DNA from: Spirochaetia bacterium | Lineage (GTDB): Bacteria > Spirochaetota > Spirochaetia > SZUA-6 > Bin103 | Direction: 5' to 3' | Length of the DNA stretch: 64,000 nt | Assembly (NCBI GenBank): GCA_965198005.1 | Contig: CBDAOI010000004.1 | Location: 800,001 to 864,000 of the forward strand | Shown here: one piece after another, positions 1 through 64,000 of the stretch | Layout: each line of letters opens with the position of its first letter | How positions within the stretch are numbered: position 1 is the first letter of the stretch | Program-made: the position numbers and the translations under genes | The notes under the pieces: model-generated | Seen by the model: only the letters and a program-made list of their open reading frames with translations | Told to the model about the DNA's origin: nothing | Databases searched by the model: none

Positions 1-103
1 CGCCAGCGCGGCCAGCTCGGACGGGTCTGAGCCGCCCGCCCCAGCCGTGGCGCCGGCCGCGGCCGATTCACCGGAGCGGCCCCGGCCGCCGATAAGCAAT
101 GCA

Positions 104-748
104 ATGCTGCGCGCGTCGTTGCTGGCCGTTGCCCTCCTGGCCGCCCCGGCCGTCCTGCTGCCGGCGGTCGACCCGCCGGTGCTTACCCTCAGCTACGAGA
201 ACGCCCGCGGCATCGAGCAGGATGACGAGCAGGAGCTGGCGCCTGCCTACGTACGCCACACCGTGGCGGCGAGCGCGCGCCAGGACCTGGGCGACCACGC
301 CCGCCTGGCGCTGCCGGTGCGGGTCACCTTCCGCACGGACCCGCAGGCCGCGCCGCCCGACGACAGCCGGTCGGTGAGCTTCCAGCCGCGCCTCGACCTG
401 GAGCTCACCGACCGGCTCGATCTGGGGACGGAGCTGATACTGCGCCACGGCGACGATCCGGCCCTCTGGACCGCCGGCGGGCGGCTGCAGTCACGCCTGC
501 GGCTCGGCGACTTCACCGTGGACGGCTGGCTGAAACCCCTGTACTACACCTACCCCGAGCAGCCCGAGCGCGACCGTCAGCTCTACACCGCCACCCTCGG
601 CGTGACCTACTCCCACCACGCGGTGCGCCTGAGCACCCGCTACCGCGGCACCGCGCGCTTCGCCCTCGGCGCAGCCAGCGCCGTGGACCCGCGCTTCTCC
701 CATCTGGTCAAGGTAACCCTGCGGCTCGACCTGGCCGAAGTCCCCTGA
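104..748 (+). CDS. Hypothetical secreted/outer-membrane protein
   Basis: ATG at 104 followed by signal-peptide-like MLRASLLAVALLAAPA; alternating hydrophobic beta-strand pattern; GC3-rich codons. Confidence 0.6.
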   Translation: MLRASLLAVALLAAPAVLLPAVDPPVLTLSYENARGIEQDDEQELAPAYVRHTVAASARQDLGDHARLALPVRVTFRTDPQAAPPDDSRSVSFQPRLDLELTDRLDLGTELILRHGDDPALWTAGGRLQSRLRLGDFTVDGWLKPLYYTYPEQPERDRQLYTATLGVTYSHHAVRLSTRYRGTARFALGAASAVDPRFSHLVKVTLRLDLAEVP

Positions 749-760
749 GCGGGGCGAACG

Positions 761-1129
761 TTACAGCGCGCAGATCAGTTCGAAATGACGATCGCAATGC
801 AAGAGCGGCGCCTTGTGGCGCCGGGCGCATGCCTCGACGATCAGGTCGGTGGCCGGGACGGTGGCTCCCTGCTCGCGGGCGGTAGCGGCGAGCTTAACCG
901 CTTGATTCCACACCACTTCGTCGATTGGCAATGACGGAACGCGGGTCTCCATCTCCCGGAGAACGGCCCGCTCGGGAGCGCCGCGCGCGCCGTTCCAGAG
1001 CTCAAGGCGAACGAGGGGACACCAAGCGGCATCTCCCGAGGACAGCTGGGCTTCCACTTGTCGTCGAACCGTCGCGTCGCCGCCACGTCTGAGTTGCTCG
1101 ATCCACGCCGACGTATCGATCAGCGTCAT
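761..1129 (-). CDS. vapC: PIN-domain toxin (VapC)
   Basis: LIDTSAWI N-terminus, ATDLIVEACA and LLHCDRHFE PIN motifs; 4-bp overlap with upstream antitoxin. Confidence 0.9.
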   Translation of the reverse strand: MTLIDTSAWIEQLRRGGDATVRRQVEAQLSSGDAAWCPLVRLELWNGARGAPERAVLREMETRVPSLPIDEVVWNQAVKLAATAREQGATVPATDLIVEACARRHKAPLLHCDRHFELICAL

Positions 1130-1344
1130 GTGACCTCGGTTTGTTCGCGGTCGAGTTCCGCTTCTTCGAGCGTCGCGTTGCTGTCGAAATCACAGGTGCC
1201 CGAGAACCGGATCAGTTGCGCCATGCGGTGTTTGCGGTTGAAGTTCCGTAACGCGGCTACTACAGCCTCACGTTTGGACTTGGCGTTGAGAAATTTCATG
1301 GCGTCCTGCAGTTCATTCTCGGGAATATCGATTGTGGTCTTCAT
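1126..1344 (-). CDS. vapB: VapB-family antitoxin
   Basis: 72 aa MKTTIDIPENELQDAM...SKREAVVAALR ribbon-helix-helix pattern directly upstream of PIN gene. Confidence 0.85.
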   Translation of the reverse strand: MKTTIDIPENELQDAMKFLNAKSKREAVVAALRNFNRKHRMAQLIRFSGTCDFDSNATLEEAELDREQTEVT

Positions 1345-1391
1345 GCACCCATCATAGCGACCGGCCACGGCGTTGGCGAATCGACGCCCGT

Positions 1392-1696
1392 CAACCCTCG
1401 ATCCGCGCCAGCGTTTCGGTGATCGGCGGCGTGCGCTACGGGTCGAGCCAGTCGCGCAGCACGAAGAAGCCGGCGACCACCTGCGATTCGATTCCGGAAT
1501 CCGGCGCCGCGTACTCGACGAGCAACTCGCCGTCGCGCCGGTAGAAGCGATGCGCCAAGGTCTCCGGATCGACATACGTACCGAGAACACGGTCGAGGAA
1601 GTTCATCAACTCGGCGTGGCGAATGGAAACCGGTGAGTCCTCGGCGGTGAGCAGTTCGCGCTCCAGGTCGATTGCTGCGGACACGCGGGTCGGCAT
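1392..1696 (-). pseudogene. Uma2-family endonuclease remnant
   Basis: Aligns to the Uma2 gene starting at 9798 but has two large in-frame deletions and a premature TAG at 1436-1438. Confidence 0.8.
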
Positions 1697-1725
1697 GCGG
1701 GCAGTATAGCGGATCGAGCCGGCGC

Positions 1726-4503
1726 TCAGTGCGCCTGCAGCCAGTCGCTGCCGGTGCCGACCTCGACCACCACCGGCACCCGCCCCAGGTCGAGGGCATC
1801 GCGCATGCCGCGCACGACGATGCCGCGGACCTGCTCCAGCTCGGCCGGCGGCAGCTCGAACACCAGCTCGTCGTGCACCTGCAGGATCATGCGCGCGCTC
1901 AGCCGGCAGCGGCGCAGCTCGCGGTCGACGTCGAGCATGGCGAGCTTGATCATGTCGGCGGCGCTGCCCTGGATCGGGGCGTTGATGGCGACCCGTTCCG
2001 CCGCCGTGCGCGCCGCGTGGTTGCGTGAGTTGATGTCGCGCAGGTAGCGGCGCCGGCCGCGCAGGGTCTCGACGTAACCGTGCTCACGGGCGCCCGCGAC
2101 GGTGTCGCTCATATACTGCTGGATTCGCGGGAACTGCGCGAAGTAGCGCTCGATGATGGCGCGCGCCTCGGCGCGGGCGATGTTGAGCCGCTGCGCGAGG
2201 CCGAAGGCGGACATGCCGTACATCAGCCCGAAGTTGATCATCTTCGCGTGGCGGCGCATGTCGGCGCTCACCTCGGACAGCGGCACGCCGAACACCCGGG
2301 CGGAGGTGGCGGCGTGGACGTCCACGTCGGCGGCGAATGCCTCCACCAGACCGGGGTCGTCGGTGATCGCCGCCATGATGCGCAGCTCGATCTGCGAGTA
2401 GTCGGCGGCGAGCAGCACCTGACCCTCGGCGGCCACGAAGGCGCGGCGGATCTCGCGTCCCTTGTCGCTGCGGATGGGAATGTTCTGCAGGTTGGGCCCC
2501 TCGGAGTTGAGCCGGCCGGTGGCCGCGACTAGCTGGTTGAAGGTGGTGTGGATGCGCCCGGTTTCCTCGACCATGGCGTCGGGCAGGGTGTCCACGTAGG
2601 TGGACTTCAGCTTCTGCACCGCGCGGTATTCGAGGATCCGCGGAATGATCGGATGGCGGTCGGCGAGCCGGGTAAGCTCCTGCTCGGTGGTCATGTACTG
2701 GCCGGTCCGGGTGCGTTTCGGCGTGTCGCTGATCCTGAGCTGATCGAACAATAGCTCGCCGAGCTGCTTGGGCGAGTTGAGATTGAACGGACCCCCGGCA
2801 AGCCGGTACAGCTCGCTCTCGTGCCCGGCGATCTCCTGCTCCAACTCCACCGAGTATTCGCGCAGCGCGTCCACGCGGACGCGGACCCCGGCGTGCTCCA
2901 TCTCGACCAGCAGCGGCATCAGGGGGACCTCGATCCGTTCCCACAGGTCGCGCTCCTCGCAGCGGTCGATCTCCTGCAGCAGGACGGCCAGGAGGCCGGC
3001 GGTCAGATCGGCGCGTTCGCCTGCGTAGGTGGCCAGCTTCGCCGGCGGCAGACCACCGTCGGCCAGCGCTGCGGCGCTGAAGTCGCCCCGCTTCAGGAGG
3101 TCGGCGGCGACCTCGTCGAGTGCCAGCAACTGGTAACCGAGGTAGTGCTCGCACAGCAGCGCCAGATCGTGCGCGCCCTCGGACTCCACCAGTTGGTGGG
3201 CCAGGCGGGTGTCCAGCAGCCGGCCCGCCACGGTGACGCCGTGCCAGCGCAGCGCGGTGACCCAGCGCTTCAGATCGTGCCCGACCTTGGTGATGGCCGG
3301 GTGCTCCCAGAACGGCGCCAGCTCGGCCAGCACCGCCGCCGCGGCCGTGCGCTCCTCCGGCAGCGGCAGGTAAAGTGCCGCTCCCTCCCGCCAGGAAAAG
3401 GCCACGCCCGCCAGCGGACACGACTTGGCAGCGCCGCGGCCGGCCACGACGAACAGGCTCACCGATTCCTGCCGCAGCAAGGCAACGCACAACTGGGCGC
3501 GGGCGGCGGCGCCCTCCGCCAGGACGTAGTCGTGCGCGTGGTCCGTCAGGGAACGCAACGCGGTCGCGCCCGCGGCGCCCGCTCCCGGAGTCGCCGCCGC
3601 GGCAGCCGCGCCCTCGCCGAAGACGCGCTTGATCAGCGCGTTGAACTCGAACTCCTGGAACAGCGGTATGACGCGCTCGGGGTCGAAGGCGGGAGTAGCG
3701 AGGCGGTCGGGGTCGACCTCCAGCTCCAGCTCGCGGTCGATGGTGGCGAGCCGTTTCGACAGCAGCGCCTGCGCGGCGAAGGTCTCGATCTTTTCGCGCT
3801 GCTTGCCCGTGAGCTGCTCGGTGGCGTCCACCAGCGCCTCGACCGACCCGAAGCGGGCGATCAGCTTCTGGGCGGTCTTCTCGCCCACGCCCGGCACGCC
3901 GGGGATGTTGTCCACGCTGTCGCCGGCCAGCCCGATCAGGTCCACCACCTGCTCCGGACGCGCCACCCCGAACCGCTCGCAGACGCCGGCCACGTCGAGG
4001 ATCTGCGGCGGGTCGCCGCCCCTGCGCGGCAGCCGGTAGAGGAAGGTGTGCTCGCTCACGAGTTGCGCGAAGTCCTTGTCCAGGGTCACCATGTAGGTGT
4101 CGAAGCCGGCCGCCTCGGCGCGCCGCGCGATGGTGCCGATCACGTCGTCCGCCTCGACGCCCTCGTGGCTGATGATCGAAATGCCCATCGCCTCGGTCAC
4201 CCGGTGCACGTGCGGCAGGGAGTCGCGCACTCCCTCGGGCGTCTTCTGGCGCGTCCCCTTGTACTCGGCGTAGGCGTCCGTACGCCAGGTCGGCCCGGGC
4301 GCGTCGAACACCACGGCGACGTGGGTGGGCTCCTCGTCGGCCAGGATCTGCAGCAGCGAGGTGGTGTAGCCGAACACCGCCGACGAGTTGAAGCCGTCGG
4401 CAGTGATCAGCGGGTTGTTGAGGAAGACGAAGTACGCGCGGTAGACCAGCGGCATGCCGTCGATCAGGTACAGGCGCTTGTCTCGGCCCGGCCGCGCTGC
4501 CAT
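1726..4503 (-). CDS. polA: DNA polymerase I
   Basis: LIDG 5'-3' exonuclease start, ADYSQIELR motif A, AKMINFGLMYG motif B, LQVHDELVFE motif C. Confidence 0.98.
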   Translation of the reverse strand: MAARPGRDKRLYLIDGMPLVYRAYFVFLNNPLITADGFNSSAVFGYTTSLLQILADEEPTHVAVVFDAPGPTWRTDAYAEYKGTRQKTPEGVRDSLPHVHRVTEAMGISIISHEGVEADDVIGTIARRAEAAGFDTYMVTLDKDFAQLVSEHTFLYRLPRRGGDPPQILDVAGVCERFGVARPEQVVDLIGLAGDSVDNIPGVPGVGEKTAQKLIARFGSVEALVDATEQLTGKQREKIETFAAQALLSKRLATIDRELELEVDPDRLATPAFDPERVIPLFQEFEFNALIKRVFGEGAAAAAATPGAGAAGATALRSLTDHAHDYVLAEGAAARAQLCVALLRQESVSLFVVAGRGAAKSCPLAGVAFSWREGAALYLPLPEERTAAAAVLAELAPFWEHPAITKVGHDLKRWVTALRWHGVTVAGRLLDTRLAHQLVESEGAHDLALLCEHYLGYQLLALDEVAADLLKRGDFSAAALADGGLPPAKLATYAGERADLTAGLLAVLLQEIDRCEERDLWERIEVPLMPLLVEMEHAGVRVRVDALREYSVELEQEIAGHESELYRLAGGPFNLNSPKQLGELLFDQLRISDTPKRTRTGQYMTTEQELTRLADRHPIIPRILEYRAVQKLKSTYVDTLPDAMVEETGRIHTTFNQLVAATGRLNSEGPNLQNIPIRSDKGREIRRAFVAAEGQVLLAADYSQIELRIMAAITDDPGLVEAFAADVDVHAATSARVFGVPLSEVSADMRRHAKMINFGLMYGMSAFGLAQRLNIARAEARAIIERYFAQFPRIQQYMSDTVAGAREHGYVETLRGRRRYLRDINSRNHAARTAAERVAINAPIQGSAADMIKLAMLDVDRELRRCRLSARMILQVHDELVFELPPAELEQVRGIVVRGMRDALDLGRVPVVVEVGTGSDWLQAH

Positions 4504-4515
4504 CCCCGGCTACCC

Positions 4516-5004
4516 CTACCCCGGCCGCGCCTGCTGCGCCTGCTGCGCCGCGAGCAGGTTGCGGAGCTGGAAACTGTGCCGGATCGGGTGCATCACGGCG
4601 TGCTCCAGCATCGCCTCGACGGTGGTGGCGGTGTGCGCCCGCGGAACCGGCTTGCGAAACGCCTCCGGCGGCACGTCCCGCAGCGGCGTGCGCCAGCGCG
4701 CCAGCAGGTGACTCAGGTAGCCGGCCGCCTGATCGGGAGCGCGCTCAGCCGGCGGCGGCGGGTCGATGCCGGGATCGGGCAACCCCAACTGCGTGCAGAT
4801 CCACTGCAGGTAGCCGCGCGCGCACCGCAGCACGTGGTGCAGCAGCACTTCCAGCGAGGCATAGTTCGGGTCCTCGGTGTCGGGAAGCTGCACCTGTGCG
4901 CTGCGCGCCTCGCACCACGTGGCCCAGAACTCCCACAAATGGCGCTCGTGCAGCCGCACCAGCGCCCGCGCGCCGCCGTAGCGATACGCTGCTACCATTC
5001 GCAT
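4516..5004 (-). CDS. DinB/YfiT-like hypothetical protein
   Basis: Helical protein with LLHHV and MLEHAVMHPIRH His motifs; sits in the leuS-polA run. Confidence 0.6.
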   Translation of the reverse strand: MRMVAAYRYGGARALVRLHERHLWEFWATWCEARSAQVQLPDTEDPNYASLEVLLHHVLRCARGYLQWICTQLGLPDPGIDPPPPAERAPDQAAGYLSHLLARWRTPLRDVPPEAFRKPVPRAHTATTVEAMLEHAVMHPIRHSFQLRNLLAAQQAQQARPG

Positions 5005-5032
5005 GCTCCGCCCGCTGCCACCGTCTCCGGCG

Positions 5033-7540
<2,508 letters not shown>

Positions 7541-7568
7541 GTGCGTGCCACCTTAGCATAAATTCGCC

Positions 7569-7678
7569 TGGTCCATGCGGTCCATGCGGGCGTTCAGGGT
7601 AGCCTGCGTGGCGCGGTGCGCGCCCAGCAACGCGAAGCCGAACGTCAGAATCGCGGCCAACAGCGTCACCCCGACGCC
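7569..7678 (-). pseudogene. Fragment of the small TM/heptad-repeat protein encoded at 20479-20862
   Basis: [26 protein letters not shown] near-identical in DNA to 20506-20610. Confidence 0.75.
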
Positions 7679-7684
7679 ATAGGG

Positions 7685-7816
7685 GCGTTCGACGTGCGCG
7701 AGATCGTTGCGCGGGTGGTGGACGGCAGCCGCTTGCACGAGTTCAAGCCCGCCTACGGGGCGACGCTGGTGTGCGGCTTCGCGCGCATTTTCGGCTACCC
7801 GGTCGGCATCGTGGCC
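7685..7816 (+). pseudogene. Acyl-CoA carboxylase beta (carboxyltransferase) internal fragment
   Basis: [43 protein letters not shown], typical of methylcrotonyl-CoA carboxylase beta. Confidence 0.75.
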
Positions 7817-7844
7817 AGGGCCGGGGGCACGAGCGGGAGGTGGC

Positions 7845-8254
7845 TACCGCATTGCCGGCTCAAGCTCAAACCAGCGTGCTCCCGTTCGATCATCAGCATG
7901 CGCTCGGCCCGGCTCAGCTCCCGAGCCCTCGTGACAAAAAATCGCGCTCCACCGTCAGCTCCCCGATCTTGGCATGCAAGTCATGTATGGTCGCGTCGTG
8001 GTCCTTCTGCCGGCGGTTGGACGCGCCGGCGAACAATTCCTCCAGACCGGCCTGCGCCTGCCGCTTCCAGCCGCTCACCTGATTCGGATGAACCTCGTGC
8101 TTGGCCGCGATCGCCTGGATCGTGCGGTCACCGCGGAGCGCTTCCATCGCCACCTTGGCTTTGAACTGAGCTGTGAATCGACGTCGTTTCGTCGCCATTC
8201 CCGTTGGCCCTCCTCATGGCCTGGAATACACCTTATCATGCAGTCCATTTTTCC
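7845..8254 (-). mobile_element. IS3-family remnant (OrfA intact 7914-8198, OrfB truncated)
   Basis: [18 protein letters not shown]...[10 protein letters not shown]...[12 protein letters not shown] OrfA; T-run slippery site; OrfB start LSLSRQC then cut off. Confidence 0.85.
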
Positions 8255-8277
8255 GGGATATGGGACAGTCCCAACCC

Positions 8278-8460
8278 ATGCCCGGCGGCAAGAAAGGGGC
8301 CGGTATCCTGAGAGCCAAACCGAACCTCCACTGGCGCAAGGACCGAGGCAAGGAGCCGTTTCGGGACGAGGAACAGTTCCCGTGGTTCTGGAACGCCGGC
8401 GAATTCACCGGAGACCGTGTCAACGACGTACATCTGACGCCCGCCCACAAGCGGCGCACC
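8278..8460 (+). pseudogene. C-terminal remnant of BREX-associated (PglX-like) DNA methyltransferase
   Basis: GILRAKPNLHWRKDRGKEP...PWFW...GDRVNDVHLT resembles C-termini of methylases found with PglZ type B; lies upstream of pglZ on the same strand. Confidence 0.6.
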
Positions 8461-8470
8461 GCGCCACGCT

Positions 8471-8611
8471 TTGATGCATGGAAACGGAGACCGAGGACGA
8501 GACATCCACGTAATCTGTTCACCCAAGAGCGATTATCTCGCCATCATCACCGCCTACCTTCCTTCCGCGGATGAGTGGGAACCGGACTCGCACACGAGGA
8601 GAACGAAATGA
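8471..8611 (+). pseudogene. DUF4258-type toxin 3' fragment
   Basis: GRDIHVICSPKSDYLAIITAYLPSADEW; stop overlaps the ATG of the YgiT-type gene. Confidence 0.7.
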
Positions 8612-8841
8612 ACTGCATTCACTGTTGCGGAGCGATGGATCGCTCTACTGCCCCCTTTCACATCGATCGCAACGGCTATCACTTAGCCCTGGACAGCGTA
8701 CCGGCGTGGGTCTGCGGCCAATGCGGAGAGCCGTATTTCGAGGAACGCGAGGTTGACGCCCTCCAAGCGGCGATTCGCAGTCTCGACAAACAGGCTCGCC
8801 AGCTTGTGGCAGATGTCACGCCGCGAGGTGCTCAACGATGA
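8608..8841 (+). CDS. YgiT/MqsA-type zinc-finger antitoxin
   Basis: MNCIHC...VPAWVCGQCGEPYF; GAGGAG RBS. Confidence 0.85.
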   Translation: MNCIHCCGAMDRSTAPFHIDRNGYHLALDSVPAWVCGQCGEPYFEEREVDALQAAIRSLDKQARQLVADVTPRGAQR

Positions 8842-8864
8842 GGAGTCACCGAACCGCGCCGAAG

Positions 8865-9037
8865 CTGCTCAGCCAACTGTTGGCGAAGTGCTCGGTTCCT
8901 GACGAGCCCTGGCTCGTCACCGATCGCACGCACATCATGGACAAGCGCGGTGAGGGCGTGCCGGTAATCCTGGACAACAGCACGCGTCTGTCCGGGAGGG
9001 AGCCCGACTACCGGCTCCTCGACGACGCAGAGCTGCG
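8865..9037 (+). pseudogene. C-terminal fragment of ATP-binding (HATPase_c_4/RecG-C-like) protein
   Basis: MDKRGEGVPVIL...RLSGREPDYRLLDDAELR motif. Confidence 0.55.
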
Positions 9038-9798
9038 CAGCCGGTGAGCGCACTGATCGCACGTGGCTGAAACCCCGTTCCAGTCCCTTTCGGCGGACGA
9101 CAGACGCTACGCCCTGAGCGCTTCCGGCACGGCAGGCTCATTCGCGGCCATTTCCGCCAAAGGTCCAGCCGTCGCGACAGCGCTTCCGCGGCTTCGATCC
9201 GGGCGATCGATTCCAGGATGGAGGGCGTGTGCTCGGGGTCCAGCCACTCCCGTAGCACGAAGAATCCCGGCACCACACGAGACTCGATCCTGGCCGCTCC
9301 CACGGCGTACTCCACCAGCAGCTCGCCGTCGCGGCGGTAGAAGCGATGGGCCAGCGTCTCGGGATCCAACACCCAGTACTCGGTCACGCCGTGCTGCTCG
9401 TACTCGGCGAACTTGACCCCCACGTCGCGGTCCGCGGTTCTCGGGCTCAACGCCTCGACCACCAGGTCGGGCGCGCCTTCGACGTGATTGTCGTGGATCC
9501 GATCCTCGCGGCCCGCACGATAGAACGCCAGATCCGGCTGAAACACGTTCCGTGAGCTGAGTCGGACCGCGACCTCCTCCTGGAACAAGCGTCCGAGCCG
9601 ATGCTCGTGAACATAGGTGCCGAGGAGGCGATCGAGAAAGTTGAGCAACTCCGCATGGCGGATGGACACGGGCGAGTGCATGAAGATCTCTCCATCGATC
9701 AGGTCGGCCGTGTGCTCCGTATCGAGCCACTCGAGGAAATCCTCGGCAGTGAGCAGGACGCGCTCCAGATCCGCCCCGGCTGACAGGTGGGTCGGCAT
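8935..9798 (-). CDS. Uma2-family (PD-(D/E)XK) endonuclease; native domain ends near 9190, then read-through tail
   Basis: LIDGEIFMHSP, FQPDLAF, GAPDLVVEALSP, GVTEYWVLDP. Confidence 0.85.
   Translation of the reverse strand: MPTHLSAGADLERVLLTAEDFLEWLDTEHTADLIDGEIFMHSPVSIRHAELLNFLDRLLGTYVHEHRLGRLFQEEVAVRLSSRNVFQPDLAFYRAGREDRIHDNHVEGAPDLVVEALSPRTADRDVGVKFAEYEQHGVTEYWVLDPETLAHRFYRRDGELLVEYAVGAARIESRVVPGFFVLREWLDPEHTPSILESIARIEAAEALSRRLDLWRKWPRMSLPCRKRSGRSVCRPPKGTGTGFQPRAISALTGCAALRRRGAGSRAPSRTDACCCPGLPARPHRACP
9037..9118 (+). repeat. 82-bp direct copy of the AbiEi/AbiEii junction (10521-10602)
   Basis: gcagccggtgagcgcactgatcgcacgtggctgaaacccc...ctacgccctgag identical at both sites. Confidence 0.9.
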
Positions 9799-9957
9799 TG
9801 TCACGGCAGTATAGATCGGCGCCGGGAGCTGGGGAAGGTCCATGGACTTGGCCGAGGCCGATCTCCGGGGGGATGGGTCATGTGCGGGTGATGCTTCCCG
9901 TTGTCGGGTGTCGGTAAATGGACTAAGTTTCTGACGAAGCGAAGAGCGAATCCTACC

Positions 9958-10554
9958 ATGCAGAGCCTGTCGAACCGCATTCTGCAGCACGCGGCAGCCT
10001 TACCCGAGGCGGCGCCGCTGTGCCCGGGCGCCCTGCTTCACCTGGGGAGCCGGACCGCCGTCGACCAGGCGCTGTCCCGACTCGCCCGCTCCGGCGAGCT
10101 CCTGCGCATCTGTCGGGGCGTCTACCTGCGCCCCATCGAAACCCGGTTCGGCCTCTGTGCGCCGTCCATCGAGAAAGTGATGGGGGCGCTTGCGACGCTC
10201 TGGGGCGAGACCATTGTCCCATCCGGCGGCGCCGCAGCCAACTTCCTCGGGCTTACCACTCAGATTCCGATTCGGCCGGTCTATCTGACCTCCGGTCCGA
10301 ATCGCCGCTTGCACCTGTACGCCCTGGTTGTGCGCCTGCGCCACGCGCCGCGCTGGCAACTGGTGGCACCGCACCGCCGGTCCGGCGAGGTGGTCCGGGC
10401 GCTGGCCTGGCTCGGCCCGGGCGAGGTCGAGGACAGCCTCGCGCAAGCGGCAGCGCGGCTGTCGAGCGAAGACTTGGCGGAGCTGGCAGCGGCGCGCGCG
10501 ACGATGCCGGCATGGATGGCGCAGCCGGTGAGCGCACTGATCGCACGTGGCTGA
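9958..10554 (+). CDS. Type IV TA antitoxin (AbiEi/DUF6088)
   Basis: LGSRTAVDQALSRL...RGVY, SGGAAANFLGLTTQIP; overlaps AbiEii start. Confidence 0.85.
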   Translation: MQSLSNRILQHAAALPEAAPLCPGALLHLGSRTAVDQALSRLARSGELLRICRGVYLRPIETRFGLCAPSIEKVMGALATLWGETIVPSGGAAANFLGLTTQIPIRPVYLTSGPNRRLHLYALVVRLRHAPRWQLVAPHRRSGEVVRALAWLGPGEVEDSLAQAAARLSSEDLAELAAARATMPAWMAQPVSALIARG

Positions 10555-11602
10555 AACCCCGTTCCAGTCCCTTTCGGCGGACGACAGACGCTACGCCCTG
10601 AGATCTGCCGAAGGTTTGAGCGGACGCCCCGCTCACCTCCTCGAAAAGGACCTCTGGATCGTGCAGGTGTTGCACGCGCTGTACGCCGCGCCGTTCGGAC
10701 GGGAGTTGGTGTTCAAGGGCGGCACCTCGCTGGCGAAGGCTTACGCTGCGGTCCGCCGATTCTCGGAGGATGTCGATATCACCCGTGACATCCGCGCCAT
10801 GGCGCCGGATCTGGTGGCCGGCGCCGGCGCGGATGCGCTTCCTTCCACGCGCAGCCAGGAACGGCGCTGGACGCGGACGATCCGCGAGCGGCTGGCGGTA
10901 TGGGTTCGGGAGCAGGTCCAGCCGGAGCTCGAACGGCGCCTCGCAGGCGCCGGCCCCAAGGCTGCGGTGAGTGCCGACGGGGAGAGTCTTCTGGTCGCCT
11001 ACGACCCGTTGTTCGACCACTACGGCTTCGTGCAGCCGGTGGTCATGGTGGAATTCGGCGCCCGCTCGACCGGCGAGCCCCATGAACTGCGCCCGGTGGT
11101 ATGCGATGCGGCAGCCTCCCTGCCGGATCTGGCGTTCCCGACCGCGAGTCCCCTCGTCATGCTGGCGGAGCGCACCTTCTGGGAGAAGGCGACGGCCATG
11201 CACGTGTTCTGCCGGCAGCAGCGGCGCCGGGGCCAGCGCCTGTCCCGGCACTGGCACGATCTGGTGCGCCTGGACGACGCCGGCATCGCGGCCAGGGCTC
11301 TGGCCGACCGCGCGCTCGCACGCGCAGTCGCACGGCACAAGGCGATGTTCTTCGCGGAGACGGACGCTGCCGGGAACCGGATTGACTACGGGGCGGCGGT
11401 CTCCGGCGGGCTGCAACTGGTCCCTGAAGGCGCCGCGCGCGAAGAACTGGCGGACGACTACGCCAGAATGCTCAGCGCCGGCATGCTGCTCGACGATGAC
11501 GAGTCGTTCGCAGTGATCATCACGCGCTGCTCCGAACTGCAGATCAGGGCCAACCGTCTTGCTGCCGATGGCGGAAGCCGTCCCCACTGCTGCCATGGCT
11601 GA
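10547..11602 (+). CDS. Nucleotidyltransferase toxin AbiEii/AbiGii
   Basis: LLEKDLW, VFKGGTSLAK, RFSEDVD, ERTFWEK, SRHWHDL. Confidence 0.92.
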   Translation: MAETPFQSLSADDRRYALRSAEGLSGRPAHLLEKDLWIVQVLHALYAAPFGRELVFKGGTSLAKAYAAVRRFSEDVDITRDIRAMAPDLVAGAGADALPSTRSQERRWTRTIRERLAVWVREQVQPELERRLAGAGPKAAVSADGESLLVAYDPLFDHYGFVQPVVMVEFGARSTGEPHELRPVVCDAAASLPDLAFPTASPLVMLAERTFWEKATAMHVFCRQQRRRGQRLSRHWHDLVRLDDAGIAARALADRALARAVARHKAMFFAETDAAGNRIDYGAAVSGGLQLVPEGAAREELADDYARMLSAGMLLDDDESFAVIITRCSELQIRANRLAADGGSRPHCCHG

Positions 11603-13948
11603 GCATGCCGCTGCGGCCGGCCAGCGCCGCACCCTCGTGATCGAGGCGCTGGCAGCGTCGCTGCACGCGACAAGCCGGCACAACCCGGACGACGTGGAGC
11701 AACCGGCTGCGATCCTGTGGACCGATCCGAGTGCGGCCTGGCAACCGATTGTCCCGCACCTGCAGCGGCTCATGCCGCACCTGCTCATCCTGGGCGACTT
11801 CGCTCCCGAGCAGCGCACCGGGCCGGCGATCTGGCTGCGCTGCATGATCGAGCGAGCCCTGCCGTCTCCCGAGATTCCCGCCGACCTGACCCCGATCATC
11901 TACCTGCCCGCCGTGAGCCGGCAGGTGCTCGGCGCCGCCGACACCTGCCCCGACGACCTGAAACCGCTGGTCGAGCTGCAGTATCGCGGCGTCTGCTGGA
12001 CCCAGAAGAACGGCAGGGACTGGACGGTGGAGGCATTTCTGGTGTCGCGCGACGGCGGCCTGGGACTGGACGTCGCGGCGGATGCGGCTACGCGCCAATC
12101 CATGCTGCGGTCCCTGACGGAGCTGGCACCGACGCCGGTGCACGCGCTCACCGGGCGGCGGCTCGAAGCCGAGGACTTCGACCGGCTGTTTTCCAATGAC
12201 CCGGACCGCGACCTGTTGGTCTGGCTGAACGACACCAGGAGTGTGCGGGCGGGTTGGGAGGCGGCGCGTTGGAGTGCCTTCAGGTCGCGCTGCAGGAAGG
12301 ACCTCGGGTTCGACCCCGACAAGGACGGCGAGCTGGCCGCCGCAGAACGACTCGGCGGACGCGACGGGCCCTGGGGCTCGATCTGGAACCGCTTCGCCGA
12401 GTCTCCGGCGCTATACGGGAGCATTCCGGAGTTGCTGCGCCGCGCACGGCCCGACGAGCTGTTCGTGGAACGTTCCTCATGGCCTCAGGACAACGCTGCG
12501 GAGGAAGCCGCGCTGCGCCGCGCCCTGCTTGAGCTCGATGGCCTCGCGCCTGCCGCCGGGCGTGCGCGGGTCCTTGAGCTTGAGACACAACATGGCGAGC
12601 GGCGCGAGTGGATGTGGGCGAGGCTCGACCAGGCAACGCTGGCCTTCGCCATCGGCCACTTGGCGGTGATCGCGGAGCGTGCCGCGACCGCGCTTGGCGG
12701 GGCCTCCCGGGAGGAGATGGCCCGGTTGTACGCGGACGACGCCTGGAAAGTCGATGCCGCGGCACTGGGCAGTGTAGCGGCGGTGAGAACGGCGGCGGAC
12801 ACGCAAGCGGTAAGCCGGGCCTTGCACGCCATCTACCGTCCCTGGTTGGAGGCCGCGGCCCACCACCTGCAGGCCCTTGAGGCGGCCGGTCTTCCGCCGT
12901 CCGCGACGCCGGCCCGAGGGATCAGCCGCAGGTCGAACCTGGCACGGTGCTGTTGTTCGCCGACGGTCTGCGGTTCGATGTCGGGCAGCGCCTGGTGGAA
13001 CGGCTGCGAGCACAGGGTCGCTCGGTCACGGTGACCACGCGGTGGGCGGCGCTTCCCACCGTCACGGCGACTGCCAAGCCGGCCGTCTCCCCGGTCAGAG
13101 ACGGCATCAAGGGGCTATTGCTGGGCGACGACTTTAGGCCGGTGACGGCAGCCGACGCCCGCCCGCTCACCCCCGACCGGTTCCGGAAGCTCCTCACCGA
13201 TGCCGGCTTCGCGTACCTCGACGCGTCCGACACCGGAGATCCGGGCGGCCGCGCCTGGACCGAGAGCGGGCAGATCGATCGGCTGGGGCACTCCCTGAAG
13301 GGCGGCCTCGCCGCCCGCATCGACGATGAGATCGAGCGGCTCCTGGAACGGGTCGAGTTACTCTGTGCCGCCGGGTGGCGAGAAGTACAAGTCGTAACCG
13401 ATCACGGCTGGTTGTGGCTCCCCGGCGGGCTGCCGAAGGTCGATCTTCCCAAGTACCTCACCACGAGCCGGTGGGCGCGCTGCGCGGCTATCGCCGGCGA
13501 ATCCACGGTAGAGACGCCGGTCATCAGGTGGCACTGGAACGCCCAGGAACGTGCGGCCGTGGCCCCCGGCATCGCGTGCTTCAGTGCGGGTCACGAGTAC
13601 GCTCACGGGGGGTTGAGCCTGCAGGAGTGCCTGATCCCGAACCTGCGCATCACCGGCCGCACCGCGTCGGCCGCCACGGAGACCAACATCTCGGCGGATA
13701 CCTGGGTGGGCTTGCGTTGCCGCGTGCGCGTAGATGGCGCCGGGCCGGGGATGTCTATCGACCTGCGCACCCGCGCCGGCGACCCCGCCAGCAGCGTCAG
13801 CACGCCGCGACCGGTGGCTGGCGACGGATCGGGCAGCCTGCTGGTGGCCGACGACGACTTGGTAGACAGCCCGGTCCTGGTGGTCGTCCTGGACGCCGAC
13901 GGGCAGGTCATCGCCAAGCGATCGACCATCATCGGAGGTGAGCAGTGA
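11595..13948 (+). pseudogene. pglZ: BREX phosphatase PglZ (type B), frameshifted near 12900-12920
   Basis: ILWTDP, RTGPAIWLRC, NGRDWT N-terminal region; second frame carries FADGLRFD, VVTDHGW, YAHGGLSLQEC; directly precedes brxL. Confidence 0.85.
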
Positions 13949-15999
13949 GTCTGCAACTCGACGAGCTGGACCAACGAGCGGCCAAGGCATTCGACGGCTA
14001 CCTGGTACGCAAGGACTTGGTGCGCAAGTACAGCCGCCAATACCCCGTACCTACCTACGTAGTCGAATTCCTGCTCGGACGCTACTGCGCCACTACCGAC
14101 CAGCAGGAGATCGAGGACGGACTGGCAATCGTCGAACGCCAACTGGCCGATCGCACCGTACGCACCGGCGAGGAAGAGCTGTTCAAGGCGCGCGCCCGTG
14201 AGCGCGGCTCCATCAAGCTGATCGACATCGTCAAGGCGCGGCTCGACGCGAGGACGGACTCACTCATCGCGGAGCTGCCCAGCCTCGCGTTGCGGGACGT
14301 CAGGATCGACGACGACCTGGTACAGCAGCACGAGCGTATGCTGACCGACGGGTTCTACGCCGAGGTCACGCTGAGTTACGACGCCAGCATCGCCCAAGAG
14401 AAGAATGGCCGCCCGTTTGCGATAGACAGCCTGCGCGCAATTCAACTCTCCAAAGCCGACGTGCTGGACACCCTGTTGCGTGGCCGGCGAGAACTCAGCG
14501 GCGAGGAGTGGAAAAAAATCCTGCTGCGGAGCGTCGGTTTTGAGCCGGCAGCGCTATCCGAACGTGCCCAGATGGTAGCGCTGATCCGCATGGCACCGTT
14601 CGTGGAGCGCAATTTCAACCTGGTCGAGTTGGGACCGAGAGGGACTGGCAAGAGCCATCTGTTCCAACAGATCTCCCCCTACGCACACCTGATCTCCGGC
14701 GGCAAGGCCACGGTGGCCAAGATGTTCGTCAACAACGCCACCGGCCAGCGGGGCCTCGTCTGCCAGTACGATGTGGTCTGCTTTGACGAGATCTCCAGCA
14801 TCTCGTTCGACCAGAAGGACGGCGTAAACATCCTCAAGGGCTACATGGAATCCGGGGAATTCTCGCGCGGCAAGGAGAGCATCCGCGCCGATGGCGGTAT
14901 CGCCATGGTCGGCAACCTCGATGTGGAAGTCGAGCACCAGCAACGCGTCGGACATCTGTTCAGTCCACTGTCCGCGGACATGCGCGACGACACCGCGTTC
15001 ATGGATCGCATCCACGCCTACGTGCCGGGCTGGGAGTTCCCGAAGCTCAATCCGAACGAGCACTTTACCGACCACTTCGGCTTGGTCAGCGACTTTCTCT
15101 CCGAATGTTGGAGCCGATTGCGCACCAGCACCCGCCTGCAGACGTTGCAGGGACGGGTCAATTACGGCGGCGCCCTGAGCGGCCGCGACATCACGGCGGT
15201 GAACAAGACGGTGAGTGGCCTGCTCAAGCTGCTTTACCCGGACCCCGCGATGGAGGTCCCCGACGACGAGCTGGAGGAGCTGGTGCGGGTTGCCCTCGAA
15301 GTGCGCCGCCGAGTCAAGGAACAGCAGAAACGGGTATTCAAGAGCGAATTCCGCAACACCCACTTCAGCTTCGCGATGGGCGAGGACGGCATCGAAAAGT
15401 TCGTCGCCACGCCGGAGTTGCGCAGCGACGACGCCATCGATCCCGATCCGTTGCCGCCCGGGCAGGTGTGGGGAATCGGCCCCGGCAGCCTGGAGACCGG
15501 TCCCTCCCTGTACCGCATCGAGGCAACCGCGAGCCCGGGTAGCGGCGTCAAGATACTGAACGCGCCGGTGCCGCCCCCATTCCGCGAGAGCACCCGGTAC
15601 GCTGAACAGAACCTGTACACCCGAGCGCGCCAGTTGGTTGGCGACCGCGATCCTCGCGCGCAGGAATTCTCGGTCCAACTGCGTGCCATGGACAACGAGC
15701 GTTCGGGGGAAGCGCTGGGTCTCCCGGTCCTCCTGGCGCTGTGCGGCGCCCTGCTCGAGAAGAGCCTGAAGGGGGGTCTGATCGTGGTCGGCGCCCTGAA
15801 CCTGGGCGGGTCCGTGGAGCAATTGGCAAATGCCGTCGGCATCGTGGAGGCCGCCGTCGAAAAGGGCGCCGATACCGTGCTGCTCCCTGTTTCAGCGCGG
15901 AGACAACTCTTTGAGCTGTCAGACGACATGGCCACCCGAGTCAACGTGCAGTTCTACTCGGATAGCGCGGATGCGCTGCTGAAGGCGCTGCTGGAGTAG
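13945..15999 (+). CDS. brxL: BREX Lon-like protease/ATPase BrxL
   Basis: VPTYVVEFLLGRYC, ELGPRGTGKSH Walker A, VVCFDE Walker B, LKGYMESGEFSRG, C-terminal Lon-like domain. Confidence 0.93.
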   Translation: MSLQLDELDQRAAKAFDGYLVRKDLVRKYSRQYPVPTYVVEFLLGRYCATTDQQEIEDGLAIVERQLADRTVRTGEEELFKARARERGSIKLIDIVKARLDARTDSLIAELPSLALRDVRIDDDLVQQHERMLTDGFYAEVTLSYDASIAQEKNGRPFAIDSLRAIQLSKADVLDTLLRGRRELSGEEWKKILLRSVGFEPAALSERAQMVALIRMAPFVERNFNLVELGPRGTGKSHLFQQISPYAHLISGGKATVAKMFVNNATGQRGLVCQYDVVCFDEISSISFDQKDGVNILKGYMESGEFSRGKESIRADGGIAMVGNLDVEVEHQQRVGHLFSPLSADMRDDTAFMDRIHAYVPGWEFPKLNPNEHFTDHFGLVSDFLSECWSRLRTSTRLQTLQGRVNYGGALSGRDITAVNKTVSGLLKLLYPDPAMEVPDDELEELVRVALEVRRRVKEQQKRVFKSEFRNTHFSFAMGEDGIEKFVATPELRSDDAIDPDPLPPGQVWGIGPGSLETGPSLYRIEATASPGSGVKILNAPVPPPFRESTRYAEQNLYTRARQLVGDRDPRAQEFSVQLRAMDNERSGEALGLPVLLALCGALLEKSLKGGLIVVGALNLGGSVEQLANAVGIVEAAVEKGADTVLLPVSARRQLFELSDDMATRVNVQFYSDSADALLKALLE

Positions 16000-16050
16000 C
16001 CGACCCTTCAACGTTCGCTCGTTCGGCACGGCAATGGGCGCTATCGCCAA

Positions 16051-16902
16051 TCAGACCGGTTGCCTCTCACGTTCCGCGCGTGCGATCCGGCCGAGAATAC
16101 CCTTCACCGTTACGTCAAGCTGGGACTTCTCTCGATAGTCCGCAGGCGCCACAAAATCCACGCGGCCGTCTGAAATGAGTCCGTGAATCTTACTCAGATC
16201 CTTGTCGCTTCGGCACGGATCGTACACTGCAATCGGATAGCCATGATTGTGGGTCATCATCTTCATCGTCGGGATGTCCGTCTCTCCGTCGCCAATGAAT
16301 ATCATTCGACGGAACGGTATGGGCCGTTCGTTTTCAGGTGTATACGAATTGATCGCCTCCTGGTTCCAATGGTTATCGATTCCCTTATTGATACGAAAGA
16401 GATATTGGGTCTTGGTCGTGTAGTTGATAGCAACCCCCGGCCAGATGGCATTTCCGTCTTTGTAGATGAATTTCGAAGCAAACACATGGCTAAACTGCCC
16501 TCGTATTGGACAACCATCGATCATTTCTTGAATACAAGATGAGATGATGTAGTGCTCAAGCAGGAGATCGTCATCCCGCGCATACTCATTGATCCGCTGA
16601 AACCATGACTTGTCTTCAAGTCCTGGGAACAGCTCGGCCTTCTTGCCGTGGTTGCGGAGTGTCTTGTCCGACACCATGATGCCCTTCTCACGCGCCTTCT
16701 CGATCATTACCTGCATGTAGACGAGAATCTCATCCGCATCGTTCTTCTTTGCGCGCGTTTTCACCTCGGCCCAGAATTCGTCACCCAACATTCCTACTTC
16801 TGGTATGAAACTCCGTTCCTGAAGGTTGCCTCGCGCCAGCGTTCCATCGAAGTCGTATATGAGGGCCGTTCGTTTCAATTCGTTATGCATGAGCGTCATC
16901 AC
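16051..16902 (-). CDS. HAD-family hydrolase (low GC)
   Basis: IYDFDGTL motif I, FIGDGETDIP motif IV. Confidence 0.85.
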   Translation of the reverse strand: MMTLMHNELKRTALIYDFDGTLARGNLQERSFIPEVGMLGDEFWAEVKTRAKKNDADEILVYMQVMIEKAREKGIMVSDKTLRNHGKKAELFPGLEDKSWFQRINEYARDDDLLLEHYIISSCIQEMIDGCPIRGQFSHVFASKFIYKDGNAIWPGVAINYTTKTQYLFRINKGIDNHWNQEAINSYTPENERPIPFRRMIFIGDGETDIPTMKMMTHNHGYPIAVYDPCRSDKDLSKIHGLISDGRVDFVAPADYREKSQLDVTVKGILGRIARAERERQPV

Positions 16903-16984
16903 AACTTAAGCACAGTTATTGCGACGGTCAACTTCGAGGGACCGCGAGCGGCGAACAGAAAAAGCTCGGTACGTTGCCGCCGGT

Positions 16985-17203
16985 GTCCATCCCACCGGGG
17001 TCGCGGACGACGGCGTCGTAGCGCAGCACCGCTCCATCGCCAAGCTCAAGCAGATTCAGCATCCACGTCTTCAGATTCCAGGCCAGGGCTGCGATCAGAA
17101 AGTAAGCTTGGTTCGCGGCCAGGGAGCCGGTGGGGATATGGGACAGTCCCAACCCATGCTTGAAGTCCTTAATGAGATTCTCTTGGTTGCCCCGACCCTG
17201 CGC
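16985..17203 (-). mobile_element. IS1380-family transposase 3' fragment
   Basis: RGNQENLIKDFKHGLGLSHIPTGSLAANQAYFLIAALAWNL. Confidence 0.75.
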
Positions 17204-17245
17204 GATCGGCGTCCGCTTGATCACCAACCGGTACGGCTTGCTCCA

Positions 17246-18207
17246 GGTGCGCGACTACCTCCCCGTGCAGCGCGGCTATAGCCCCCATACCTGTGAGAGC
17301 TACGCCTATGCCTTCCGGCTGTTGTTCATCTTCGCTGCCGATCGCCTCGGCATCAGACCATCGCAGCTGTACCTCAAACACCTCGACGCCCCGCTCATCC
17401 TGGCTTTCCTCACCCACTTCGAGGTGGATCGTGGTGGCAGCCCGGCCAGCCGCAACATCCGACTGGCAGCAGTGAAAGCCTTCATGCGCTATGTCGAGTT
17501 CCGCCACCCGGCTGCGCTCGACCAAGCCAGACAGATCCTTGCCATCCCGACCAAACGCCATGATCAGCCGCTCGTCCGCCACCTGACCATGGACGAGATC
17601 AGCGCGCTCCTGGACGCTCCCGATACCACCACCCGGTTCGGCATCCGCGACCGCGCCATGCTCCATCTCTGCTTCGCTGCTGCTCTGCGCGTGTCCGAAC
17701 TGGTGACGGCGCAGGTGGCAGATCTGTCGCTGCGCGGAACTGCGAGTCTCCGAGTGCTTGGCAAGGGCCGCCGTGAGCGCTGTCTCCCGCTGTGGAAACA
17801 AACCGCCGCCGACCTCCGTGCCTGGCTCGCCGTCCGCGGCGAGAATCCAGTGCCGGAGCTGTTCCTGAACGCCACCGACAGGCCCATGAGCCGCGCCGGA
17901 TTCGAGTACGTCCTGGACAAGCACGTGCGGGCAGCCGCGACGGCATGTCCCCTCGCTGGCGGGACGCCCGATCTCGCCCCACCAGTTACGCCATAGCTGC
18001 GCTCTCACCGTGCTTCAGGCTACCGGCGATATCCGCAAGGTCGCCCTATGGCTGGGACACGCCGATGTGCGCACCACCGAAGTCTATCTGCGCGTGGACC
18101 CCACCGAAAAGCTGGAGGCCGTCGAAGCTGTACTGCCGCCGGAACTGCGGCGCGGGCGATTCAAGGCGCCCGACGCGCTGATCGCCTCGCTTCTGGCCCC
18201 GGGATAA
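17246..18207 (+). pseudogene. Tyrosine recombinase of RIT type (RitC-like), 5'-truncated and frameshifted near 17950
   Basis: DYLPVQRGYSPHTCESYA, RNIRLAA, LRVSEL, GKGRRER; second frame has LRHSCA and WLGHADVRTTEVY. Confidence 0.8.
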
Positions 18208-18260
18208 TGCACAGCGATCTGGGCCTCAAGAGCCATTCCTAAAGGAATTAGGTCATGTGA

Positions 18261-18287
18261 CTCCGCATTACCCCGGGCTCCGCATTA
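18261..18287. repeat. Putative RIT element right-end repeat
   Basis: ctccgcatta-ccccggg-ctccgcatta tandem motif downstream of the integrase; inverted taatgc overlaps the integrase stop. Confidence 0.6.
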
Positions 18288-18323
18288 AACCAAGTTAGAA
18301 AGTCGCGTCGCCCCGCCGTCCGC

Positions 18324-18659
18324 CTAGTGCACGACGTGATGCGCGTCGCAGTGGCGGAGCTGACAGCCGGGGAACTGACACTGATGGTGGTCTCTGACCT
18401 CCAGCGCGCGGCGTAACGGGGTCGGCACCGTGCGCGTTCTGCGCCCGACCTCCAGGACTGCGCCGTCGGGAGCGTGGGTCACCAGCACGCGGCCGGCGTC
18501 GCAGGCGATGCGGCGGGCTGCGGTCGCAGCGAGGTGAATGCCATTCGCCTGTTCGATGACCGCCGCGTCGGCGGCGCGGGTGGAGTCGGCCGCCGGCGCC
18601 GGGGGCCGGGCCGGTGGCGGCGCCGTGCGGGATGCTGATTGTTCCATGGCGGTTTCCAT
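18324..18659 (-). pseudogene. DUF222/HNH endonuclease remnant
   Basis: ARRIACDA...VGRRTRTVPTPLRRALEVRDHHQCQFPGC...CDAHHVVH; most of the gene is missing. Confidence 0.8.
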
Positions 18660-19030
18660 GGCTGTATGGTACACCCGGTTTTGGACGGGGCCGTAGGCGG
18701 CCGTGGCGAGCTTGGTTCGGCGATTTTGGAGTTTCGTGGCCAGATTGGGGTTGGCGGCCGCTCCAGCGCAGGCTAGGGCCCGTGTGCGGGAGATGGTGGC
18801 GTGGGTTGGCGCGGGGCCGAGGCGGGCTGTGAAAACCGTGTCAAGCTCCAAACGCCGCTCAACAGCGATTTTTCGATTTTTTTGGAGAGAGCCCCGCGCG
18901 GTCGCACGCGCTCGCACCGCCCTGCGTGACACTTTGTCACCCCTGCGCTGCAATCGTCCTCCAAACCAGATCTTGCCCCTCTGATTCACTCAATACGAGA
19001 CCTACACCCAAACAATTGGAGGAGTCACTT

Positions 19031-20192
19031 ATGACATTCAGAAAGTATCTCGCACTACTGTGCGTTCTCGTCCTCACCGCAACCGCGCTCTGGGCGAGCC
19101 CGGCCGGCGAAGACGAGTCCGATGCCGCCATGGAAATGGAGAAAGAGATGGTGACGGACCCGTCCACCGGCGAGATGGTGACGGCCCCGCGGTATGGCGG
19201 GACCTTGACCTTCGTCAAGACCGGCACCTCGGCGAGTGCCGATATCGTGGTCCCAGGCGGGTGGGCGGAAGCCCTGATCGATCCCGTGCTTGAGAAGCTG
19301 GGTATTGCGGACTCGACGGCGCCACGGGACCAATTCGACTTCGTGTTTCTGTTCCCGCCAGACCACACGAGAGGGGCACTGGCGGAAAGCTGGTCGCAGC
19401 CCGACCCAACGACGGTGGTCGTCAATGTGCGCCAGGGCGTTCGGCGGCATGACAAGCCACCGATGAACGGTCGGGCGCTGACGGCCCAGGACATCGAGTA
19501 CAACTATCACCGTCTGTTGGGACTCGGCAGTGGATTCACCGAGCGAACGATCATGCCTTGGGAACTGCTCGCGGAGGCGAACATAGAATCGGTAACGGCA
19601 ACCGATGAATCGACCGTGGTGTTCAAACTGGAAAGGCTGACCCTCACTATTCTGCCGGCTGTCCTGAACAGTTTCGCCGGCTGGATGTACCCGCCGGACG
19701 TCATCGAGGAACACGGAGACGCGGCCGATTGGAAGAACCTCGTCGGCACCGGACCCATGATGTTGACCGACCGCGTCGAGGGCAGCTCTGTCACCTGGGA
19801 GAAGAATCCCGACTACTGGGGTCATGACGAGAAATACCCGCAGAACCGGTTGCCTTACATTGACCAGTTGCGGGCCCTGATCATGATCGAACCCGCGACC
19901 CGTTTGGCGGCACCGCGCCGGACTTCACAGGCGGTCATCCAGTTTGAAGATTGGCCGGAAGAGGTCAGGAAGGTCTTTACGTACGACCCTGAAGGAGCCA
20001 AAGAGCTGTTGGCCGAAGCGGGCTATCCCGATGGCTTCAAGACCACGATGATCCATCTTGAGCGCTACGATCTGAACTACATACAATTACTCGCGTCATA
20101 CTGGAAAAAGATTGGCGTCGAGGTCGAAATAGATGTCCATTCGCCGCCTTCCCACGCGGCCAAACGAAGTGCGCGAGATTTCGTCATGACGA
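19031..20192 (+). pseudogene. Family-5 ABC substrate-binding protein, internally deleted and 3'-truncated
   Basis: Paralog of 22025-23824; about 90 codons missing at ~19915; runs into a permease fragment. Confidence 0.85.
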
Positions 20193-20400
20193 ATGCTGGC
20201 GGTGTTCATCATTCCCAGCCTGATTCTGGGAACGGCCTCGGCCGCCGCCACCATGCGGATGACGCGCACCATGATGCTGGAGGTGCTGAGGCAGGATTAC
20301 ATCCGCACCGCCTGGTCCAAGGGGCTGAAGGAGCGGGCGGTGGTGGTCCGGCACGCCGTCAAGAATGCCCTGATCCCGGTGGTGACCCTGATCGGCCTGC
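20193..20400 (+). pseudogene. OppB/DppB permease internal fragment
   Basis: [28 protein letters not shown]-loop region. Confidence 0.8.
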
Positions 20401-20478
20401 GTGCCGTGCGGCCGGCGTGACGCTACCCTCCCGATCGGTGTAGGCTGTGATCATCAGGAGTGATGAGGCGATGACGGC

Positions 20479-20862
20479 ATGAGCGGCGACACCATTGCGG
20501 TGCTGGGCGTCGGGGTGACGCTGTTGGCCGCGATTCTGACGTTCGGCTTCGCGTTGCTGGGCGCGCACCGAGCCACGCAGGCGAACCTGAACGGCCGCAT
20601 GGATCGCATGGAAGGCCATGTGGATCGGCGCATGGATCGCATGGATCAGCGCATGGATCGCATGGATCAGCGCATGGGCCGCATGGAAGCGACCTTGAAT
20701 GATTTGAGGCGAGACGTGACGGATATCGACCGCCGCCTGTCGCGCATCGAAGGAGCGGTGTTGGGGCCGTGGCGCCCGGAGCCGCCCACGGAGCCGCCGC
20801 CGGAACGGGAAGCGCGCCAGGAGCCCGTGCCGGCGTCCGGCGCCGGCAGCCCCCGGCAATAG
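20479..20862 (+). CDS. Small membrane-anchored coiled-coil protein with MDRMDQR heptad repeats
   Basis: GAGG RBS, N-terminal TM helix, 21-bp tandem repeats at ~20597-20690, Pro-rich tail. Confidence 0.75.
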   Translation: MSGDTIAVLGVGVTLLAAILTFGFALLGAHRATQANLNGRMDRMEGHVDRRMDRMDQRMDRMDQRMGRMEATLNDLRRDVTDIDRRLSRIEGAVLGPWRPEPPTEPPPEREARQEPVPASGAGSPRQ

Positions 20863-21262
20863 ACACAAGGACGCAAGGGAGCACGCATGTCAGCCAACGA
20901 CACGACGCCACGAGACGCCACGTTCGTCGATGTGGCTGGTTGACCCGCGTCGCGGGTCCGTGATACGGTCGAAGTCTCTCGCGGATCGCGTCCTCAGGGA
21001 GCCCCCTGAGACCATCCTTGAGCGCTGTAAATACGTGTTTCATGTGCGTCGCGACGGTCGCCCTCTCGGCGCGAACCTCATAGCTCGTGAGCATAAATGC
21101 TCGGGCGGCCGGTGGGAAGGGCAGATTGTTTCAACGCACAGCCCAGATTACCTGGGAGGGTCAGGAACGCGCACCGGCAGCCCGAGGCCCCGTACGCTGC
21201 TTGCGTTCCCCGATACGCGCCGGGAACACCTCCGGCCGGTGTTTCGAGCCGAACCCCACTGA

Positions 21263-21351
21263 GCAACCTGACCGGCGACGCGGTGCGGGACCTGCTGGAC
21301 CCGAGGCTCAGGGGCGGTGGCGGGCGCCTCGGCGCCGGCGGCGCGGGCTGA
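21263..21351 (+). pseudogene. OppC/DppC permease 3' fragment
   Basis: NLTGDAVRDLLDPRLRG. Confidence 0.75.
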
Positions 21352-21460
21352 TCGCGCTGATCGCACCTTTCGCACCTTTCGCACCTTGACGGGTGTCGAG
21401 CGTTGTGGTACAGTAACGCGACGACGTGAGACTCGGACGGATGCCGAGTGGCCCGAGCGG

Positions 21461-21603
21461 TTGACGGTCTGCTGCCCGAGTGCAAGAATGCAGCGTTCGG
21501 GGATATTGAGGGATGAGTATGAGGCACCACGACGACAGCCAGCGCAGTGACCGGTTGGCGGTGACGCAGCCGGTGGGCCCCCCGTGGGTCCCCCCCCCCC
21601 CCC
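21461..21603 (+). promoter_or_regulatory. Promoter/short-ORF/poly-C module copy 1 (C14 at 21590-21603)
   Basis: TTGACG-17-AAGAAT with extended TG; ATG 21513; homologous to 26186-26330 and 30370-30739. Confidence 0.6.
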
Positions 21604-21806
21604 GGCCCCTAACCTTTGAAACCGAGAAACAACTAACCGCTCCGGCTGATCGCTCCGTACGCGACCCCGCGCACGCCGTTGCCTTCACCACCGCCGTGGC
21701 TATCGGTGGCACACCACCCCGCATCGCGTTGGCACGCAGGTGCGGACGCCCGTCGAGCGGTCGGTGTTGGCCTGATGGGACGCACCCAGATCAGACCCTA
21801 TTCTCT

Positions 21807-21975
21807 GTCAATTGCCGAAACCTACAGAAAATGGAGGTGCAAATGATACTCAAAGAACCGCACGCGCGCGCGGCGTGAGCCCGGGTGAACCCGGTGAGTC
21901 ACACGCCGCGCGCTTCAGGAAGTTGACTCTATCTGGCTGGTCGCCTGCGTTGCGGGCGCGAGAGTAGCCACGGAG
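21807..21975 (+). promoter_or_regulatory. Conserved structured leader with uORF MILKEPHARAA (21843-21878)
   Basis: Near-identical to 31015-31182; GGAGG RBS; 12-bp stem 21866-21877/21902-21913 enclosing ccggg-TGAA-cccgg. Confidence 0.7.
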
Positions 21976-22024
21976 CGACAAGTCGCTCCCCAATACTTTC
22001 AACATTCCATCGAAGGAAGAAACG

Positions 22025-23824
22025 ATGAAGATATTCTTTACACGGACTTTCGCGGTTGCGTTGGTCCTGGTGCTGACCGCCACCGGCCTCTGGGCCGCTG
22101 GCGCAGAAGAGGACACGACCGCCGCCGGGGAGAAGAGGTATGTCACCGACCCGACCACCGGCAAGATGGTGGTGGCACCACAGTATGGCGGGACAATAAC
22201 CTATGCCAAGGGAGGGACATCGACGGGTGCCGACGTCCTGGTCCTAGGCTCAATGGCAGAAGCCCTAATCGATCCCGTCGTCGAGAAGCTGGGGATGGCG
22301 GACTGGGCAGCGCCCAGGGACGAATTCCAGTTCCTCGGTAATCTCTGCCCTCCAGCCTACACGAAAGGGGGTCTGGCGGAAAGCTGGTCGCAGCCCGACC
22401 CACTCACTATTATCGTCAAAGTCCGCCGGGGCGTTCACTGGCATGACAAGGCACCGATGAACGGAAGGGAGCTGACTGCCCAGGATATCGAGTACAACTA
22501 TCACCGTATCTTGGGACTCGGCAGCGGTTTCACCGAGCCTAGCGAAGCTAGTAAATATGGTGCGTTGTCAGGTGTGAACGTGGAATCGGTAGCGGCCACC
22601 GACAAATATACGGTTGTTTTCAAGCTGCAGGAGCCAAGGCTCACTATTCTGACCGCTATCTTCAACGAATTCACCGGCTTTATGTACCCCCCCGAAGTGA
22701 TCAAGGAACACGGGGACATGCAGGATTGGAGGAACCTGGTCGGCACCGGACCCATGATGCTGACTGACCGGGTCGAGGGCATCTCCGTAACCTTTACCAA
22801 GAATCCCGACTACTGGGGCTACGACGAAAAATACCCGGAGAACCGTTTGCCCTACGTTGACCGGATAAGGGCACTAGTTATGACGGAACCGGCGACACGT
22901 CTGGCGGCACTGCGCGCCGGTAGGCTTGATTACATAGGTCTGATCGGCGCAGCTCAAATAGCGTCTCTCGACCAGGTAGAAAGCCTCCAGAAGACCAACC
23001 CCGAACTCGTGATATATCCGTCTGCTGCTTTCTCGACCACTAGTATAGGCATGAACGTTCAGGCGGAGCCCTTTGACGACATCAGGGTGCGCAAGGCAAT
23101 GCAGATGGCCATAAACCTCGAGGAAATCAACAACGCCTACTATAGGGGTTATGCCGATATCATACCTCAGGGGCAGCTAAGCCGGACTATTTCACAGGCT
23201 GTCATCCAATTCGAAGATTGGCCCGAAGATGTCAAGAAGGTCTTTGACTACGACCTGGAAGGTGCCGAAGCGTTGCTTGATGAGGCTGGATATCCGCGCG
23301 GCGCCGACAGCGTGAGATTTAAGACCGACTTTATGCACAACGAGAGGTACGATTTGAACTATGTACAATTAGTCGCCTCATACTGGAAAAGAATTGGCGT
23401 TGACGTGGAGATTGATGTACAGCCAGGCACGGCCATTGGCGCTAGAAGAAGTGCGGGAGATTTCAGACTCATGCAAGGGGAATCGGCCGGGAAAGTGTGC
23501 CCATGGGGATGGGCAGGGGGGAAGCGCTTTACGGATGTAGCATGGGACTCCTCCAATGTCGACGACCCAGTTTATAATGCCATGGTTGAAGCCGCCGAAG
23601 GCGCCTCCACCATGGAGGAACTAAACAGCATGGTTAAAGAGGTAAATCAGTATGCGATAGAGAACTTCTGGACGCTATTTAGTCCTGTGGCCCCAGTGTA
23701 TTCGGCGGTCCAGCCGTGGATCATAGGTTTCAACGGCGAGATGAGGTTGGGAGAGAATCGATATATCACCGTTTTCACCCGCCTCTGGATCGATCAGGAG
23801 CTCAAGGAGTCGATGGGTTTCTAG
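22025..23824 (+). CDS. Peptide/nickel ABC transporter substrate-binding protein (family 5)
   Basis: Signal peptide, QYGGT, LAESWSQPD, VGTGPM, KNPDYWG, PFDDIRVRKA. Confidence 0.93.
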   Translation: MKIFFTRTFAVALVLVLTATGLWAAGAEEDTTAAGEKRYVTDPTTGKMVVAPQYGGTITYAKGGTSTGADVLVLGSMAEALIDPVVEKLGMADWAAPRDEFQFLGNLCPPAYTKGGLAESWSQPDPLTIIVKVRRGVHWHDKAPMNGRELTAQDIEYNYHRILGLGSGFTEPSEASKYGALSGVNVESVAATDKYTVVFKLQEPRLTILTAIFNEFTGFMYPPEVIKEHGDMQDWRNLVGTGPMMLTDRVEGISVTFTKNPDYWGYDEKYPENRLPYVDRIRALVMTEPATRLAALRAGRLDYIGLIGAAQIASLDQVESLQKTNPELVIYPSAAFSTTSIGMNVQAEPFDDIRVRKAMQMAINLEEINNAYYRGYADIIPQGQLSRTISQAVIQFEDWPEDVKKVFDYDLEGAEALLDEAGYPRGADSVRFKTDFMHNERYDLNYVQLVASYWKRIGVDVEIDVQPGTAIGARRSAGDFRLMQGESAGKVCPWGWAGGKRFTDVAWDSSNVDDPVYNAMVEAAEGASTMEELNSMVKEVNQYAIENFWTLFSPVAPVYSAVQPWIIGFNGEMRLGENRYITVFTRLWIDQELKESMGF

Positions 23825-23829
23825 GGGCT

Positions 23830-24301
23830 TTGAGCAGCCGACAAGACTGCATTCCAGCCGGGGAAGGACCGGCCGTACCAATTACCCGGTTCGGGTACGT
23901 AGTGATGCCACAGTTCGTGTTGGGTAACCGCACGATAGCTGCGTGGTGTATAAGGCCCTGCCGCTTTGTCAGGCAAAGGACTGCAAGGTGGGGGCATCCA
24001 GAGGGTCGGTGCATGTCGGATGCCTGACGGGCACACGCCGGGGCGCTGTACCCGGGCAACGTGAGAAGTCGGAGCGGGCATCGAGCCGGTGGTATAACCG
24101 GCCGGGTTAGGGGCGTATGCGTGCCAGCGCTTGCGCTTCGGCCCCGTCGGGAAGGTCCATCGGGGAAAGTGGGCATGGCCGCCAACCGGACTCGAGAAAT
24201 TCGACCGTCCGGGATGAGAGGGGGGCTTCGCGGAAACGTGGAACTGATAACGAGGAGCTGGGAGCCGCTTCCGAGCGCGTTTCCCAGCTCCTCTACTCGT
24301 T
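23830..24301 (+). ncRNA. ORF-less group II intron-like ribozyme
   Basis: Domain V-like hairpin aaccggac-tcga-gaaa-ttcga-cc-gtccggga (24184-24214); domain VI 12-bp stem gagaggggggct/agctcctct(A)ctc with bulged A24295; J2/3-DIII-like gagaagtcgga at 24063; no RT ORF. Confidence 0.75.
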
Positions 24302-24325
24302 GACTGAGAGGCAACGGAGAATCGC

Positions 24326-25288
24326 TTGAGGGCCTATATCTTCAGGAGATTGTTGCTGACTGTCCCGACCCTGTTCATATTGAGCATCCTGGTCTTCCTT
24401 TCGGTCCGCTTCATCCCCGGCGACGTAATAGACGCAATACAGGAGCGGCTGGGATACACAGTATCCGGTGCGTCGGTCGACCGGGAAGCGCTAGAGCGTC
24501 AACTGGGACTAGACGTGCCTGTCTACGTGCAGTACGGACGCTGGTTGAGGGGCATTTTCGTGCACGGCAGCCTCGGCGAATCACTGATGGGCCGAGGGGC
24601 GGTGGAGCAGAAGATAATAGATAGACTGCCGGTAACCATTGAGCTTGGTTTGATGGCAATCCTCATCGGGCTGGTGATCGCGTTGCCGGTCGGCATCTAC
24701 TCGGCGATTCGCCAGGATACCGTCGCCGACTTCCTGGGGCGCTCGGTCGCCATCGTCGGCCTGGCCACGCCCAACTTCTGGCTAGGCATCATGGTCATGA
24801 TCTACCCGGCCATCTGGTGGGGCTGGGCGCCGCCGCTGGAGCTGGTTTCCCTCACGGAAGACCCGCTGGGGAATCTGGCGGTGTTCGTCATTCCCAGCCT
24901 GATTCTGGGAACGGCCGCGGCTGCAGCCACCATGCGGATGACGCGCACCATGATGCTGGAGGTGCTCCGGCAGGATTTTATCAGGACGGCCTGGGCGAAG
25001 GGCTTGCGGGAGCGGGCCGTGGTGATCCGACACGCGGTCAAGAATGCCCTGATCCCGGTGGTGTCCCTGATCGGCCTGCAGTTGCCGATTCTGGTGGGGG
25101 GCGCCGTGATCATGGAGAACATCTTCAACCTGCCGGGCCTCGGCCGTCTCTTGCTGACTGCCCTCAATGACAGAGACTACCCGATGGTCTCCGGCATCAA
25201 CCTGTTTTTCGCCACCGGTGTGGTGGGGATCAATCTCCTCATCGACCTGGTCTATGCCTTCTTGGACCCCAGGGTCCGCTATGACTGA
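24326..25288 (+). CDS. Peptide ABC transporter permease (OppB/DppB)
   Basis: RRLLLTVPTL, FIPGD, RLPVTIEL, LPGLGRL, LDPRVRY. Confidence 0.92.
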   Translation: MRAYIFRRLLLTVPTLFILSILVFLSVRFIPGDVIDAIQERLGYTVSGASVDREALERQLGLDVPVYVQYGRWLRGIFVHGSLGESLMGRGAVEQKIIDRLPVTIELGLMAILIGLVIALPVGIYSAIRQDTVADFLGRSVAIVGLATPNFWLGIMVMIYPAIWWGWAPPLELVSLTEDPLGNLAVFVIPSLILGTAAAAATMRMTRTMMLEVLRQDFIRTAWAKGLRERAVVIRHAVKNALIPVVSLIGLQLPILVGGAVIMENIFNLPGLGRLLLTALNDRDYPMVSGINLFFATGVVGINLLIDLVYAFLDPRVRYD

Positions 25289-25436
25289 AGCCACTGAGCA
25301 TCATCGGCGGGGTCGTCATCCACACGTTGAGATATCAGCCGGACACCGGCGCGGTTTCCGCCCGCAAGTGGTCAGGTTAGAATCTCCCGCGAACACCACG
25401 GCGTCATGACGACGGCGCGGCCACGGACGGAGACTC

Positions 25437-26020
25437 ATGGACGACCCCTCCTACAAACGCCTGCGCAAGCACGAACGCATCGTCAAGGATCTGCTGATCG
25501 GGTTCATCGCGCCGCAACGCGCTCCGGGGTGGGCCGGCGCGCTCGACTTCGACACCCTCCGCGAAGGCCCCACCGAGGAGATCACCGACGAGTTGCGCCG
25601 CCGGCTCGGTGGCGTGGTGTGGTCGATCGACCGGCGCGACGGACGCGGCGGGGTGCAGACCCTGCACGTGGTGATCGAGCATCAGTCCAGCGTGGACTAG
25701 TCGATGCCGCTGCGGTTCCTCAACTACACGAGCCTGCTCTACCAGCGGCTGTATCGCGACCGCACCAGGTGGAGCAAGGGCGAGACGGCGGACCCGGTGT
25801 TGCACGTCGTGGTGTACAACGGCGATAGTCGGTGGGACGCGCCAGGACCGAGCAAGACGGTCCGGCGCAGCTCGCGCTGAGTTACGAGGTGCTTGATCTG
25901 ATGGCCGTGGAGTGGGATGATCTACCGCGGCCGAACCTGCTGACGTGGGTGGCGGAAGTGGAGCAAAGTGTACAGGCGAGGGCTTTGCCTGAGCGGGTAC
26001 GGGAGTTGGGGGAGTGGCTC
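25437..26020 (+). pseudogene. Rpn/YhgA-like (PD-(D/E)XK) recombination-promoting nuclease
   Basis: DDPSYKRL, LDFDTL, VIEHQSSVD*, then MPLRFLNY...VVYNG..RWDAP; internal TAG and frameshift. Confidence 0.8.
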
Positions 26021-26185
26021 GACCACCGACTTCCTCGCCCGCGTGGACCGCGCCAGTTCGTAGCCCGGCCTTGCGACGCCTCCGGGGTGGTTGGTCGACT
26101 CAGGAAGGGGCCGATGCGCCCGGGTCCACGCCGCGAGGGTGCTCACGGGCGCCGCAGCTGCCAAAAAAAACTTTTCGTTTGCCGG

Positions 26186-26330
26186 TTGACTTGTTTGCCG
26201 CAGGTGTGCCAGGGTAAGCGCCACGGATTTGAACGGATGCAAAAAGTGGCTGATGACACTACTCAGCACTGCCACCGGTTAGCGGTAACGCAACCGGCGT
26301 GTCCTACCCTTGCCCCCCCCCCCCCCCCCC
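26186..26330 (+). promoter_or_regulatory. Promoter/short-ORF/poly-C module copy 2 (C18 at 26313-26330)
   Basis: TTGACT-18-CAGGGT with TG; ATG 26237; ccggttagcggtaacgcaaccgg matches copy 1. Confidence 0.55.
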
Positions 26331-26451
26331 GGAATCCTTTCGCGGCGGGGGTTGACAAATGGTGGGGCCCCCCCAGACTGTCTCTTCAGGCCATGCAGTC
26401 AATCGCCGCTACATCTGGGTATGGCTGTGCCTCACCTGCGGAGGGCTTGAG

Positions 26452-27360
26452 TGACTCTTGAGCGTGCTGGTATTCCTGTCGGTGCGCTTCATCCCCGGCG
26501 ACGTCATCGACGTCATGGCGGCTCGCTCGGCGGCCTTCGGCACCTCCGTCGACCGGCAGCTCGTAGAACGCAGGCTTGGCCTGGACCTACCGATCCACGT
26601 GCAGTACGGCCGCTGGATCGGCGGCATCCTCCTGCGCGGCACCCTCGGCGAGTCGCTGCTGGGCGGCTGGCCGATCGAGGAGCGCATGCTGGGACGACTT
26701 CCGGTCACCGCCGAGCTCGGGCTGCTGGCCATCCTCATCGGCCTGGTCATCGCGCTGCCGGTGGGCATCTACTCGGCGGTGCGCCAGTACACGGCGGCCG
26801 ACTACGTGGGACGGTCGGTCGCCATCATGGGGCTGGCGACGCCCAACTTCTGGCTGGGAACGATGGTGATGATCTACCCGGCCATCTGGTGGGCGTGGTC
26901 GCCGCCGATGGAGCTGGTCCCGTTCGCCCAGGACCCGCTGGGCAACCTCGGCATGTTCCTCATCCCGAGCCTGATCCTGGGGACCTACCTGTCGGCCAGC
27001 ACCATGCGCATGACGCGCACCATGATGCTGGAGGTGCTGCGCCAGGACTACATCAGGACCGCTTGGTCCAAGGGTCTGCTGGAGCGGTCGGTGATCCTGC
27101 GCCACGCGGTCAAGAACGCCATCATCCCGGTGGTGACGCTGGTGGGCATGCAGCTGCCGATCCTGGTGGGCGGCGCGGTGATCATCGAGAACATCTTCAA
27201 CCTGCCGGGGCTGGGGCGGCTGATGCTGGACGCCCTCAACGACCGCGACTACCCGGTGGTGTCGGCGGTGAACCTGTTCTTCGCTACGGTCGTCGTGGTG
27301 GTCAACCTGGTGACCGATCTGCTGTACGCGTCGCTGGACCCGCGGATTCGCTACGAATGA
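26452..27360 (+). pseudogene. OppB/DppB permease lacking ~15 N-terminal codons
   Basis: Full homology from LSVLVFLSVRFIPGD to LDPRIRYE; first helix start missing. Confidence 0.8.
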
Positions 27361-27383
27361 GGCAAAGGCAATGAGGGAAACCC

Positions 27384-27731
27384 GTGGGTGACGTATCACA
27401 GCTGACGCCGGCCGGCGCCGAGCCGGCCGCGGGCGCGGCTGCGCAGGCCGGACCGCGGCGGTTCTTCGGCCGGCTGGTGCGCGAGCAGCCGTTGGGGACC
27501 GCCGGCGGCATCGTCATCCTGATCCTGGTGCTGGTGAGCATCTTCGCCGACGGGCTGCTCAGCCGGGAGGGGCGGCAGTACGTGGAGGTCGCGCCGCATC
27601 TGGCGCTGTGGTCGGGGGTGTGTCTGACCGTGGTGGTGTACAGCCTCAACATATTCGGCGACGCGGTGCGCGACCTGCTGGACCCCCGCCTGCGCGGCCG
27701 GCTCGGGCGCTACGGCGCGGGCAGGGCGTAG
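27384..27731 (+). pseudogene. OppC/DppC permease with large in-frame internal deletion
   Basis: N-terminus (EQPLGTAGG..SIFAD) joined directly to C-terminus (LSREGRQY..LLDPRLRG). Confidence 0.85.
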
Positions 27732-27828
27732 CGGGGTCAACGCCATCAGCCACGGGGCAGACTGCGGACATCGTACGCACGAAGTGGTCTTGATACGAGA
27801 AGAATTCTACCTTATTCTTGAAACTGCG

Positions 27829-28080
27829 ATGAAGATGAAGGTTGGGACCTTGATCGATGCCGAGTTGCTCACGGAGGTGAAGCGCGCCGCCGCGGAGGAC
27901 GGGAAACGGCTGTGCGATCTGTTCGCCGACGCCCTTACGGGATACCTCGCGGAGCGCGCTCCGGAGCCTCGCCGCGCGATGCAGGCATACGCCCGGTTTT
28001 GCAACAACCCCATAGGCGGCATGGGCGCGGGCGAGGACGATCTCCGCGAGATCGTCGACGACGACCTGCTGGCGCGGTGA
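27829..28080 (+). CDS. Ribbon-helix-helix antitoxin
   Basis: MKMKVGTLIDAELLTEVKRAAAEDG; overlaps PIN start; aagaat/attctt inverted repeat upstream (27800-27819). Confidence 0.7.
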   Translation: MKMKVGTLIDAELLTEVKRAAAEDGKRLCDLFADALTGYLAERAPEPRRAMQAYARFCNNPIGGMGAGEDDLREIVDDDLLAR

Positions 28081-28481
28081 AGGACACGGAAATCGCCGAC
28101 GGCTCGCGGTGCGTGCTCGACGCGAACGTTCTGATCTACGCCGAAGAAGGACACTCGAAGCAAGCGAGCGCCCTGCTTGCGCGGTGTGCCGAGGGCGCGG
28201 TCAGCGGAATCATCCCTTTCGCCGCACTCCTTGAGGTGTGTCACAAGCTCATGCTGATCGAGGCGCGCGCCCGGAACAAGATCTCGGGGTCGAACCCCGC
28301 CCGCAAGTTGTCCGCCCAACCGGAGGTCGTGAAAACCCTGCATGCCTATCAGGCCAAGGTCGACGCACTGCTCGACATGGGTATGCGCGTCGAGGAACAT
28401 TGCATCGCGGACTATACTCGTGCCTTGGAACTACAATCCGCGTACGGTCTACTCACGATCGACTCCTCGTCCCCAGCCTGA
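28077..28481 (+). pseudogene. vapC: PIN-domain toxin, 3'-truncated
   Basis: VLDANVLIYA...YGLLTIDS, cut at ~28468 by a permease fragment. Confidence 0.8.
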
Positions 28482-28811
28482 TCCTGGGGACCTACCTGTC
28501 GGCCAGCACCATGCGCATGACGCGCACCATGATGCTGGAGGTGCTGCGCCTGGATTACATCAGGACCGCCTGGGCCAAGGGTCTGCTGGAGCGGTCGGTG
28601 ATCCTGCGCCACGCGCTCAAGAACGCCATCATCCCGGTGGTGACGCTGGTGGGCGGCGCGGTGATCATCGAGGCTGATGCTGGATGCGCTCAACGACCGC
28701 GACTACCCGGTGGTGTCGGCGGTGAACCTCTTCTTCGCCACGGTGGTGGTGGTCAACCTGCTGACCGATCTGCTGTACGCGGCGCTGGACCCGCGGATTC
28801 GCTACGAATGA
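28469..28811 (+). pseudogene. OppB permease 3' fragment (diverged copy of 26960-27360)
   Basis: Near-identical DNA with small deletions and a frameshift. Confidence 0.8.
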
Positions 28812-28830
28812 GCCGGGCCGATGGGTGACG

Positions 28831-29660
28831 ATGGGTGACGTATCACAGTTGGCGCCGGCCAGCGCCGAGCCGGCCGCGGGTGCGGTTACGGCTGGGCAGG
28901 CCGGGCTGAGGAAGTTCGTCGGCCGGCTGGTGCGCGAGCAGCCGCTGGGGACCGCCGGCGGCATCGTCATCCTGCTCCTGGTGCTGGTCAGCATCTTTGC
29001 CGATTCGCTGGCGCCCTACCGCTACCAGGAGATCCACCTGCGCGACCGCCTGCAGGCACCCTCGGCCGCGTACCTGCTGGGCACCGACCACGTGGGGCGC
29101 GACCTGCTGAGCCGCCTCATCCACGGGGCGCGGCTGTCGCTGGCGGTGGGGCTGGCCGCCACGGTCCTCACCGTCGTGTGGTGGTGCTGATCGGCGGCAC
29201 CACCGGCTTCATCGGCGGCCGGCTGGACCTGGTGACGCAGCGCTTCGTCGACGCCTGGATGGCGTTCCCGGGGCTGCTGTTGCTGCTCACCATCATGTCG
29301 ATAGCCGGCCGTGGCATGCTGCAGATCATCGTCGTGCTGGGGGTATCGGGCGGCATCCCGGCCTCGCGCGTGGTGCGCGGCGCGGTGCTGGGGGTGAAGG
29401 AGAACGTCTACTTCCAGGCGGCGCAGGCGATCGGCAGTTCGCGCCGGCGCTCGCTGCTGCGCCACGTGCTACCCAACGTCGCGGCGCCGATCATCATCAT
29501 CTTCAGCATCAACGTGGGCGGGGTGATCATGGCGGAGGCGGCGCTGAGTTTTCTGGGGTTCGGGCTGCCGCCGGACATTCCGAGCTCGGGCGGGATGCTG
29601 AGCCGGGAGGGGCGGCAGTACATGGAGATCGCGCCGCGCCTGGCGCTGTGGCCGGGGGGC
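28831..29660 (+). pseudogene. OppC/DppC permease, frameshifted (~29175) and 3'-truncated
   Basis: LLGTDHVGRDLLSR, HVLPNVAAP, EAALSFLGFG. Confidence 0.85.
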
Positions 29661-29734
29661 CCGACCACTGCGCACGAAAAGAGACTGTACGAAGCATACT
29701 TGGCCGGGGGGGATCGACTGTACCTTCGATACCT

Positions 29735-30034
29735 ATGAAAACCGAGGATGAACCCGTGGAGCTCACGGAAAGCCAGTTCGCGACCGCGATTCCGGCAAGT
29801 GTTCGCAGACGCTTCATGCGGGGCCGGTTCGAATCCGGTGCGGACGTGGTGGCTCTACGGCGGTTTGTCGGACTTACGCAGGTCCAGTTTGCAGCCTCGG
29901 TCGGCATCAGCGTTCACACCTTGCGCAATTGGGAACAGGACCGCCGCCGTCCTGAAGGGCCAGCGCTGGCTCTCCTGCGCATCGCCGCGCGGCACCCGCG
30001 AGTCATCCGCGAGAACACCGAGTCGGTGGCATGA
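29735..30034 (+). CDS. Xre/HTH antitoxin preceded by a BrnT-like toxin tail (29660-29738)
   Basis: LRRFVGLTQVQFAASVGISVHTLRNWEQDRRRPEGPALALL. Confidence 0.85.
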   Translation: MKTEDEPVELTESQFATAIPASVRRRFMRGRFESGADVVALRRFVGLTQVQFAASVGISVHTLRNWEQDRRRPEGPALALLRIAARHPRVIRENTESVA

Positions 30035-30369
30035 GAGCGTTGCGGCGCGCGTGCTGGTGCGGATGAAGCGGCGGTGGCTGCCGGCGGTCAGCTCATCGCA
30101 CCGGGCTGCTTGACGGTGGCTAAATACATCACCTGCAATCAGTTACAGAATTCCTTCCGGTCGGACCGTGCGTGCATTCACTCGGTGGGCCAACAGGTGG
30201 GCATGGTCGCGTTTCACACTCGGAGGGCTTGAGCTTATGACAGGGCTTGCGATCTCGCCCTCAAAACTTTTCTGTAACCTCTCGCCTCCAATTGCCATAT
30301 CTGTTTACGATGCACCTCTGCTCCTCTACCAGCCGTTCCCCGAGAATCGCTGCGGTGACCTCCGAGCGG

Positions 30370-30746
30370 TTGACAGTGCGGCGCGCATATGCAAGGGTGG
30401 CTCGCCTGAGATTCGACGGATGCAGATGAAGCGCGATCACGACAGTCAGCGCAGTGGCCGGTTGGCGGTGGCCGCAACGTCACCACTGCCGGTGGCGGCG
30501 ACGCTGGCGGGCGGCCGGAACGGCCGGAGTCCGCGCTTGACATGGTCAGGCGAGCCTGTGACGATAGGGAGTTCGGGGATCGAACGGATGGTCATAAGGC
30601 GCGATGGCGACAGTGAGTGCAGTCACCGGTTATTGGGGATGTGCGGTCAATCGGCGCCACACATGTGCATAGCTGCGTCTCAACTTCGGAGGGTTCGGGT
30701 GACCTACAACAAGTTAACGCTTACCCCCCCCCCCCCCCCAAAAAAA
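30370..30746 (+). promoter_or_regulatory. Tandem promoter/short-ORF modules 3 and 4 with C16A7 tract (30724-30746)
   Basis: TTGACA-17-AAGGGT (30370) and TTGACA-17-GACGAT (30537), both with extended TG; ATGs at 30420 and 30588. Confidence 0.55.
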
Positions 30747-31014
30747 CGATTTCGAACCGAGAACCAACTAACCGCTGCGGCTGATCGCCCCGAACGCGCC
30801 GCGGCGGGCGCCTTCGCGGTTGGCACGGGGGTAGCGGCCGGCTCCGTGTGGCGCCGGCTCAGTCCACGTTCGTTCACTGGCTACCGCAACCGTCCCGCAG
30901 CCCCGTCCGTCACACCCCCGGCGTTGCCCGCCATTCAGAAGCGCTGCCGCGCCGACCACCATCCGATGGTGGCACACCACCCAGTGTGGGGTTGTGACCC
31001 AGGTCCCGACGTAC

Positions 31015-31182
31015 GTCAATTGCCGAAATCTACGGAAAGTGGAGGTGCAAAATGATACTCAAAGAACCGCACGCGCGCGCGGCGTGAGCCCGGGCGAACC
31101 CGGTGAGTCACACGCCGTGCGCGTCACACAGTTGACTCTCACTGGCCGCCTGCGTTGCGGGCGTGAGAGTAGCCAGGGAGCG
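31015..31182 (+). promoter_or_regulatory. Conserved structured leader with uORF MILKEPHARAA (31052-31087), second copy
   Basis: Homologous to 21807-21975; differences fall in loops or keep G-U pairing. Confidence 0.7.
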
Positions 31183-31230
31183 GCAAGCCGCTGCGCAATA
31201 CTCTCGGAAATCAAACATACGGAGTTACGT

Positions 31231-33051
31231 ATGAATATTGTAATAATCACAAGGGCCTTCGCGATTGCGTTGGTCCTGGTTGTGACCGCGACCGGCGTCT
31301 GGGCCGCCGGCGCAGAAGAGGAGCCGGCAGCCGCTGCCGACAAAGAGACGGTGTTCGACCCCGCCACCGGCCAGACGTGGACCGCGCCAGAGTATGGCGG
31401 GACACTCACGCAGGGCGTTAGGGGCTTTCCCCCAAATAATAATAGTGACGGGTGGTCGGTTCATCCTGGCTGGGCGGCTCACCTCATCAGTGGCGTTAAT
31501 GAGAAGCTAGCCTTCGTCGACTGGGGACAATCCAGGGATATATGGACAGGCACACAGCCTTGGACCGCCGAGATGTTTATAGGGAATCTGGCTGAAAGCT
31601 GGTCAACGCCCGACGACACAACGTTCATCTGGCACATCCGCCAGGGCGTTTACTGGGACAATAAGGCGCCGGTGAACGGTCGGGAGTTCGATGCCCATGA
31701 CGTCGAATATAACTATCACCGCTATTTGGGTCTGGGCGATTTCACCGAAGACGGACCTAGCGCCCATCAGAGTGCTATAACTGCGTCTGGGAGAGCGGGT
31801 GTAGAGATCGAATCGGTAACGGCCACCGACAAATGGACGGTTGTTGTTAAGCTCAAGCCTCACGTCCTTGTGTTGCAGCATATGCTCAACAACTACTTGA
31901 TGATCTACGCCCCAGAGCAAATCGATGAATACGGCGACGCTAAGGATTGGAGGAACCTGGTCGGCACTGGTCCCTTGAGACTGACTGATGTCGTGGAGGG
32001 CAGCTCGGCAACCTGGGAGAAGAATCCTAACTACTGGGGCTACGACGAAAAATTCCCGGAGAACCGCTTGCCCTATATTGACAAGTTAAGGTCCTTGTTG
32101 CTACCAGACGTGTCAGCACGTCTGGCAGCAATGCGTACGGGCAAGATTGATATGCTGAGCAACACCGGCGACGCCTATATACAATCTCTCGACGATGTAG
32201 AGAGCCTCCAGAAGACCAACCCTGAAATCGATGTGTGGCCCACTTATGCCTGGATAGCGGGCGCATTCCTTTTCAACCAGTCTCTGCCGCTCACTGCCGA
32301 CGTCAATGTGCGCAAGGCACTGCAGATGTCAGTGGACCGCGAGACAATTTCCGCTACCTACTATAAGGGTTGGGGAGATCCAACACCTGGTGCGCTATTC
32401 AATCAACGCTTTATAGGGTATTCCTGGCCAATGGAAAACTGGCCCGACGAGGTCAAGCGTGAATATGAGTATCACCCGGAAGAGGCAGAAGCGTTGCTTG
32501 ATGCGGCCGGGTATCTGCGCGGCGCCGACGGCTATAGGTTCAAGGTCAAGCTTGCCAATAACGAGGCGAACGATTCGACCTATCCAGAAATCATCATGGG
32601 GTACTTCGAAGCCATTGGCGTTGACAGCGAGCTTGTTATCCTGACTCGTGCTGAAGTAGGAGCTTCCCAAAGGGCGGACACGCACGAGTGGCACCTAGCG
32701 GATGGGGGATGGATGGGCCTTACAACCCACTTTGGGATCGGGTCGGTAAGCCAAAACATTGATGGCTTCAGCTTCAACAAAGCGAAGGACCCGCGTATGG
32801 AGGCCCTGTATTATGCTGCCGAAGAGACTATGGACATTGAGGAGTATAAGAGTATTCAAAGACAGGCCGATGAGATCACTGTAAGGGAGCACTGGGGCCT
32901 ATCCAAACCCTTCTCCCCTATCGTTTTCGTGAGCCACCCGTGGGTCCAGGGCTATTTCGGTGAAGATTCTTTGGGAAGGGGTGAACGTAATACCTTCTTG
33001 GCCCGCCTCTGGATTGATAGTGAGCTGAAGGAAGCAATGATGGGAAATTAG
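31231..33051 (+). CDS. Peptide/nickel ABC transporter substrate-binding protein (family 5)
   Basis: Signal peptide, EYGGT, LAESWSTPD, VGTGPL, KNPNYWG; GGAG RBS. Confidence 0.93.
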   Translation: MNIVIITRAFAIALVLVVTATGVWAAGAEEEPAAAADKETVFDPATGQTWTAPEYGGTLTQGVRGFPPNNNSDGWSVHPGWAAHLISGVNEKLAFVDWGQSRDIWTGTQPWTAEMFIGNLAESWSTPDDTTFIWHIRQGVYWDNKAPVNGREFDAHDVEYNYHRYLGLGDFTEDGPSAHQSAITASGRAGVEIESVTATDKWTVVVKLKPHVLVLQHMLNNYLMIYAPEQIDEYGDAKDWRNLVGTGPLRLTDVVEGSSATWEKNPNYWGYDEKFPENRLPYIDKLRSLLLPDVSARLAAMRTGKIDMLSNTGDAYIQSLDDVESLQKTNPEIDVWPTYAWIAGAFLFNQSLPLTADVNVRKALQMSVDRETISATYYKGWGDPTPGALFNQRFIGYSWPMENWPDEVKREYEYHPEEAEALLDAAGYLRGADGYRFKVKLANNEANDSTYPEIIMGYFEAIGVDSELVILTRAEVGASQRADTHEWHLADGGWMGLTTHFGIGSVSQNIDGFSFNKAKDPRMEALYYAAEETMDIEEYKSIQRQADEITVREHWGLSKPFSPIVFVSHPWVQGYFGEDSLGRGERNTFLARLWIDSELKEAMMGN

Positions 33052-33071
33052 CAGTATACGCCTGCGGAGCT

Positions 33072-33100
33072 AGGCGGCGGTCGCTTGCGAGCGCCGCCCT
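33072..33100 (+). promoter_or_regulatory. Intergenic hairpin after the SBP gene (mRNA stabiliser/partial terminator)
   Basis: aggcggcg-gtcgc-tt-gcga-gcgccgcc stem without U tract. Confidence 0.45.
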
Positions 33101-33126
33101 GCTCCCATACTTGGGGTACCTACACC

Positions 33127-34131
33127 ATGAGAAGCTATCTCATCAGGCGGCTATTGCTCACAATCCCCACCCTGTTCATATTGACCATCATCGTCTTTCT
33201 CGCGGTCCGCTTTATCCCCGGCGATGTGATAGACGTAATGGTGGCTGAGATGAATACTTTCCAACCCGGGACGATTGACCGTGAAGCTCTGGAGCGTCAG
33301 CTGGGACTGGACGTGCCTGTCTACGTGCAGTATGGACGCTGGATAGGAGTGTTGCCGACCCCTGACTGGATTACCGGTGAGCCCCACTTTAAAGGCCTCC
33401 TCCAGGGCACCTTTGGCGAATCACTGTTTGGCGCTGCTTTTGCGATAGAGCAGATCATAATCGGGAGATTGCCAGTAACCATTGAGCTTGGTGCTCTGTC
33501 AATCGTAATTGGGCTCGTTATAGCCCTTCCCGTCGGCGTCTACTCGGCGATCCGCCAGGACACCGCCGCCGATTACGTAGGGCGCACCGCCGCCATCATC
33601 GGCTTGGCAACACCGAACTTCTGGCTCGGAATCATGGTCATGCTCTACCCGGCAATCTGGTGGGGCTGGTCGCCGCCGATGGAGCTGATTCCCTTCAAGG
33701 AAGACCCGCTGGGGAATCTCGGGATGTTCCTCATTCCGGCCCTGATTCTGGGGACGGCCCTTGCTGCCAGCACCATGCGGATGACGCGCACCATGATGCT
33801 GGAGGTGCTCAGGCAGGACTATATCAGGACCGCCTGGTCGAAGGGGCTCAGGCAACGGGTAGTTGTCATGCGGCACGCCATCAAGAATGCTCTCATCCCG
33901 GTAGTTACGCTCGTAGGCCTGCAGCTCCCCCTCCTGGTAGGTGGCTCCGTTATCCTGGAGCAAATATTCGCTCTTCCGGGGATAGGCCGTATGTTTGTGG
34001 ATGCGCTCGATGGAAGAGACTACCCGGTAATCTCCGCAATAAACCTGATTTTTGCTACCGCGGTTTTAGGGATCAATCTCATGATCGACGTTATTTATGC
34101 TTTCTTGGACCCAAGGGTTCGGTATGAATAG
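33127..34131 (+). CDS. Peptide ABC permease OppB/DppB
   Basis: RRLLLTIPTL...LDPRVRYE. Confidence 0.93.
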   Translation: MRSYLIRRLLLTIPTLFILTIIVFLAVRFIPGDVIDVMVAEMNTFQPGTIDREALERQLGLDVPVYVQYGRWIGVLPTPDWITGEPHFKGLLQGTFGESLFGAAFAIEQIIIGRLPVTIELGALSIVIGLVIALPVGVYSAIRQDTAADYVGRTAAIIGLATPNFWLGIMVMLYPAIWWGWSPPMELIPFKEDPLGNLGMFLIPALILGTALAASTMRMTRTMMLEVLRQDYIRTAWSKGLRQRVVVMRHAIKNALIPVVTLVGLQLPLLVGGSVILEQIFALPGIGRMFVDALDGRDYPVISAINLIFATAVLGINLMIDVIYAFLDPRVRYE

Positions 34132-35035
34132 AGGAAGTGAGCCCAAGAGACGTGGCCGGCTGGCTGATTTCTTGATGAGGCTTATCAAGGAGAAGCCGCT
34201 CGGTACGTTCTGCGGGATTATCATAGTGATATTGCTTTTCGTGGCGATCTTCGCCGATGTGCTGGCGCCTTATTCCTATAAGGAAATGCACCTGATAGAC
34301 AGGCTTGCAGGCCCATCATCTCAGTATCTTCTGGGTACCGACCAGGTGGGACGGGACTTGCTCAGCCGCCTGATCATCGGGGCTCGCATCTCCGTGCTTG
34401 TCGGTCTGGCCGCGACTGCGCTGAATATCGTCGTCGCTGTCCTGGTCGGCGGCACTTCCGGATTCCTTGGGGGTAGATTGGATCTGGCGGTGCAGCGCTT
34501 TGTCGATGCCTGGATGGCTTTTCCGGGACTGCTGCTCTTGCTCACCATCATGTCCATCGTAGGAAGGGGTCTCCTCCAGATCATCGTGGTCCTGGGGATC
34601 GCCGGAGGCATCAGCGGCTCGAGAGTCATGAGAAGCGCGGTGATCGGTATCAAGGAGAACGACTTTTTTATGGCAGCTCAGGCCGTGGGCACCCCCACGA
34701 GCAAGATCCTGATTCACCATGTCCTGCCGAACATTATGGCACCCGTCATCATTGTCTTCTCCATTAACATCGGGGGGGTGATTATGTCCTTGGCTGCTCT
34801 GGGCTTCCTCGGCTACGGTCTGCCACCCACCATTCCTGACTGGGGCGGCATGCTCAGCCGGGAAGGGCGCAGGTACATGGAGCAGGCCCCCTGGCTGGCG
34901 CTCTGGCCAGGGCTGTGCCTGACGATTGTGGTGTACAGTTTCAACATGTTGGGTGATGCCCTCAGGGACCTGCTCGATCCGCGGCTGCGGGGTGGTGTGG
35001 GTCGTCTCGGTGCCAGAGCCGCCGGGTCGGTTTGA
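34124..35035 (+). CDS. Peptide ABC permease OppC/DppC
   Basis: LLGTDQVGRD, HVLPNIMAP, PDWGGML, GDALRDLLDPR. Confidence 0.93.
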   Translation: MNRGSEPKRRGRLADFLMRLIKEKPLGTFCGIIIVILLFVAIFADVLAPYSYKEMHLIDRLAGPSSQYLLGTDQVGRDLLSRLIIGARISVLVGLAATALNIVVAVLVGGTSGFLGGRLDLAVQRFVDAWMAFPGLLLLLTIMSIVGRGLLQIIVVLGIAGGISGSRVMRSAVIGIKENDFFMAAQAVGTPTSKILIHHVLPNIMAPVIIVFSINIGGVIMSLAALGFLGYGLPPTIPDWGGMLSREGRRYMEQAPWLALWPGLCLTIVVYSFNMLGDALRDLLDPRLRGGVGRLGARAAGSV

Positions 35036-35050
35036 TAGGGGAGGTTAGAA

Positions 35051-35341
35051 ATGTTTAAGAAGCTCGATCATATAGGCGTTGTAACTACGGATATGGAGAG
35101 ACTCATCGATTTCTATGAAGGAATCCTAGGTTTCAAGGTCCGAGAGAGATTTGAGGTCGAAGCTGGTAAGGGCTCGGCTCAGTTGAAAGAGGTTGCCAAT
35201 CTCACCCTTGAAGAGGGTGCAGTGATAGAACTGTTTTCGACCGACGCAGGCGTTCCACCTGATCCCGAATAAGCCAGGTGGATCAAAGACCCGGACGGCA
35301 ATATGCTCGTCTTGTTTCCCTCGATCGTGTATGAGAAATAG
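35051..35341 (+). pseudogene. VOC/glyoxalase-family protein, internally deleted
   Basis: LDHIGVVTTD..FYEGILGF; stop at 35272, then WIKDPDGN C-terminal motif. Confidence 0.75.
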
Positions 35342-35385
35342 GGCCTCCAGCAGCGCCGGCTTAATGCGTTTCGTCCAGTCTTTTG

Positions 35386-35928
35386 TCAGGTGGAGCCCTC
35401 GCCGCGGATCATGACGACTTTGCCGGTGCGGACCATTTCGACGATGGTGAACTTGCGCAGCATCCTGATCAGGGCGTCGATCTTCTCGGTCTCGCCGGTG
35501 GCCATCACGATCATCGACTCTTCGGTCAGGTCCTCGGTCTTGCAGCCGAAGTGCTGCGCGATCTGGAGCGCCTCGGTGCGTTCCTCGGCGCCGACCGCCA
35601 CCTTGACCAGCGCCAGTTCCTTGACCACGGCGTTGTCGAAGGTGTGGTCGTAGCAGTGCAGCACGTCGACCAGCTTGTTGACCTGGGCGATGATCTGGTC
35701 CAGACCGTCCTCGGTGCCGGTGGTGCCGATCGTCATGCGCGAGTAGGCGCCGTCCTTCGACGGCGACACCACCAGTGACTCGATGTTGAACCCGCGGCGG
35801 GCGAACACCTGGGCGATGCGCGCCAGCACCCCCGGCTTGTTGGCCACCAGCGCGCTCAACGTGTGAATCGGGTGAGTCGTATGCATGGTGTGATTCGCGT
35901 GCATCGAGCCGTTGTCCGGGTGCGGCAT
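35386..35928 (-). CDS. ilvN: Acetolactate synthase small subunit
   Basis: LVANKPGVLARIAQVFARRGFNIESL ACT domain; start uncertain (35928-35886). Confidence 0.93.
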   Translation of the reverse strand: MPHPDNGSMHANHTMHTTHPIHTLSALVANKPGVLARIAQVFARRGFNIESLVVSPSKDGAYSRMTIGTTGTEDGLDQIIAQVNKLVDVLHCYDHTFDNAVVKELALVKVAVGAEERTEALQIAQHFGCKTEDLTEESMIVMATGETEKIDALIRMLRKFTIVEMVRTGKVVMIRGEGST

Positions 35929-35939
35929 TGCGGGTCGTC

Positions 35940-37676
35940 CTAGGTCGATCCGGTGGGCTTGGCGAGCTTCACCTTGGGCGGTTCGATGATCATGTCCTCG
36001 AGCGCACTCCCCGCGGGAATCATCGGAAATACGTTGTCGGTCTTCTCCACCTCGGCGTTGATCACGCACGGACCGTCGTTGTAGTTCAGCGCCGCGGTCA
36101 GGATGCGGCGCACGTCCCCGGGACGGCGCAGGGTGAAGCCCTTGGCCCCGTAGGCCTCCGCCAGCTTGGCGAAGTCGGGATTGCCCTCCAGATCCACTCC
36201 ACTCTCGCGTTCGTCGTAGAACAGTTCCTGCCACTGGCGCACCATGCCCAGGTAGTGGTTGTTGAGCACGATCACCTTGACCGGAAGCCGGTGAATGCAG
36301 GCGGTGGCCAGCTCGCACAGGGTCATCTGAAAGCCGCCGTCGCCGACGATCGCCAGCACCGGATCGTCAGGCCGGCCGAACTGGGCGCCGATGGCGGCGG
36401 GAAAGCCGTAGCCCATGGTCCCCGCACCCCCCGAGCTGAGCCAGTTCTCCGGATAGTCGGTCTTGTAGAACTGGGCCGCCCACATCTGGTGCTGGCCCAC
36501 GTCGGTGGAGACGATCGCCCGGCCTTCGGTAAGCCGATACAGCTCGTCGATGACGTGCTGCATCTTGAGGCCGCCCTGCTTGCGGTACTTGAGCGGGTAC
36601 TTGAGCTTGTAGCGATCCAGATGCGCGATCCAGGGATCGGATTCCAGGCGGGTGACGTGCTTGATCAGCTCCTCCACCACCAGCCGGGCATCGCCCTGAA
36701 TGAAGTAGTCGGGCTTGATCATCTTGCCGTGCTCGCCGGGGTCTATGTCGACGTGGATGACCACCGCGTTGCGGCAGAACTTGGCCGGCTGGCCGATGAT
36801 CCGGTCGTCGAAGCGGGAGCCGATCGAGATCACCAGGTCGCACTCGACCATCGCCTTGTTGGCGTAGGCGGTGCCGTGCATGCCGAGCATGCCGAGCGAG
36901 AGGGGGTGGGTCTCGGGGAACACCCCCTTGCCCAGCAGGGTGGTGGTGACCGGGGCGTGCAGCCGTTCGGCCAGGCGGCGCACCGAATCGGCGGCCTTGG
37001 CGATCAAGGCGCCGTGGCCCGCCAGAATGACCGGCCGGCGGGCGGCGTTGAGCGCCGCGGCCGCCTGCATGATGGTCTCGCGGTCGCCCTCGTCCGGCAC
37101 CGTGTAGCCGGGGATGTCCATTTGCTGGGCCCGGCCGTTGGCGTTGCCGAAGGGAGCTTGGCTGATGTCCTTGGGCACGTCGATCAGCACCGGCCCGGGG
37201 CGGCCGGTGGTGGCGATGTGGTATGCCTCGCGCACGATGCGGGGGATGCTGTCGGTCTCCTTCACCAGGTAGCTGTGCTTGACGATCGGCATGGTGATGC
37301 CGTAGATGTCCGCCTCCTGGAAGGCGTCCTTGCCGAGCATGCCGGTGACCTGCTGGCCGGTGACCACCAGCATCGGCACCGAGTCCATGTGCGCGGTCAT
37401 GATGCCGGTCAGGGTGTTGGTGGCGCCGGGGCCGCTGGTGACCAGCACCACCGCCGGCTTGCCGGTGGCGCGGGCGTAGCCGTCGGCCATGTGGCTGCCG
37501 CCCTGCTCGTGCCGCACCAGCACGAACTTCATCTTGTTCTCGGTGGCGACCAGCGCGTCGAAAATCGGCAGCGCGGCCCCGCCTGACAAACCAAACAGGT
37601 ACTCGATGCCTTCTTTCTCTAGGGCCTTGACCAGTGCCTGCCCCCCGTCGAGCCCATTATTCGTCGCTTCAGCCAT
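35940..37676 (-). CDS. ilvB: Acetolactate synthase large subunit
   Basis: [32 protein letters not shown] motif. Confidence 0.96.
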
Positions 37677-37781
37677 GTCTCTCCCTCGGTATGGGTTGAA
37701 TGTAAAGAATACGTGATGAGAATTGAGAATTCAAGTGCAAAATGAGACTTTTTCTTGAGAGCGGGTCGGAAAGCCGCTGGA

Positions 37782-38417
37782 TCAGATACGATTTTCGACT
37801 GTGCCGACGACGGCGCGAGTTTTTTGGTCGATCCGGTCCCTCAAATCGGATGCCTCGTGCTGGGCGTCGGCGAAAAACGCTTCATCCGGGGCCGAATTGA
37901 GGTTGATCTGCGCCGTGAGCAGGGCGGCGCCGGCGGCCGCGGCCGCCAGGTGCGCGGCCGCGCCCAGATCCGACACGGCATGGCGGTTGGCGACCGGCGC
38001 CAGCCGTTCGGCCAGCGCCAGGGTCTCGGCACACGCGCGCGCGATGGCCAGCGGCGCGGCGGTGGCGCGCCGGGTGGCCGCGGCCAGGGCGGCGGTGCGG
38101 GTCTGCCGCTCCGCCGGCGCGCGCTTCGGCAGGCGCAGGGCGGCCATGTAGGCCTGAAAGCTCTGCACGTCCTCCACCGCCGCGGACTGCAGCTCCGCGG
38201 TCAATTCATCGGCGCGCCGGGTGGCGGCCGCGGCCGCGTCCCAGGCCTGCTCGTAGCCCTGCTTGCGGTCGGTCAAGCGGGCCACCATCGCCACCAGCGC
38301 GCTCGCCAGGGCGCCGGCGACCGCCGCCACCGAGCCGCCGCCGGGAGTGGGCGCGGCCGAGCCGGTGCGGGCCAGGAACTCGCCGAGCGGCAGGCCGAGC
38401 AGCTCCTCGCGGGTCAC
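37782..38417 (-). CDS. Formiminotetrahydrofolate cyclodeaminase/cyclohydrolase
   Basis: PTPGGGSVAA, AVSDLGAA, INL; GTG overlaps folD stop. Confidence 0.88.
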   Translation of the reverse strand: MTREELLGLPLGEFLARTGSAAPTPGGGSVAAVAGALASALVAMVARLTDRKQGYEQAWDAAAAATRRADELTAELQSAAVEDVQSFQAYMAALRLPKRAPAERQTRTAALAAATRRATAAPLAIARACAETLALAERLAPVANRHAVSDLGAAAHLAAAAAGAALLTAQINLNSAPDEAFFADAQHEASDLRDRIDQKTRAVVGTVENRI

Positions 38418-39292
38418 GCCGGGCCTCCCGCCTGTTGCTGCAGGGCGCGGGCGCGCAACAGGTTGCGCATGATGATGGCGGTGGTCACCGCGCCCACGCC
38501 GCCGGGAACGGGGGTCACGGCGCCCGCCACCGCGGTTACCGAGTTCCACTCCACGTCGCCCACCAGGGTGCCGTCGCGGTCGGTGATGCCGGCGTCGATG
38601 ACCGCCGCGCCGGGCCGAAGCATGGCGCCGGTCACCACTCCGGGCCGCCCGGCGGCGGCGATCACCAGATCGGCCGCGCGGGTTACCGCCGCCAAGTCGG
38701 GCGTCCGCGTGTGGCAGATCGTAACCGTGGCGTGGCGGGTTACCAGCAGCGCCGCCAGCGGCCGGCCCACGGTATCGCCGCGGCCGATGACCGCGGCGCG
38801 CCGGCCGCACGGTTCCACCGGGATTTCGGCCAGCAGCTCCAGGCAGGCCAGTGGGGTCGCCGGCAGCAGGGCGCGCTGCTCCATGCCGCCGAACAGCAGG
38901 CCGCGGTTGAACGGGGTGACGCCGTCCACGTCCTTGGACGGATCGATTGCCGCCAGCACCGCCTGCTTGTCCACCCCCGCCGGGAGCGGCAGCTCAACCA
39001 GGATGCCGTGGATCGCCGGATCGCGGTTCCAGGCGGCGAGGGCGGCGACCAGCTCGGCGGTAGTGGCCGCGGCCGGGAAGGTGCTGAGCTCGACCTCGAT
39101 GCCCAGCTTGGCGCCGAGCTTCACCTTGGCGCCGGCGTACCAGTGCGAGCCCGGATCGTCACCGGCCAGGAGCACCTGCAGCCGCGGCGCCGGCGCCGCG
39201 GGGTCGGCCGCGTGGCGGCGCTGCACGGCGGCGGCTACCTCCCCGCGGATGCGGGCGGCAACCGGCCCGCCCTCGATGATCCGCGCCCCCAT
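38414..39292 (-). CDS. folD: Bifunctional 5,10-methylene-THF dehydrogenase/cyclohydrolase (divergent)
   Basis: KDVDG, PATP, VIGRGDTVGRP, TPVPGGVG. Confidence 0.9.
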   Translation of the reverse strand: MGARIIEGGPVAARIRGEVAAAVQRRHAADPAAPAPRLQVLLAGDDPGSHWYAGAKVKLGAKLGIEVELSTFPAAATTAELVAALAAWNRDPAIHGILVELPLPAGVDKQAVLAAIDPSKDVDGVTPFNRGLLFGGMEQRALLPATPLACLELLAEIPVEPCGRRAAVIGRGDTVGRPLAALLVTRHATVTICHTRTPDLAAVTRAADLVIAAAGRPGVVTGAMLRPGAAVIDAGITDRDGTLVGDVEWNSVTAVAGAVTPVPGGVGAVTTAIIMRNLLRARALQQQAGGPA

Positions 39293-41235
39293 CTAACCGG
39301 CGCGGACGGCGGGTTCCGGCGTGTGCGCGGACGGTCGCAATCCGACCTGCTCCTACCGCCCCAGCACGCGGCGCAGCAGCTTCCGCAAGCGGCCCGGTGT
39401 TTCGTCGGGCGCGGCGGGTGCAGCGGCCCGTGCGCCGGCCGGAGTGGCGGGAGTGGCCGGAGTGGCCGGAGCGGCCGGAGCGGGGGTGCAGGGTGGGGCG
39501 TAGCGGGCACGGCCGGTTCAACCAGCCGGAACTCCTCGCCGTACTTCTCGCGGTAGCGCGCCAACCGTTCGTCCAGCGATCCGGGCCCGTCGGCCGCGCG
39601 TGAGTGTCGATTCAGTCCCGGCTGGCGCGGGGGGGTGGCGTCACCGGCGTCACCGCCGGCGCTGTTCTGGCGGGCTTCGGTCGCTGCGGGGGCGCCGTCG
39701 CCCGGCGCGGGCCGATCCGGGCGCTCGGCGGAGGTGGACAGGGTCGGGGCAGCAACCGCGCCGCCGCCACGCCCCCGTCCGCCGCGCCGGCGCCGCCGCC
39801 TGCGGCCCGTCCCGCCGGTACCGGTGTTGCCGTTGCTTGCCTCGCGCACACCGTTGCCGCCGCTACCGTTTGCGTCCAGCGCGGGGCTGCGCGCGGCTGC
39901 GGCCGGTCGGGCTGTGCCGGTGCCGGCCGGCGTGCCGGCAGCTACCGTAGGTGTGCCTGCGCGTTCGCGTCCGTTCCCGGTGCCCGCGGCCGACACGGGA
40001 ACGGCCCGCGGCGCGCTTCGCGCTGGGCGGGGGCGGTCCCGGCGTTCATCCCGCCCGCGGCCGTGCAGGTAGTGTTCCACGCGCATGCCGGCGCTGGTGT
40101 CGTCCGCGAACAGCTCGGCGGGGGCGGTCACCACGGCAATCGGCGCGCGGATGAACTCCTCGATCCCGGCCAGGGCATACACGTGCTCCTCGCAGGCCAG
40201 CGAGACCGCCTTGCCGGTGCGTCCGGCGCGTGCCGTGCGGCCGATCCGATGCACGTAGTTCTCGCTGTACTCGGGCAGGTCGTAGTTCACCACCAGCTCC
40301 AGATCTTCCACGTGCAGGCCGCGCGCGGCCACGTCGGTCGCCACCAGATAGCGCAGCGTGCCGTCCTTGAGCGAGTCGATCAGACGCTGGCGCTGGCGCT
40401 GCGGGCGGTCACCGACGATGTACTCGCACTCCATGCCGTTGCGTTGCATCCGCATCGCCACCTCGTAGGCGGTCTGCTTCATGTTGGTGAAGATCAACGC
40501 GTTGCGCGGCTGGCCGTGAGCCAGGATGCCGAGCAGCAGGCTGAGCTTGCGGTCGCGCGCCACGTGGTACAGCTCCTGCGTGATCTCGTCGACCGTCACC
40601 CGCTCCGGGGCGATGGTGATCTCGGCCGGATCCTTCATGTGGTCGAACGCCAGCGTCTTCACCCGCGTGGTGAGCGTGGCGCTGTAGAGCATGGTGATGC
40701 GCTGGTCGCGCCCCGGCATCCGGCGGATCAGCCGGCGCAGGTCGGGAATGAACCCCATGTCGAACATGCGGTCCGCCTCGTCGATGACGAGAATCCCCAC
40801 GCTTCCCAGGTCCAGCTTGCGCTGCTCGGAGAAATCCAGCAGGCGTCCCGGGGTCCCGATCGCCAGGCGCACGCCGTTGGCCAGCGCCCGCTCCTGCTTC
40901 TCGTAGCTCACCCCGCCGTAGAAGCTGGCGATGGGGAAGTCGACGTGCTTGCCCAGTTGGTGGGCATCCTGCTCGATCTGGTCGGCCAGCTCCCGGGTCG
41001 GGGCTATGACCAGGGCGATCTTGCCGTCGAGGCTGCGTTGCTCCAGGAACAACTGAAAGATGGTGAGCAGGAACGCGGCGGTCTTGCCGGTTCCGGTCTG
41101 CGATTGAACCGCGACGTCGGAGCCCACCAAGCTGTAAGCAAAGGTCTGTTCCTGCACCGGCGTGCAAGCGACGAAGCCCGCGTCACGGGTCGCCTGCAGG
41201 AGCCTTGGATCAAGGTCTAACTCTTCAAAAGTCAT
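39235..41235 (-). CDS. DEAD-box RNA helicase (RhlB-like) with long disordered tail; probable terminal frameshift
   Basis: QTGTGKT, PTRELA, DEAD, SAT, HRIGRTAR. Confidence 0.93.
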   Translation of the reverse strand: MTFEELDLDPRLLQATRDAGFVACTPVQEQTFAYSLVGSDVAVQSQTGTGKTAAFLLTIFQLFLEQRSLDGKIALVIAPTRELADQIEQDAHQLGKHVDFPIASFYGGVSYEKQERALANGVRLAIGTPGRLLDFSEQRKLDLGSVGILVIDEADRMFDMGFIPDLRRLIRRMPGRDQRITMLYSATLTTRVKTLAFDHMKDPAEITIAPERVTVDEITQELYHVARDRKLSLLLGILAHGQPRNALIFTNMKQTAYEVAMRMQRNGMECEYIVGDRPQRQRQRLIDSLKDGTLRYLVATDVAARGLHVEDLELVVNYDLPEYSENYVHRIGRTARAGRTGKAVSLACEEHVYALAGIEEFIRAPIAVVTAPAELFADDTSAGMRVEHYLHGRGRDERRDRPRPARSAPRAVPVSAAGTGNGRERAGTPTVAAGTPAGTGTARPAAAARSPALDANGSGGNGVREASNGNTGTGGTGRRRRRRRGGRGRGGGAVAAPTLSTSAERPDRPAPGDGAPAATEARQNSAGGDAGDATPPRQPGLNRHSRAADGPGSLDERLARYREKYGEEFRLVEPAVPATPHPAPPLRPLRPLRPLPPLRPAHGPLHPPRPTKHRAACGSCCAACWGGRSRSDCDRPRTRRNPPSAPVRWGRGSSRAGRLPPASAGR

Positions 41236-41399
41236 GCAATGTCAATAGATAAGGTACCGAACACTCCCCAATATACTCATCTCAGCGCGCGGAGGGTAGC
41301 CCCGGGATCGCGTTGGTGCTGTGAGGCGTGTGAGGCGGTTGGCGTGGTCCGGCGTCTGCCCTATACTGGCTCCCCCCGATTCGAAGATGTGGGATCAGC

Positions 41400-42374
41400 A
41401 TGAGAACGCCGCATGACGTACTGCACCCGGGGCGCCCATTGCGCGCCGCGTACCGGCAATGCCGCAATTGTCGCTACTGGGTCGTCCAGCCGGACCGGTA
41501 CTGCGTCAACTGCGGCGCCAGCCGGCCGTTCCTTTCGGGGCGCACGCATCGCTCCCTGTGGCTGCTGTTCACCACTCTGTTGGGCGGGGTGCTCGGCGGC
41601 AGCGTGTTCTACCGCAGCTTCGACAACGTCCTCTGGCTGTACGGCTGTCTGGCCGGCTGCGTAACCGGACTCGGCTGGGGACTCGGACTGTTCGCGGAAG
41701 TGACCGCGATTCTGCAGCGCGGACGGCGGACCGCGTCCCTGCAGCAGAACGAATTGCGCCTGCTGCGCCACTTCACCGAGATCGAGCAGGCGTTGCGGCG
41801 GCTGGCGAATCTGCGGCGCCGGCTGGATTCCGAACCGCGGCACGCCTCCAACCAGTTCCTTGTCTCGGTGGTCGACCAGGCCGACGCGAAACTCGCCGGA
41901 GCGGCGCACCGCTACCGGTGCGAGCTGGCGAAACTGGAACTGGTGCGCTGGCGCAATCGCCTGGAACCGCTGGCCAAACCGCCGCCGGGGGTCGAGCAGG
42001 ATCAGCAGGCGCGGCTCGAGGCGCTTGCCGAACAGCGCGCGGTGGGCCGGAAGCTGCTGGCGACCTGGCGCGCGGCCGGGCTCGAGCAGCACGAGGTGGG
42101 GCGGCTGACGGCAGAGCAACTCCGGCGCTGGCTGGAAACCTGCGACCGCCTGTTGGAACGGCTCATCGCCAGTCAGGCGCAACGAGTGATCAGCGGCATG
42201 GCGACCGTGGAACTGGTCCCGCCGCCGATGCCGGAGGTCGAGCGGGAGCTGCGGCGGCTGCGCACCGCGGAATCGGCCCTGAGCCCCGACGAGTTGGAGC
42301 AGGTGCAGCACGCCCTCGATCGTCTCCAGGCCAAGGAAAGCCTCGACCTGGAGCTGCGGCTGCGCGACCCGTGA
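41400..42374 (+). CDS. Hypothetical zinc-ribbon membrane protein
   Basis: CRNC...CVNC, two TM helices, coiled-coil C-terminus. Confidence 0.7.
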   Translation: MRTPHDVLHPGRPLRAAYRQCRNCRYWVVQPDRYCVNCGASRPFLSGRTHRSLWLLFTTLLGGVLGGSVFYRSFDNVLWLYGCLAGCVTGLGWGLGLFAEVTAILQRGRRTASLQQNELRLLRHFTEIEQALRRLANLRRRLDSEPRHASNQFLVSVVDQADAKLAGAAHRYRCELAKLELVRWRNRLEPLAKPPPGVEQDQQARLEALAEQRAVGRKLLATWRAAGLEQHEVGRLTAEQLRRWLETCDRLLERLIASQAQRVISGMATVELVPPPMPEVERELRRLRTAESALSPDELEQVQHALDRLQAKESLDLELRLRDP

Positions 42375-42411
42375 CCGCCCGCACCGTGACCGCCGGCGGC
42401 ACCGGGTCGTA

Positions 42412-43062
42412 TCACAGGAACGGGTTGGTGCGCCGCTCGACCGCCAGGGTCGTAGCGGGGCCGTGCCCCGGGACCACGTAGGCCTCGTGCGGCAGCTCGA
42501 ACAGCCGCTGCTTGATCGACCTGATCAGGGCGTAGGGGTCGCCGCCGGGCAGGTCGGTGCGGCCTACCGACTGGCGAAACAGGGTATCGCCCGCGAACAG
42601 CAGCGGCTCACCGGTGACCTCGGTGTAGAAACAGCATGATCCGGGAGAGTGTCCGGGAGTGTGGATGGTGGTCAGCAGCTTGTCCGTGCCCAGCTCCACC
42701 TCGTACCCCTCCTCGATGAACCGGTCCACCTCGCCCGGCGGCGCCACCGGCACGCCGAACAGCAGCCCCTGCTCCTGCAGCCGGCGATAGAGGTCCTCGT
42801 CGTCCCGGTGCAGCAGGATCGGTGCGCCTACCTGCCGCTTCACCTCGTTCGAGCCGCCGATGTGATCGAAGTGGGCATGGGTGTGCAGGAGCTGAGTCAC
42901 GACCAGGGTGCGCGCGCGCACCGCCGCCAGGAGCGCCTCCGGATCGTCCCCAGGGTCGATCACGATCGCCTGCCGGCTGCGGCGCCGGTACACCAGCGAG
43001 CAGTTGCAGCCGAGGCTGCCGACCGGGAACGTCTCCACCACCACCGGGTCGGAGTGTGCCAT
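42412..43062 (-). CDS. MBL-fold hydrolase (glyoxalase II/YcbL-like)
   Basis: THAHFDH, HTPGHSPG, GDTLF, PGHG. Confidence 0.92.
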   Translation of the reverse strand: MAHSDPVVVETFPVGSLGCNCSLVYRRRSRQAIVIDPGDDPEALLAAVRARTLVVTQLLHTHAHFDHIGGSNEVKRQVGAPILLHRDDEDLYRRLQEQGLLFGVPVAPPGEVDRFIEEGYEVELGTDKLLTTIHTPGHSPGSCCFYTEVTGEPLLFAGDTLFRQSVGRTDLPGGDPYALIRSIKQRLFELPHEAYVVPGHGPATTLAVERRTNPFL

Positions 43063-43412
43063 GCCTCCAGCATATACCACCCGGCGCTCCGGTGCTGGCA
43101 GCGCTGGCAGCGCTTGATCCGTGCGCTACGGACCGGTCGCCGTCGGCGGCAAAGGTACGCGCCGCACGTGCGCTTGATCCGCAGGCTGCGGACCGATCAG
43201 AATCCGGTGCTCGTAATGCGAAGGATCAGGCGCTGTCGCATCTGCGTGCTCACGGGAGTGGCCGCCGTGCTCGCCACCGGCTTGGCCGCGGTGCTGCTGG
43301 CCCGCCTGCAGTGACGGCTCCCGGCGGCGCGCTGCCGGCGTCAGTTTCGTTGGCACCGTGCCAGCCGTGCCATGCAGCGCAACAAGGGCCGCGCGCCGGC
43401 GCAGGATGTCGC

Positions 43413-43467
43413 TTGACCCCTGCCGCTGCACATAGTTATCATAGTTTCGATTTTGATTAGTCAAAAT
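43413..43467 (+). promoter_or_regulatory. tro promoter and palindromic operator
   Basis: TTGACC-18-TATCAT, then attttga-ttag-tcaaaat (43450-43467). Confidence 0.65.
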
Positions 43468-43509
43468 TAGGATTTCTGAATGCGAAACATAAGCTGTTGC
43501 CGCTCCGGC

Positions 43510-44535
43510 ATGCGGGCGGCGGTGCCGGCGATCACCCTGGCGGCGGCGCTCGTTGCCTGCGGTTCCGGCGGCGAGCGGGTGGCGACGGCCGCGGTTGCCG
43601 GCGGGGCCGGTGCGGCGGACGATACGGCCGCGCGCGACCATCCGTATCGCGTCACCGCCACCATCGGCATGGTTGCCGACATCGTGCGGCAGGTAGCCGG
43701 CGACCGGGGCCAAGTGACGTCGATCATCGGCGAGGGGGTCGATCCCCACCTCTACGTGCCGACCCGCAGCAACGTGGCTGCCCTGATTGAGGCGGACATC
43801 GTGTTCTATTCGGGCCTGCTGCTGGAGGGGAAGATGACCGATACGTTGATCAGGGTGGCGCGTAGCGGCCGGCCGGTGCATGCGGTCACCGAGTCGGTCG
43901 ACGAGTCCGCGCTGCTGGCCCCCGAAGAGTTCGCCGGCCACTTCGATCCCCACCTCTGGATGGACGTGTCCGGCTGGATGCAGGCGGTGCAGGCGGTGGC
44001 CGAGGCGCTTGCGGCCTTCGACCCCGCGGGGAAGAGCGGCTACGCCGAGCGCGCGGCGAGCTATGCCGTGACGCTCGCCGAGTTGCACGAGTACGCCCGG
44101 CGCGCGCTGGGCTCCATCCCCGAGCCGCAGCGCATCCTGGTAACTGCCCACGACGCGTTCAACTACTTCGGACGCGCCTACGGTCTGGAGGTGGCAGGGA
44201 TTCAGGGGATGTCGACCGAGTCGGAGGCGGGCCTGGACCGCATCAACCGGCTGGTGGAGCTGCTGGTCACGCGGCGAATCCGGGCGGTGTTCGTGGAGAC
44301 CACCATCGCCGAACGCAACGTGCGCGCCCTGATCGAGGGGGCGGCGGCGCGCGGCCACACGGTGGTGGTCGGGGGTGAGCTGTTCTCGGACGCGATGGGT
44401 CAGCCGGGCACCTACGAGGGGACCTACGTCGGCATGCTCGACCACAACGTCACCACGGTAGCGCGTGCCCTGGGCGGCGAGGCACCGGAACGGGGCTTTC
44501 AGGGGCTGCTGTCGCACGCGGTGGCTGCGCCATGA
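43510..44535 (+). CDS. troA: Mn/Zn/Fe ABC substrate-binding protein
   Basis: GVDPHLY, DPHLWMD, TAHDAFNYFG, ELFSDAMG. Confidence 0.92.
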   Translation: MRAAVPAITLAAALVACGSGGERVATAAVAGGAGAADDTAARDHPYRVTATIGMVADIVRQVAGDRGQVTSIIGEGVDPHLYVPTRSNVAALIEADIVFYSGLLLEGKMTDTLIRVARSGRPVHAVTESVDESALLAPEEFAGHFDPHLWMDVSGWMQAVQAVAEALAAFDPAGKSGYAERAASYAVTLAELHEYARRALGSIPEPQRILVTAHDAFNYFGRAYGLEVAGIQGMSTESEAGLDRINRLVELLVTRRIRAVFVETTIAERNVRALIEGAAARGHTVVVGGELFSDAMGQPGTYEGTYVGMLDHNVTTVARALGGEAPERGFQGLLSHAVAAP

Positions 44536-45572
44536 GGCGCCGTTCGCCGGCACCGGCGGCGCTGCCGGTGCCGGACGGTCCCGGTGCGCTGGCTGCGACC
44601 GAAGGCGCGCGCCGCGCCGCCGGCCGGTATGGCGGCGACTCCGGCCGGGGTGAACGCGGCCCCGGACCAAGTGGCGACCCCGGCCGGGGTGAACGCGACT
44701 CCGGACCAGGTGGCGGCGGCGGCGACCACGACCGGCAGGCCGCGCCCGGTCCCGGCGCCGCCGGGGTCACGCCCGCGGCATCCGCGGTCGCCGACCCGGC
44801 GCGCAGCCCGCTGGTGGTGCGTGACCTCACCATTGCCTACCGCCGCCGGCCGGTGCTGTGGGACGTCGACCTGGCGGCCGGCGACGGGGTGATCACCGGC
44901 ATCGTCGGACCCAACGGCGCGGGCAAGAGCACGCTGCTGAAGGGGGTGCTCGATCTGGTGCCGCGCGTGTCCGGCTCGGTGACCATCTACGGCAAGCCCT
45001 ACCGGCAGCAACGGCGGCTGGTGGCCTACGTCCCGCAGCGGGAGAGCGTCGACTGGGACTACCCGGTAAGCGCCCTCGAGCTGGTGGCGATGGGCCTGTA
45101 CCGGTCGCTCGGCTGGCTGCGGCCCGTGCGCCGCGCCACGCGCGAGGCGGCGCGCGCGGCCATGGACCTGGTGGGCATGGCCGACTACGCGGGGCGCCAG
45201 ATCTCGGAGCTGTCCGGCGGCCAGCAGCAGCGGCTGTTCCTGGCCCGCGCGCTGGTCCAGGACGCACGCATCTACTTCATGGACGAACCGTTCGCCGGCG
45301 TGGACGCGGCCACCGAGCGCGCCATCGTCGAGCTGTTGCAGCGACTGCGGCGCGCGGGCAAGAGCGTGTTCGTGGTGCACCATGATCTGCAGACGGTCAG
45401 CAGCTACTTCGACGAGCTGCTGATGCTCAACCTGCGGGTGGTGGCGCACGGTCCGGTGGCGGAGGTATTCACGGGCGACAACCTGCAGAAGACCTACGGC
45501 GGCCGGCTGACCCTGCTCGACCAGGCGGTGGACGCGCTCGGCCGGCAGGCGGGCGCTCGGGGGGGCGGGTGA
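44532..45572 (+). CDS. troB: Mn/Zn/Fe ABC ATPase with repeat-containing N-terminal extension
   Basis: GPNGAGKS, LSGGQ, MDEPF, VHHDL. Confidence 0.92.
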   Translation: MRRRSPAPAALPVPDGPGALAATEGARRAAGRYGGDSGRGERGPGPSGDPGRGERDSGPGGGGGDHDRQAAPGPGAAGVTPAASAVADPARSPLVVRDLTIAYRRRPVLWDVDLAAGDGVITGIVGPNGAGKSTLLKGVLDLVPRVSGSVTIYGKPYRQQRRLVAYVPQRESVDWDYPVSALELVAMGLYRSLGWLRPVRRATREAARAAMDLVGMADYAGRQISELSGGQQQRLFLARALVQDARIYFMDEPFAGVDAATERAIVELLQRLRRAGKSVFVVHHDLQTVSSYFDELLMLNLRVVAHGPVAEVFTGDNLQKTYGGRLTLLDQAVDALGRQAGARGGG

Positions 45573-46939
45573 GCTATCTGCCGCCGTGGGAGCAGGTGCT
45601 GCGCGTGCTGCTCCTGAGCGACTTCAACACCCGCGTGGTGGTGCTGGGCGTGGCGCTGCTGGGGATGGCGGCCGGCATCGTCGGCACCTTCACCCTGCTG
45701 CGCAAGCGCGCCCTGGTGTCGGACGCGGTGAGCCACGCCACGCTGCCCGGGATTGCCGTGGCGTGGCTGGTGATGGTGGCCCTCGGCGGCACCGGCAAGT
45801 GGTTCCCCGGCCTCCTGCTGGGGGCCGCCGCCGGCGGTCTGGCCGCGGTCGCCGCGGTGCTGGTGGTGCGGGCGGTGCTGCGGCTGCACGAGGACGCGGC
45901 GTTGGGGATCGTGCTGTCGGTGTCGTTCGGGATCGGGATCGCGCTGCTCGGGTTGATCCAGCAGATGCGGCGCGGCTCCGCCGCCGGGCTGGACTCTTTC
46001 ATCTACGGCAAGACCGCCTCCATGCTGGCTGCCGACGCCCTGTTGATCGGCATCACCTCGCTGGTGCTGGTGCTGGTCGCCGTAGTGCTGTTCAAGGAAC
46101 TGAACCTGCTGTGCTTCGACGCCGCCTACGCCGCCGCCCAGGGGTTGCCGGTGGGGCTCCTGGACGCGGCCATGCTGGGGCTGGTGGTAGCGGTCACCGT
46201 CGTCGGCCTGCAGGCGGTGGGGCTGATCCTGATCGTGGCCCTGCTGATCACCCCGGCCGCCGCGGCCCGGTTCTGGACCCACGATCTGCGGCTGATGACG
46301 CTGCTGGCGGCGCTGATCGGCGCTCTCGGCGGATTCATCGGCGCCGGCCTGTCCGCGCTGGTGCCGCGCCTGCCGGCCGGCGCCGTGATCGTGGTGACCA
46401 TCGCGGCCGGGTTCGTGCTCAGCGTCCTGTTCGGAACCCGCCGCGGCCTGCTGCGGCTGCTCCTCGAGCGCCGCCGCAGCGACCGGCGCATCCGCCGCGA
46501 GCACCTGCTGCGGGCGGTGTTCGAGCAGGTGGAGGGGCAGCTCGGCAGCACCCCGGACCGCGCCGCCCTGGCGGCGGAGGCCGTCAGCCGCGCCCACCTG
46601 GCGCAGCGCCGCGGCTGGACCCGGGCGGAGCTGGACGCCGCGCTGCGCACGGGTCGCCGCGAAGGCTGGCTGCTGCCGGCGCCGGCCCCCGGTACCGTGC
46701 GCCTGACCCCGGCCGGAGCGGAGCAGGCGCTGCGCATCGTGCGCAACCATCGCCTGTGGGAGCTGTACCTGATCCGCTATGCCGACGTCGCCACCAGCCG
46801 CGTGGACCGCGGCGCCGACCGCATCGAGCACGTGCTGGAGCCGGAGCTGGTCGCCGAGCTCGAGGCGCACCTGGAGCGGCAGCCGGATGCCGTCGCGGTG
46901 GCGCCCAGCCCGCACGCACTGGCCGCGGGTGCGCCATGA
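45569..46939 (+). CDS. troC: Metal ABC permease fused to C-terminal DtxR-like domain
   Basis: DAVSHATLPG permease; RNHRLWELYL...ADRIEH. Confidence 0.88.
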   Translation: MSYLPPWEQVLRVLLLSDFNTRVVVLGVALLGMAAGIVGTFTLLRKRALVSDAVSHATLPGIAVAWLVMVALGGTGKWFPGLLLGAAAGGLAAVAAVLVVRAVLRLHEDAALGIVLSVSFGIGIALLGLIQQMRRGSAAGLDSFIYGKTASMLAADALLIGITSLVLVLVAVVLFKELNLLCFDAAYAAAQGLPVGLLDAAMLGLVVAVTVVGLQAVGLILIVALLITPAAAARFWTHDLRLMTLLAALIGALGGFIGAGLSALVPRLPAGAVIVVTIAAGFVLSVLFGTRRGLLRLLLERRRSDRRIRREHLLRAVFEQVEGQLGSTPDRAALAAEAVSRAHLAQRRGWTRAELDAALRTGRREGWLLPAPAPGTVRLTPAGAEQALRIVRNHRLWELYLIRYADVATSRVDRGADRIEHVLEPELVAELEAHLERQPDAVAVAPSPHALAAGAP

Positions 46940-48288
46940 GCTGGACCGCGCTCGACACCGGCATCGTCGGGTTGGCCGCGGTCAGCGCCATGGCCTGCGC
47001 GCTGATCGGCAGCTTTCTGGTGCTGCGGCGCATGAGCATGATGGGCGACGCCATCAGCCACGCCGTGCTGCCCGGTATCGCCGTCGCCTTTCTCGTCACC
47101 CTGAGCCGCGACACCGGCGTGATCGTGGTGGGCGCGGCGGTCGCGGGAGTGCTCACGGCCGCCTGCACCCAGCTCATTCATCAAATGGGCAACGTCGACC
47201 GGGGCGCGGCGATGGGTGTGGTGTTCACCACCATGTTCGCCCTCGGCCTGATCCTGATCGTGCGTAGCGCCGACGCGGTCCACATCGACGTCCACACGGT
47301 GTTCTACGGCGCCGTCGAGCTGGCACCGCTCAACGAGGTGACGGTGGCGGGCGTGCGCATGCCGCGCGCCCTGCTGATCCTGGGCGCGGTATTCGCCGCC
47401 GACTTGGCGTTCGTGCTGCTGCTGTTCAAGGAGCTCAACCTGACCTCGTTCGACCCGGAGTTCGCCCGCGCCATCGGCTTCGACTCCCGCCTGCTGCACT
47501 ACGCGCTGATGGTGATGGTGGCGGTGACCATCGTGGCCGCGTTCGAGAGCGTCGGCAGCATCCTGGTGATCGCGATGCTGATCGTGCCCGGGGTGGTGGC
47601 CGGCCTGTTTGCCCGCCGGGTGTGGTCGCTGCTGCTGGTCGGCCAGGGGGTGGCGCTGGCCTGCGCCGTCGGCGGGCACGTCAGCGCTATTACCGTGCCG
47701 CGCTGGTTCGGGCTGTCCGACACCAGCACCGCCGGCATGATGACGGTGGTGGCGGGCGCGGTGGTGGCGTTGGCGCTGGTGGTCGCTCCGGAGCGCGGCC
47801 TGGCGGCGCGCGCGCTGCACCGCGGCCGGGTGGCGCTGGCCGTGGGACGCGAGGACCTGCTGGTGGAGCTGCTGCGGGTGGAGGAGCGCGGCGGTCCGGC
47901 GCCCGGCCGCCGCGCGCTGGTGCGGGAGGAGCCGTCGCGCATCGCCGGCCGCTCCAGCCGCTTCGACCGCAGCCTGGCGCTGCTGGTGGAACGGCTGCGC
48001 GGCCGCGTGCAGCGCACCGCCGCCGGCTACCGGCTCACCGCCGCCGGCCGTGGGCAGGCCACCGACCTGCTGCGCAGCCACCGGCTGTGGGAGAGCTACC
48101 TGTTTGCCGAGGGCGACCCAGCCGCCGAGGTGCACTTCGCCGCGCACCAGCTCGAGCACGTCACCTCGGCCGGCATGCGCGCCGACCTGGCCCGCACCGC
48201 GGGGGCCACCGACCCCCACGGCCGCCCCATCCCCGGCGCCGCCGCCGATCCGGCGACCCCCGACCGCGCCTCCGGCCGCGCCGACTAG
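46936..48288 (+). CDS. troD: Metal ABC permease fused to C-terminal DtxR-like domain
   Basis: ATG 46936 overlaps troC stop; GDAISHAVLPG; RSHRLWESYL...AHQLEH...DPHGRPIP. Confidence 0.88.
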   Translation: MSWTALDTGIVGLAAVSAMACALIGSFLVLRRMSMMGDAISHAVLPGIAVAFLVTLSRDTGVIVVGAAVAGVLTAACTQLIHQMGNVDRGAAMGVVFTTMFALGLILIVRSADAVHIDVHTVFYGAVELAPLNEVTVAGVRMPRALLILGAVFAADLAFVLLLFKELNLTSFDPEFARAIGFDSRLLHYALMVMVAVTIVAAFESVGSILVIAMLIVPGVVAGLFARRVWSLLLVGQGVALACAVGGHVSAITVPRWFGLSDTSTAGMMTVVAGAVVALALVVAPERGLAARALHRGRVALAVGREDLLVELLRVEERGGPAPGRRALVREEPSRIAGRSSRFDRSLALLVERLRGRVQRTAAGYRLTAAGRGQATDLLRSHRLWESYLFAEGDPAAEVHFAAHQLEHVTSAGMRADLARTAGATDPHGRPIPGAAADPATPDRASGRAD

Positions 48289-48305
48289 CCCCGGAGCGGA
48301 GCCTG

Positions 48306-48485
48306 ATGGGTAGCACCGCCGCGAGCCCTCGCCCGGCAACCGCGCGCCGCTACCACGGACTGGATGGGTTGCGCGCGTTCGCCATGCTGGCCGGCGTCCT
48401 GCTGCACGCGACGCTGCCCTACTTCTCACGCATGGCGGGGATCGAGTTCATGTGGCCGGCCGACGATGACCAGTCACTCGCTATC
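48306..48485 (+). pseudogene. Acyltransferase-3 (OpgC/MdoC-like) 5' fragment
   Basis: RYHGLDGLRAFAMLAGVLLHA. Confidence 0.7.
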
Positions 48486-49549
48486 CGGCGCGGGCCAGGC
48501 ACTCCTTGAATGCTGCCGCCAGGTTGCGGAGCAGCGTGAAGTAGAGCTCGGGGCCATCCTCGATCGTCGCTCCGAGCGGGTCAATCGTGCCCGACCGGGC
48601 GGTCGTGCCTTCGGTGACGACGTCGATGATGCGCGCATCGAATTGCGGCTCGGCAAAGACGCACACACCGCCGAGCGCGCGCACCCGGTCGCGAATCTCG
48701 GCGATGCGCTGCACGCCCGGCGCCCGTTCCGGGTTGACGGTAATCGAGCCGGCCACGGTCAGGCGGAACCGGTCCTCGAAGTAACGACGCGTCATGCAGC
48801 ACGCCTGCGGCCGGTCGCGGACCGGGGCGCTCCGCGTCGAGCTCGGCCATCAACCTGTCGAGCCGGTCGATCAGAGCATCGGCGTTCGCCTCATAGGTCG
48901 CTACGTTCGCCGGGTCGGACTCGGAGAGCGCGTCCACGATTGCGTACACCATCAGCACCGCGTTTTCCGGATCGAGCCAGATGTGCAGATCGACCGCGCC
49001 GTGGTCGTGGTGATGCCCGTCTTCGTCGAGCTCGGCGTCATGCTCGTCGACCTCGTCATGGTCGTCCTGTTCGTCGTGATGGCCCTCCTCGTCATGGTCT
49101 TCGTCCTCGTGGTGATCGTCGTCCTCGTCGTGGTCCGCCCGCTCCTCGGCGTGGGCGTGCACCTCGAACGCCCCTCCCCGGCGCAATGGTTTGAGCGCGA
49201 TCCCTTCCGCGCCGGCCAACTGGACCACCAGCGCGTCGTCCCCGAGGTTGGCGATCGGACCGGCGAGCGCGACCTCCTTGTGTTCGTCGATCAGGAAGAT
49301 GACGCGGGCCTCGGCCAGCGCCGCGGCGTCGGACGGGCGCATGCTGAAGGTGTGCGGCGACTGGGCACCCCGAACGATCAGGTGCGGCTCGCCGGCGCCG
49401 GCCATCACCGCGCTCACCAGCGAGTGCACCGGCTTGATCGAGGCGACCACGTGGATACCCCCCGCGCCGACGTCCTCGCCGCCGCGGGCGAATGCCACCG
49501 TTGCGGCCAGGACCAATCCCACCGCTACCATATACAGCCGACTGGACAT
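48481..49549 (-). pseudogene. znuA: Zinc ABC substrate-binding protein, frameshifted near 48790-48830
   Basis: ASIKPVHSLV, SPH, His/Asp/Glu-rich loop, DLHIWLDP; C-terminus CVFAEPQF in another frame. Confidence 0.85.
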
Positions 49550-49655
49550 GAGTGCCCCCTGAACCTGGTTGAATCTGCTTGACCGCGTGCCGTGGCGACT
49601 GGTCGCGGAATTATGCAAAGGTCGTCCAGGAATGTACATTGGCCCGCATCCGGGG

Positions 49656-50348
49656 ATGACGCGACACAGCTCTGACGACCAACCGGAGTCCCACGCCGCC
49701 GCTGCGGGACCACTGGTCAGCGCGCGGGACATCGGCGTGCGGCGCGGCGAACGCTGGCTGATCCGGCACGTCGACCTGCAGGTGCCGCGCGGCGAGTTGG
49801 TCTACCTGATCGGTGCCAACGGCGCCGGCAAGTCGACCTGTGCGAAGTCGATCCTCGGCCTGATCGACGTCGACGAGGGGGCGATCGAGCGTGCGTCCGG
49901 ACTGGAGGTGGGCTACGTGCCGCAACGGCTGGCGGTGAGCCACACGCTGCCGCTGAGCCTGCGCCGGCTGATGAAGCTGACCGGCCGCTTCCCGGCGCGC
50001 GCCATCGACGCCGCGCTGGCGGCCGTCGGCCTGGAACGGCTCGGCGACCCGCCGGTCACTTCCCTGTCGGGCGGCGAGCTGCAACGCCTGCTGCTCGCCC
50101 GCGCGTTGATCCACCGGCCCGATCTGCTGGTGCTGGATGAACCGGCGCAGGGCGTCGACGTTGCCGGGGCACGCGTGCTGCACGAGTTGATCGACGGCAT
50201 CCGGGACGATCTCGGTTGCGGAGTGCTGCTGATCTCGCATGACCTGCAGATGGTGATGAACAGTGACAACGACGTCGTGGTTCTGGTGCCGCACGAGCAC
50301 GACGAGCCGGCCGCCGCCGCGCGTGACGTGGGGCCGGGGCAGGGCTGA
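49656..50348 (+). CDS. znuC: Zinc ABC ATPase
   Basis: GANGAGKS, YVPQ, LSGGE, LDEPAQGVD, SHDL; divergent from znuA. Confidence 0.85.
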   Translation: MTRHSSDDQPESHAAAAGPLVSARDIGVRRGERWLIRHVDLQVPRGELVYLIGANGAGKSTCAKSILGLIDVDEGAIERASGLEVGYVPQRLAVSHTLPLSLRRLMKLTGRFPARAIDAALAAVGLERLGDPPVTSLSGGELQRLLLARALIHRPDLLVLDEPAQGVDVAGARVLHELIDGIRDDLGCGVLLISHDLQMVMNSDNDVVVLVPHEHDEPAAAARDVGPGQG

Positions 50349-50351
50349 GCG

Positions 50352-50983
50352 ATGCTGGACGATTTTCTGGTCCGCGCGCTGCTCGCCGGCATCGGGCTCG
50401 CGCTGGTCACCGGGCCGGCGGGCTGGCCACCGGCCTCGTCATCCTCGCGTTTTTTCCCACGATTCGGATCGACCTGCAGGCACTGCTGTTCGGCGACATT
50501 CTCGCCGTTTCGCGCACCGACCTGGCCCTGATCTGGGGCGGCGGCGCACTGGTGATGGCGCTGCTGGCGCGGATCTGGCGGCCGCTGCTGGCGGCCACCG
50601 TCAATGCCGACCTGGCCACCGTGGCCGGCCTGCGGCCGGAGCGGACGCGCCTGATGTTCGGGCTGCTGACCGCGACCGTGATCGCCGTGGCGATCAAGAT
50701 CGTCGGCATCCTGCTGATCGTGGCCCTGCTGGTGATCCCGCCCGCCACCGCGCGCCGCTTCGCCGCCAGCCCGGAGCAGATGGCTGCCCTGGCCGCCGCG
50801 GCCGGTGTCCTCGCCATCGCCGGCGGCCTGTTCGCCTCGGCCCGGCTCGACACCCCCTCCGGCCCGTCGATCGTCGTCGCCGCCCTGCTGCTGTTCGCCG
50901 TTACCCGCTTCCGCCGCCCGCGCCCGTCCGGGAGCCGAACACCACGCCGGCGGCTTCCTTGTGAACCCGGCGAAGCGCCATGA
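50352..50983 (+). pseudogene. znuB: Zinc ABC permease, internal deletion/frameshift at ~50420
   Basis: MLDDFLVRALLAG..GPAG joined to IDLQALLFGDILAV. Confidence 0.85.
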
Positions 50984-51020
50984 GCGACCCTCCATCCATC
51001 CCCCTGAGTCCCCTGAGTAG

Positions 51021-51254
51021 CTATTTGCGCTCCGTGAGTCTGCGATATTCGTCGACCGTTATTTGGGCCGTAGCCAAGTTGTTACGAAGCACATGGTGCG
51101 ACACCTTTCGTGTGCCAACAGGGACTATTATCGGGCGACGTGCGCCTGCCTTTGTCATTTTAACATGCGATCCTTCTTGGCTGTGTCGCTCCCAACCATT
51201 CAACTCGAAGAATCTCAGTAGTTCTTCTGGTGTCGGCAGCCTCAGTCTAGGCAT
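51021..51254 (-). CDS. hicA: HicA toxin
   Basis: NGWERHSQEGSHVKM..IIVP. Confidence 0.88.
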   Translation of the reverse strand: MPRLRLPTPEELLRFFELNGWERHSQEGSHVKMTKAGARRPIIVPVGTRKVSHHVLRNNLATAQITVDEYRRLTERK

Positions 51255-51561
51255 TCGCCCCTTCTGGGGACTGCTGCAATACAACCGGACAACTCATCTC
51301 CATACCTCCATGTGGCTGTTCGTTGTTGTGTTCTGACAACGGCATCAAACCGCATTCCTTGAGAACGTCGTTTAGAGTTCCCATTTCGTAACAGGTAGAC
51401 AAGAAAATCTGGATTGCTTCGTTCAGATTGGTGGCGGCCTCTTCCTCCGTATGTCCCTGCGAACATACGTCAAGAGGGTTACAGTGCGACACATATAAGC
51501 CCGTCTCAGGGTCGTGCCATACTTTCTTTTCTATCTGGATCAATAATCCTGCAAACATCAA
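51247..51561 (-). CDS. hicB: HicB antitoxin
   Basis: YVSHCNPLDVCSQGHTEEEAATNLNEAI; accgtcac/gtgacggt palindrome upstream (51570-51588). Confidence 0.85.
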   Translation of the reverse strand: MMFAGLLIQIEKKVWHDPETGLYVSHCNPLDVCSQGHTEEEAATNLNEAIQIFLSTCYEMGTLNDVLKECGLMPLSEHNNEQPHGGMEMSCPVVLQQSPEGANA

Positions 51562-51607
51562 TACACCTCACCGTCACTCGGTGACGGTACTGATTCCGCC
51601 GTTAGTT

Positions 51608-51720
51608 GTCAACGGCGGTGCCGCAGACGTGGTAGGCGAACGGGTGGCCGTGCTCGCGCTCCGCGTCGTAGTGGATGCCCGGGGTGGCGTAGTAGCCGTG
51701 GGCGGACAGCCGCTTGCGCA
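51608..51720 (-). pseudogene. Xanthine dehydrogenase B paralog fragment
   Basis: LSAHGYYATPGIHYDAEREHGHPFAYHV; similar but not identical to 55060-55170. Confidence 0.8.
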
Positions 51721-52027
51721 CCACCGTCAACGTCGACCTGGCCACCGTCGCCGGCCTGCGGCCGGAGTGGACGCGCCTGATGTTCGGGCTGCTGACCGCG
51801 ACCGTGATCGCCGTGGCGATCAAGATCGTCGGCATCCTGCTGATCGTGGCCCTGCTGGTGATCCCGCCCGCCACCGCGCGCCGCTTCGCCGCCAGCCCGG
51901 AGCAGATGGCTGCCCTGGCCGCCGCGGCCGGCGTCCTCGCCATCGCCGGCGGCCTGTTCGCCTCGGCTCGTCGTCGCCGCCCTGCTGCTGTTCGCCGTTA
52001 CCCGCTTCCGCCGCCCGCGCCCGTCCG
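51721..52027 (+). repeat. Direct duplicate of the znuB 3' half (50595-50930)
   Basis: Near-identical DNA with a few SNPs and one ~29-bp deletion. Confidence 0.9.
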
Positions 52028-52229
52028 CCAGCGGACGAGGGTAGTACGGCGTGCCGCGTAAGATTCGAGCGCTGATCGGTGGAAGTCAGGAGCTTCCCAC
52101 CGGGCGGGGCCCGGCGCAGTCATGTAAGAAACTGTTGTTTATTAGGAGTAGAATCGAGGAGTCGCAGGATGCTTATCCCCCGCATGAGAGTGCTTATGAA
52201 ACCGATGGAGTTGCCTTTCTCGACCCCGG

Positions 52230-53411
52230 GTAGCGACGAAGACGCCGGACGCCACGGGCGCATACTCGGGGTTCGCCTGCCGGTGATGGAGGAGGACGCA
52301 GCGCCCTGGCAGGCGCCGCCGTCGCGGAGAAAACCGCACATCGCGATAACCGGTCCGCTGCCGGAGACCGTCGAGGTCGTGCTCGGCGATCAGGTGTACG
52401 TCCCTCGATCCGGGCTCCCGGCCGCCCTGGTCAACCGGCTCGCCCGTCTGGCCGCGTTTCAGAATCCCGAGTTCTACAGCGCCCAGGCGATGCGCCTGCC
52501 TACGTTCGGCATCCCGCGCGTCATCGGCTGTGCCGAACTGCTGTCGCACCACGTCGCCCTGCCCCGTGGGTGTCTCGATGAGGTGGAAGAACTGGTCACC
52601 TCGTTGGGCGTGACCGTCCGCCGTCGCGATGAGCGCAACCCCGGGCGTCCGATCACAACGGCCTTTGCCGGTGAGCTGACCCGTGACCAGCTGCAAGGCG
52701 CGGTACGTCCTGGGCCTGTCGGCCACGGTGACGCGCAAGGACGGGCATCATCCCATCATCTTCATGCAATGCGGCCCCGTCAGGTTCCGTGTCGATGCCC
52801 GCCGCCAGGCCGCCAAGCGACCCTTCAGCCATCGGGTAGTGCAGCGCAATACGCGCTTCGCGCTGCCGGCGGACCTGGACCGGGAACGGCCCCCCATCCA
52901 GAGGATCTACGGGGCGCTGGCCGAGGATGAACAGCGCAACGAGCTGATTGTCGATGACGTGGTGACCGCGCTGGAGGGAGGACGGTCGCCCATCGTTCTG
53001 ACCGAGCGGGTAGCGCACGCCGTGCTCTTGGCCGAGCGGTTGTCACGCTTCGCGCGCAACGTCCTGGTACTGCACGGCGGATTGGGCCAGAAGGCGAGAC
53101 GGGAGTTGGCGCGCCGGCTGGAGACGACCATCGACGATGAGGAGCGGGTGCTGATCGCGACCGGCCGCTACGTCGGCGAAGGATTCGACGACGCCAGGCT
53201 CGACACGCTGTTCCTGACCATGCCGATCTCCTGGCGGGGCACGCTTGCCCAGTACGCCGGCCGACTGCACCGCCTGCATCCCGCCAAGCGCGAGGTGATC
53301 GTATACGACTACGTCGACGGCGACGTAAACGTGCTCGCCCGCATGAACGCCAAGCGCATCACCGGCTTCAAGAGCCTCGGTTATTGCATCGCGGACGGCA
53401 GGGTAAGATGA
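52230..53411 (+). pseudogene. SF2 helicase (TOTE-type primase-helicase C-terminal part), truncated/deleted
   Basis: RLAAFQNPEFY..MRLPT..PRVIGCAE; LSATVTRKDGHHP; GEGFDDARLDTL; QYAGRL; Walker A/B region deleted. Confidence 0.75.
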
Positions 53412-53474
53412 ACGCGTGAACGGACGCAGACTGAGATCGACCAGAGCCGAATCGCGGCCTTGATCGAGGGTCTG

Positions 53475-53945
53475 ATGGAGAGAAGCCTGCACGTGAAAGG
53501 GGCGATCCAGGCGCGCCAAGCTGAGGTTGCCGAGTTCTACAAGCGCTGGGGCGTCTCCGAACTCGCGCCGTTCGGCTCGGTACTGCGCAATGATTTCGGC
53601 CCCGAGAGCGATGTAGATGTACTGGTTACGCTCGACGAGAGAGTCCGCCATACACTGTTCGATCTGCACCAGATGGAGAAAGAGCTCCGATTGATTTTCG
53701 AGCACAATGTCGATCTGGTCAGTCGGCGCGGCATCGAGAGAAGCCGCAATCCAGGGCGCCGAAGAGCGATACTGGAGTCGGCACAGGTCATCTATGAGTC
53801 GCGATTCGGACTATCTTGTGGACATCGTCTCGTCGGCCCGACTCATATTGGCAGCGGAGGAACTCTTTGGCAATCAGCGTGTTCAGATCCACGAGTATCT
53901 TTCAGGACTCTCGTGACCCCGGTCGAGAGCCAGCGAGATCATTAA
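53475..53945 (+). CDS. Minimal nucleotidyltransferase (MntA-like antitoxin), stop lost; HEPN/DUF86 start remnant at 53794-53850
   Basis: FGSVLRNDFGPESDVDVLV; overlapping MSRDSDYLVDIVSSARLI. Confidence 0.8.
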   Translation: MERSLHVKGAIQARQAEVAEFYKRWGVSELAPFGSVLRNDFGPESDVDVLVTLDERVRHTLFDLHQMEKELRLIFEHNVDLVSRRGIERSRNPGRRRAILESAQVIYESRFGLSCGHRLVGPTHIGSGGTLWQSACSDPRVSFRTLVTPVESQRDH

Positions 53946-54549
53946 TGGCATGGCATAAACCCCGGTAGTGGCACTCCCGGGGCTGGAACTTTTCCAAGAG
54001 AGGTCTCAGCCGAATAGTCTTCTGCTCCGGACATTTCTCGTCGAGCACGGCGGTGCGGAGCACGTAGAACCGCCACCTGTCCACATTGAGCGGTTCGGCA
54101 CCCTCCAGGACGCAGAACACGTAGAGATCGGCCCAGCGGCGCTTGGGACCGACGACCTCTTTACCGGTGTCAGGGTCAAACTTCTTCCGCCGGTTAATTC
54201 TGAATTCAATCACACTCTCAGAATCTTGCTTCCACGATTGTATATACGCCGCGCTTTTCACCTCTATCGTGACACAGGACCGGGTTTGCAGATCGTAGCT
54301 GTCCCATTCAAGACGCGGCGTGTCGAGCAGGCCGAGCGCAGCCGCGACCAGGAATTCCGCCAATGTCCCACGGGCGGTGTTGTCCATGAGGCTTGATCCT
54401 GACCAACGCCAGTAATCAAGCAGACGCAGGGACGGGCCGTCGCCGCAAAACGGCTCGTCTTCCTTCCTCAACTCCAAAGGGAGGCGCTTCAGGTTCGACA
54501 AGGCGCTCGAGTCGTCCTTCGCTGTGACCGTATAAGTACTGCTGCTCAC
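53902..54549 (-). CDS. Putative PD-(D/E)XK restriction-endonuclease-like protein
   Basis: RGTLAEFLVA, YDL..IEVKS, ADLYVFC; lower GC; overlaps xdhB stop. Confidence 0.65.
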   Translation of the reverse strand: MSSSTYTVTAKDDSSALSNLKRLPLELRKEDEPFCGDGPSLRLLDYWRWSGSSLMDNTARGTLAEFLVAAALGLLDTPRLEWDSYDLQTRSCVTIEVKSAAYIQSWKQDSESVIEFRINRRKKFDPDTGKEVVGPKRRWADLYVFCVLEGAEPLNVDRWRFYVLRTAVLDEKCPEQKTIRLRPLLEKFQPRECHYRGLCHAINDLAGSRPGSRES

Positions 54550-56891
54550 TCCGGTGCTGGTCCTTTCTTTGCTACTTCCAAATACCTGACTTGATCAGTC
54601 GATTGAATGGGGCTTCCGGCTCGTATCTGGTGCAGGTCGAGGAGGAGGCGTTCCGGGGTCATGGGGGCGTCGAGGGTCAGGTCGGCGGCGGGGCGGAAGG
54701 CTTTCATGGCGTTGCGGAGGGCGAAGAAGAGGCCGATGCCGTACATCAGCGGGGGTTCGCCGACCGCCTTGGCGCCGAGCGGGCCGTAGGGGTTTTTCTC
54801 AGGCTCCAGGAACTTTACCGCCATGTCGTCGGGCATGAAGTAGACGTCGGGGGCCTTGTAGGTGGACAGGGCGTGGGAGAGGCAGCGGCCTTCGGAGTCC
54901 CACTGCAGGTCTTCCATGGTCATCCAGCCCATGCCCTGGGCCAGCCCGCCCTCCACTTGGCCGCGGTCCACGGTGGGATTGATGGTGCGGCCGAGGTCGT
55001 GGACGATTTTGACCTGGTCGACGGCGTAGGTGCCGCGCAGGCAGTCGACGGTCACCTCGAACACCGCGGTGCCGTAGACATGATAGGCGAACGGGTGGCC
55101 GTGCTCGCGCTGCTCGTCGTAGTGGATGCCGGGGGTGGCGTAGTAGCCGTGCGCCGAGAGCCGCCTGCGCGCCCGGTAGGTGAGGCCCACCAGGTCGGTC
55201 CAGGTCATGCCGGCGGACTTGCCGGCGGCGTGGACCTGTTCGTCGGCGATGGTTACCGTGGCCGGGTCCGCCGTGCCCAGCTCGCCGGCCGCCACCTCGC
55301 GCATGCCGTCGAGGATGGTCTCGACGGCGAGGATGGCGGCGTTGCCGTTGAGGTCGGTGGTGGCGCTGGCGGCGCTGGGGGACATGTTGGCGACGCGCGT
55401 GGTGTTGGTGCTCTCGACGCGCACGCGGCGCCGTGAGATGCCGAAAGTGCGCGCCACCACCGCGGCGATGTTGCTGCTGATGCCTTGGCCCATCTCGATG
55501 CCGCCGGTGGTGACGCTCACGCTGCCGTCGGCGTAGACGTGGATCAGGGCGTTGCCCTGATTGAGGTGGCTCTTGGTGAACGAGATGCCGAAGCAGACCG
55601 GCATCAGCGCGCAGCCCTTCTTGACCGCGAAGTTGCGCCGATTGTGCTCGGCGACCCGCTGGCGGATTCCATCGACCCCGAACGCCGCCGCCAGCTCGTC
55701 CCAGGTCCGCTCGGCGCGGCAACGCTCCACCACCTGCCCGTAGTGGAACCGGTCGCCGTCGCGCAGCAGGTTGGCGCGCTGGATCGCGGCCGCCTCGATC
55801 CCCATCGCGTCGGCGGCCTTGTTGATGGCGGCCTCGATCACGTACATCCCCTGCGGGCCGCCGAAGCCGCGGAAGGCGGTGTGCGGCTGCAGGTTGGTGC
55901 GGCACGGCGCCGCGGTCAGCTTCACATTGGGTATGTAGTACGCGTTCGTACCGTGAAAAAGAGTGCGCGCCAGCACCGGTGGAGAGAGGTCGGCGAAGGC
56001 GCCGGAGTTCTGGTAGAAGGTGGCCTCGTAGGCGAGGATTTTGCCACGCGCGGTCAGCCCGATCCTGAAGTCGGCGGAGTAGGGGTGGCGCTTGCCGGTC
56101 ATCCGGATGTCGTCCAGCCGATTCAGCACCAACTCCACCGGCGCCTCCAGGTGGGCGGCGGCCAGCGCTGCCATCGCCGCCCAGTGGGTGGCCTGGTCCT
56201 CCTTGCCGCCGAAGCCGCCGCCGAGCCGCTTCACGTCCACCTCGATCTTGTGCATCGGCCGGCCGAGCACCGCCGCCGTCACCTGCTGCACCGCGGCCGG
56301 CCCCTGGGTGGAGGAGAACACCTGGATCGCACCGTCCTCCCTGGGCACCGCGCGGGCGCGTTGCGTCTCCAGGTAGAGGTGCTCCTGGCCGCCGATCTCG
56401 CAGCGCCCGTCCACCACCACGTCGCACTCGCCCCAGGCGCCGGCAACGTCGCCCAGCGCCATGGTGCGCGGCGGATGGATCAGGTCGCCGTTGGCGAACG
56501 CCGCGCGCGGGTCGACCACCACCGGCAGCTCGTCGATCTCGACCTCGATCAGGTGGCGCGCCTGCCGCGCCTGCTGCGCGCTGCGGGCCACCACCAGGGC
56601 GATCGGGTGGCCGATGAAGCACACCTCGCGTTCCACCAGCAACTGCTCGTCCTCGAAGATCGGGCCGAAACGGTTGACGCCGGGGATGTCGGCGGAAGTG
56701 AGCACGGCCACCACGCCGGGAGCGGCGCGCGCCGCGTCGAAGGCCAGCCGGGTGATGATGCCGTGCGCCTTGGGCGAGCCGAACACCGCGGCGTGCAGCA
56801 TGTCGGGCGGCGGCGGCACGTCGTCGACGTACTGCGACTCGCCGCGCACGTGGAGGTGGGAGTCGACGTGCTTCGCGTCGATCGGCTTCAT
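54546..56891 (-). CDS. xdhB: Xanthine dehydrogenase molybdopterin-binding subunit
   Basis: GGQEHLYLE, RLGGGFGGKE, AFRGFGGPQG, KAVGEPP. Confidence 0.94.
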   Translation of the reverse strand: MKPIDAKHVDSHLHVRGESQYVDDVPPPPDMLHAAVFGSPKAHGIITRLAFDAARAAPGVVAVLTSADIPGVNRFGPIFEDEQLLVEREVCFIGHPIALVVARSAQQARQARHLIEVEIDELPVVVDPRAAFANGDLIHPPRTMALGDVAGAWGECDVVVDGRCEIGGQEHLYLETQRARAVPREDGAIQVFSSTQGPAAVQQVTAAVLGRPMHKIEVDVKRLGGGFGGKEDQATHWAAMAALAAAHLEAPVELVLNRLDDIRMTGKRHPYSADFRIGLTARGKILAYEATFYQNSGAFADLSPPVLARTLFHGTNAYYIPNVKLTAAPCRTNLQPHTAFRGFGGPQGMYVIEAAINKAADAMGIEAAAIQRANLLRDGDRFHYGQVVERCRAERTWDELAAAFGVDGIRQRVAEHNRRNFAVKKGCALMPVCFGISFTKSHLNQGNALIHVYADGSVSVTTGGIEMGQGISSNIAAVVARTFGISRRRVRVESTNTTRVANMSPSAASATTDLNGNAAILAVETILDGMREVAAGELGTADPATVTIADEQVHAAGKSAGMTWTDLVGLTYRARRRLSAHGYYATPGIHYDEQREHGHPFAYHVYGTAVFEVTVDCLRGTYAVDQVKIVHDLGRTINPTVDRGQVEGGLAQGMGWMTMEDLQWDSEGRCLSHALSTYKAPDVYFMPDDMAVKFLEPEKNPYGPLGAKAVGEPPLMYGIGLFFALRNAMKAFRPAADLTLDAPMTPERLLLDLHQIRAGSPIQSTDQVRYLEVAKKGPAPE

Positions 56892-58375
56892 GTGCGCTCC
56901 CGCGCATAGAACGCTTCGGCGGTGAAGCGGTCGGGGAACAGGGTGACGAAGTGGGCGATCAGCAACTGCCGCGCGAGCAGGCGCTTGTATTCGGCCGATC
57001 CGCGCACGTCCGAGATCGGCGCAATTTCCTCTTGCGAGATCCGCACCGCCTCCCACGCCGTCTCCAGGTCGAGGGCGCGGCCGGGCAACGCGCGCGAGGT
57101 CTGGTGCAGGTAGAGCGGGATCGGCGCCACGCCGCCGAGGCTGAAGTGCGCTTCGCCGATCGTGTCTCCCGTACAGCGGATCGAGCAGGCGCTGTTGACC
57201 GTGGCGATGTCGAGGCAGGTGCGCTTGGAGACCTTCTCGAAGTTGACGCAGGCGGCGGTCGGGTCGGCGAATACCACCTCGGTGAGCAGTTCGCTGGCGT
57301 GCAGGTCCATCTGCTTGTAGCCGCGGTAGAACTCCTTGAGCGGGACGGACCGCTGCCTGTCGCCTGCCGCCAGCACGATCCTCGTATCCAGCGCCAGCAG
57401 CAGGATGGTGAAGTCGCCGATCGGGGAGGCGTTGACGATGTTGCCGGCCAGGGTGGCGCGGTTGCGGATCTGCCAGGAGGCGATCAGGTGATTGAACGAG
57501 GCGATGGCGGGAAGCGCGGCGACCACCGCCGGGTGAGTGCCGAACTCCTCGAAGGTGGTGAGGGCGCCGAGCCGGAACTTCCCGCCGGCGCGGCGGATTC
57601 CCTTCAGCCCCGGGTGCTGTCCCAATACGTCCACGCGGCGCTCGGGGATGGTCTCGCCCTGCTGCACGTAAAGGTCGGTGCCCCCGGCGATGCGGAGTTC
57701 CCGCGCCGGCGAGTGCGCAGATGCTGCGGCTCCCGCCGCCGGCTGCGGCGCGGGCACCGTCGGGCCGGAAGTCGACGCGTGCAGGGCGCGCAACCGGTCG
57801 GGGATGGAGGTAAAGTACTCCGGCAGCGCCCCGGCCGCGGTCAGCGCCGGCACGCGGTTGCCGCTCCCGTTCGCCTGCAGCCGGCTGCCGAGGTCGCGCT
57901 CCAGGGTGGCGGCGCAGTCCTTGAGCGAACGGTACCCGGTGCAGCGGCACAGGTGGCCGCTCAGGGCGTACTTGACGTCGTCGAGGGAAAGCCCCTTGGC
58001 GTGGTCGAGCAGCAGTCCGTGCAGCGACACGACGATGCCGGGAGTGCAGAACCCGCACTGGGTGCCGCCGAACTCGACGATCGCCTCCTGCACCGGGTTG
58101 AGGCCGGTCAGGTTGCACCCTTCGATGGTCACCACGTGCCGGCCGCGCACCTCGGCCAGCGGCACCAGGCAGGAGGTCACCGGCTGGTAGCGGACGGCGT
58201 CCCCCTCCAGTTCTCCGATCAGGATCGCGCAGGCGCCGCAGTCGCCCTCCTTGCAGCCCTCCTTGGTACCGGTCAGCCGCTCCCGGATGCGCACAAAGTC
58301 CAGCACCAGCAGGCCCGCGGGGGCGGCAGTCTCCATCTCCCGGTCGTTGAGGATGAAGCGGGTGGTCGGCGGCAT
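56888..58375 (-). CDS. xdhA: Xanthine dehydrogenase Fe-S/FAD subunit
   Basis: GTKEGCKEGDCGAC, QCGFCTPG, LCRCTGY, AGGTD, QIRNRATLAGN. Confidence 0.94.
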   Translation of the reverse strand: MPPTTRFILNDREMETAAPAGLLVLDFVRIRERLTGTKEGCKEGDCGACAILIGELEGDAVRYQPVTSCLVPLAEVRGRHVVTIEGCNLTGLNPVQEAIVEFGGTQCGFCTPGIVVSLHGLLLDHAKGLSLDDVKYALSGHLCRCTGYRSLKDCAATLERDLGSRLQANGSGNRVPALTAAGALPEYFTSIPDRLRALHASTSGPTVPAPQPAAGAAASAHSPARELRIAGGTDLYVQQGETIPERRVDVLGQHPGLKGIRRAGGKFRLGALTTFEEFGTHPAVVAALPAIASFNHLIASWQIRNRATLAGNIVNASPIGDFTILLLALDTRIVLAAGDRQRSVPLKEFYRGYKQMDLHASELLTEVVFADPTAACVNFEKVSKRTCLDIATVNSACSIRCTGDTIGEAHFSLGGVAPIPLYLHQTSRALPGRALDLETAWEAVRISQEEIAPISDVRGSAEYKRLLARQLLIAHFVTLFPDRFTAEAFYARERT

Positions 58376-58379
58376 CGGG

Positions 58380-59345
58380 CTACCCGCGGTTGCGCTCGCG
58401 CAGGATCTGCGCGGCGACGCTGACGGCGATCTCCGCGGGCGTGTCGCTGCCGACGTCCAGTCCCACCGGCGCGTGGACCTGGTCCAGCGTCTGCTGCGGC
58501 ACTCCCCGCTCCCGCAACTGGGAGAAGATCCGGCTGATCTTGCGCTTCCCGCCCATCAAGCCGACGAACGGGAACGGCAGCTCCGCCGTCCCCAGCAGCG
58601 CGCGCACGTCGGTCCGGTAATCCGCGGTCATCACCACCACCGCGGTCAGCTCGGGATAGGCGATCAGCGGCCCCGCCGCGGCGTAGTCCGCCACGTGGGA
58701 GACGGTTCCGACCGTCGCGGCGCGGTCGTGGGTCACGACCTCGGTTCGGGTATCGAAGATCTGCGCCCGGTAGCCCAGCCGCGCCATCACCTCGGCCAGC
58801 GCCACCGCGCAGTGGCCGCCGCCGAACACCGCCAGCCGGCGCCGGTTGAGCAGATCCTCCTCGTAGCGCCAGGTTCCCCCTTCCTCGGTCAGCGCGAACG
58901 GCGCCCGCCCGAAGTCCGCCTCCCGCCGCGTGAGCCGCAGGCCGCCGCCGTCGATCCCGATCCAGCCCGGCCGATCCTCACGCACGGCGGCCGCGACGGC
59001 ATCCACCGTGGCACGGTCACGGTCGCCCGCGAGTACGCAGAACACGTTGGTCTGACTGCCCTCGCACACCATGCCCGACCGCTCGCCGTCCGCGGTATCG
59101 CTGTGCACCAGGGTGCGCTTCTCCGGCTGCGCCCCACCTTCGCGCAGCAATTCCCGCGCCTGCTCGACCAGCCGGTGCTCCATCATGCCGCCGCCGACGG
59201 TCCCGAACAGGCCGCCGCCCTCCGCCACCAGCAGCTTCGCCCCGGCAGTCCCCGGCGAGCCGCGCGTATGCTCGGCCACGCAAGCCACGAACACCCGCTC
59301 GCCCCGCTCCAGATGTCCCCCCACCTGCTCCCAGAACGCGCTCAT
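58380..59345 (-). CDS. xdhC: XdhC/CoxI accessory protein
   Basis: GSPG..GAKLLV, GTVGGG, FGGGH, APVGLDVGSDTPAEIAVS. Confidence 0.9.
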   Translation of the reverse strand: MSAFWEQVGGHLERGERVFVACVAEHTRGSPGTAGAKLLVAEGGGLFGTVGGGMMEHRLVEQARELLREGGAQPEKRTLVHSDTADGERSGMVCEGSQTNVFCVLAGDRDRATVDAVAAAVREDRPGWIGIDGGGLRLTRREADFGRAPFALTEEGGTWRYEEDLLNRRRLAVFGGGHCAVALAEVMARLGYRAQIFDTRTEVVTHDRAATVGTVSHVADYAAAGPLIAYPELTAVVVMTADYRTDVRALLGTAELPFPFVGLMGGKRKISRIFSQLRERGVPQQTLDQVHAPVGLDVGSDTPAEIAVSVAAQILRERNRG

Positions 59346-59577
59346 CTCTCCTCATCCCATGATAGCCGATCCACCCCGCCGGAGACACCTCTCAACAAAG
59401 CGAACTACCCGGTTCAGGACGACGAGGGGCGCGGCTACTCCATCGTCAGAGTCGATACCGACCCCGTTTTCACCGTAAACATAGGGCCTGGGGGCTCGGG
59501 AAAACCTGAGGGCGACCGAGTGGCGACTCACGCCGGAGGTACTTGACTCTCACGGGCAGAACAAGCAACATACTCGC

Positions 59578-60501
59578 ATGGCACACCGAGTCAACCGAGC
59601 GATCGAGCTTCTGTCGAATCGCCAACCGATCTACTACGTAGGTGGACATACCGATCCTCCACATCCTACGTTAGGAAGGCTGACGGCAAATCACTCTCCG
59701 GTCCTCACGTATGAGCAGGGCAAGATTGATGCCGGTACCTGGGCGGACCACATAGACGTGGGGATGGAGCATGGTGCCTTCGATCTTGCCGGTCTCAACG
59801 ACTACCTGCGTGGGATGGTCGATGCCGGGCCGACACGAAGCGGCCACCGGACGCCGACCGTCATCGTCGAGGCACCAGTCGGGGGCTATTCACGGGAAAT
59901 GGTGCGATTCAATTCGTGGCTATTTCAGCAGATTCTTGCGCGCGGCGTTCACGGCATCATGTTGCCCATGACAACCGTGCCCGAGGGTGTCGAGGCTTAT
60001 GTAGAGTGCTGCCGCTACCCGATCAACCGACTTGGAGTGGGCAAGGGACTTGGTGTCGGAACCAGAGGCGTTGGATCCGAGCCCAGCGCCGCCCATATCT
60101 GGGGTGTCGATCGCGACACGTACGTGGCAAAGGCAGATCCGTGGCCCCTGAACCCGGAGGGAGAGCTCATGCTGGGTATCAAGATCGAATCGAAAGCGGC
60201 GGTCCCGCACATCGAAGAGATTCTGGCTGTTCCGGGCATCGCATTTGCCGAGTTGGGACCTAGCGACATGAGTCTTTCGCTGGGTTACCAAAGCCTACCG
60301 AGTCCGTGGCCCGAGGAAATGGTCGAAATCGAAGATCGAGTGAAGGCGGCTTGTATCGCCAACGGCGTGGCCTATCACTGGACACAGATGGTGGACGACG
60401 TTCCCACCATGATCGACGGCGGAGGACAGGTCTTCGACGCACCGAACGAGGAGTTCGCCAAGGCAGGACGCGACCACACTCGGCGTCAATTGCCGGTTTG
60501 A
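59578..60501 (+). CDS. HpcH/HpaI aldolase/citrate lyase family protein
   Basis: MEHGAFD, GIKIES, EEILAVPGIAFAELGPSDMSLS. Confidence 0.82.
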   Translation: MAHRVNRAIELLSNRQPIYYVGGHTDPPHPTLGRLTANHSPVLTYEQGKIDAGTWADHIDVGMEHGAFDLAGLNDYLRGMVDAGPTRSGHRTPTVIVEAPVGGYSREMVRFNSWLFQQILARGVHGIMLPMTTVPEGVEAYVECCRYPINRLGVGKGLGVGTRGVGSEPSAAHIWGVDRDTYVAKADPWPLNPEGELMLGIKIESKAAVPHIEEILAVPGIAFAELGPSDMSLSLGYQSLPSPWPEEMVEIEDRVKAACIANGVAYHWTQMVDDVPTMIDGGGQVFDAPNEEFAKAGRDHTRRQLPV

Positions 60502-60523
60502 GGGCTTCAGCGGGCCCGCCAGC

Positions 60524-61460
60524 TCACTCGTAGCGCAGGCACTGCACCACGTCGAGACGCAGGGCGCGGCGCGCCGGCAGCAGCGCGATCGCCATGCTCG
60601 CGAGCACCCCGAACACCACCACGATCGCCATCGTAGCGGGGTTCCAGGCGCCGCGAAACACCCCGGTGATGCGATAGCCGAGGTTGACGTTGCCGTACAA
60701 CCCGCTCACGTCGATGCCCCAGTTGACCAGCCAGAACGTAGCGACCGTGCCCAGCAGCAGGCCGGCCAGCGCCCCGAGCAAGCCGATGCTGCCTGCTTCG
60801 AACACCATCGTCGCTCTGATCGACGCATCGTCCATCCCGAGGGCGCGCATCATCCCGTTCCGCATTCAAACGCCCGATCTCGCGCTCGAGGAAGGTGCTG
60901 GTGGGTACCGCAACCGGACGCCCGAGCCGCGACGGCAGCGCTCCGAGCGCGACCTCGGTGACGCCTTCCATCTCCAGGTCGTACTGCGCGACGTCGAGCG
61001 GCAGGAACCCGACGCCTCGGTTGACGGTCGGATTGGGGCTGAGCAGGATGCCGACCAGTTGCAGCTCCAATACCTGCACGGCACCGTGGCGTGTGCGCGT
61101 GCGCACGTCGACGAAATCGCCCGGCGCAATCCCCAGGTCATCGGCCATCCAGGCGCCAAGAATGAGTCCGGGAAACCCTGCTTCCAGGTAGTCGCCGCCC
61201 GGGAGCAAACTCTCCTGCAGCCGGAACACTTCGCCATCGGTTTCCGGGTCAACGCCAATGAGCCGAATCGGCAGCGAGCCTTCGCCGAAGAACAACTCCC
61301 CGACAAAACTGATGCGCGGCGTATGGGCGATCCCCCGCTCCGATAGCGTAGCCATCAGCGGGCGGTAGTCGACCAACTCGTACTTCAGCGCGACCTGATC
61401 CAGTTCATCGTACTGTGCGCGCGTGACGACCTTGCCGGATCCCGTCTCGTACCACACCAG
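60524..61460 (-). pseudogene. FtsX/LolE-family ABC permease remnant
   Basis: LIGVDPETD, RALGM..I..FEAG, PARRALRLDVVQCLRYE; deleted and frameshifted. Confidence 0.75.
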
Positions 61461-61852
61461 ATTGCGCTGCGATTCCTGGTCGATACGATCCAGGCGGGCC
61501 GGAGCCGCAGAACAGGCCCTTACCGTACATCGCCAATCCGGCCGCGCTGTGCTACATTATCTGTATGCGCGACTGCTACCGATCATCGTTGTGGCTTCCG
61601 ACACCAGGGGGTCTCCGGTTCCCTCGCTCACTCATGTCTCTGCGAGTCCAACGGTCGGTCCCACAGGTGAGTTGAGTTATCTGAGTTATCGATGATTGTA
61701 ACGTGCGACCACATCGAGCCCCTTGAGTACGTGATCAGCCGCCAGCAATCAAAGCTGCATGTGCGTTGCGCATCTGCACTGCATCAATTGGGACCGAATC
61801 TCCTCCGCTCCCGGCAGCCGTGGGGACCGACCCAACAGCATCTTCGTTAATT

Positions 61853-62163
61853 ATGATTGAGAAACTTGTAGTCGAGAGATTCAAGTCGATCCGGAGCGCC
61901 AATCTCGACTTAGGCAGGATCAATATTTTCATTGGCGGTAATGGAGCTGGAAAGTCCAACGTGCTTGAAGCAGTCGGTGTTTTATCGGCGGCCGTCGATC
62001 GAGGCTTGGGAGACAGCGACCTGAGCAAGAAGGGTGTGCGGCTTACCCCCCCCGAACTGATGAAGTCTGCATTCAAGAACTACGAACTCCCAAGAACTTT
62101 ACAACTCACCGCAGAAATGGAGGGTGACATAACCTACCGTATCAACCTCACAGGGAAAGAAGA
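61853..62163 (+). pseudogene. ABC-type AAA ATPase (AAA_21/OLD-like) 5' fragment
   Basis: RFKSI..INIFIGGNGAGKSNVLEA; low GC; truncated against the amidohydrolase end. Confidence 0.75.
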
Positions 62164-63555
62164 TCGCAGCCATTCGCCGGCGATGCGGCGGTGCCGGGCC
62201 AGCATGTCGCCGGTGGCGGGGGCGGTGAGGACGCCGTCGGTCACCAGGGAGCGGCCGGCGACGACCGTGTGGCGGGCGGCTACCGGACCGCAGCGCAGCA
62301 GCGCCTCGACCGGGTCGGACAAGGCTCCGGCGAAGGCAATGCCGGCCCCGTCCACGCTGCCGGACACCGGCCAGACCACCAGATCGCCGGCCCGTCCCGG
62401 CGCCAGGCAGCCGATGTCGTCCCGCCCCAGGCAGGCGGCGCCGCCCAGGGTCGCCATCTCCAGCGCCTCGCGCGCCTGCATCGCCCGCGGCCCGCCGCGC
62501 AGCCGGGCCAGCAGCAGCGCGCCGCGGGTCTCCAGCCACAGCGACGCGCAGTCCGCCGACGCCGAGCCGTCGCAGCCGATCCCCACCGGGACGCCGGCGG
62601 CGCGCAGCTCCCGCACCGGAGCCAGACCGGCGCCCAGAATCTGGTTCGAGCTCGGACAGTGCGCCACGCCGGTTCCCCAGCGCCCGAGGCGCTCGATCTC
62701 CGCCTGATTGGGGTGCACGCAGTGTGCCACCCAGGCCCGGTCCGACCCCCAGCCGACCCGTTCGAAGTGCTCGACCGGGCGGCAGCCGAAGGCCGCCTCG
62801 CAGAAGCCGTTCTCGCCGATGTCTTCCGCCAGATGGGTGTGCAGCCGGACGTCCAGGCGCTCGGCCAGCTCGGCGGTGCGGGCCATCAGTTCCGGCGTCA
62901 CCGAGAACGGCGAGCACGGGGCCAGCGCGATGCGCACCAGCGCGCCCGGCGCCGGATCGTGGTGCAGCGCCACCAGCCGCTCGCAGTCGGCCAGGATCCG
63001 GTCGTCGTCCTGCACCACGGCATCCGGCGGCAGGCCGCCGTCCTTGACCGACAGGCTCATCGACCCGCGCGTCGGGTGGAAGCGAAACCCCAGTTCGCGC
63101 GCGGCGGCGATCTCAGCGCTGATCAGGTCACCGGCGCCGCGCGGGTGGACGTACAGGTGGTCGGTGGTGGTGGTGCAGCCGCCCAGCGCCAGCTCGCTCA
63201 ACCCGATCCACGCCGACACGTAGGCGGCTTCCTCGTCCAGGCGGCTCCACACCGGATACAGCACGCGCAACCAGTCGAACAGGCCGCCGGTCAGGGCCGG
63301 CGCGAAGGCGCGGGTCAGGTTCTGAAACAGGTGGTGGTGCGTGTTGATCAGTCCCGGCGTTACCAGACAGCCGGCGGCGTCGATCAAGCGGTCGGCCGGC
63401 GGCTCCCGGCCCGGCTCGCCCAGCGCCGCCACCAACCCGTCGCGGACCGCCACCCAGCCGCCGGGAATCTCGCGCCGCTCGGCATCCATCGTCACCAGTA
63501 GTTCGGCGCCGCGGACGCACAGATCCGCCCGCCCGCCGCGCCCCATGCTCTCCAT
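62134..63555 (-). CDS. 8-oxoguanine deaminase-like amidohydrolase
   Basis: PGLINTHHHLFQ, APCSPFSV, HTHLAE, HCPSSN, DGSAS. Confidence 0.88.
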   Translation of the reverse strand: MESMGRGGRADLCVRGAELLVTMDAERREIPGGWVAVRDGLVAALGEPGREPPADRLIDAAGCLVTPGLINTHHHLFQNLTRAFAPALTGGLFDWLRVLYPVWSRLDEEAAYVSAWIGLSELALGGCTTTTDHLYVHPRGAGDLISAEIAAARELGFRFHPTRGSMSLSVKDGGLPPDAVVQDDDRILADCERLVALHHDPAPGALVRIALAPCSPFSVTPELMARTAELAERLDVRLHTHLAEDIGENGFCEAAFGCRPVEHFERVGWGSDRAWVAHCVHPNQAEIERLGRWGTGVAHCPSSNQILGAGLAPVRELRAAGVPVGIGCDGSASADCASLWLETRGALLLARLRGGPRAMQAREALEMATLGGAACLGRDDIGCLAPGRAGDLVVWPVSGSVDGAGIAFAGALSDPVEALLRCGPVAARHTVVAGRSLVTDGVLTAPATGDMLARHRRIAGEWLRSSFPVRLIR

Positions 63556-63697
63556 CTCCGACGGTACGGTTCCCCCACCCTGAAGCGATTGTCAACGCGG
63601 CAGCCAAGACGGCCCAGGACGGCACGGTGGGGAGCGCAGCCCGTGTGCGCTATCATCGGGTCGGCCGCGGGGCGGCGGTGCCCGCCAGGAGGATACT

Positions 63698-64000
63698 TTG
63701 AAGGTTACCCCGGTCGGAGAATCCTGCCAGCTACCGCAACTTGGCCCGCCACGTCTCGCTACCCATAGCGGCCGGCGAGCAATGGGCTTCCAAGTGGCCG
63801 TTCCGGGAAGTGATCGAGGAGGAGCTGATCAACTACGCACGCGTCGACCTGTGCATCGTCGGGGGCCGCTGTTTCCGCAGCAGATCGGCTGGCAGGACGG
63901 CTTCGCGTTCGCCCACGACACCCCCGGCCTGGGCGTGGAGATGGACCTCGACGTGGCCGCGGCGTCACCCTTGACCCCGCGCGACTGGCCGCCGCGCCTC
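63698..64000 (+). pseudogene. Mandelate racemase/galactonate dehydratase-family remnant
   Basis: AGGAGG + MKVT start joined to PIAAGEQWASKW..RVDLCIVGG, then PGLGVE; multiple deletions. Confidence 0.7.

Follow-up and report, generated by a model that had tools for sequence, protein, structure and literature searches.

Bacterial contingency loci typically carry a simple sequence repeat in the 5′ part of an open reading frame (ORF), as illustrated by the poly-G tracts of Neisseria pilC and of many Campylobacter jejuni genes, and by the CAAT repeats of Haemophilus lic1. In a second group of systems the homopolymer affects promoter spacing, examples being Bordetella fim, Neisseria opc and the tpr promoters of Treponema pallidum, and the poly-G tracts that lie upstream of T. 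pallidum tpr genes, at the promoter, act on transcription initiation. A rather different type of control is exerted by leaders in which translation of an upstream ORF (uORF) is coupled to Rho-dependent termination. The available excerpt of a 2025 review of Rho (PMC12360218) describes tnaC-tnaA, speFL-speF and cruR as uORF-dependent Rho attenuators, and E. coli fimS and the Clostridioides difficile flgB switch as cases in which invertible DNA makes Rho termination phase-variable; the excerpt names no case that is driven by a repeat. Here we describe a family of leaders in a spirochaete genome in which a hypermutable repeat and uORF-gated termination may be joined.

The window, by which we mean the whole 64,000-nucleotide stretch of DNA that was analysed, corresponds to positions 800001-864000 of contig 4 in a 4.89-Mb assembly of four contigs with 66% GC; positions given below are those of the window, and features lie on its plus strand except where stated. 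An initial annotation of this DNA had recognised four related units consisting of a promoter and a short ORF, three of them leading into long homopolymers and all facing peptide ABC transporter genes, and had proposed that they mediate stochastic ON/OFF switching of the transporters. Sequence inspection and a homopolymer scan bear out the tracts, which are C14 in cassette 1 (21590-21603), C18 in cassette 2 (26313-26330) and C16 followed by A7 in cassette 4 (30724-30746). These are the only runs of at least 12 C or G in the window, the three loci giving 15 overlapping matches compared with 0.05 expected from shuffled sequence. The four peptides previously read from the short ORFs agree with our translations, and the sequence block reported to follow the tract in two of the cassettes is indeed common to both. 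The four promoter-like sites are all present as sequence, but only one passes a strict consensus scan. This is P1 (21461-21489; TTGACG, 17 nt, AAGAAT), which has a TG before the second hexamer; P2 (26186-26215; TTGACT, 18 nt, CAGGGT), P3 (30370-30398; TTGACA, 17 nt, AAGGGT) and P4 (30537-30566; TTGACA, 18 nt, ACGATA) fail it. The same scan picked up a fifth, truncated unit at 21386-21414 (TTGACG, 17 nt, TACAGT), also with a TG before the second hexamer. Each of the four sites leads on to a ggATG. Alignment of 101 units from the genome shows that the −35 hexamer is conserved, as is nAnnnT.

The description of a short ORF requires revision, as this is the conserved head of a long leader ORF in which the repeat is situated about 20 codons from the start. 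Leader ORF 1 (21513-21878), identified from the ORF list and its translation, has 121 codons and begins at the mini-ORF start, passes through C14 as prolines, continues along the open frame behind the tract, and finally terminates together with a second mini-ORF (MILKEPHARAA), whose stop codon it shares. Leader ORF 3/4 (30420-31055), identified in the same manner, has 211 codons and contains two in-frame mini-ORF units (with ATG codons at 30420 and 30588), C16A7, and the open frame of the post-tract block; it terminates in a TGA that shares bases with the second mini-ORF's start codon (ATGA). The ORF of cassette 2 (26237-26461) has 74 codons and translates as a diverged mini-ORF (MQKVADDTTQHCHRLAVTQP) and C18, again as prolines, before running into the small ORF of the next unit. 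The assembled tract lengths place leader ORFs 1 and 3/4 in the open ('ON') state, with the qualification that homopolymer calls may be off.

The proposal that the cassettes face peptide ABC transporter genes holds in part. Leader ORF 1 is followed by a gene for an SBP_bac_5 substrate-binding protein (SBP) of 599 aa (22025-23824; Pfam E 5e-67), and leader ORF 3/4 by a second SBP_bac_5 gene recognised from Pfam and the ORF list (31231-33051), with a signal-peptide ATG at 31231 in a frame that extends upstream to a GTG at 30994. Cassette 2, however, is cut off and joined directly at 26458 to a 5′-truncated OppB-type permease paralog (26458-27360; 77% identical to 24599-24898 and onward), so that it faces a rearrangement junction and no intact operon. 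The window also holds OppB/OppC-type permeases, several of which are tandem-duplication fragments. A candidate minus-strand gene with a poly-Gly reading (21308-21724) was rejected, its best Pfam match, RuBisCO_large at E 0.059, being far under the cut-off. Rfam searches of the whole window returned no matches at the gathering score, and at E up to 10 only chance-level matches were found in 21300-22100.

The cassettes had been viewed as a local set of four, but copies are found across the whole genome. A 211-nt query from cassette 1 has 81 blast matches in the source genome, which contains 95 C or G runs of at least 10 nt, the longest of 28 nt, and a small set of modules recurs upstream and downstream of nearly all of these; short-query blast searches count 101 mini-ORF cores, 53 post-tract blocks and 79 second mini-ORFs. 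The modules are arranged in a fixed order, with one to six [promoter + mini-ORF] units at a tandem period of about 122-135 nt, followed by poly-C, sometimes (AC)n, the post-tract block, about 300 nt of further sequence, MILKEPHARAA, a GC hairpin, and the SBP gene. An ORF of at least 200 aa follows the second mini-ORF in 77 of 79 places, most of these being about 600 aa with an SBP-type signal peptide. A search for the cassette and the genes downstream of it, as the initial annotation had recommended, locates the family mostly before SBP_bac_5 paralogs: 78 of the 95 tracts have one on the same strand within 2.5 kb downstream, two of the remaining 17 have one on the opposite strand, and 15 are without any. 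Viewed from the genes, about 141 SBP paralog N-termini are present, and a run of C9 or longer lies within 1.3 kb upstream of 74 of the 141, with G9 or longer upstream of none. The cassette is the upstream part of a modular 5′ leader common to a very large family of SBP_bac_5 operons. Among the genomes searched it is present in seven of ten others of the same genus and in none of 13 from the sister genus. Public records with the post-tract block are Spirochaetia MAGs together with one 4.1-kb contig binned as Chloroflexota, and the sequencing runs containing the stretch include sponge metatranscriptomes.

Changes within the conserved core of the mini-ORF (21519-21566 in cassette 1; consensus peptide MKRHDDSQRSDRLAVT) are mostly at synonymous third positions in the 101 aligned units (CGC/CGT, CAT/CAC, GAT/GAC, TTG/CTG/TTA, GTG/GTC and ACG/ACC), and 62 distinct cores give a pN/pS of 0.49 compared with 0.97 and 1.62 in the other frames. 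Because of this excess of synonymous change and the low ratio, the N-terminus MKRHDDSQRSDRLAVT appears to be under selection as a peptide. It is preceded only by a weak Shine-Dalgarno-like GGA, and the spacing between tandem units is 0, 1 and 2 modulo 3 in 34, 7 and 34 of 75 cases, counts dominated by a few array types. The peptide encoded by the long frame has a pN/pS of 0.80 (1.16 and 0.84 in the other frames) and a median pairwise dN/dS of 0.7; its GC content by codon position is flat at 0.70/0.65/0.72 compared with 0.57/0.42/0.66 in the neighbouring SBP gene, and it matches no Pfam family even at E up to 1. We read the long leader ORF as one whose translation probably matters and whose product probably does not.

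Behind the repeat, a conserved TAA and a conserved TGA close two of the three frames in the first 45 nt or so, and the third remains open for 200-430 nt until it ends at the stop of the second mini-ORF or overlaps its start, at the foot of the GC hairpin. The TAA and the TGA lie in separate frames of the most conserved block, which we refer to as the post-tract block ('modB'), and its third frame (..FRTEKQLTAPADR..) is stop-free. In the first copy (21619-21680, recovered by inspection and by blast) the two non-leader frames are closed by the TAA at 21634-21636 and the TGA at 21647-21649, with an additional TAA at 21610 and TGA at 21617, and in the second (30750-30800) the two other frames are closed by the TAA at 30769-30771 and the TGA at 30782-30784. 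From the post-tract block to the ATG of the second mini-ORF, 37 copies in the source genome (10,077 nt) contain 6 stops in the open frame compared with 80 in +1 and 59 in +2, and 13 copies from four other species (G001, G003, G005 and G006) contain 0, 27 and 26 respectively. The second mini-ORF and the spacer before it are in phase in 25 of the 37 copies in the source genome and 11 of the 13 in the other species, and 19 of 33 distinct spacer lengths are in phase (binomial p 0.0036), although these stop and frame counts are not independent because the paralogs share descent. Insertions of 18 and about 40 codons within the spacer preserve the frame. At 65 of the 95 tract sites, two frames reach a stop inside 75 nt and the remaining frame runs on without one for 180 nt or more, an arrangement seen at 16% of 5,000 random positions. 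A variant form of the post-tract block (CTAGCTAGCTAA) has stops in all three frames.

A similar organisation is seen in a second leader subfamily, which has a different mini-ORF (MGTD.IQPSRR) and is without the post-tract block. At the same relative place its members carry (TCAC)6, (CCGACTA)3-4, (GCTCACC)4 or (CGACTACC)4, and in seven of the nine leaders listed two frames are closed and one is open, the open frame ending at the stop of the second mini-ORF or overlapping its start. One leader in G001 has (CGGCACTC)x6 in place of poly-C.

Because the repeat is within an ORF, a change in its length alters the downstream frame, the ORF being that of the leader and not of the regulated gene. Comparison of SBP leaders, which make up 3.75% of the genome, with the rest of the genome shows a 5- to 43-fold excess in the leaders of repeats whose unit is 1, 2, 4, 7 or 8 nt long, and no excess of those with units of 3 and 6 nt. 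Mononucleotide repeats number 79 in leaders and 48 outside (42-fold); the corresponding values are 64 and 297 for 2-nt units (5.5-fold, many being the CG run of the hairpin), 1 and 73 for 3 nt (0.4-fold), 2 and 6 for 4 nt (8.6-fold), 0 and 33 for 6 nt (0-fold), 5 and 3 for 7 nt (43-fold), 10 and 21 for 8 nt (12-fold), and 2 and 23 for 9 nt (2.2-fold). Tract length is labile among closely related paralogs, ranging from C9 to C28 in a group of 19 copies with upstream flanks at least 90% identical, and likewise in a group of eight others. Three pairs are at least 95% identical on both sides of the tract, and two of these differ in tract length (18 versus 15, and 10 versus 28, the latter pair having 97-98% flank identity on both sides) and one does not (9 versus 9). 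Tracts of at least 9 nt are in frame in 9 of 28 cases, and those that are interrupted or no longer than 8 nt in 7 of 9 (Fisher p 0.024, with small numbers and shared descent); this contrast is what one would expect if a mutable switch were under selection to be in frame. The relatives are MAG assemblies, and an error of one or two bases is possible in homopolymers of 14-28 nt, which would alter any single frame call, those of the window included; the C10 versus C28 difference and the stop statistics are not affected. The earlier proposal of stochastic ON/OFF switching is supported in part, by the length lability among paralogs, the enrichment of non-triplet units and the phase contrast, with the modification that the switched element is likely to be the frame of the leader ORF, and that an ON/OFF effect is something we infer.

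The contig pieces listed from public runs are short and end at 21552/21556, 26279 and 30723, none of them spanning a tract, and paralogs confound the mapping. Variants of −2 and +1 are seen in run contigs at the C7 of 26367, but we do not count these as evidence since they may come from paralogs. Locus-specific and general cassette patterns each gave 0 matches in metagenome contigs. RNA-library contigs identical to 30566-30723 and 30822-30979 were also observed; as DNA carry-over and paralogs are both possible sources, these give only a weak hint of transcription.

The second mini-ORF and the hairpin form the downstream end of the leader. In cassette 1 the second mini-ORF (21843-21878; ATG-ATA-CTC-AAA-GAA-CCG-...-TGA), which has 79 matches in the genome, has a GGAGG of its own upstream and shares its stop with leader ORF 1; the second copy in the window (31052-31087) is followed by the same GC hairpin. 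The predicted fold is a 12-bp GC stem that encloses a CCGGG/CCCGG hairpin (21866-21913), with the leader ORF TGA overlapping the end of the 5′ arm, and the segment 21825-22030 folds with z = −3.55, none of 200 shuffles folding as well. Since the second mini-ORF has a strong GGAGG of its own, the hairpin could be opened without the long ORF. We also considered a structured RNA around the cassette 1 tract and rejected it (z +0.88, with 163 of 200 shuffles folding at least as well). No intrinsic-terminator-like site was found on the plus strand in 21461-22025 or 30370-31231, and with no such site and an unstructured tract region, classical attenuation of the his/trp type was likewise set aside.

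The composition of the leader RNA suggests another way in which termination could be brought about. In 71 leaders the roughly 250 nt behind the tract are about 40% C and 28% G, and the GC skew over 21560-21719 is −0.29 to −0.35; the genome contains rho (698 bits) and also efp. A C-rich, G-poor, unstructured RNA thus coincides with an encoded Rho, which speaks to composition rather than to Rho binding. From the C-rich unstructured leader, the lack of a terminator in the segments scanned, the presence of rho, and the position of the stop at the hairpin, we infer that in-frame translation would shield the RNA from Rho, and that an early halt at the TAA or TGA would expose it.

We therefore propose, as a tentative model to which we assign close to but somewhat less than an even chance, that slippage at the repeat switches the frame of a regulatory leader ORF, and that this ORF gates Rho-dependent polarity. 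Transcription of each mini-ORF, with its conserved N-terminus MKRHDDSQRSDRLAVT, would start from a sigma-70-like promoter, present singly or in tandem, and about 20 codons into the last of these units there would be a hypermutable repeat, usually poly-C and sometimes then (AC)n, or a repeat with a unit of 4, 7 or 8 nt in other leader subfamilies. The length of this repeat would set the reading frame behind it. When in frame, ribosomes would cross the 200-430 nt of C-rich, G-poor, unstructured leader as far as the second mini-ORF at the hairpin foot, covering the RNA and allowing transcription to reach the SBP gene (ON). In the two other frames ribosomes would stop within about 45 nt at the conserved TAA or TGA, and the bare C-rich RNA would allow Rho to load and terminate transcription early (OFF, or low). 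Replication slippage at the repeats could then switch about 70 operons separately and randomly.

There are several other ways in which the repeats might be explained. The C-rich repeat could be an RNA-level loading site for Rho or another C-binding factor, with its length tuning termination in a dial-like manner and the frame being secondary. We think this unlikely, although it would account for the fact that poly-C, TCAC, CCGACTA, CGACTACC and AC are all C-rich and G-poor, that the tract is predicted to be unpaired and is followed by some 250 nt in which C exceeds G, and that C is always on the sense strand (74 versus 0); rho is present, and uORF-linked Rho attenuators are among the systems in the review excerpt (PMC12360218). 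What it leaves unexplained is the stop-free frame in phase with the second mini-ORF, the occurrence of both a TAA and a TGA within the most conserved block, the non-enrichment of 3- and 6-nt units, and the mostly in-frame state of short tracts. With rather less confidence still, the tracts could be seen as neutral hypermutable junctions in fast-recombining and partly decaying leaders, providing microhomology for exchange between paralogs and having no regulatory role. In favour of this, the points at which upstream and downstream modules are exchanged coincide exactly with the tracts, the window contains fragmented transporter duplicates with cassette 2 abutting a truncated gene, and long tracts, with 9 of 28 in frame, are close to random in their frame states. 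Against it, the tract position is kept across dozens of paralogs and also in congeneric species, strand polarity is strict, and the design of one open frame and two stops is conserved around the tracts.

A role for the proline residues themselves seems improbable. A poly-proline stall or frameshift site might sense EF-P or the supply of prolyl-tRNA, or might cause the frame to be scrambled as the sequence is transcribed or translated, with no heritable switch involved. The proline codons of Salmonella mgtP act as a sensor, and tRNA-Pro readily makes +1 shifts on CCC-C runs; here the tract encodes three to nine prolines in any frame, about 20 codons after the conserved peptide, in a genome with efp. 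However, the tracts are pure C, without the mixture of proline codons that selection on the peptide would allow, and non-proline repeats occupy the same position ((AC)n, TCAC, CCGACTA, and an 8-mer in leader L084), making it unlikely that poly-proline is the selected feature; in addition, neither an intrinsic terminator nor a set of alternative hairpins is found near the tract, and internal units of the arrays keep the conserved peptide without a proline run. We give very little weight to the idea that the long ORF encodes a genuine small protein (110-150 aa) that matters in itself and is phase-varied: the frame is open and indels keep its phase, but its pN/pS is no better than in other frames, its codon-position GC is flat and unlike that of real genes here, and Pfam has no match for it. 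An action of the tract on transcription at the DNA level, by promoter spacing or by a template-strand G-quadruplex, is similarly very improbable. Template-strand G runs of at least 15 could form a quadruplex, and in cassette 2 another TTGACA, with a C7 in its spacer, follows the C18 at a distance of 21 nt. For most leaders, however, cassettes 1 and 4 among them, about 100-160 nt separate the nearest promoter-like site from the tract downstream of it, and in these two cassettes the tract is neither adjacent to the −35 and −10 nor between them (the distance from the −10 to the first C is 101 nt for C14, whose −10 is at 21484-21489, and 158 nt for C16, whose −10 is at 30561-30566), so that a promoter-spacing effect is unlikely there; moreover, the consensus scan finds no further promoter-like site between the tract and the SBP gene in cassettes 1 and 4. 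In these two cassettes it is more likely that the frame of the long leader ORF, rather than promoter spacing, is the thing that is switched.

The proposed frame switch resembles contingency loci in having a homopolymer or other non-triplet repeat a few codons into an ORF, with its length setting the frame and with many loci in mixed states. It departs from them in that the repeat lies 400-500 nt upstream of the regulated gene, in a regulatory leader ORF that is not conserved, in that the regulated genes form one 141-member nutrient-binding family rather than being surface antigen or LPS genes, and in that switching within populations is here a prediction. As with the tpr genes of T. pallidum, homopolymer tracts in a spirochaete are positioned before members of a paralogous gene family, but the tracts described here lie inside a predicted transcribed and apparently translated leader and the sequences are unrelated. 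The similarity to tnaC, speFL and cruR is that C-rich RNA, on which Rho might load, follows a putatively translated leader ORF that includes a conserved peptide, such that ribosome position would decide read-through; in those systems, as given in the review excerpt, a ligand stalls the ribosome, whereas the input proposed here is a heritable frame change at the repeat. With fimS and flgB the leaders would share a random heritable DNA change that decides the activity of a leader Rho site, but in the excerpt these are single switches that use site-specific inversion by a recombinase, and here there would be tens of independent switches operated by repeat slippage and reading frame. A full-text literature search recovered no paper on repeat-switched leaders of this kind, and within that search and the review excerpt the contingency locus and uORF-gated attenuation are described only separately; the parts are known, and the combination appears to be new, a claim limited to that literature.

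One practical consequence is for annotation, in that the ORFs of 110-210 codons before SBP genes are probably not protein genes. It is possible, though we put it at appreciably less than an even chance, that this sponge-associated spirochaete carries about 70 heritable random switches in which leader-ORF frame gates Rho for the operons of some 140 peptide-binding proteins, giving each cell a random subset for uptake. If so, repeat slippage would be joined with uORF-gated Rho termination, about 70 such switches would be present in one 4.9-Mb genome, and the frame of each leader ORF would show which transporters are on in a cell or population. Contingency loci would then be known not just from pathogen surface antigens but also from the uptake of nutrients by an uncultured symbiont of an animal.

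The proximal leader, which extends towards the SBP_bac_5 gene, is strongly structured at both of its occurrences in the window (21825-22030 and 31035-31235), with a fold score of z -3.55 for the first of these relative to shuffled sequences. It contains a 12-bp GC stem in which the 5′ arm encodes the C-terminus of the second mini-ORF, MILKEPHARAA, and two further hairpins are located upstream of the SBP start.

The source genome (G000) also contains a second leader subfamily, with members at C3:894707, C4:2001746, C2:8123, C4:1410967 and other locations, in which the poly-C tract is replaced by repeats of 4, 7 or 8 nt. The mini-ORF of this subfamily (MGTD.IQPSRR) is near-leaderless, with an ATG positioned 9 nt beyond a TACACT hexamer. 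Mini-ORF units are arranged in tandem arrays in this genome, an example being that on the minus strand at C4:1992745-1993532, and of 75 start-to-start spacings 34 are 0 mod 3, 34 are 2 mod 3 – a spacing that generates an ATGA stop-start overlap – and 1 mod 3 is rare (7).

Three copies of the 9-nt unit TCGCACCTT are situated at 21361-21387 in the window, immediately upstream of the truncated promoter unit at 21386, and a leader in another genome of the genus (L084, G001:C1, ∼1225900) has the 8-nt repeat (CGGCACTC)x6 at the position occupied by poly-C in other leaders. A C7 tract at 26367-26373, within the spacer behind the TTGACA at 26352, has -2 and +1 variants in metagenome contigs that may stem from paralogs, as these differ at the same place too. 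The window also has a region of rearranged duplicates (25300-30200) that includes OppB-/OppC-type permease fragments at 26458-27360, 27384-27731, 28238-28828 and 29178-29738, together with an ORF weakly matching a PIN domain (27912-28481). The 250-nt direct repeats at 50595-50844 and 51721-51970 are 98% alike and have no relation to the leader cassettes.

Between genomes representing different species, leaders L060 (G003) and L061 (G001) are 97% and 93% identical, respectively, to the G000 leader L017 over ∼450 nt, a similarity suggestive of strong constraint, gene conversion or transfer. A 4.1-kb contig (L057) titled as a Chloroflexota MAG, and probably misbinned, also bears this Spirochaetia leader family's post-tract block. 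There are ∼141 paralogs of a single SBP_bac_5 protein in the 4.9 Mb G000 genome, an extreme expansion.

Follow-up and report, generated by a model that had tools for sequence, protein, structure and literature searches.

The 64,000-nt stretch of DNA analysed here (the window) carries two genes for family-5 ABC substrate-binding proteins (SBPs), at 22025..23824 (PF00496, E 5e-67) and 31231..33051 (PF00496, E 1e-55), each preceded on the same (+) strand by a structured leader of ~170 nt. Copy A of the leader spans 21833-22000 and copy B 31041..31206. The two are 88% identical across 181 nt, whereas alignment is poor in the stretch of DNA that separates the poly-C box from the leader. As the initial annotation recognised, each of these near-identical leaders has a GGAGG Shine-Dalgarno (SD) sequence (21833..21837 in copy A, 31041-31045 in copy B), an ATG, and an upstream open reading frame (uORF) for the same peptide, MILKEPHARAA. 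In copy A the uORF has 11 codons plus TGA (21843..21878, with ATG at 21843 and TGA at 21876-21878); in copy B it occupies 31052-31087.

The helices of copy A were assigned from its sequence and from helix scoring across copies. The 5' arm of a 12-bp helix, P1 (GCGCGCGGCGUG, 21866..21877), covers the final uORF codons and runs into the TGA, so that the arm ends with the T and G of that codon, in line with the original claim that the stop codon lies in this stem. The 3' arm of P1 is CACGCCGCGCGC (21902..21913), and across 54 sequences this helix (helix 1) reaches 99.4% pairing. The inner hairpin P1a, CCGGG-UGAA-CCCGG (21881..21894), is present as first described; of all the helices it is the least conserved, being 82.5% paired and lost altogether from some copies. 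The P1 loop also holds GAGUCA (21896..21901), the 5' strand of a GAGUC/GACUC helix with UGACUC (21924..21929); this pairing, likewise proposed at the outset, is 94-98% paired among copies (helix 3, 98.9%, wobble variants only).

Judged by helix scoring, the 3' half of this leader type (type A) appears to be an H-type pseudoknot, newly proposed here, with stems S1 (CUGGC/GCCAG) and S2 (CGAGAGUA/UACUCUCG). In copy A, S1 would join CUGGU (21937..21941; CUGGC in most copies) to GCCAC (21967..21971; GCCAG in most copies), and S2 would join CGAGAGUA (21959..21966) to UACUUUC (21994..22000; UACUCUC in most copies). The S1 5' strand is 88-97% paired (helix 4, 95.2%). Hairpin P2a, CGCCUGC-GUU-GCGGGCG (21942..21958), falls within loop 1 of the predicted knot, and hairpin P3a, GGAGCGAC-AA-GUCGCUCC (21972..21989), within loop 3 (helix 8, 95.2% paired, with double changes at 2 pairs). 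The initial annotation had placed a second stem in this region: its CGCCTGC/GCGGGCG hairpin, which is P2a, stands (helix 6, 100% paired, some double changes), but the outer pair of its ACTCT/AGAGT stem is standard in just 32% of 153 copies, and the two pseudoknot stems provide better-supported partners. Downstream of the last helix the sequence is A-rich, and this spacer ends at a weaker SD, AAGGAAG, and the SBP ATG (22013..22027). In copy B, P1 corresponds to 31075-86 and 31111-22, GAGUCA to 31105-10, UGACUC to 31133-38, S1 to 31142-46 with 31172-76, and S2 to 31164-71 with 31199-31206.

The window has no match to Rfam 15 at gathering score, in keeping with the early remark that this is not a known Rfam class; at E values up to 10, the sole match in 21560-22060 was osmY (13.3 bits, E 2.4; gathering score 46.9). 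The reported lack of a U-tract terminator was likewise borne out, with no terminator-like site on the + strand in 21400-22100. In a promoter search upstream of the uORF, the one match resembling a sigma-70 site, at 21461-21489, precedes the poly-C tract.

A multi-copy leader family in front of SBP genes

A profile search of the 4.9-Mb genome returned 85 matches, 74 of them full length, a number far above what chance would give. Together with a second type of leader described below, the two copies noted originally thus became at least 74 type-A and 47 sister type-B leaders. Seventy-eight of the 85 matches were assigned to the 5' ends of same-strand SBP-like ORFs, and several of the 7 unassigned ones are fragments; conversely, 79 of 173 SBP-like ORFs have the leader at the 5' end. 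The genes concerned are nearly all paralogous family-5 SBP genes. When types A and B are combined, about 117 SBP genes share the leader design, ~two thirds of about 170 family-5 paralogs. In a DNA search of related genomes, the leader was present in 7 of 10 congeners, where its copy number tracks that of the SBP genes, and was absent from all 30 genomes of other genera searched. Comparison of the copies places the element in a lineage-specific family of predicted 5' leader RNAs that precede family-5 SBP genes in many copies, and its standing as a conserved and structured cis-leader, in sense orientation to these genes, is well supported. Its occurrence is restricted to some members of a single genus of uncultured bacteria.

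Copies continue unbroken into the conserved signal-peptide coding region. Upstream modules and ribosome-binding-site modules are mosaic among copies, and the SBP SD differs among sub-classes. Within upstream sub-classes, over 170 nt of sequence ahead of the uORF is conserved, and the uORF may lie away from the transcript 5' end. Our literature search, which included PMC5737381, returned no description of this leader.

Coding-type constraint on the uORF

An AGGAGGU-like SD is retained in nearly all 74 copies of the genome. The start codon is ATG in 70 of these copies, GTG in 2, and CTG in 2 (canonical start, 72/74); among 84 non-redundant copies from relatives, it is ATG in 63, GTG in 10, TTG in 4, and missing in 7 (start kept, 77/84). 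The copies without a canonical start (2/74 and 7/84) still keep the remaining element, and the uORF is thus not indispensable. Variation in codons 2-6 is dominated by third positions. Third positions of codons 3-6 have a minor-allele count of 95, against 4 for first and second positions together; in codons 2-6, 95 variant codon cells are synonymous and 26 non-synonymous, compared with 10 and 35 possible single changes, respectively. The result is a conserved N-terminal hexapeptide, M-(I/V/T)-L-K-E-P. Frame and start are held across the genome's own copies and those of relatives, under coding-type constraint. With its perfect SD, kept start, and this pattern of substitution, the uORF looks translated.

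The end of the uORF is not fixed. The stop is at codon 12 in most copies and at codon 7 in 13 of 74, which thus end after codon 6, and no regulatory codon is repeated in MILKEPHARAA ahead of codon 8. Two recoding schemes were dropped: -1 frameshifting, for which there is no slippery heptamer, and UGA read-through with a SECIS-like hairpin, where linker length varies and no downstream frame is kept.

Helices and a predicted pseudoknot common to two leader types

RNAalifold gave almost no structure for a 153-sequence MAFFT alignment, and APC-corrected mutual information picked out mainly SD and spacer columns shifted by indels, and few structural pairs. Named helices were scored one by one in place of the RNAalifold consensus. 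Across 153 copies, pairing in P1 runs at 93-99%, or about 97% overall, and most of the variation is compatible with wobble pairs: there are 23 C-to-U cells, in which G-U pairs are kept, versus 6 G-to-A cells, a strand asymmetry expected of RNA rather than of a DNA palindrome. The entire type-A structure is 95.3% paired, versus at most 54% when partners are slid. S1 and S2 are 95.2% and 95.7% paired in type A and show little covariation. Nested-fold models predict P1, P2a, and P3/P3a in each of the 4 copies inspected, and GAGUC/GACUC forms in these folds when the uORF region (the P1 5' arm) is blocked. GAGUC/GACUC may be either a pseudoknot with P1 or an alternative hairpin formed after P1 melts.

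A second leader family, type B, has 47 matches and closes with the same pseudoknot topology and S2 sequence. A check for covariation, which the initial annotation had proposed, divides between the two types: in type A it is weak, as the helices are mostly invariant and 83 of 500 shuffles reach the observed count of double changes at 5 pairs, but in type B the pseudoknot, S2 included, covaries. The type-B knot is 95.3% paired, 10 of its 20 pairs have compensatory changes, and 0 of 500 shuffles reach any of five measures (50 distinct sequences, 7 genomes). Compensatory changes are also seen in a type-B alignment from this genome alone. The helices are interleaved (a, b, a', b') with a short loop 2, as in classical H-type pseudoknots; in the minimal form, loop 1 is 3 nt and loop 2 is 1 nt. 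With a model built from type B alone, 3' halves of type A score 27-35 bits. Loop 3 carries GGCA, which never varies in the type-B alignment from this genome and is also present in type A; loop 3 otherwise differs between the types. The pseudoknot ends about 6-30 nt from the SBP ribosome-binding site, which lies outside every conserved helix.

The type-B 5' half is unrelated in sequence to that of type A. It has AAGGAGG followed by an ORF of 1-8 codons, including AUG-UAG, that encodes unrelated peptides, and several type-B copies have no AUG.

Concerted evolution of the 5' ends

Mean pairwise identity is 0.81 for the leader and about 0.30-0.79 for third codon positions of the mature SBP genes. 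The leader is thus far more conserved than the synonymous sites of its own genes, which speaks against the initially considered possibility that its identity is no higher than that of neutral flanking DNA. Within the leader, identity falls to 0.59 in the linker and 0.30 in the spacer. Signal-peptide codons are unusually uniform, with third-position identity of 0.65-0.76. All four haplotypes occur at 307 of 372 site pairs in a four-gamete test, and conservation therefore partly reflects concerted evolution, in which leader copies exchange sequence by gene conversion. The family offers a clear case of genes in which the 5' ends alone evolve in concert.

Transcripts and cellular context

Four RNA-library runs from three studies were available as assembled contigs only, in which transcript starts, ends, strand, and level are invisible. 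Two contigs, X15 record 1 (21938-22078) and X18 record 25 (21958-22047), join the 3' part of the leader to the SBP gene, with DNA carry-over possible. Contig cover is zero at 21716-21819 and 21300-21507, which is uninformative because repeats break assemblies and the filter drops records; the high summed contig depth at 21820-21923 reflects many paralogous copies, not expression level. Rho is present (698 bits), and 35 of the 74 leaders have poly-C tracts on the sense strand, 175-515 nt upstream, which could be relevant as loading sites for Rho in tna-like leader control only if transcribed. Neither RNase J (TIGR00649) nor RNase E/G was found in the 90%-complete genome. The organism encodes the outer-membrane assembly protein Omp85 and is thus not a Bacillus-like monoderm.

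A model for leader function and its alternatives

Our preferred reading, put forward tentatively and at somewhat less than an even chance, is that the leader exerts translation-coupled post-transcriptional control common to about 117 SBP genes. Two modules would be involved. The first would load ribosomes by means of the perfect SD and the AU-rich mini-ORF, and a ribosome at the end of that mini-ORF would have to melt P1, because the mini-ORF terminates at or inside the 5' arm of this GC helix. The second would be the H-type pseudoknot, which stops about 25 nt short of the weaker SBP ribosome-binding site in its A-rich spacer. Translation of the mini-ORF would open P1 and allow GAGUC to re-pair with GACUC beside the pseudoknot, and we infer that the remodelled leader would then set the fate of the mRNA, through stability or Rho access rather than through direct unmasking of the SBP ribosome-binding site. 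In this way about 117 SBP genes would be tied to a single translation-dependent signal. Modelling led us to reject a simple switch in which the uORF ribosome opens the SBP ribosome-binding site: across nested folds of 62 copies, the SBP SD-AUG was unpaired with a mean probability of 0.444 with the uORF region free versus 0.44 with it blocked, and only 2 copies gained more than 0.1. Sequestration of the SBP SD by the CUCC of P3a was also rejected, as that SD varies among sub-classes.

The pseudoknot could instead be the business end of the leader, acting as a small-molecule aptamer or as the site of an RNA-binding protein or small RNA that controls SBP translation initiation or decay, with the uORF auxiliary or merely tolerated; this is close to the riboswitch-like element that the initial annotation offered as its second suggestion. 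Its compensatory changes and conserved unpaired GGCA, its closeness to the SBP ribosome-binding site, its presence as the module common to both leader types, and its retention in copies without a uORF start all fit such a role. Against it, no Rfam riboswitch or protein-binding family matched even at the permissive threshold, the alignments contain no expression platform and leave the SBP ribosome-binding site out of every conserved helix, loop 3 is unlike between types A and B, and one ligand would have to serve about 117 SBPs with divergent binding domains; we regard this alternative as rather unlikely. Still less probable, in our estimate, is that there is no dedicated device at all, and that a structured 5' UTR spread with a burst of SBP duplication and was homogenised by gene conversion, the uORF being a passenger. 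The pervasive four-gamete violations, the mosaic upstream and ribosome-binding-site modules, the uniform signal-peptide codons, and the way leader number follows SBP number across congeners are what such a history would leave behind. Conversion alone, however, does not explain the 3-nt periodicity of uORF variation, the excess of C-to-U over G-to-A changes in P1, the compensatory changes in the pseudoknot, or the unrelated 5' half of type B with the same design of SD and mini-ORF, and the linker and spacer vary freely inside the very leader that is otherwise conserved.

The initial annotation had suggested ribosome-dependent attenuation, which in its classical forms, transcription attenuation by a leader peptide or cat/erm-type translation attenuation through uORF stalling, is unsupported and seems to us very unlikely. 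The strong-SD uORF with its stop within a stem and the competing pairings among GAGUC, GACUC, GAGAGUA, and ACUCUC count in its favour, and arrest of the ribosome is a conceivable role for the conserved hexapeptide. Yet the + strand lacks a U-tract terminator, the uORF has no codon run and stops at varying positions, type-B mini-ORFs can be as short as a single codon, and the SBP ribosome-binding site sits in an unpaired A-rich spacer, at a distance of ~130 nt, with its predicted accessibility unchanged. High copy number and the 12-bp inverted repeat might also suggest a DNA-level element, such as a miniature transposable or REP-like repeat or the operator palindrome of a transcription factor, but this seems highly improbable given the position of 78 of 85 matches at the 5' ends of same-strand SBP-like ORFs, the 24 nt that separate the arms, a strand-asymmetric wobble pattern that points to RNA, and alignments in which no terminal inverted repeats were seen.

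A more elaborate version of translation-coupled control, which we think unlikely, would have the nascent hexapeptide (type A, MILKEP; type B, xPKTGYD) or ribosome occupancy of the mini-ORF toggle two pseudoknots in series, making the leader a new kind of global translation-sensing riboregulator; the upstream poly-C tracts would then possibly be Rho loading sites or phase-variable promoter spacers. If true, the completion, retention, or destruction of over 100 individual SBP mRNAs would hinge on this riboregulator, and in an uncultured sponge symbiont a single RNA module would govern a post-transcriptional regulon of unprecedented size. SBPs are the front end of nutrient uptake, and a shared leader points to one post-transcriptional layer over the whole uptake repertoire. 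The motif is new, well defined, and outside Rfam, and each genome supplies dozens to hundreds of naturally occurring variants, a ready-made mutational series in which start-stop and no-start variants make the role of uORF translation directly testable.

Comparison with known systems

H-type pseudoknot riboswitches include SAM-II/V, preQ1-II/III, guanidine-III, and fluoride. The leader resembles them in having a compact predicted knot just upstream of the ribosome-binding site, covarying stems, and conserved loop bases; it differs in that it matches no Rfam model, the SD is outside the knot, and the gene context implies no ligand. Surface-protein paralogs of Borrelia and Mycoplasma have upstream homology boxes, mainly promoter or recombination cassettes for antigenic variation. 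As in those families, a near-identical 5' non-coding region and signal peptide are joined to diverged mature parts, with recombination among copies, but here the conserved part is under RNA-level constraint, seen in helices and a codon-periodic uORF.

Leader-peptide attenuators and arrest-peptide leaders, including the trp/his type, tnaC, and cat/cmlA/erm, share with this leader a short upstream uORF with a strong SD, a conserved N-terminal peptide, and a stop or stall site in a stem, so that in both the ribosome must remodel the RNA. Unlike them, the leader has no intrinsic terminator, regulatory codon run, or hairpin over the downstream ribosome-binding site, its stop position is variable, and there are about 74-120 copies per genome rather than one per operon.

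The cryIIIA STAB-SD and erm leaders are 5' mRNA stabilisers. Another, that of Bacillus subtilis hbs, is reported to use a ribosome at a strong upstream SD (PMC5737220). Our leader likewise places a strong SD, whether or not a tiny ORF follows it, at a long distance from the true start and in a highly structured 5' UTR, and its genes too are likely to be highly expressed. Those stabilisers depend on RNase J1, whereas RNase J1 was not found in this 90%-complete genome, whose Omp85-bearing organism is no Bacillus-like monoderm.

Start-stop elements of E. coli bind ribosomes and modulate expression of their host genes, being intragenic and of small effect in the part of bioRxiv 10.1101/520783 drawn on here, and upstream ribosome-binding sites are treated in Sinorhizobium (PMC13285730, in part). 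The AUG-UAG and 2-3-codon ORFs that follow a strong SD in type-B leaders are much like bacterial start-stops. Unlike those of E. coli, the mini-ORFs described here lie in a conserved leader, joined to a predicted pseudoknot, in front of about 117 paralogous genes.

A large family of leaders precedes SBP genes

The two leaders in the window repeat one architecture on the + strand. In copy A, a GGAGG Shine-Dalgarno (SD) site (21833–21837) precedes an 11-codon upstream open reading frame (uORF) that encodes MILKEPHARAA and ends in TGA (21843–21878). The 12-nt 5′ arm of stem P1 (GCGCGCGGCGTG, 21866–21877) and its partner arm CACGCCGCGCGC (21902–21913) flank the inner hairpin P1a (CCGGG-TGAA-CCCGG, 21881–21894) and GAGTCA (21896–21901); TGACTC (21924–21929) and hairpin P2a (CGCCTGC-GTT-GCGGGCG, 21942–21958) follow. 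Copy B repeats all of these features at 31041–31206, so that the SD, uORF, stems, and GAGTCA/TGACTC pair reported for both copies in the initial annotation are all found in the sequence. The copies align nearly unchanged from the SD through CAATACT, and the DNA immediately upstream aligns poorly. Both downstream genes encode family-5 ABC substrate-binding proteins (SBPs; SBP_bac_5, PF00496; E 5e-67 for copy A and 1e-55 for copy B) and have permease genes downstream.

This leader, which we call type A, is a large family rather than a pair. BLASTN against the organism's own genome (G000; 4.89 Mb, 66% G+C, 4 contigs) gave 86 alignments, and a profile built from them gave 85 matches, 74 of full length. 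G000 contains 173 ORFs of ≥250 aa similar to the two window SBPs, and 79 of them have type A at the 5′ end; beyond the leader, the copies continue into signal-peptide codons that are remarkably uniform. Of the 85 matches, 7 have no assigned SBP-like ORF, and several of these are fragments. PF00496 itself has at least 133 scored matches among 226 candidates, an expansion that is extreme for a 4.9-Mb genome. Sponge metagenomes and metatranscriptomes are among the public runs containing the stretch, so the organism is sponge-associated, and the presence of Omp85 makes it a diderm with periplasmic SBPs.

A DNA search of 40 relatives (10 congeners, 13 sister-genus genomes, and 17 from other families of the order) found the leader in 7 of the 10 congeners, with at least 20 matches in each of four and 5, 1, and 1 in the rest, and, at the sensitivity used, in 0 of 13 sister-genus genomes and 0 of 17 from the other families. 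A strict 26-position leader pattern occurred at 22, 10, 30, 17, and 2 sites in five congeners and at 0 sites in a reversed control. The number of family-5 SBP genes declines in step with leader presence across these genomes, from at least 105 in one relative (G001) and 87 in another (G007) to 58 and 53 in two leader-less congeners and 22 in one sister-genus genome; congener counts thus run from ~53 to >105.

The first six uORF codons vary as coding sequence

Canonical start codons are present in most copies, as predicted by the proposal of a conserved uORF frame: ATG in 70 and GTG in 2 of the 74 G000 copies, the other 2 having CTG, and ATG in 63, GTG in 10, and TTG in 4 of 84 non-redundant relatives' copies (80 further loci from five congeners plus loci from the relatives' DNA search). 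Seven of these 84 have no start codon and retain the remaining element. MILKEPHARAA is encoded in 37 of the 74 G000 copies, and TAG at codon 7 shortens the peptide to MILKEP or MTLKEP in 13.

Among 153 non-redundant copies, uORF variation has a clear 3-nt period. Minor-allele counts at the third positions of codons 3–6 were 33, 2, 36, and 24, compared to a total of 4 at the eight first and second positions. Codons 2–6 contained 95 synonymous and 26 non-synonymous variant cells, although just 10 of 45 conceivable single changes would be synonymous, and 20 of the 26 were conservative I-to-V or I-to-T replacements. From codon 7 onward the frame is part of P1, and the peptide is free there (H, Y, W, L, E, R, or stop). 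Based upon this periodic and mostly synonymous variation, we conclude that the first six codons are under coding-type constraint, so far the strongest indication of probable uORF translation.

A second leader family settles the pseudoknot

In the 153 type-A copies, P1 is 93–99% paired, GAGUC/GACUC 94–98%, CUGGC/GCCAG (S1) 88–97%, P2a 62–99%, CGAGAGUA/UACUCUCN 54–97%, and hairpin P3a 63–94%. Variant cells in P1 comprise 23 C-to-U changes, which keep G-U pairs, versus 6 G-to-A changes, an asymmetry that fits an RNA helix on the leader's strand rather than a DNA palindrome. The strands CUGGC, CGAGAGUA, GCCAG, and UACUCUCG are interleaved in that order and thus predict an H-type pseudoknot, whose loops 1 and 3 contain P2a and P3a, respectively. 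The P1 loop contains GAGUC, and GACUC is 3′ of P1; this pair would form either a second pseudoknot or a hairpin after P1 opens. In 54 sequences, 95.3% of the full structure paired, compared to at most 54.1% with slid partners. Because covariation was weak (double changes at 5 pairs, with at least as many in 83 of 500 shuffles), conservation of type A alone is consistent with this structure but falls short of proof. Roughly a quarter of type-A leaders have an additional ~19-nt GC-rich hairpin beside P2a in loop 1, and a few have no P1a; such insertion/deletion variants (e.g., C4:1608803-1608985 and C4:373593-373774) are instances of natural tolerance of loop changes.

By upstream similarity, 37 SBP genes without a type-A leader cluster as a second family, type B (loci L141-L174; e.g., C2:761900-762190 and C4:1290482-1290772). 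Its leaders begin with AAGGAGG and a mini-ORF of 1–8 codons and end with the CGAGAGUA...UACUCUCG helix (S2) of type A, here interleaved with a different S1, CCCUCGC/GCGAGGG. In an alignment of 27 G000 copies, 95.3% of cells pair and 5 of 8 S2 pairs show compensatory changes (one is U-A in 14, C-G in 9, and U-G in 3); none of 500 shuffles reached this covariation score. A covariance model built from this alignment with S1 excluded gave at least 69 G000 matches at E ≤0.01 (best 150 of 3885 candidates scored), among them type-A 3′ halves at 27–35 bits. Of the 10 congeners searched above, 6 had matches, and none were found in the other genera searched. When 50 distinct sequences from 7 genomes were aligned with the model, a fit that took in S2 and the loop-1 hairpin and not S1, 10 of 20 pairs contained double changes (46 cells), all five measures exceeded those of each of 500 shuffles, and slid controls paired at most 56.5%. 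As judged from this covariation, type B settles the predicted H-type pseudoknot. The minimal natural example, with a 3-nt loop 1 and a 1-nt loop 2, has classical H-type geometry.

A local profile search gave 47 type-B matches without type-A overlap, 38 of them directly upstream of SBP-like ORFs; with the 79 type-A ORFs, ~117 of the 173 SBP ORFs bear a pseudoknot leader. Scanning type-B leaders for starts and SD sites revealed mini-ORFs of the MxPKTGYD type (M-Q/A/P/T-P-K/R-TGYD or MKHPTGYD; 11 copies), MKSPYD (3), MKL or MKP with GTG starts (5), MEN, MQN, and MCRMQN (1 each), and AUG-UAG start-stops (3). For 12 further leaders the scan reported no start: in 4 the AUG is more distant from the SD, and in 7 ATA or another codon replaces ATG. 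No SD was reported in 9. Gly and Thr codons vary synonymously across the PKTGYD copies. Type-A and type-B peptides are unrelated; what stays constant is a strong SD followed by a start and a frame of very few codons. The type-A stop lies within P1, and in several type-B sub-classes the stop lies 9–19 nt upstream of the start of the pseudoknot profile, so in both types a ribosome at the stop codon would extend into a helix.

A further leader, type C, was seen at 10 G000 loci (e.g., C1:227436 and C4:183283) upstream of SBPs whose signal peptide is of the MTPRLMLLPLALALVATVTFAS type. These leaders combine a poly-C tract with a conserved stretch of ~300 nt in which small hairpins occur, and their SD, GAGGAGGAG, immediately adjoins the gene; neither a uORF nor a pseudoknot was seen in them. 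The third SBP_bac_5 gene in the window (18926–20443; PF00496, E 4e-37) differs in its signal peptide and has no leader of type A, B, or C.

Poly-C tracts also lie on the sense strand ~240–310 nt upstream of the window leaders (14 C at 21590–21603 and 16 C at 30724–30739). Runs of at least 10 in G000 number 95 for C (lengths 10–28), 0 for A, and 1 for T; 66 of the 95 closely precede SBP-like ORFs of the same strand, and such a run is found 175–515 nt upstream of 35 of the 74 type-A leaders. These tracts might serve to load Rho or act as promoter spacers subject to phase variation. Directly 3′ of each window tract is a conserved ~35-nt box, GAA(A)CCGAGAA.CAACTAACCGCT.CGGCTGATCGC (21618–21653 and 30754–30788), and related boxes likewise follow the tracts of type-B and type-C leaders. 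Within sub-classes, conserved sequence extends >170 nt upstream of the uORF.

Duplication, gene conversion, and the fate of the message

Recent duplication alone would leave leaders no more alike than neutral DNA. Mean pairwise leader identity in G000 is 0.81, and third-codon-position identity in 63 SBP genes is mostly 0.30–0.65 in the mature protein, which argues against that explanation. Within the leader, the uORF start and pseudoknot core reach 0.88–0.92, compared to 0.59 for the P1-to-GACUC linker and 0.30 for the spacer before the SBP ribosome-binding site. Exchange among copies does contribute: all four haplotypes occur in 307 of 372 pairs of common variable sites, and upstream and ribosome-binding-site modules are mosaic, pointing to pervasive gene conversion that adds to uniformity. 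The signal-peptide coding region (...TFAIALVLVLTATGLWAAGAEEE...; 22025–22110, 31231–31320, and paralogs) shows nucleotide-level conservation that extends to third positions (identity 0.65–0.76), while mature SBP domains diverge; the four-haplotype site pairs indicate conversion confined to the 5′ ends of SBP genes. Gene conversion does not explain the codon periodicity, wobble bias, or compensatory changes.

The ribosome-dependent attenuation proposed in the initial annotation fared less well. As that annotation had noted, there is no U-tract terminator, and no terminator-like site was found on the + strand of 21400–22100. In four copies, minimum-energy folds contain P1, P2a, and P3/P3a. When everything between the SD and a point 12 nt beyond the stop was held single-stranded to mimic a bound ribosome, GAGUC/GACUC formed around the freed 3′ arm. 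In nested, pseudoknot-free fold models of 62 copies, the unpaired probability of the SBP SD-AUG was 0.444 free and 0.44 blocked, and shifts >0.1 occurred upward in 2 copies and downward in 1. Without a terminator or a change in SD-AUG accessibility, classical attenuation and cat/erm-type unmasking are unsupported. Control of mRNA fate is the remaining option, by three possible routes. A ribosome parked upstream might protect the mRNA, as described for Bacillus subtilis hbs (PMC5737220); a ribosome might block Rho, which is present in G000 (a match in a 583-aa open frame to a 415-position model); or a factor or ligand might read the pseudoknot. Searches of the 90%-complete G000 found neither RNase J (TIGR00649) nor RNase E/G (PF10150).

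Contigs from four RNA libraries in three studies match leader and gene, and two span the 3′ part of the leader and the SBP start. Such contigs are blind to ends, strand, and level, and DNA may be present in RNA libraries; they give weak support for leader-SBP co-transcription. It is very probable that the leader is structured and functional and that its mini-ORF is translated. Translation-coupled post-transcriptional control, taken overall, is our preferred but tentative reading and falls just short of an even chance, and the specific chain from ribosome to P1 opening to changed mRNA fate is rather unlikely.

Comparison with known systems

Membership in an Rfam family was rejected, in keeping with the initial annotation: the whole window had no match at gathering thresholds, and a search around the leader with E up to 10 returned only osmY at 13.3 bits. 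A mobile repeat was also rejected, as 78 of 85 profile matches are assigned to the 5′ ends of SBP-like ORFs. We found no published description of the leader in the literature searched, and a term search of PMC5737381 gave nothing relevant. Bacterial start-stops are known to bind ribosomes and modulate the host gene (bioRxiv 10.1101/520783), and upstream ribosome-binding sites are common in Sinorhizobium (PMC13285730). The leader resembles a leader-peptide/uORF control region joined to a pseudoknot, but fails the defining tests of both trp/his attenuators and cat/erm attenuation. We regard it as a new cis-regulatory RNA motif that is lineage-restricted and whose target genes are unusually numerous.

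Follow-up and report, generated by a model that had tools for sequence, protein, structure and literature searches.

What separates the SBP gene from the permease gene in a transporter operon whose neighbour needs only a short spacer at the same place? The window, as we call the whole stretch of 64,000 nucleotides of Spirochaetia DNA that was analysed, contains two such operons. In one of them the SBP ORF ends at 23824 and the permease ORF starts at 24326, so that the spacer is 501 nt long (23825-24325). In the neighbouring paralogous operon the spacer (33052-33126) measures 75 nt, a figure already given in an earlier note on this DNA and borne out here. That note described an insert of ~470 nt and read it as a compact, ORF-less group II intron-like RNA. 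The long spacer is real and so is the insertion, as both element-free contig junctions and 21 empty target sites among 31 demonstrate, but the insertion itself covers only about 413 nt (23831-24243). We conclude that it is probably a twice-deleted remnant of an ORF-less group II intron-like family, here called Y, which decayed after inserting in sense orientation.

The features of the locus are as follows.

22025..23824, + strand: SBP gene, 599 aa, Opp/Dpp/Nik-type SBP family 5 (ORF; Pfam SBP_bac_5, E 5e-67)
23831..24243, + strand: probable family Y remnant, ORF-less group II intron-like element, 413 nt (element-free contigs; homology to full-length Y)
24252..24293, + strand: native intercistronic hairpin, 12-bp stem (24252-24263 with 24282-24293), -31.6 kcal/mol
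24326..25288, + strand: ABC transporter permease gene, 320 aa, TTG start (ORF; Pfam BPD_transp_1 and BPD_transp_1_N)

The limits of the remnant are precise to about ±2 nt, and the insertion site is flanked on its 5' side by the stop codon of the SBP gene plus ~6 nt. Every NCBIfam match of the SBP gene falls below its cut-off. A scan of 23600-24500 returned no promoter sites and no terminator sites. Five ORFs in or overlapping the spacer were tested, and because none of them has a Pfam family we agree with the earlier statement that the spacer contains no RT ORF; by the same test it lacks the RT/maturase that mobile group II introns encode in domain IV. A coding reading of the spacer was rejected, both on the absence of Pfam families from all five ORFs and on the length of the internal deletion described below, 406 nt, which is not a multiple of three. 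Folded as RNA, the spacer (23825-24325) does slightly better than shuffled sequences (z = -2.0).

An expanded operon family and its native hairpin

The genome (G000; 4.89 Mb, 66% G+C, four contigs) contains a hugely expanded family of these operons, to which 22025-25288 and 30900-33200 of the window belong. Searches by tblastn with the window proteins located 142 stop codons of SBP_bac_5-type genes, 129 of them with a permease start less than 3 kb downstream. The median length of these 129 spacers is 132 nt, the shortest having 47 nt and the longest 2898; 26 of them measure 316-1157 nt. Among the more than 100 paralogues matched by blastn, the permease genes agree at 72-87% identity over their first ~100 nt. 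Long SBP-permease spacers, up to 1157 nt, are mosaics of modules that are 85-100% identical to one another (for example C4:422607-423358, C3:896907-897865 and C4:1586684-1587840). Many of the modules are hairpins that end in AATGAC and are followed by a run of G; they are absent from the window's own spacer, and they look like a REP/BIME-type repeat system confined to SBP-permease spacers.

The hairpin at 24252-24293 is native to the operon family. It is more stable than its shuffled counterparts (z = -5.4, with none of 200 shuffles folding equally well), and its two arms, GGAGCTGGGAGG and CCTCCCAGCTCC, each with at most two mismatches, occur together in 48 of 127 SBP-permease spacers. The neighbouring operon has its own example at 33066-33105. 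Where Y is absent, the hairpin usually lies 4-40 nt past the SBP stop codon; in spacers with Y it is shifted downstream by the length of the remnant. A short form (~30 nt) and a long form (~42 nt) exist, with a stem conserved at the sequence level. No run of T follows the hairpin at 24252-24293. It may act as an mRNA processing or stabilising signal or as a recognition site, and it fits the description of a REP/BIME-type repeat, which the 413-nt insert does not.

The same hairpin had earlier been taken for domain VI of an intron. The 12-bp stem (24252-24263/24282-24293) is present as described, but its recurrence in 48 of 127 spacers identifies it as the operon's own. In the minimum-energy fold the single bulged A attributed to it (24295) lies outside the helix, 2 nt past the end of the stem. 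As for the proposed inner helix, GGAAACGTG (24232-24240) is indeed complementary to CGCGTTTCC (24276-24284), but the pairing would join two unrelated modules, and because it overlaps the 12-bp stem at 24282-24284 the two structures are mutually exclusive.

Family Y: copies, target site and deletions

Parts of the insert recur in the genome. The segment 23825-24008 is found in three other SBP-permease spacers at 97-98% identity, and its first 56-64 nt are found in four more; 24047-24242 repeats in one spacer at 86% identity. All Y copies in this genome are in sense orientation and start directly after the SBP stop codon. Outside it, Y sequences are present in four of ten other genomes of the same genus and in none of 13 genomes of the sister genus. 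Copies from sister species match the window segments at 96-98% identity, with 406 nt between the segments and ~95 nt more after them. The complete element is ~915 nt long and ORF-less, and occurs at full length in four sister species. Since identity to the window is 96-98% for Y but only 67-83% for the SBP and permease genes on either side, it falls sharply at the ends of the element. Copies suitable for defining these ends, which the earlier note had proposed to look for, are available at other SBP-permease spacers and in the sister species, and their boundaries are sharp. In a scan of genome contigs, the exact pattern of the Y 5' end occurred in four stretches, all in three Spirochaetia bacterium MAG records.

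Comparison of filled with empty sites places the insertion point between TAG GGGTTT(N) and (C)ACCCCTTGTGGCT, to within 1-2 nt. Among 31 spacers with this target, 10 are filled and 21 empty. The remnants measure ~700, 413, 316, 250, 205, 145 and 76 nt, with all junctions different; one further copy retains Y positions 1-104 and 542-612, and two more sites are 16-nt footprints. Each of the eight larger copies in the genome is a different deletion derivative. A diverged copy in another genome (G006), 80% identical, has other junctions again and has lost 10 nt inside domain V. Because the junctions differ both among the copies of this genome and in the G006 copy, no compact form of Y is conserved, and the deletion series appears, from its sequences, to be decay and not design.

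A further piece, C4:2031825-2031908, matches Y positions 502-586 (87 aligned nt, 79% identity). By eye its core is near-identical, and it lies within an open reading frame of 517 aa unrelated to transporters.

Evidence for descent from a group II intron

At gathering thresholds Rfam has no match in the whole 64-kb window, and at E ≤ 10 no group II model, whether of domain V/VI or of D1-D4, matches 23600-24500. On the covariance-model scan with Intron_gpII and the D1-D4 families, which had been named beforehand as a check, the window copy therefore fails. The native 12-bp hairpin, read on its minus strand, gave two chance matches at E ≤ 10, one to a microRNA and one to a scaRNA model, which were discarded. 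The evidence for descent comes instead from full-length Y, to which the window copy is tied by 98% identity over its two retained segments.

When the full-length copy L010 (positions 880-1800) was submitted to cmscan, RF02003 (group-II-D1D4-4) matched over the whole model with 33.2 bits (E 1.6e-5). The match spans L010 941-1119 on the sense strand and begins ~30 nt from the 5' end of Y. The most complete Y copy of the genome under study (L004) scores 32.1 bits against the same model (E 7.5e-4). Both scores are significant, yet both lie under the gathering score of 49. A D1D4-6 match that adjoins the RF02003 match on L010 is weak (13 bits, E 0.3). RF00029 (Intron_gpII, domains V-VI; threshold 40 bits) has no match at E ≤ 10 either in window 23600-24500 or in L010 880-1800. 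An RF02003 search of the genome, in which 150 of 227 candidates were scored, gave 30 matches, none at Y copies.

For the 3' end we built a covariance model, R2, from seven RT-bearing or X-type introns (see below) and no Y sequence. Applied to the 3' 159 nt of full-length Y, it returns 55.7 and 54.4 bits (E 3e-11 and 6e-11); it gives 37.4 bits on a related copy from another family and 12.2 bits (E 0.24) on the window copy, and its sole match in the 64-kb window is 24179-24297 on the plus strand. RNAalifold, applied to Y, X2, the RT-bearing intron and a copy from another family, yields a domain V and a long domain VI in which 17 of 32 pairs are compensated. When Y, X and the RT-bearing intron are aligned, common blocks appear at the 5' end, in domain V and in the unusually long domain VI. 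Profiles of sequence behave otherwise: an nhmmer profile of five family X copies retrieves X copies only and not Y, while an nhmmer domain V-VI profile of three introns ranks the window site 12th genome-wide at E 4.2, which is not significant alone. A search by eye for EBS/IBS pairing with the target found none assignable with confidence.

Both ends of full-length Y are homologous to group II introns, in the correct order and on one strand, and we judge from these comparisons that it derives from a group II intron. Even full-length Y may never have spliced, because its triad (AAC), 5' end (T/GAGCA) and 3' end (GC/CC) depart from the consensus.

Anatomy of the window copy

BLAST against full-length Y (L010 911-1842) shows that the window copy keeps Y positions 1-184 and 591-827 at 98% identity, and hence is without 406 nt of the 5' half, part of domains I-III (L010 1095-1500). 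The retained pieces comprise the following.

23855..24008, + strand: 5' part of domain I, corresponding to the first ~4/5 of the RF02003 match in full-length copies
24006..24008, + strand: internal deletion junction with TCG microhomology (abutting BLAST pieces, alignment, loose end in run X1)
24063..24073, + strand: GAGAAGTCGGA, candidate J2/3-like motif, within the retained 3' segment of Y
24184..24215, + strand: domain V homologue AACCGGACTCGAGAAATTCGACCGTCCGGGAT (fold, alignment, covariation, Y-free model R2 on full-length Y)
24216..24243, + strand: linker and 5' strand only of the long domain VI, with the GGAAACGTG motif (alignments; loose end in run X15 at 24242)

The description of the insert as an ORF-less group II intron-like RNA is right as to its descent and its lack of an ORF; it is not compact in any native sense, the full form being ~915 nt long. 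Nor is it a minimal variant ribozyme, as had been supposed: next to full-length Y of the sister species, it has lost 406 nt from its 5' half as well as the final ~95 nt.

Several smaller elements that had been pointed out are present. The candidate J2/3-like motif GAGAAGTCGGA is located at 24063-24073 and is kept, with one change, in full-length Y copies. The domain V-like hairpin starting AAC is, by fold, alignment and covariation, a true domain V homologue. It has a 4-bp upper helix, a 5-nt loop containing GAAA and a 2-nt bulge on the 3' strand, as in the RT-bearing intron. At the position of the AGC triad it reads AAC, with the two lowest pairs lost; on account of this triad its lower helix has 6 bp, against 9 in the RT-bearing intron. 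A paired AGC or CGC triad is found neither in the window hairpin nor in any other Y copy, all of which have AAC.

The GGAAACGTG motif in domain VI is one that Y shares with other introns of this class in the genome. With the 3' ~95 nt the window copy has lost the 3' strand of domain VI together with its branch A and the 3' splice site; a bulged branch A in domain VI and a 3' end AY are accordingly missing from the window copy, which has no domain VI 3' strand. Full-length Y retains the bulged A (…CTACCC…), but its 3' end is GC/CC and not AY. The consensus for the 5' end of group II introns is GUGYG, and Y, which begins at T/GAGCAGCC by comparison of filled with empty sites, does not conform to it. 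The 'CTCGTT' proposed for the 3' end is native spacer and not an end of the element.

Other introns of the genome

The search for a reverse transcriptase elsewhere in the genome, suggested along with the original reading, was successful: an RT/maturase is encoded on contig C2, and a third intron family (Z) has an RT-like ORF. The RT-bearing intron and the copies of family X are listed here.

C2:~156400-158400: RT-bearing group II intron (RF02003 103.5 bits; RF00029 38.5 bits, under 40)
C2:156920-158227: RT/maturase ORF, 435 aa, RVT_1 and GIIM (TIGR04416 373 bits, cut-off 300)
C2:11070-11882 and 11888-12700, - strand: family X copies
C3:704183-705055, C3:706035-706848, C4:2009522-2010341, C4:277422-277977 and C4:1717467-1718126: family X copies

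Family X is a second ORF-less group II family, with elements of 813-873 nt. Its six full-length copies score 50.5-51.6 bits against RF02003, over the gathering score, with a 5' offset like that of Y, and its triad is AGC, opposed by GAA. X includes one head-to-tail tandem pair and one 5'-truncated copy; another copy ends early, at about nt 560, and is followed by what appears by eye to be a transposase-like ORF. Family Z consists of ~2-kb group II introns, with 15 copies of at least 1.9 kb that are 97-99.6% identical (for example C4:683123-685153). The Z ORF, of 538 aa, is RT-like by its YADD motif and by 32% identity to the C2 RT (tblastn), and Z scores only 23.6 bits against RF02003. The 3' flank of the C2 RT-bearing intron has a Z-like domain VI, which suggests that this intron is nested.

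A second covariance model, R1, which includes Y, finds the domain V-VI class of Y in 26 of 92 genomes of the order. Besides Y, one copy of family f7 and two fragments of family f2 have a domain V of the AAC type. The helices of these AAC-type domains differ by compensatory changes, and no intact RT lies upstream of them. The hairpins outside Y, in which AAC is opposed by GGG(A)U, are at the loci below; AAC-type domain V thus spans three families of the order.

G029:C81:10380-10534 (L040): AAC domain V hairpin
G024:C336:44-121 (L057): AAC domain V hairpin
G070:C63, locus 1501-1577 (L058), - strand: AAC domain V hairpin

The stretch in RNA and DNA contigs

The stretch is present in sequencing runs from nine studies; six runs are recorded as metatranscriptomes, two of these being labelled sponge metagenome. 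The RNA evidence consists of Logan contigs, from which neither strand nor expression level can be read and which cannot prove that something is absent. Contigs of two RNA libraries include a piece of 815 nt from full-length Y. Loose ends at 24008 (run X1) and 24242 (run X15) run on as in full-length Y.

Contigs without the element join 23830 to 24244, with 12 other letters between the two sides. This joint and a second one (23827→24252) carry 12 or 24 unrelated letters, and the match on the shorter side is 33-36 nt. Given the unrelated letters, the short matches and the occurrence of one joint also in X1, a run of unknown kind, we read both as element-free versions of the spacer and not as splice products. 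No exact exon ligation across the element is listed among the contigs, which as such cannot prove absence. Contig depths in three RNA libraries are 394, 88 and 63-69 for Y against 49, 48 and 5.5 for the SBP gene, and in X1 118 against 29. Since copy number could account for these depths in the RNA libraries, we make no statement about expression.

Interpretation

Homology to Y, the deletions, the common insertion site and the sense orientation are observed directly, and from them the following history may be reconstructed. An ORF-less group II-like retroelement of ~915 nt would have inserted in sense ahead of the native intercistronic hairpin of the operon, a few bases past the end of the SBP gene, at a target common to many paralogous operons of the peptide/nickel ABC type. 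One deletion would then have removed 406 nt of domains I-III, and a second the 3' ~95 nt, in which the 3' splice site, the branch adenosine and the domain VI 3' strand lie. The surviving parts, the first ~180 nt of domain I and a ~235-nt 3' piece that ends with domain V and the domain VI 5' strand, should be incapable of splicing or moving. Within the SBP-permease transcript the remnant would be a passive passenger that adds structured RNA and influences permease expression incidentally, if at all; both its transcription and its lack of effect are things that we infer. The family itself would have spread by retrohoming, for which other introns in the genome would have lent their reverse transcriptase in trans, although Y may alternatively have spread by recombination between paralogous operons.

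Could the insert be working as it stands, as a compact ORF-less variant group II ribozyme that adjusts expression of the permease by splicing itself, by cleaving nucleic acid or by being mobilised in trans? In its favour, the insert keeps a true domain V homologue, lies in sense orientation inside an operon and belongs to a genome with RT-encoding introns, and DNA-cleaving ORF-less IIC introns (HYER) are described in 10.1101/2024.08.31.610620. We nevertheless consider this very unlikely: 406 nt of the 5' half, the domain VI 3' strand, the branch A and the 3' splice site are gone, the domain VI proposed in their stead is the native hairpin of 48 of 127 spacers, the triad is AAC with lost pairs, Rfam is blank on the window, and all 10 copies in the genome have different deletions, as does the G006 copy, so that no compact form is conserved. 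A group II likeness due to chance, in what would really be a REP/BIME-like intergenic mosaic spread by gene conversion, is hardly more probable. Spacers of the operon family do share modules, many of them REP-like hairpins ending in AATGAC; all Y copies have a single genomic context, such as recombination between paralogues could yield, and searches by sequence alone do not link Y to the other introns. Against this, two independent covariance models, RF02003 (E 1.6e-5) and R2 (E ~1e-11), match the two ends of Y in the correct order and on the correct strand, pairs of domains V and VI are kept through compensatory changes, and identity drops sharply at the ends of Y.

The remnant might also have been co-opted as a cis-acting structured spacer that stabilises the SBP message or lowers translation or transcription of the permease. 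Long spacers of 316-1157 nt built of repeated hairpin modules make up 26 of the 129, the window spacer folds at z = -2.0 relative to shuffles, and Y sequence is found in RNA libraries. But 21 of the 31 operons that share the target lack Y, the copies in the others vary in size from 16 nt to ~700 nt, the native hairpin is retained regardless, and the depth in RNA libraries is within what copy number explains. We regard co-option as improbable, if somewhat less so than the two readings above. The window copy, then, is unremarkable as a relic, though the intron family from which it comes is unusual, and the earlier reading was partly right.

A separate question concerns the family as a whole, which might be a living, protein-less lineage of group II-derived RNA with a non-canonical catalytic core, in which AAC with an A·G opposition takes the place of the G·U of AGC in other introns. 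We think this unlikely but worth keeping in view, because three families of the order have an AAC-type domain V whose helices show compensatory changes, because Y is 96-98% identical between species whose flanking genes are 67-83% identical, and because one precise target has been filled within an operon family of ~140 members. If it were true, full-length Y of the sister species could reverse-splice with an RT provided in trans, or act as a different kind of ribozyme, and the window copy would be one of the lineage's corpses.

As a probable dead retroelement fragment the window insert should be annotated as such, and in itself it carries little weight. More is to be gained from the family. 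It provides, at one conserved target, a series of natural deletions of an ORF-less group II-like element; the genome around it also holds RT-encoding introns and a second ORF-less family; and its domain V escapes the standard domain V/VI model. In expanded ABC operon families, SBP-permease spacers may serve as safe landing sites for selfish RNA elements.

Comparison with known systems

Truncated and fragmented copies of group II introns are reportedly present in bacterial genomes, according to surveys by Dai and Zimmerly. Such copies are usually 5'-truncated. The window remnant is like them in being apparently non-functional, in lying in non-coding DNA and in being recognisable only through complete copies. 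It is unlike them in that Y forms a whole deletion series at one conserved target, with 10 sites from ~700 to 16 nt, and in that its losses are internal deletions together with loss of the 3' end.

REP/BIME elements consist of a short palindromic unit repeated at many intergenic sites, and those between malE and malF in E. coli are intercistronic repeats that affect expression of the flanking genes. The position of Y between a binding-protein gene and a permease gene is the same, and two kinds of hairpin resemble such elements, namely the native one with its 12-bp stem and those ending in AATGAC in the sister spacers. The 413-nt insert, unlike them, appears to be intron-derived and is not a short palindromic unit.

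A limited search of the literature on group II introns of spirochaetes and sponge symbionts, and on an AAC triad in domain V, found no description of an element of this kind. By the account in the portion of PMC4424553 (2015) used here, the domain V triad of group II introns is AGC or CGC, bacterial ORF-less introns are rare and nearly always stand beside related RT-encoding introns, and IIC introns insert just downstream of a terminator stem-loop or attC. Class C (IIC) introns and HYER, as the portions of PMC4424553 and 10.1101/2024.08.31.610620 used here present them, are like Y small, intergenic, ORF-less and situated beside a stem-loop. In contrast to IIC introns as that portion of PMC4424553 places them, Y lies upstream of its hairpin, which has no T-run, and 23600-24500 contains no terminator-like site; Y further matches D1D4-4, has a very long domain VI and carries AAC where IIC introns have CGC or AGC. 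No cleavage activity can be inferred from the likeness.

The nearest parallel is with the ORF-less introns treated in the same portion of PMC4424553. Like them, Y has no ORF in domain IV, exists in nearly identical copies and resides beside related introns whose RT/maturase could act in trans. It departs from them in its AAC domain V, its non-consensus ends and its invisibility to RF00029, and the window copy departs further in being a deleted fragment and not a complete intron. That source allows that more ORF-less introns have perhaps been overlooked only if their domain V is unlike the known ones, and Y and X, both of which share their genome with RT-encoding introns as it describes, are candidates for introns overlooked in just this way, through an unusual domain V.
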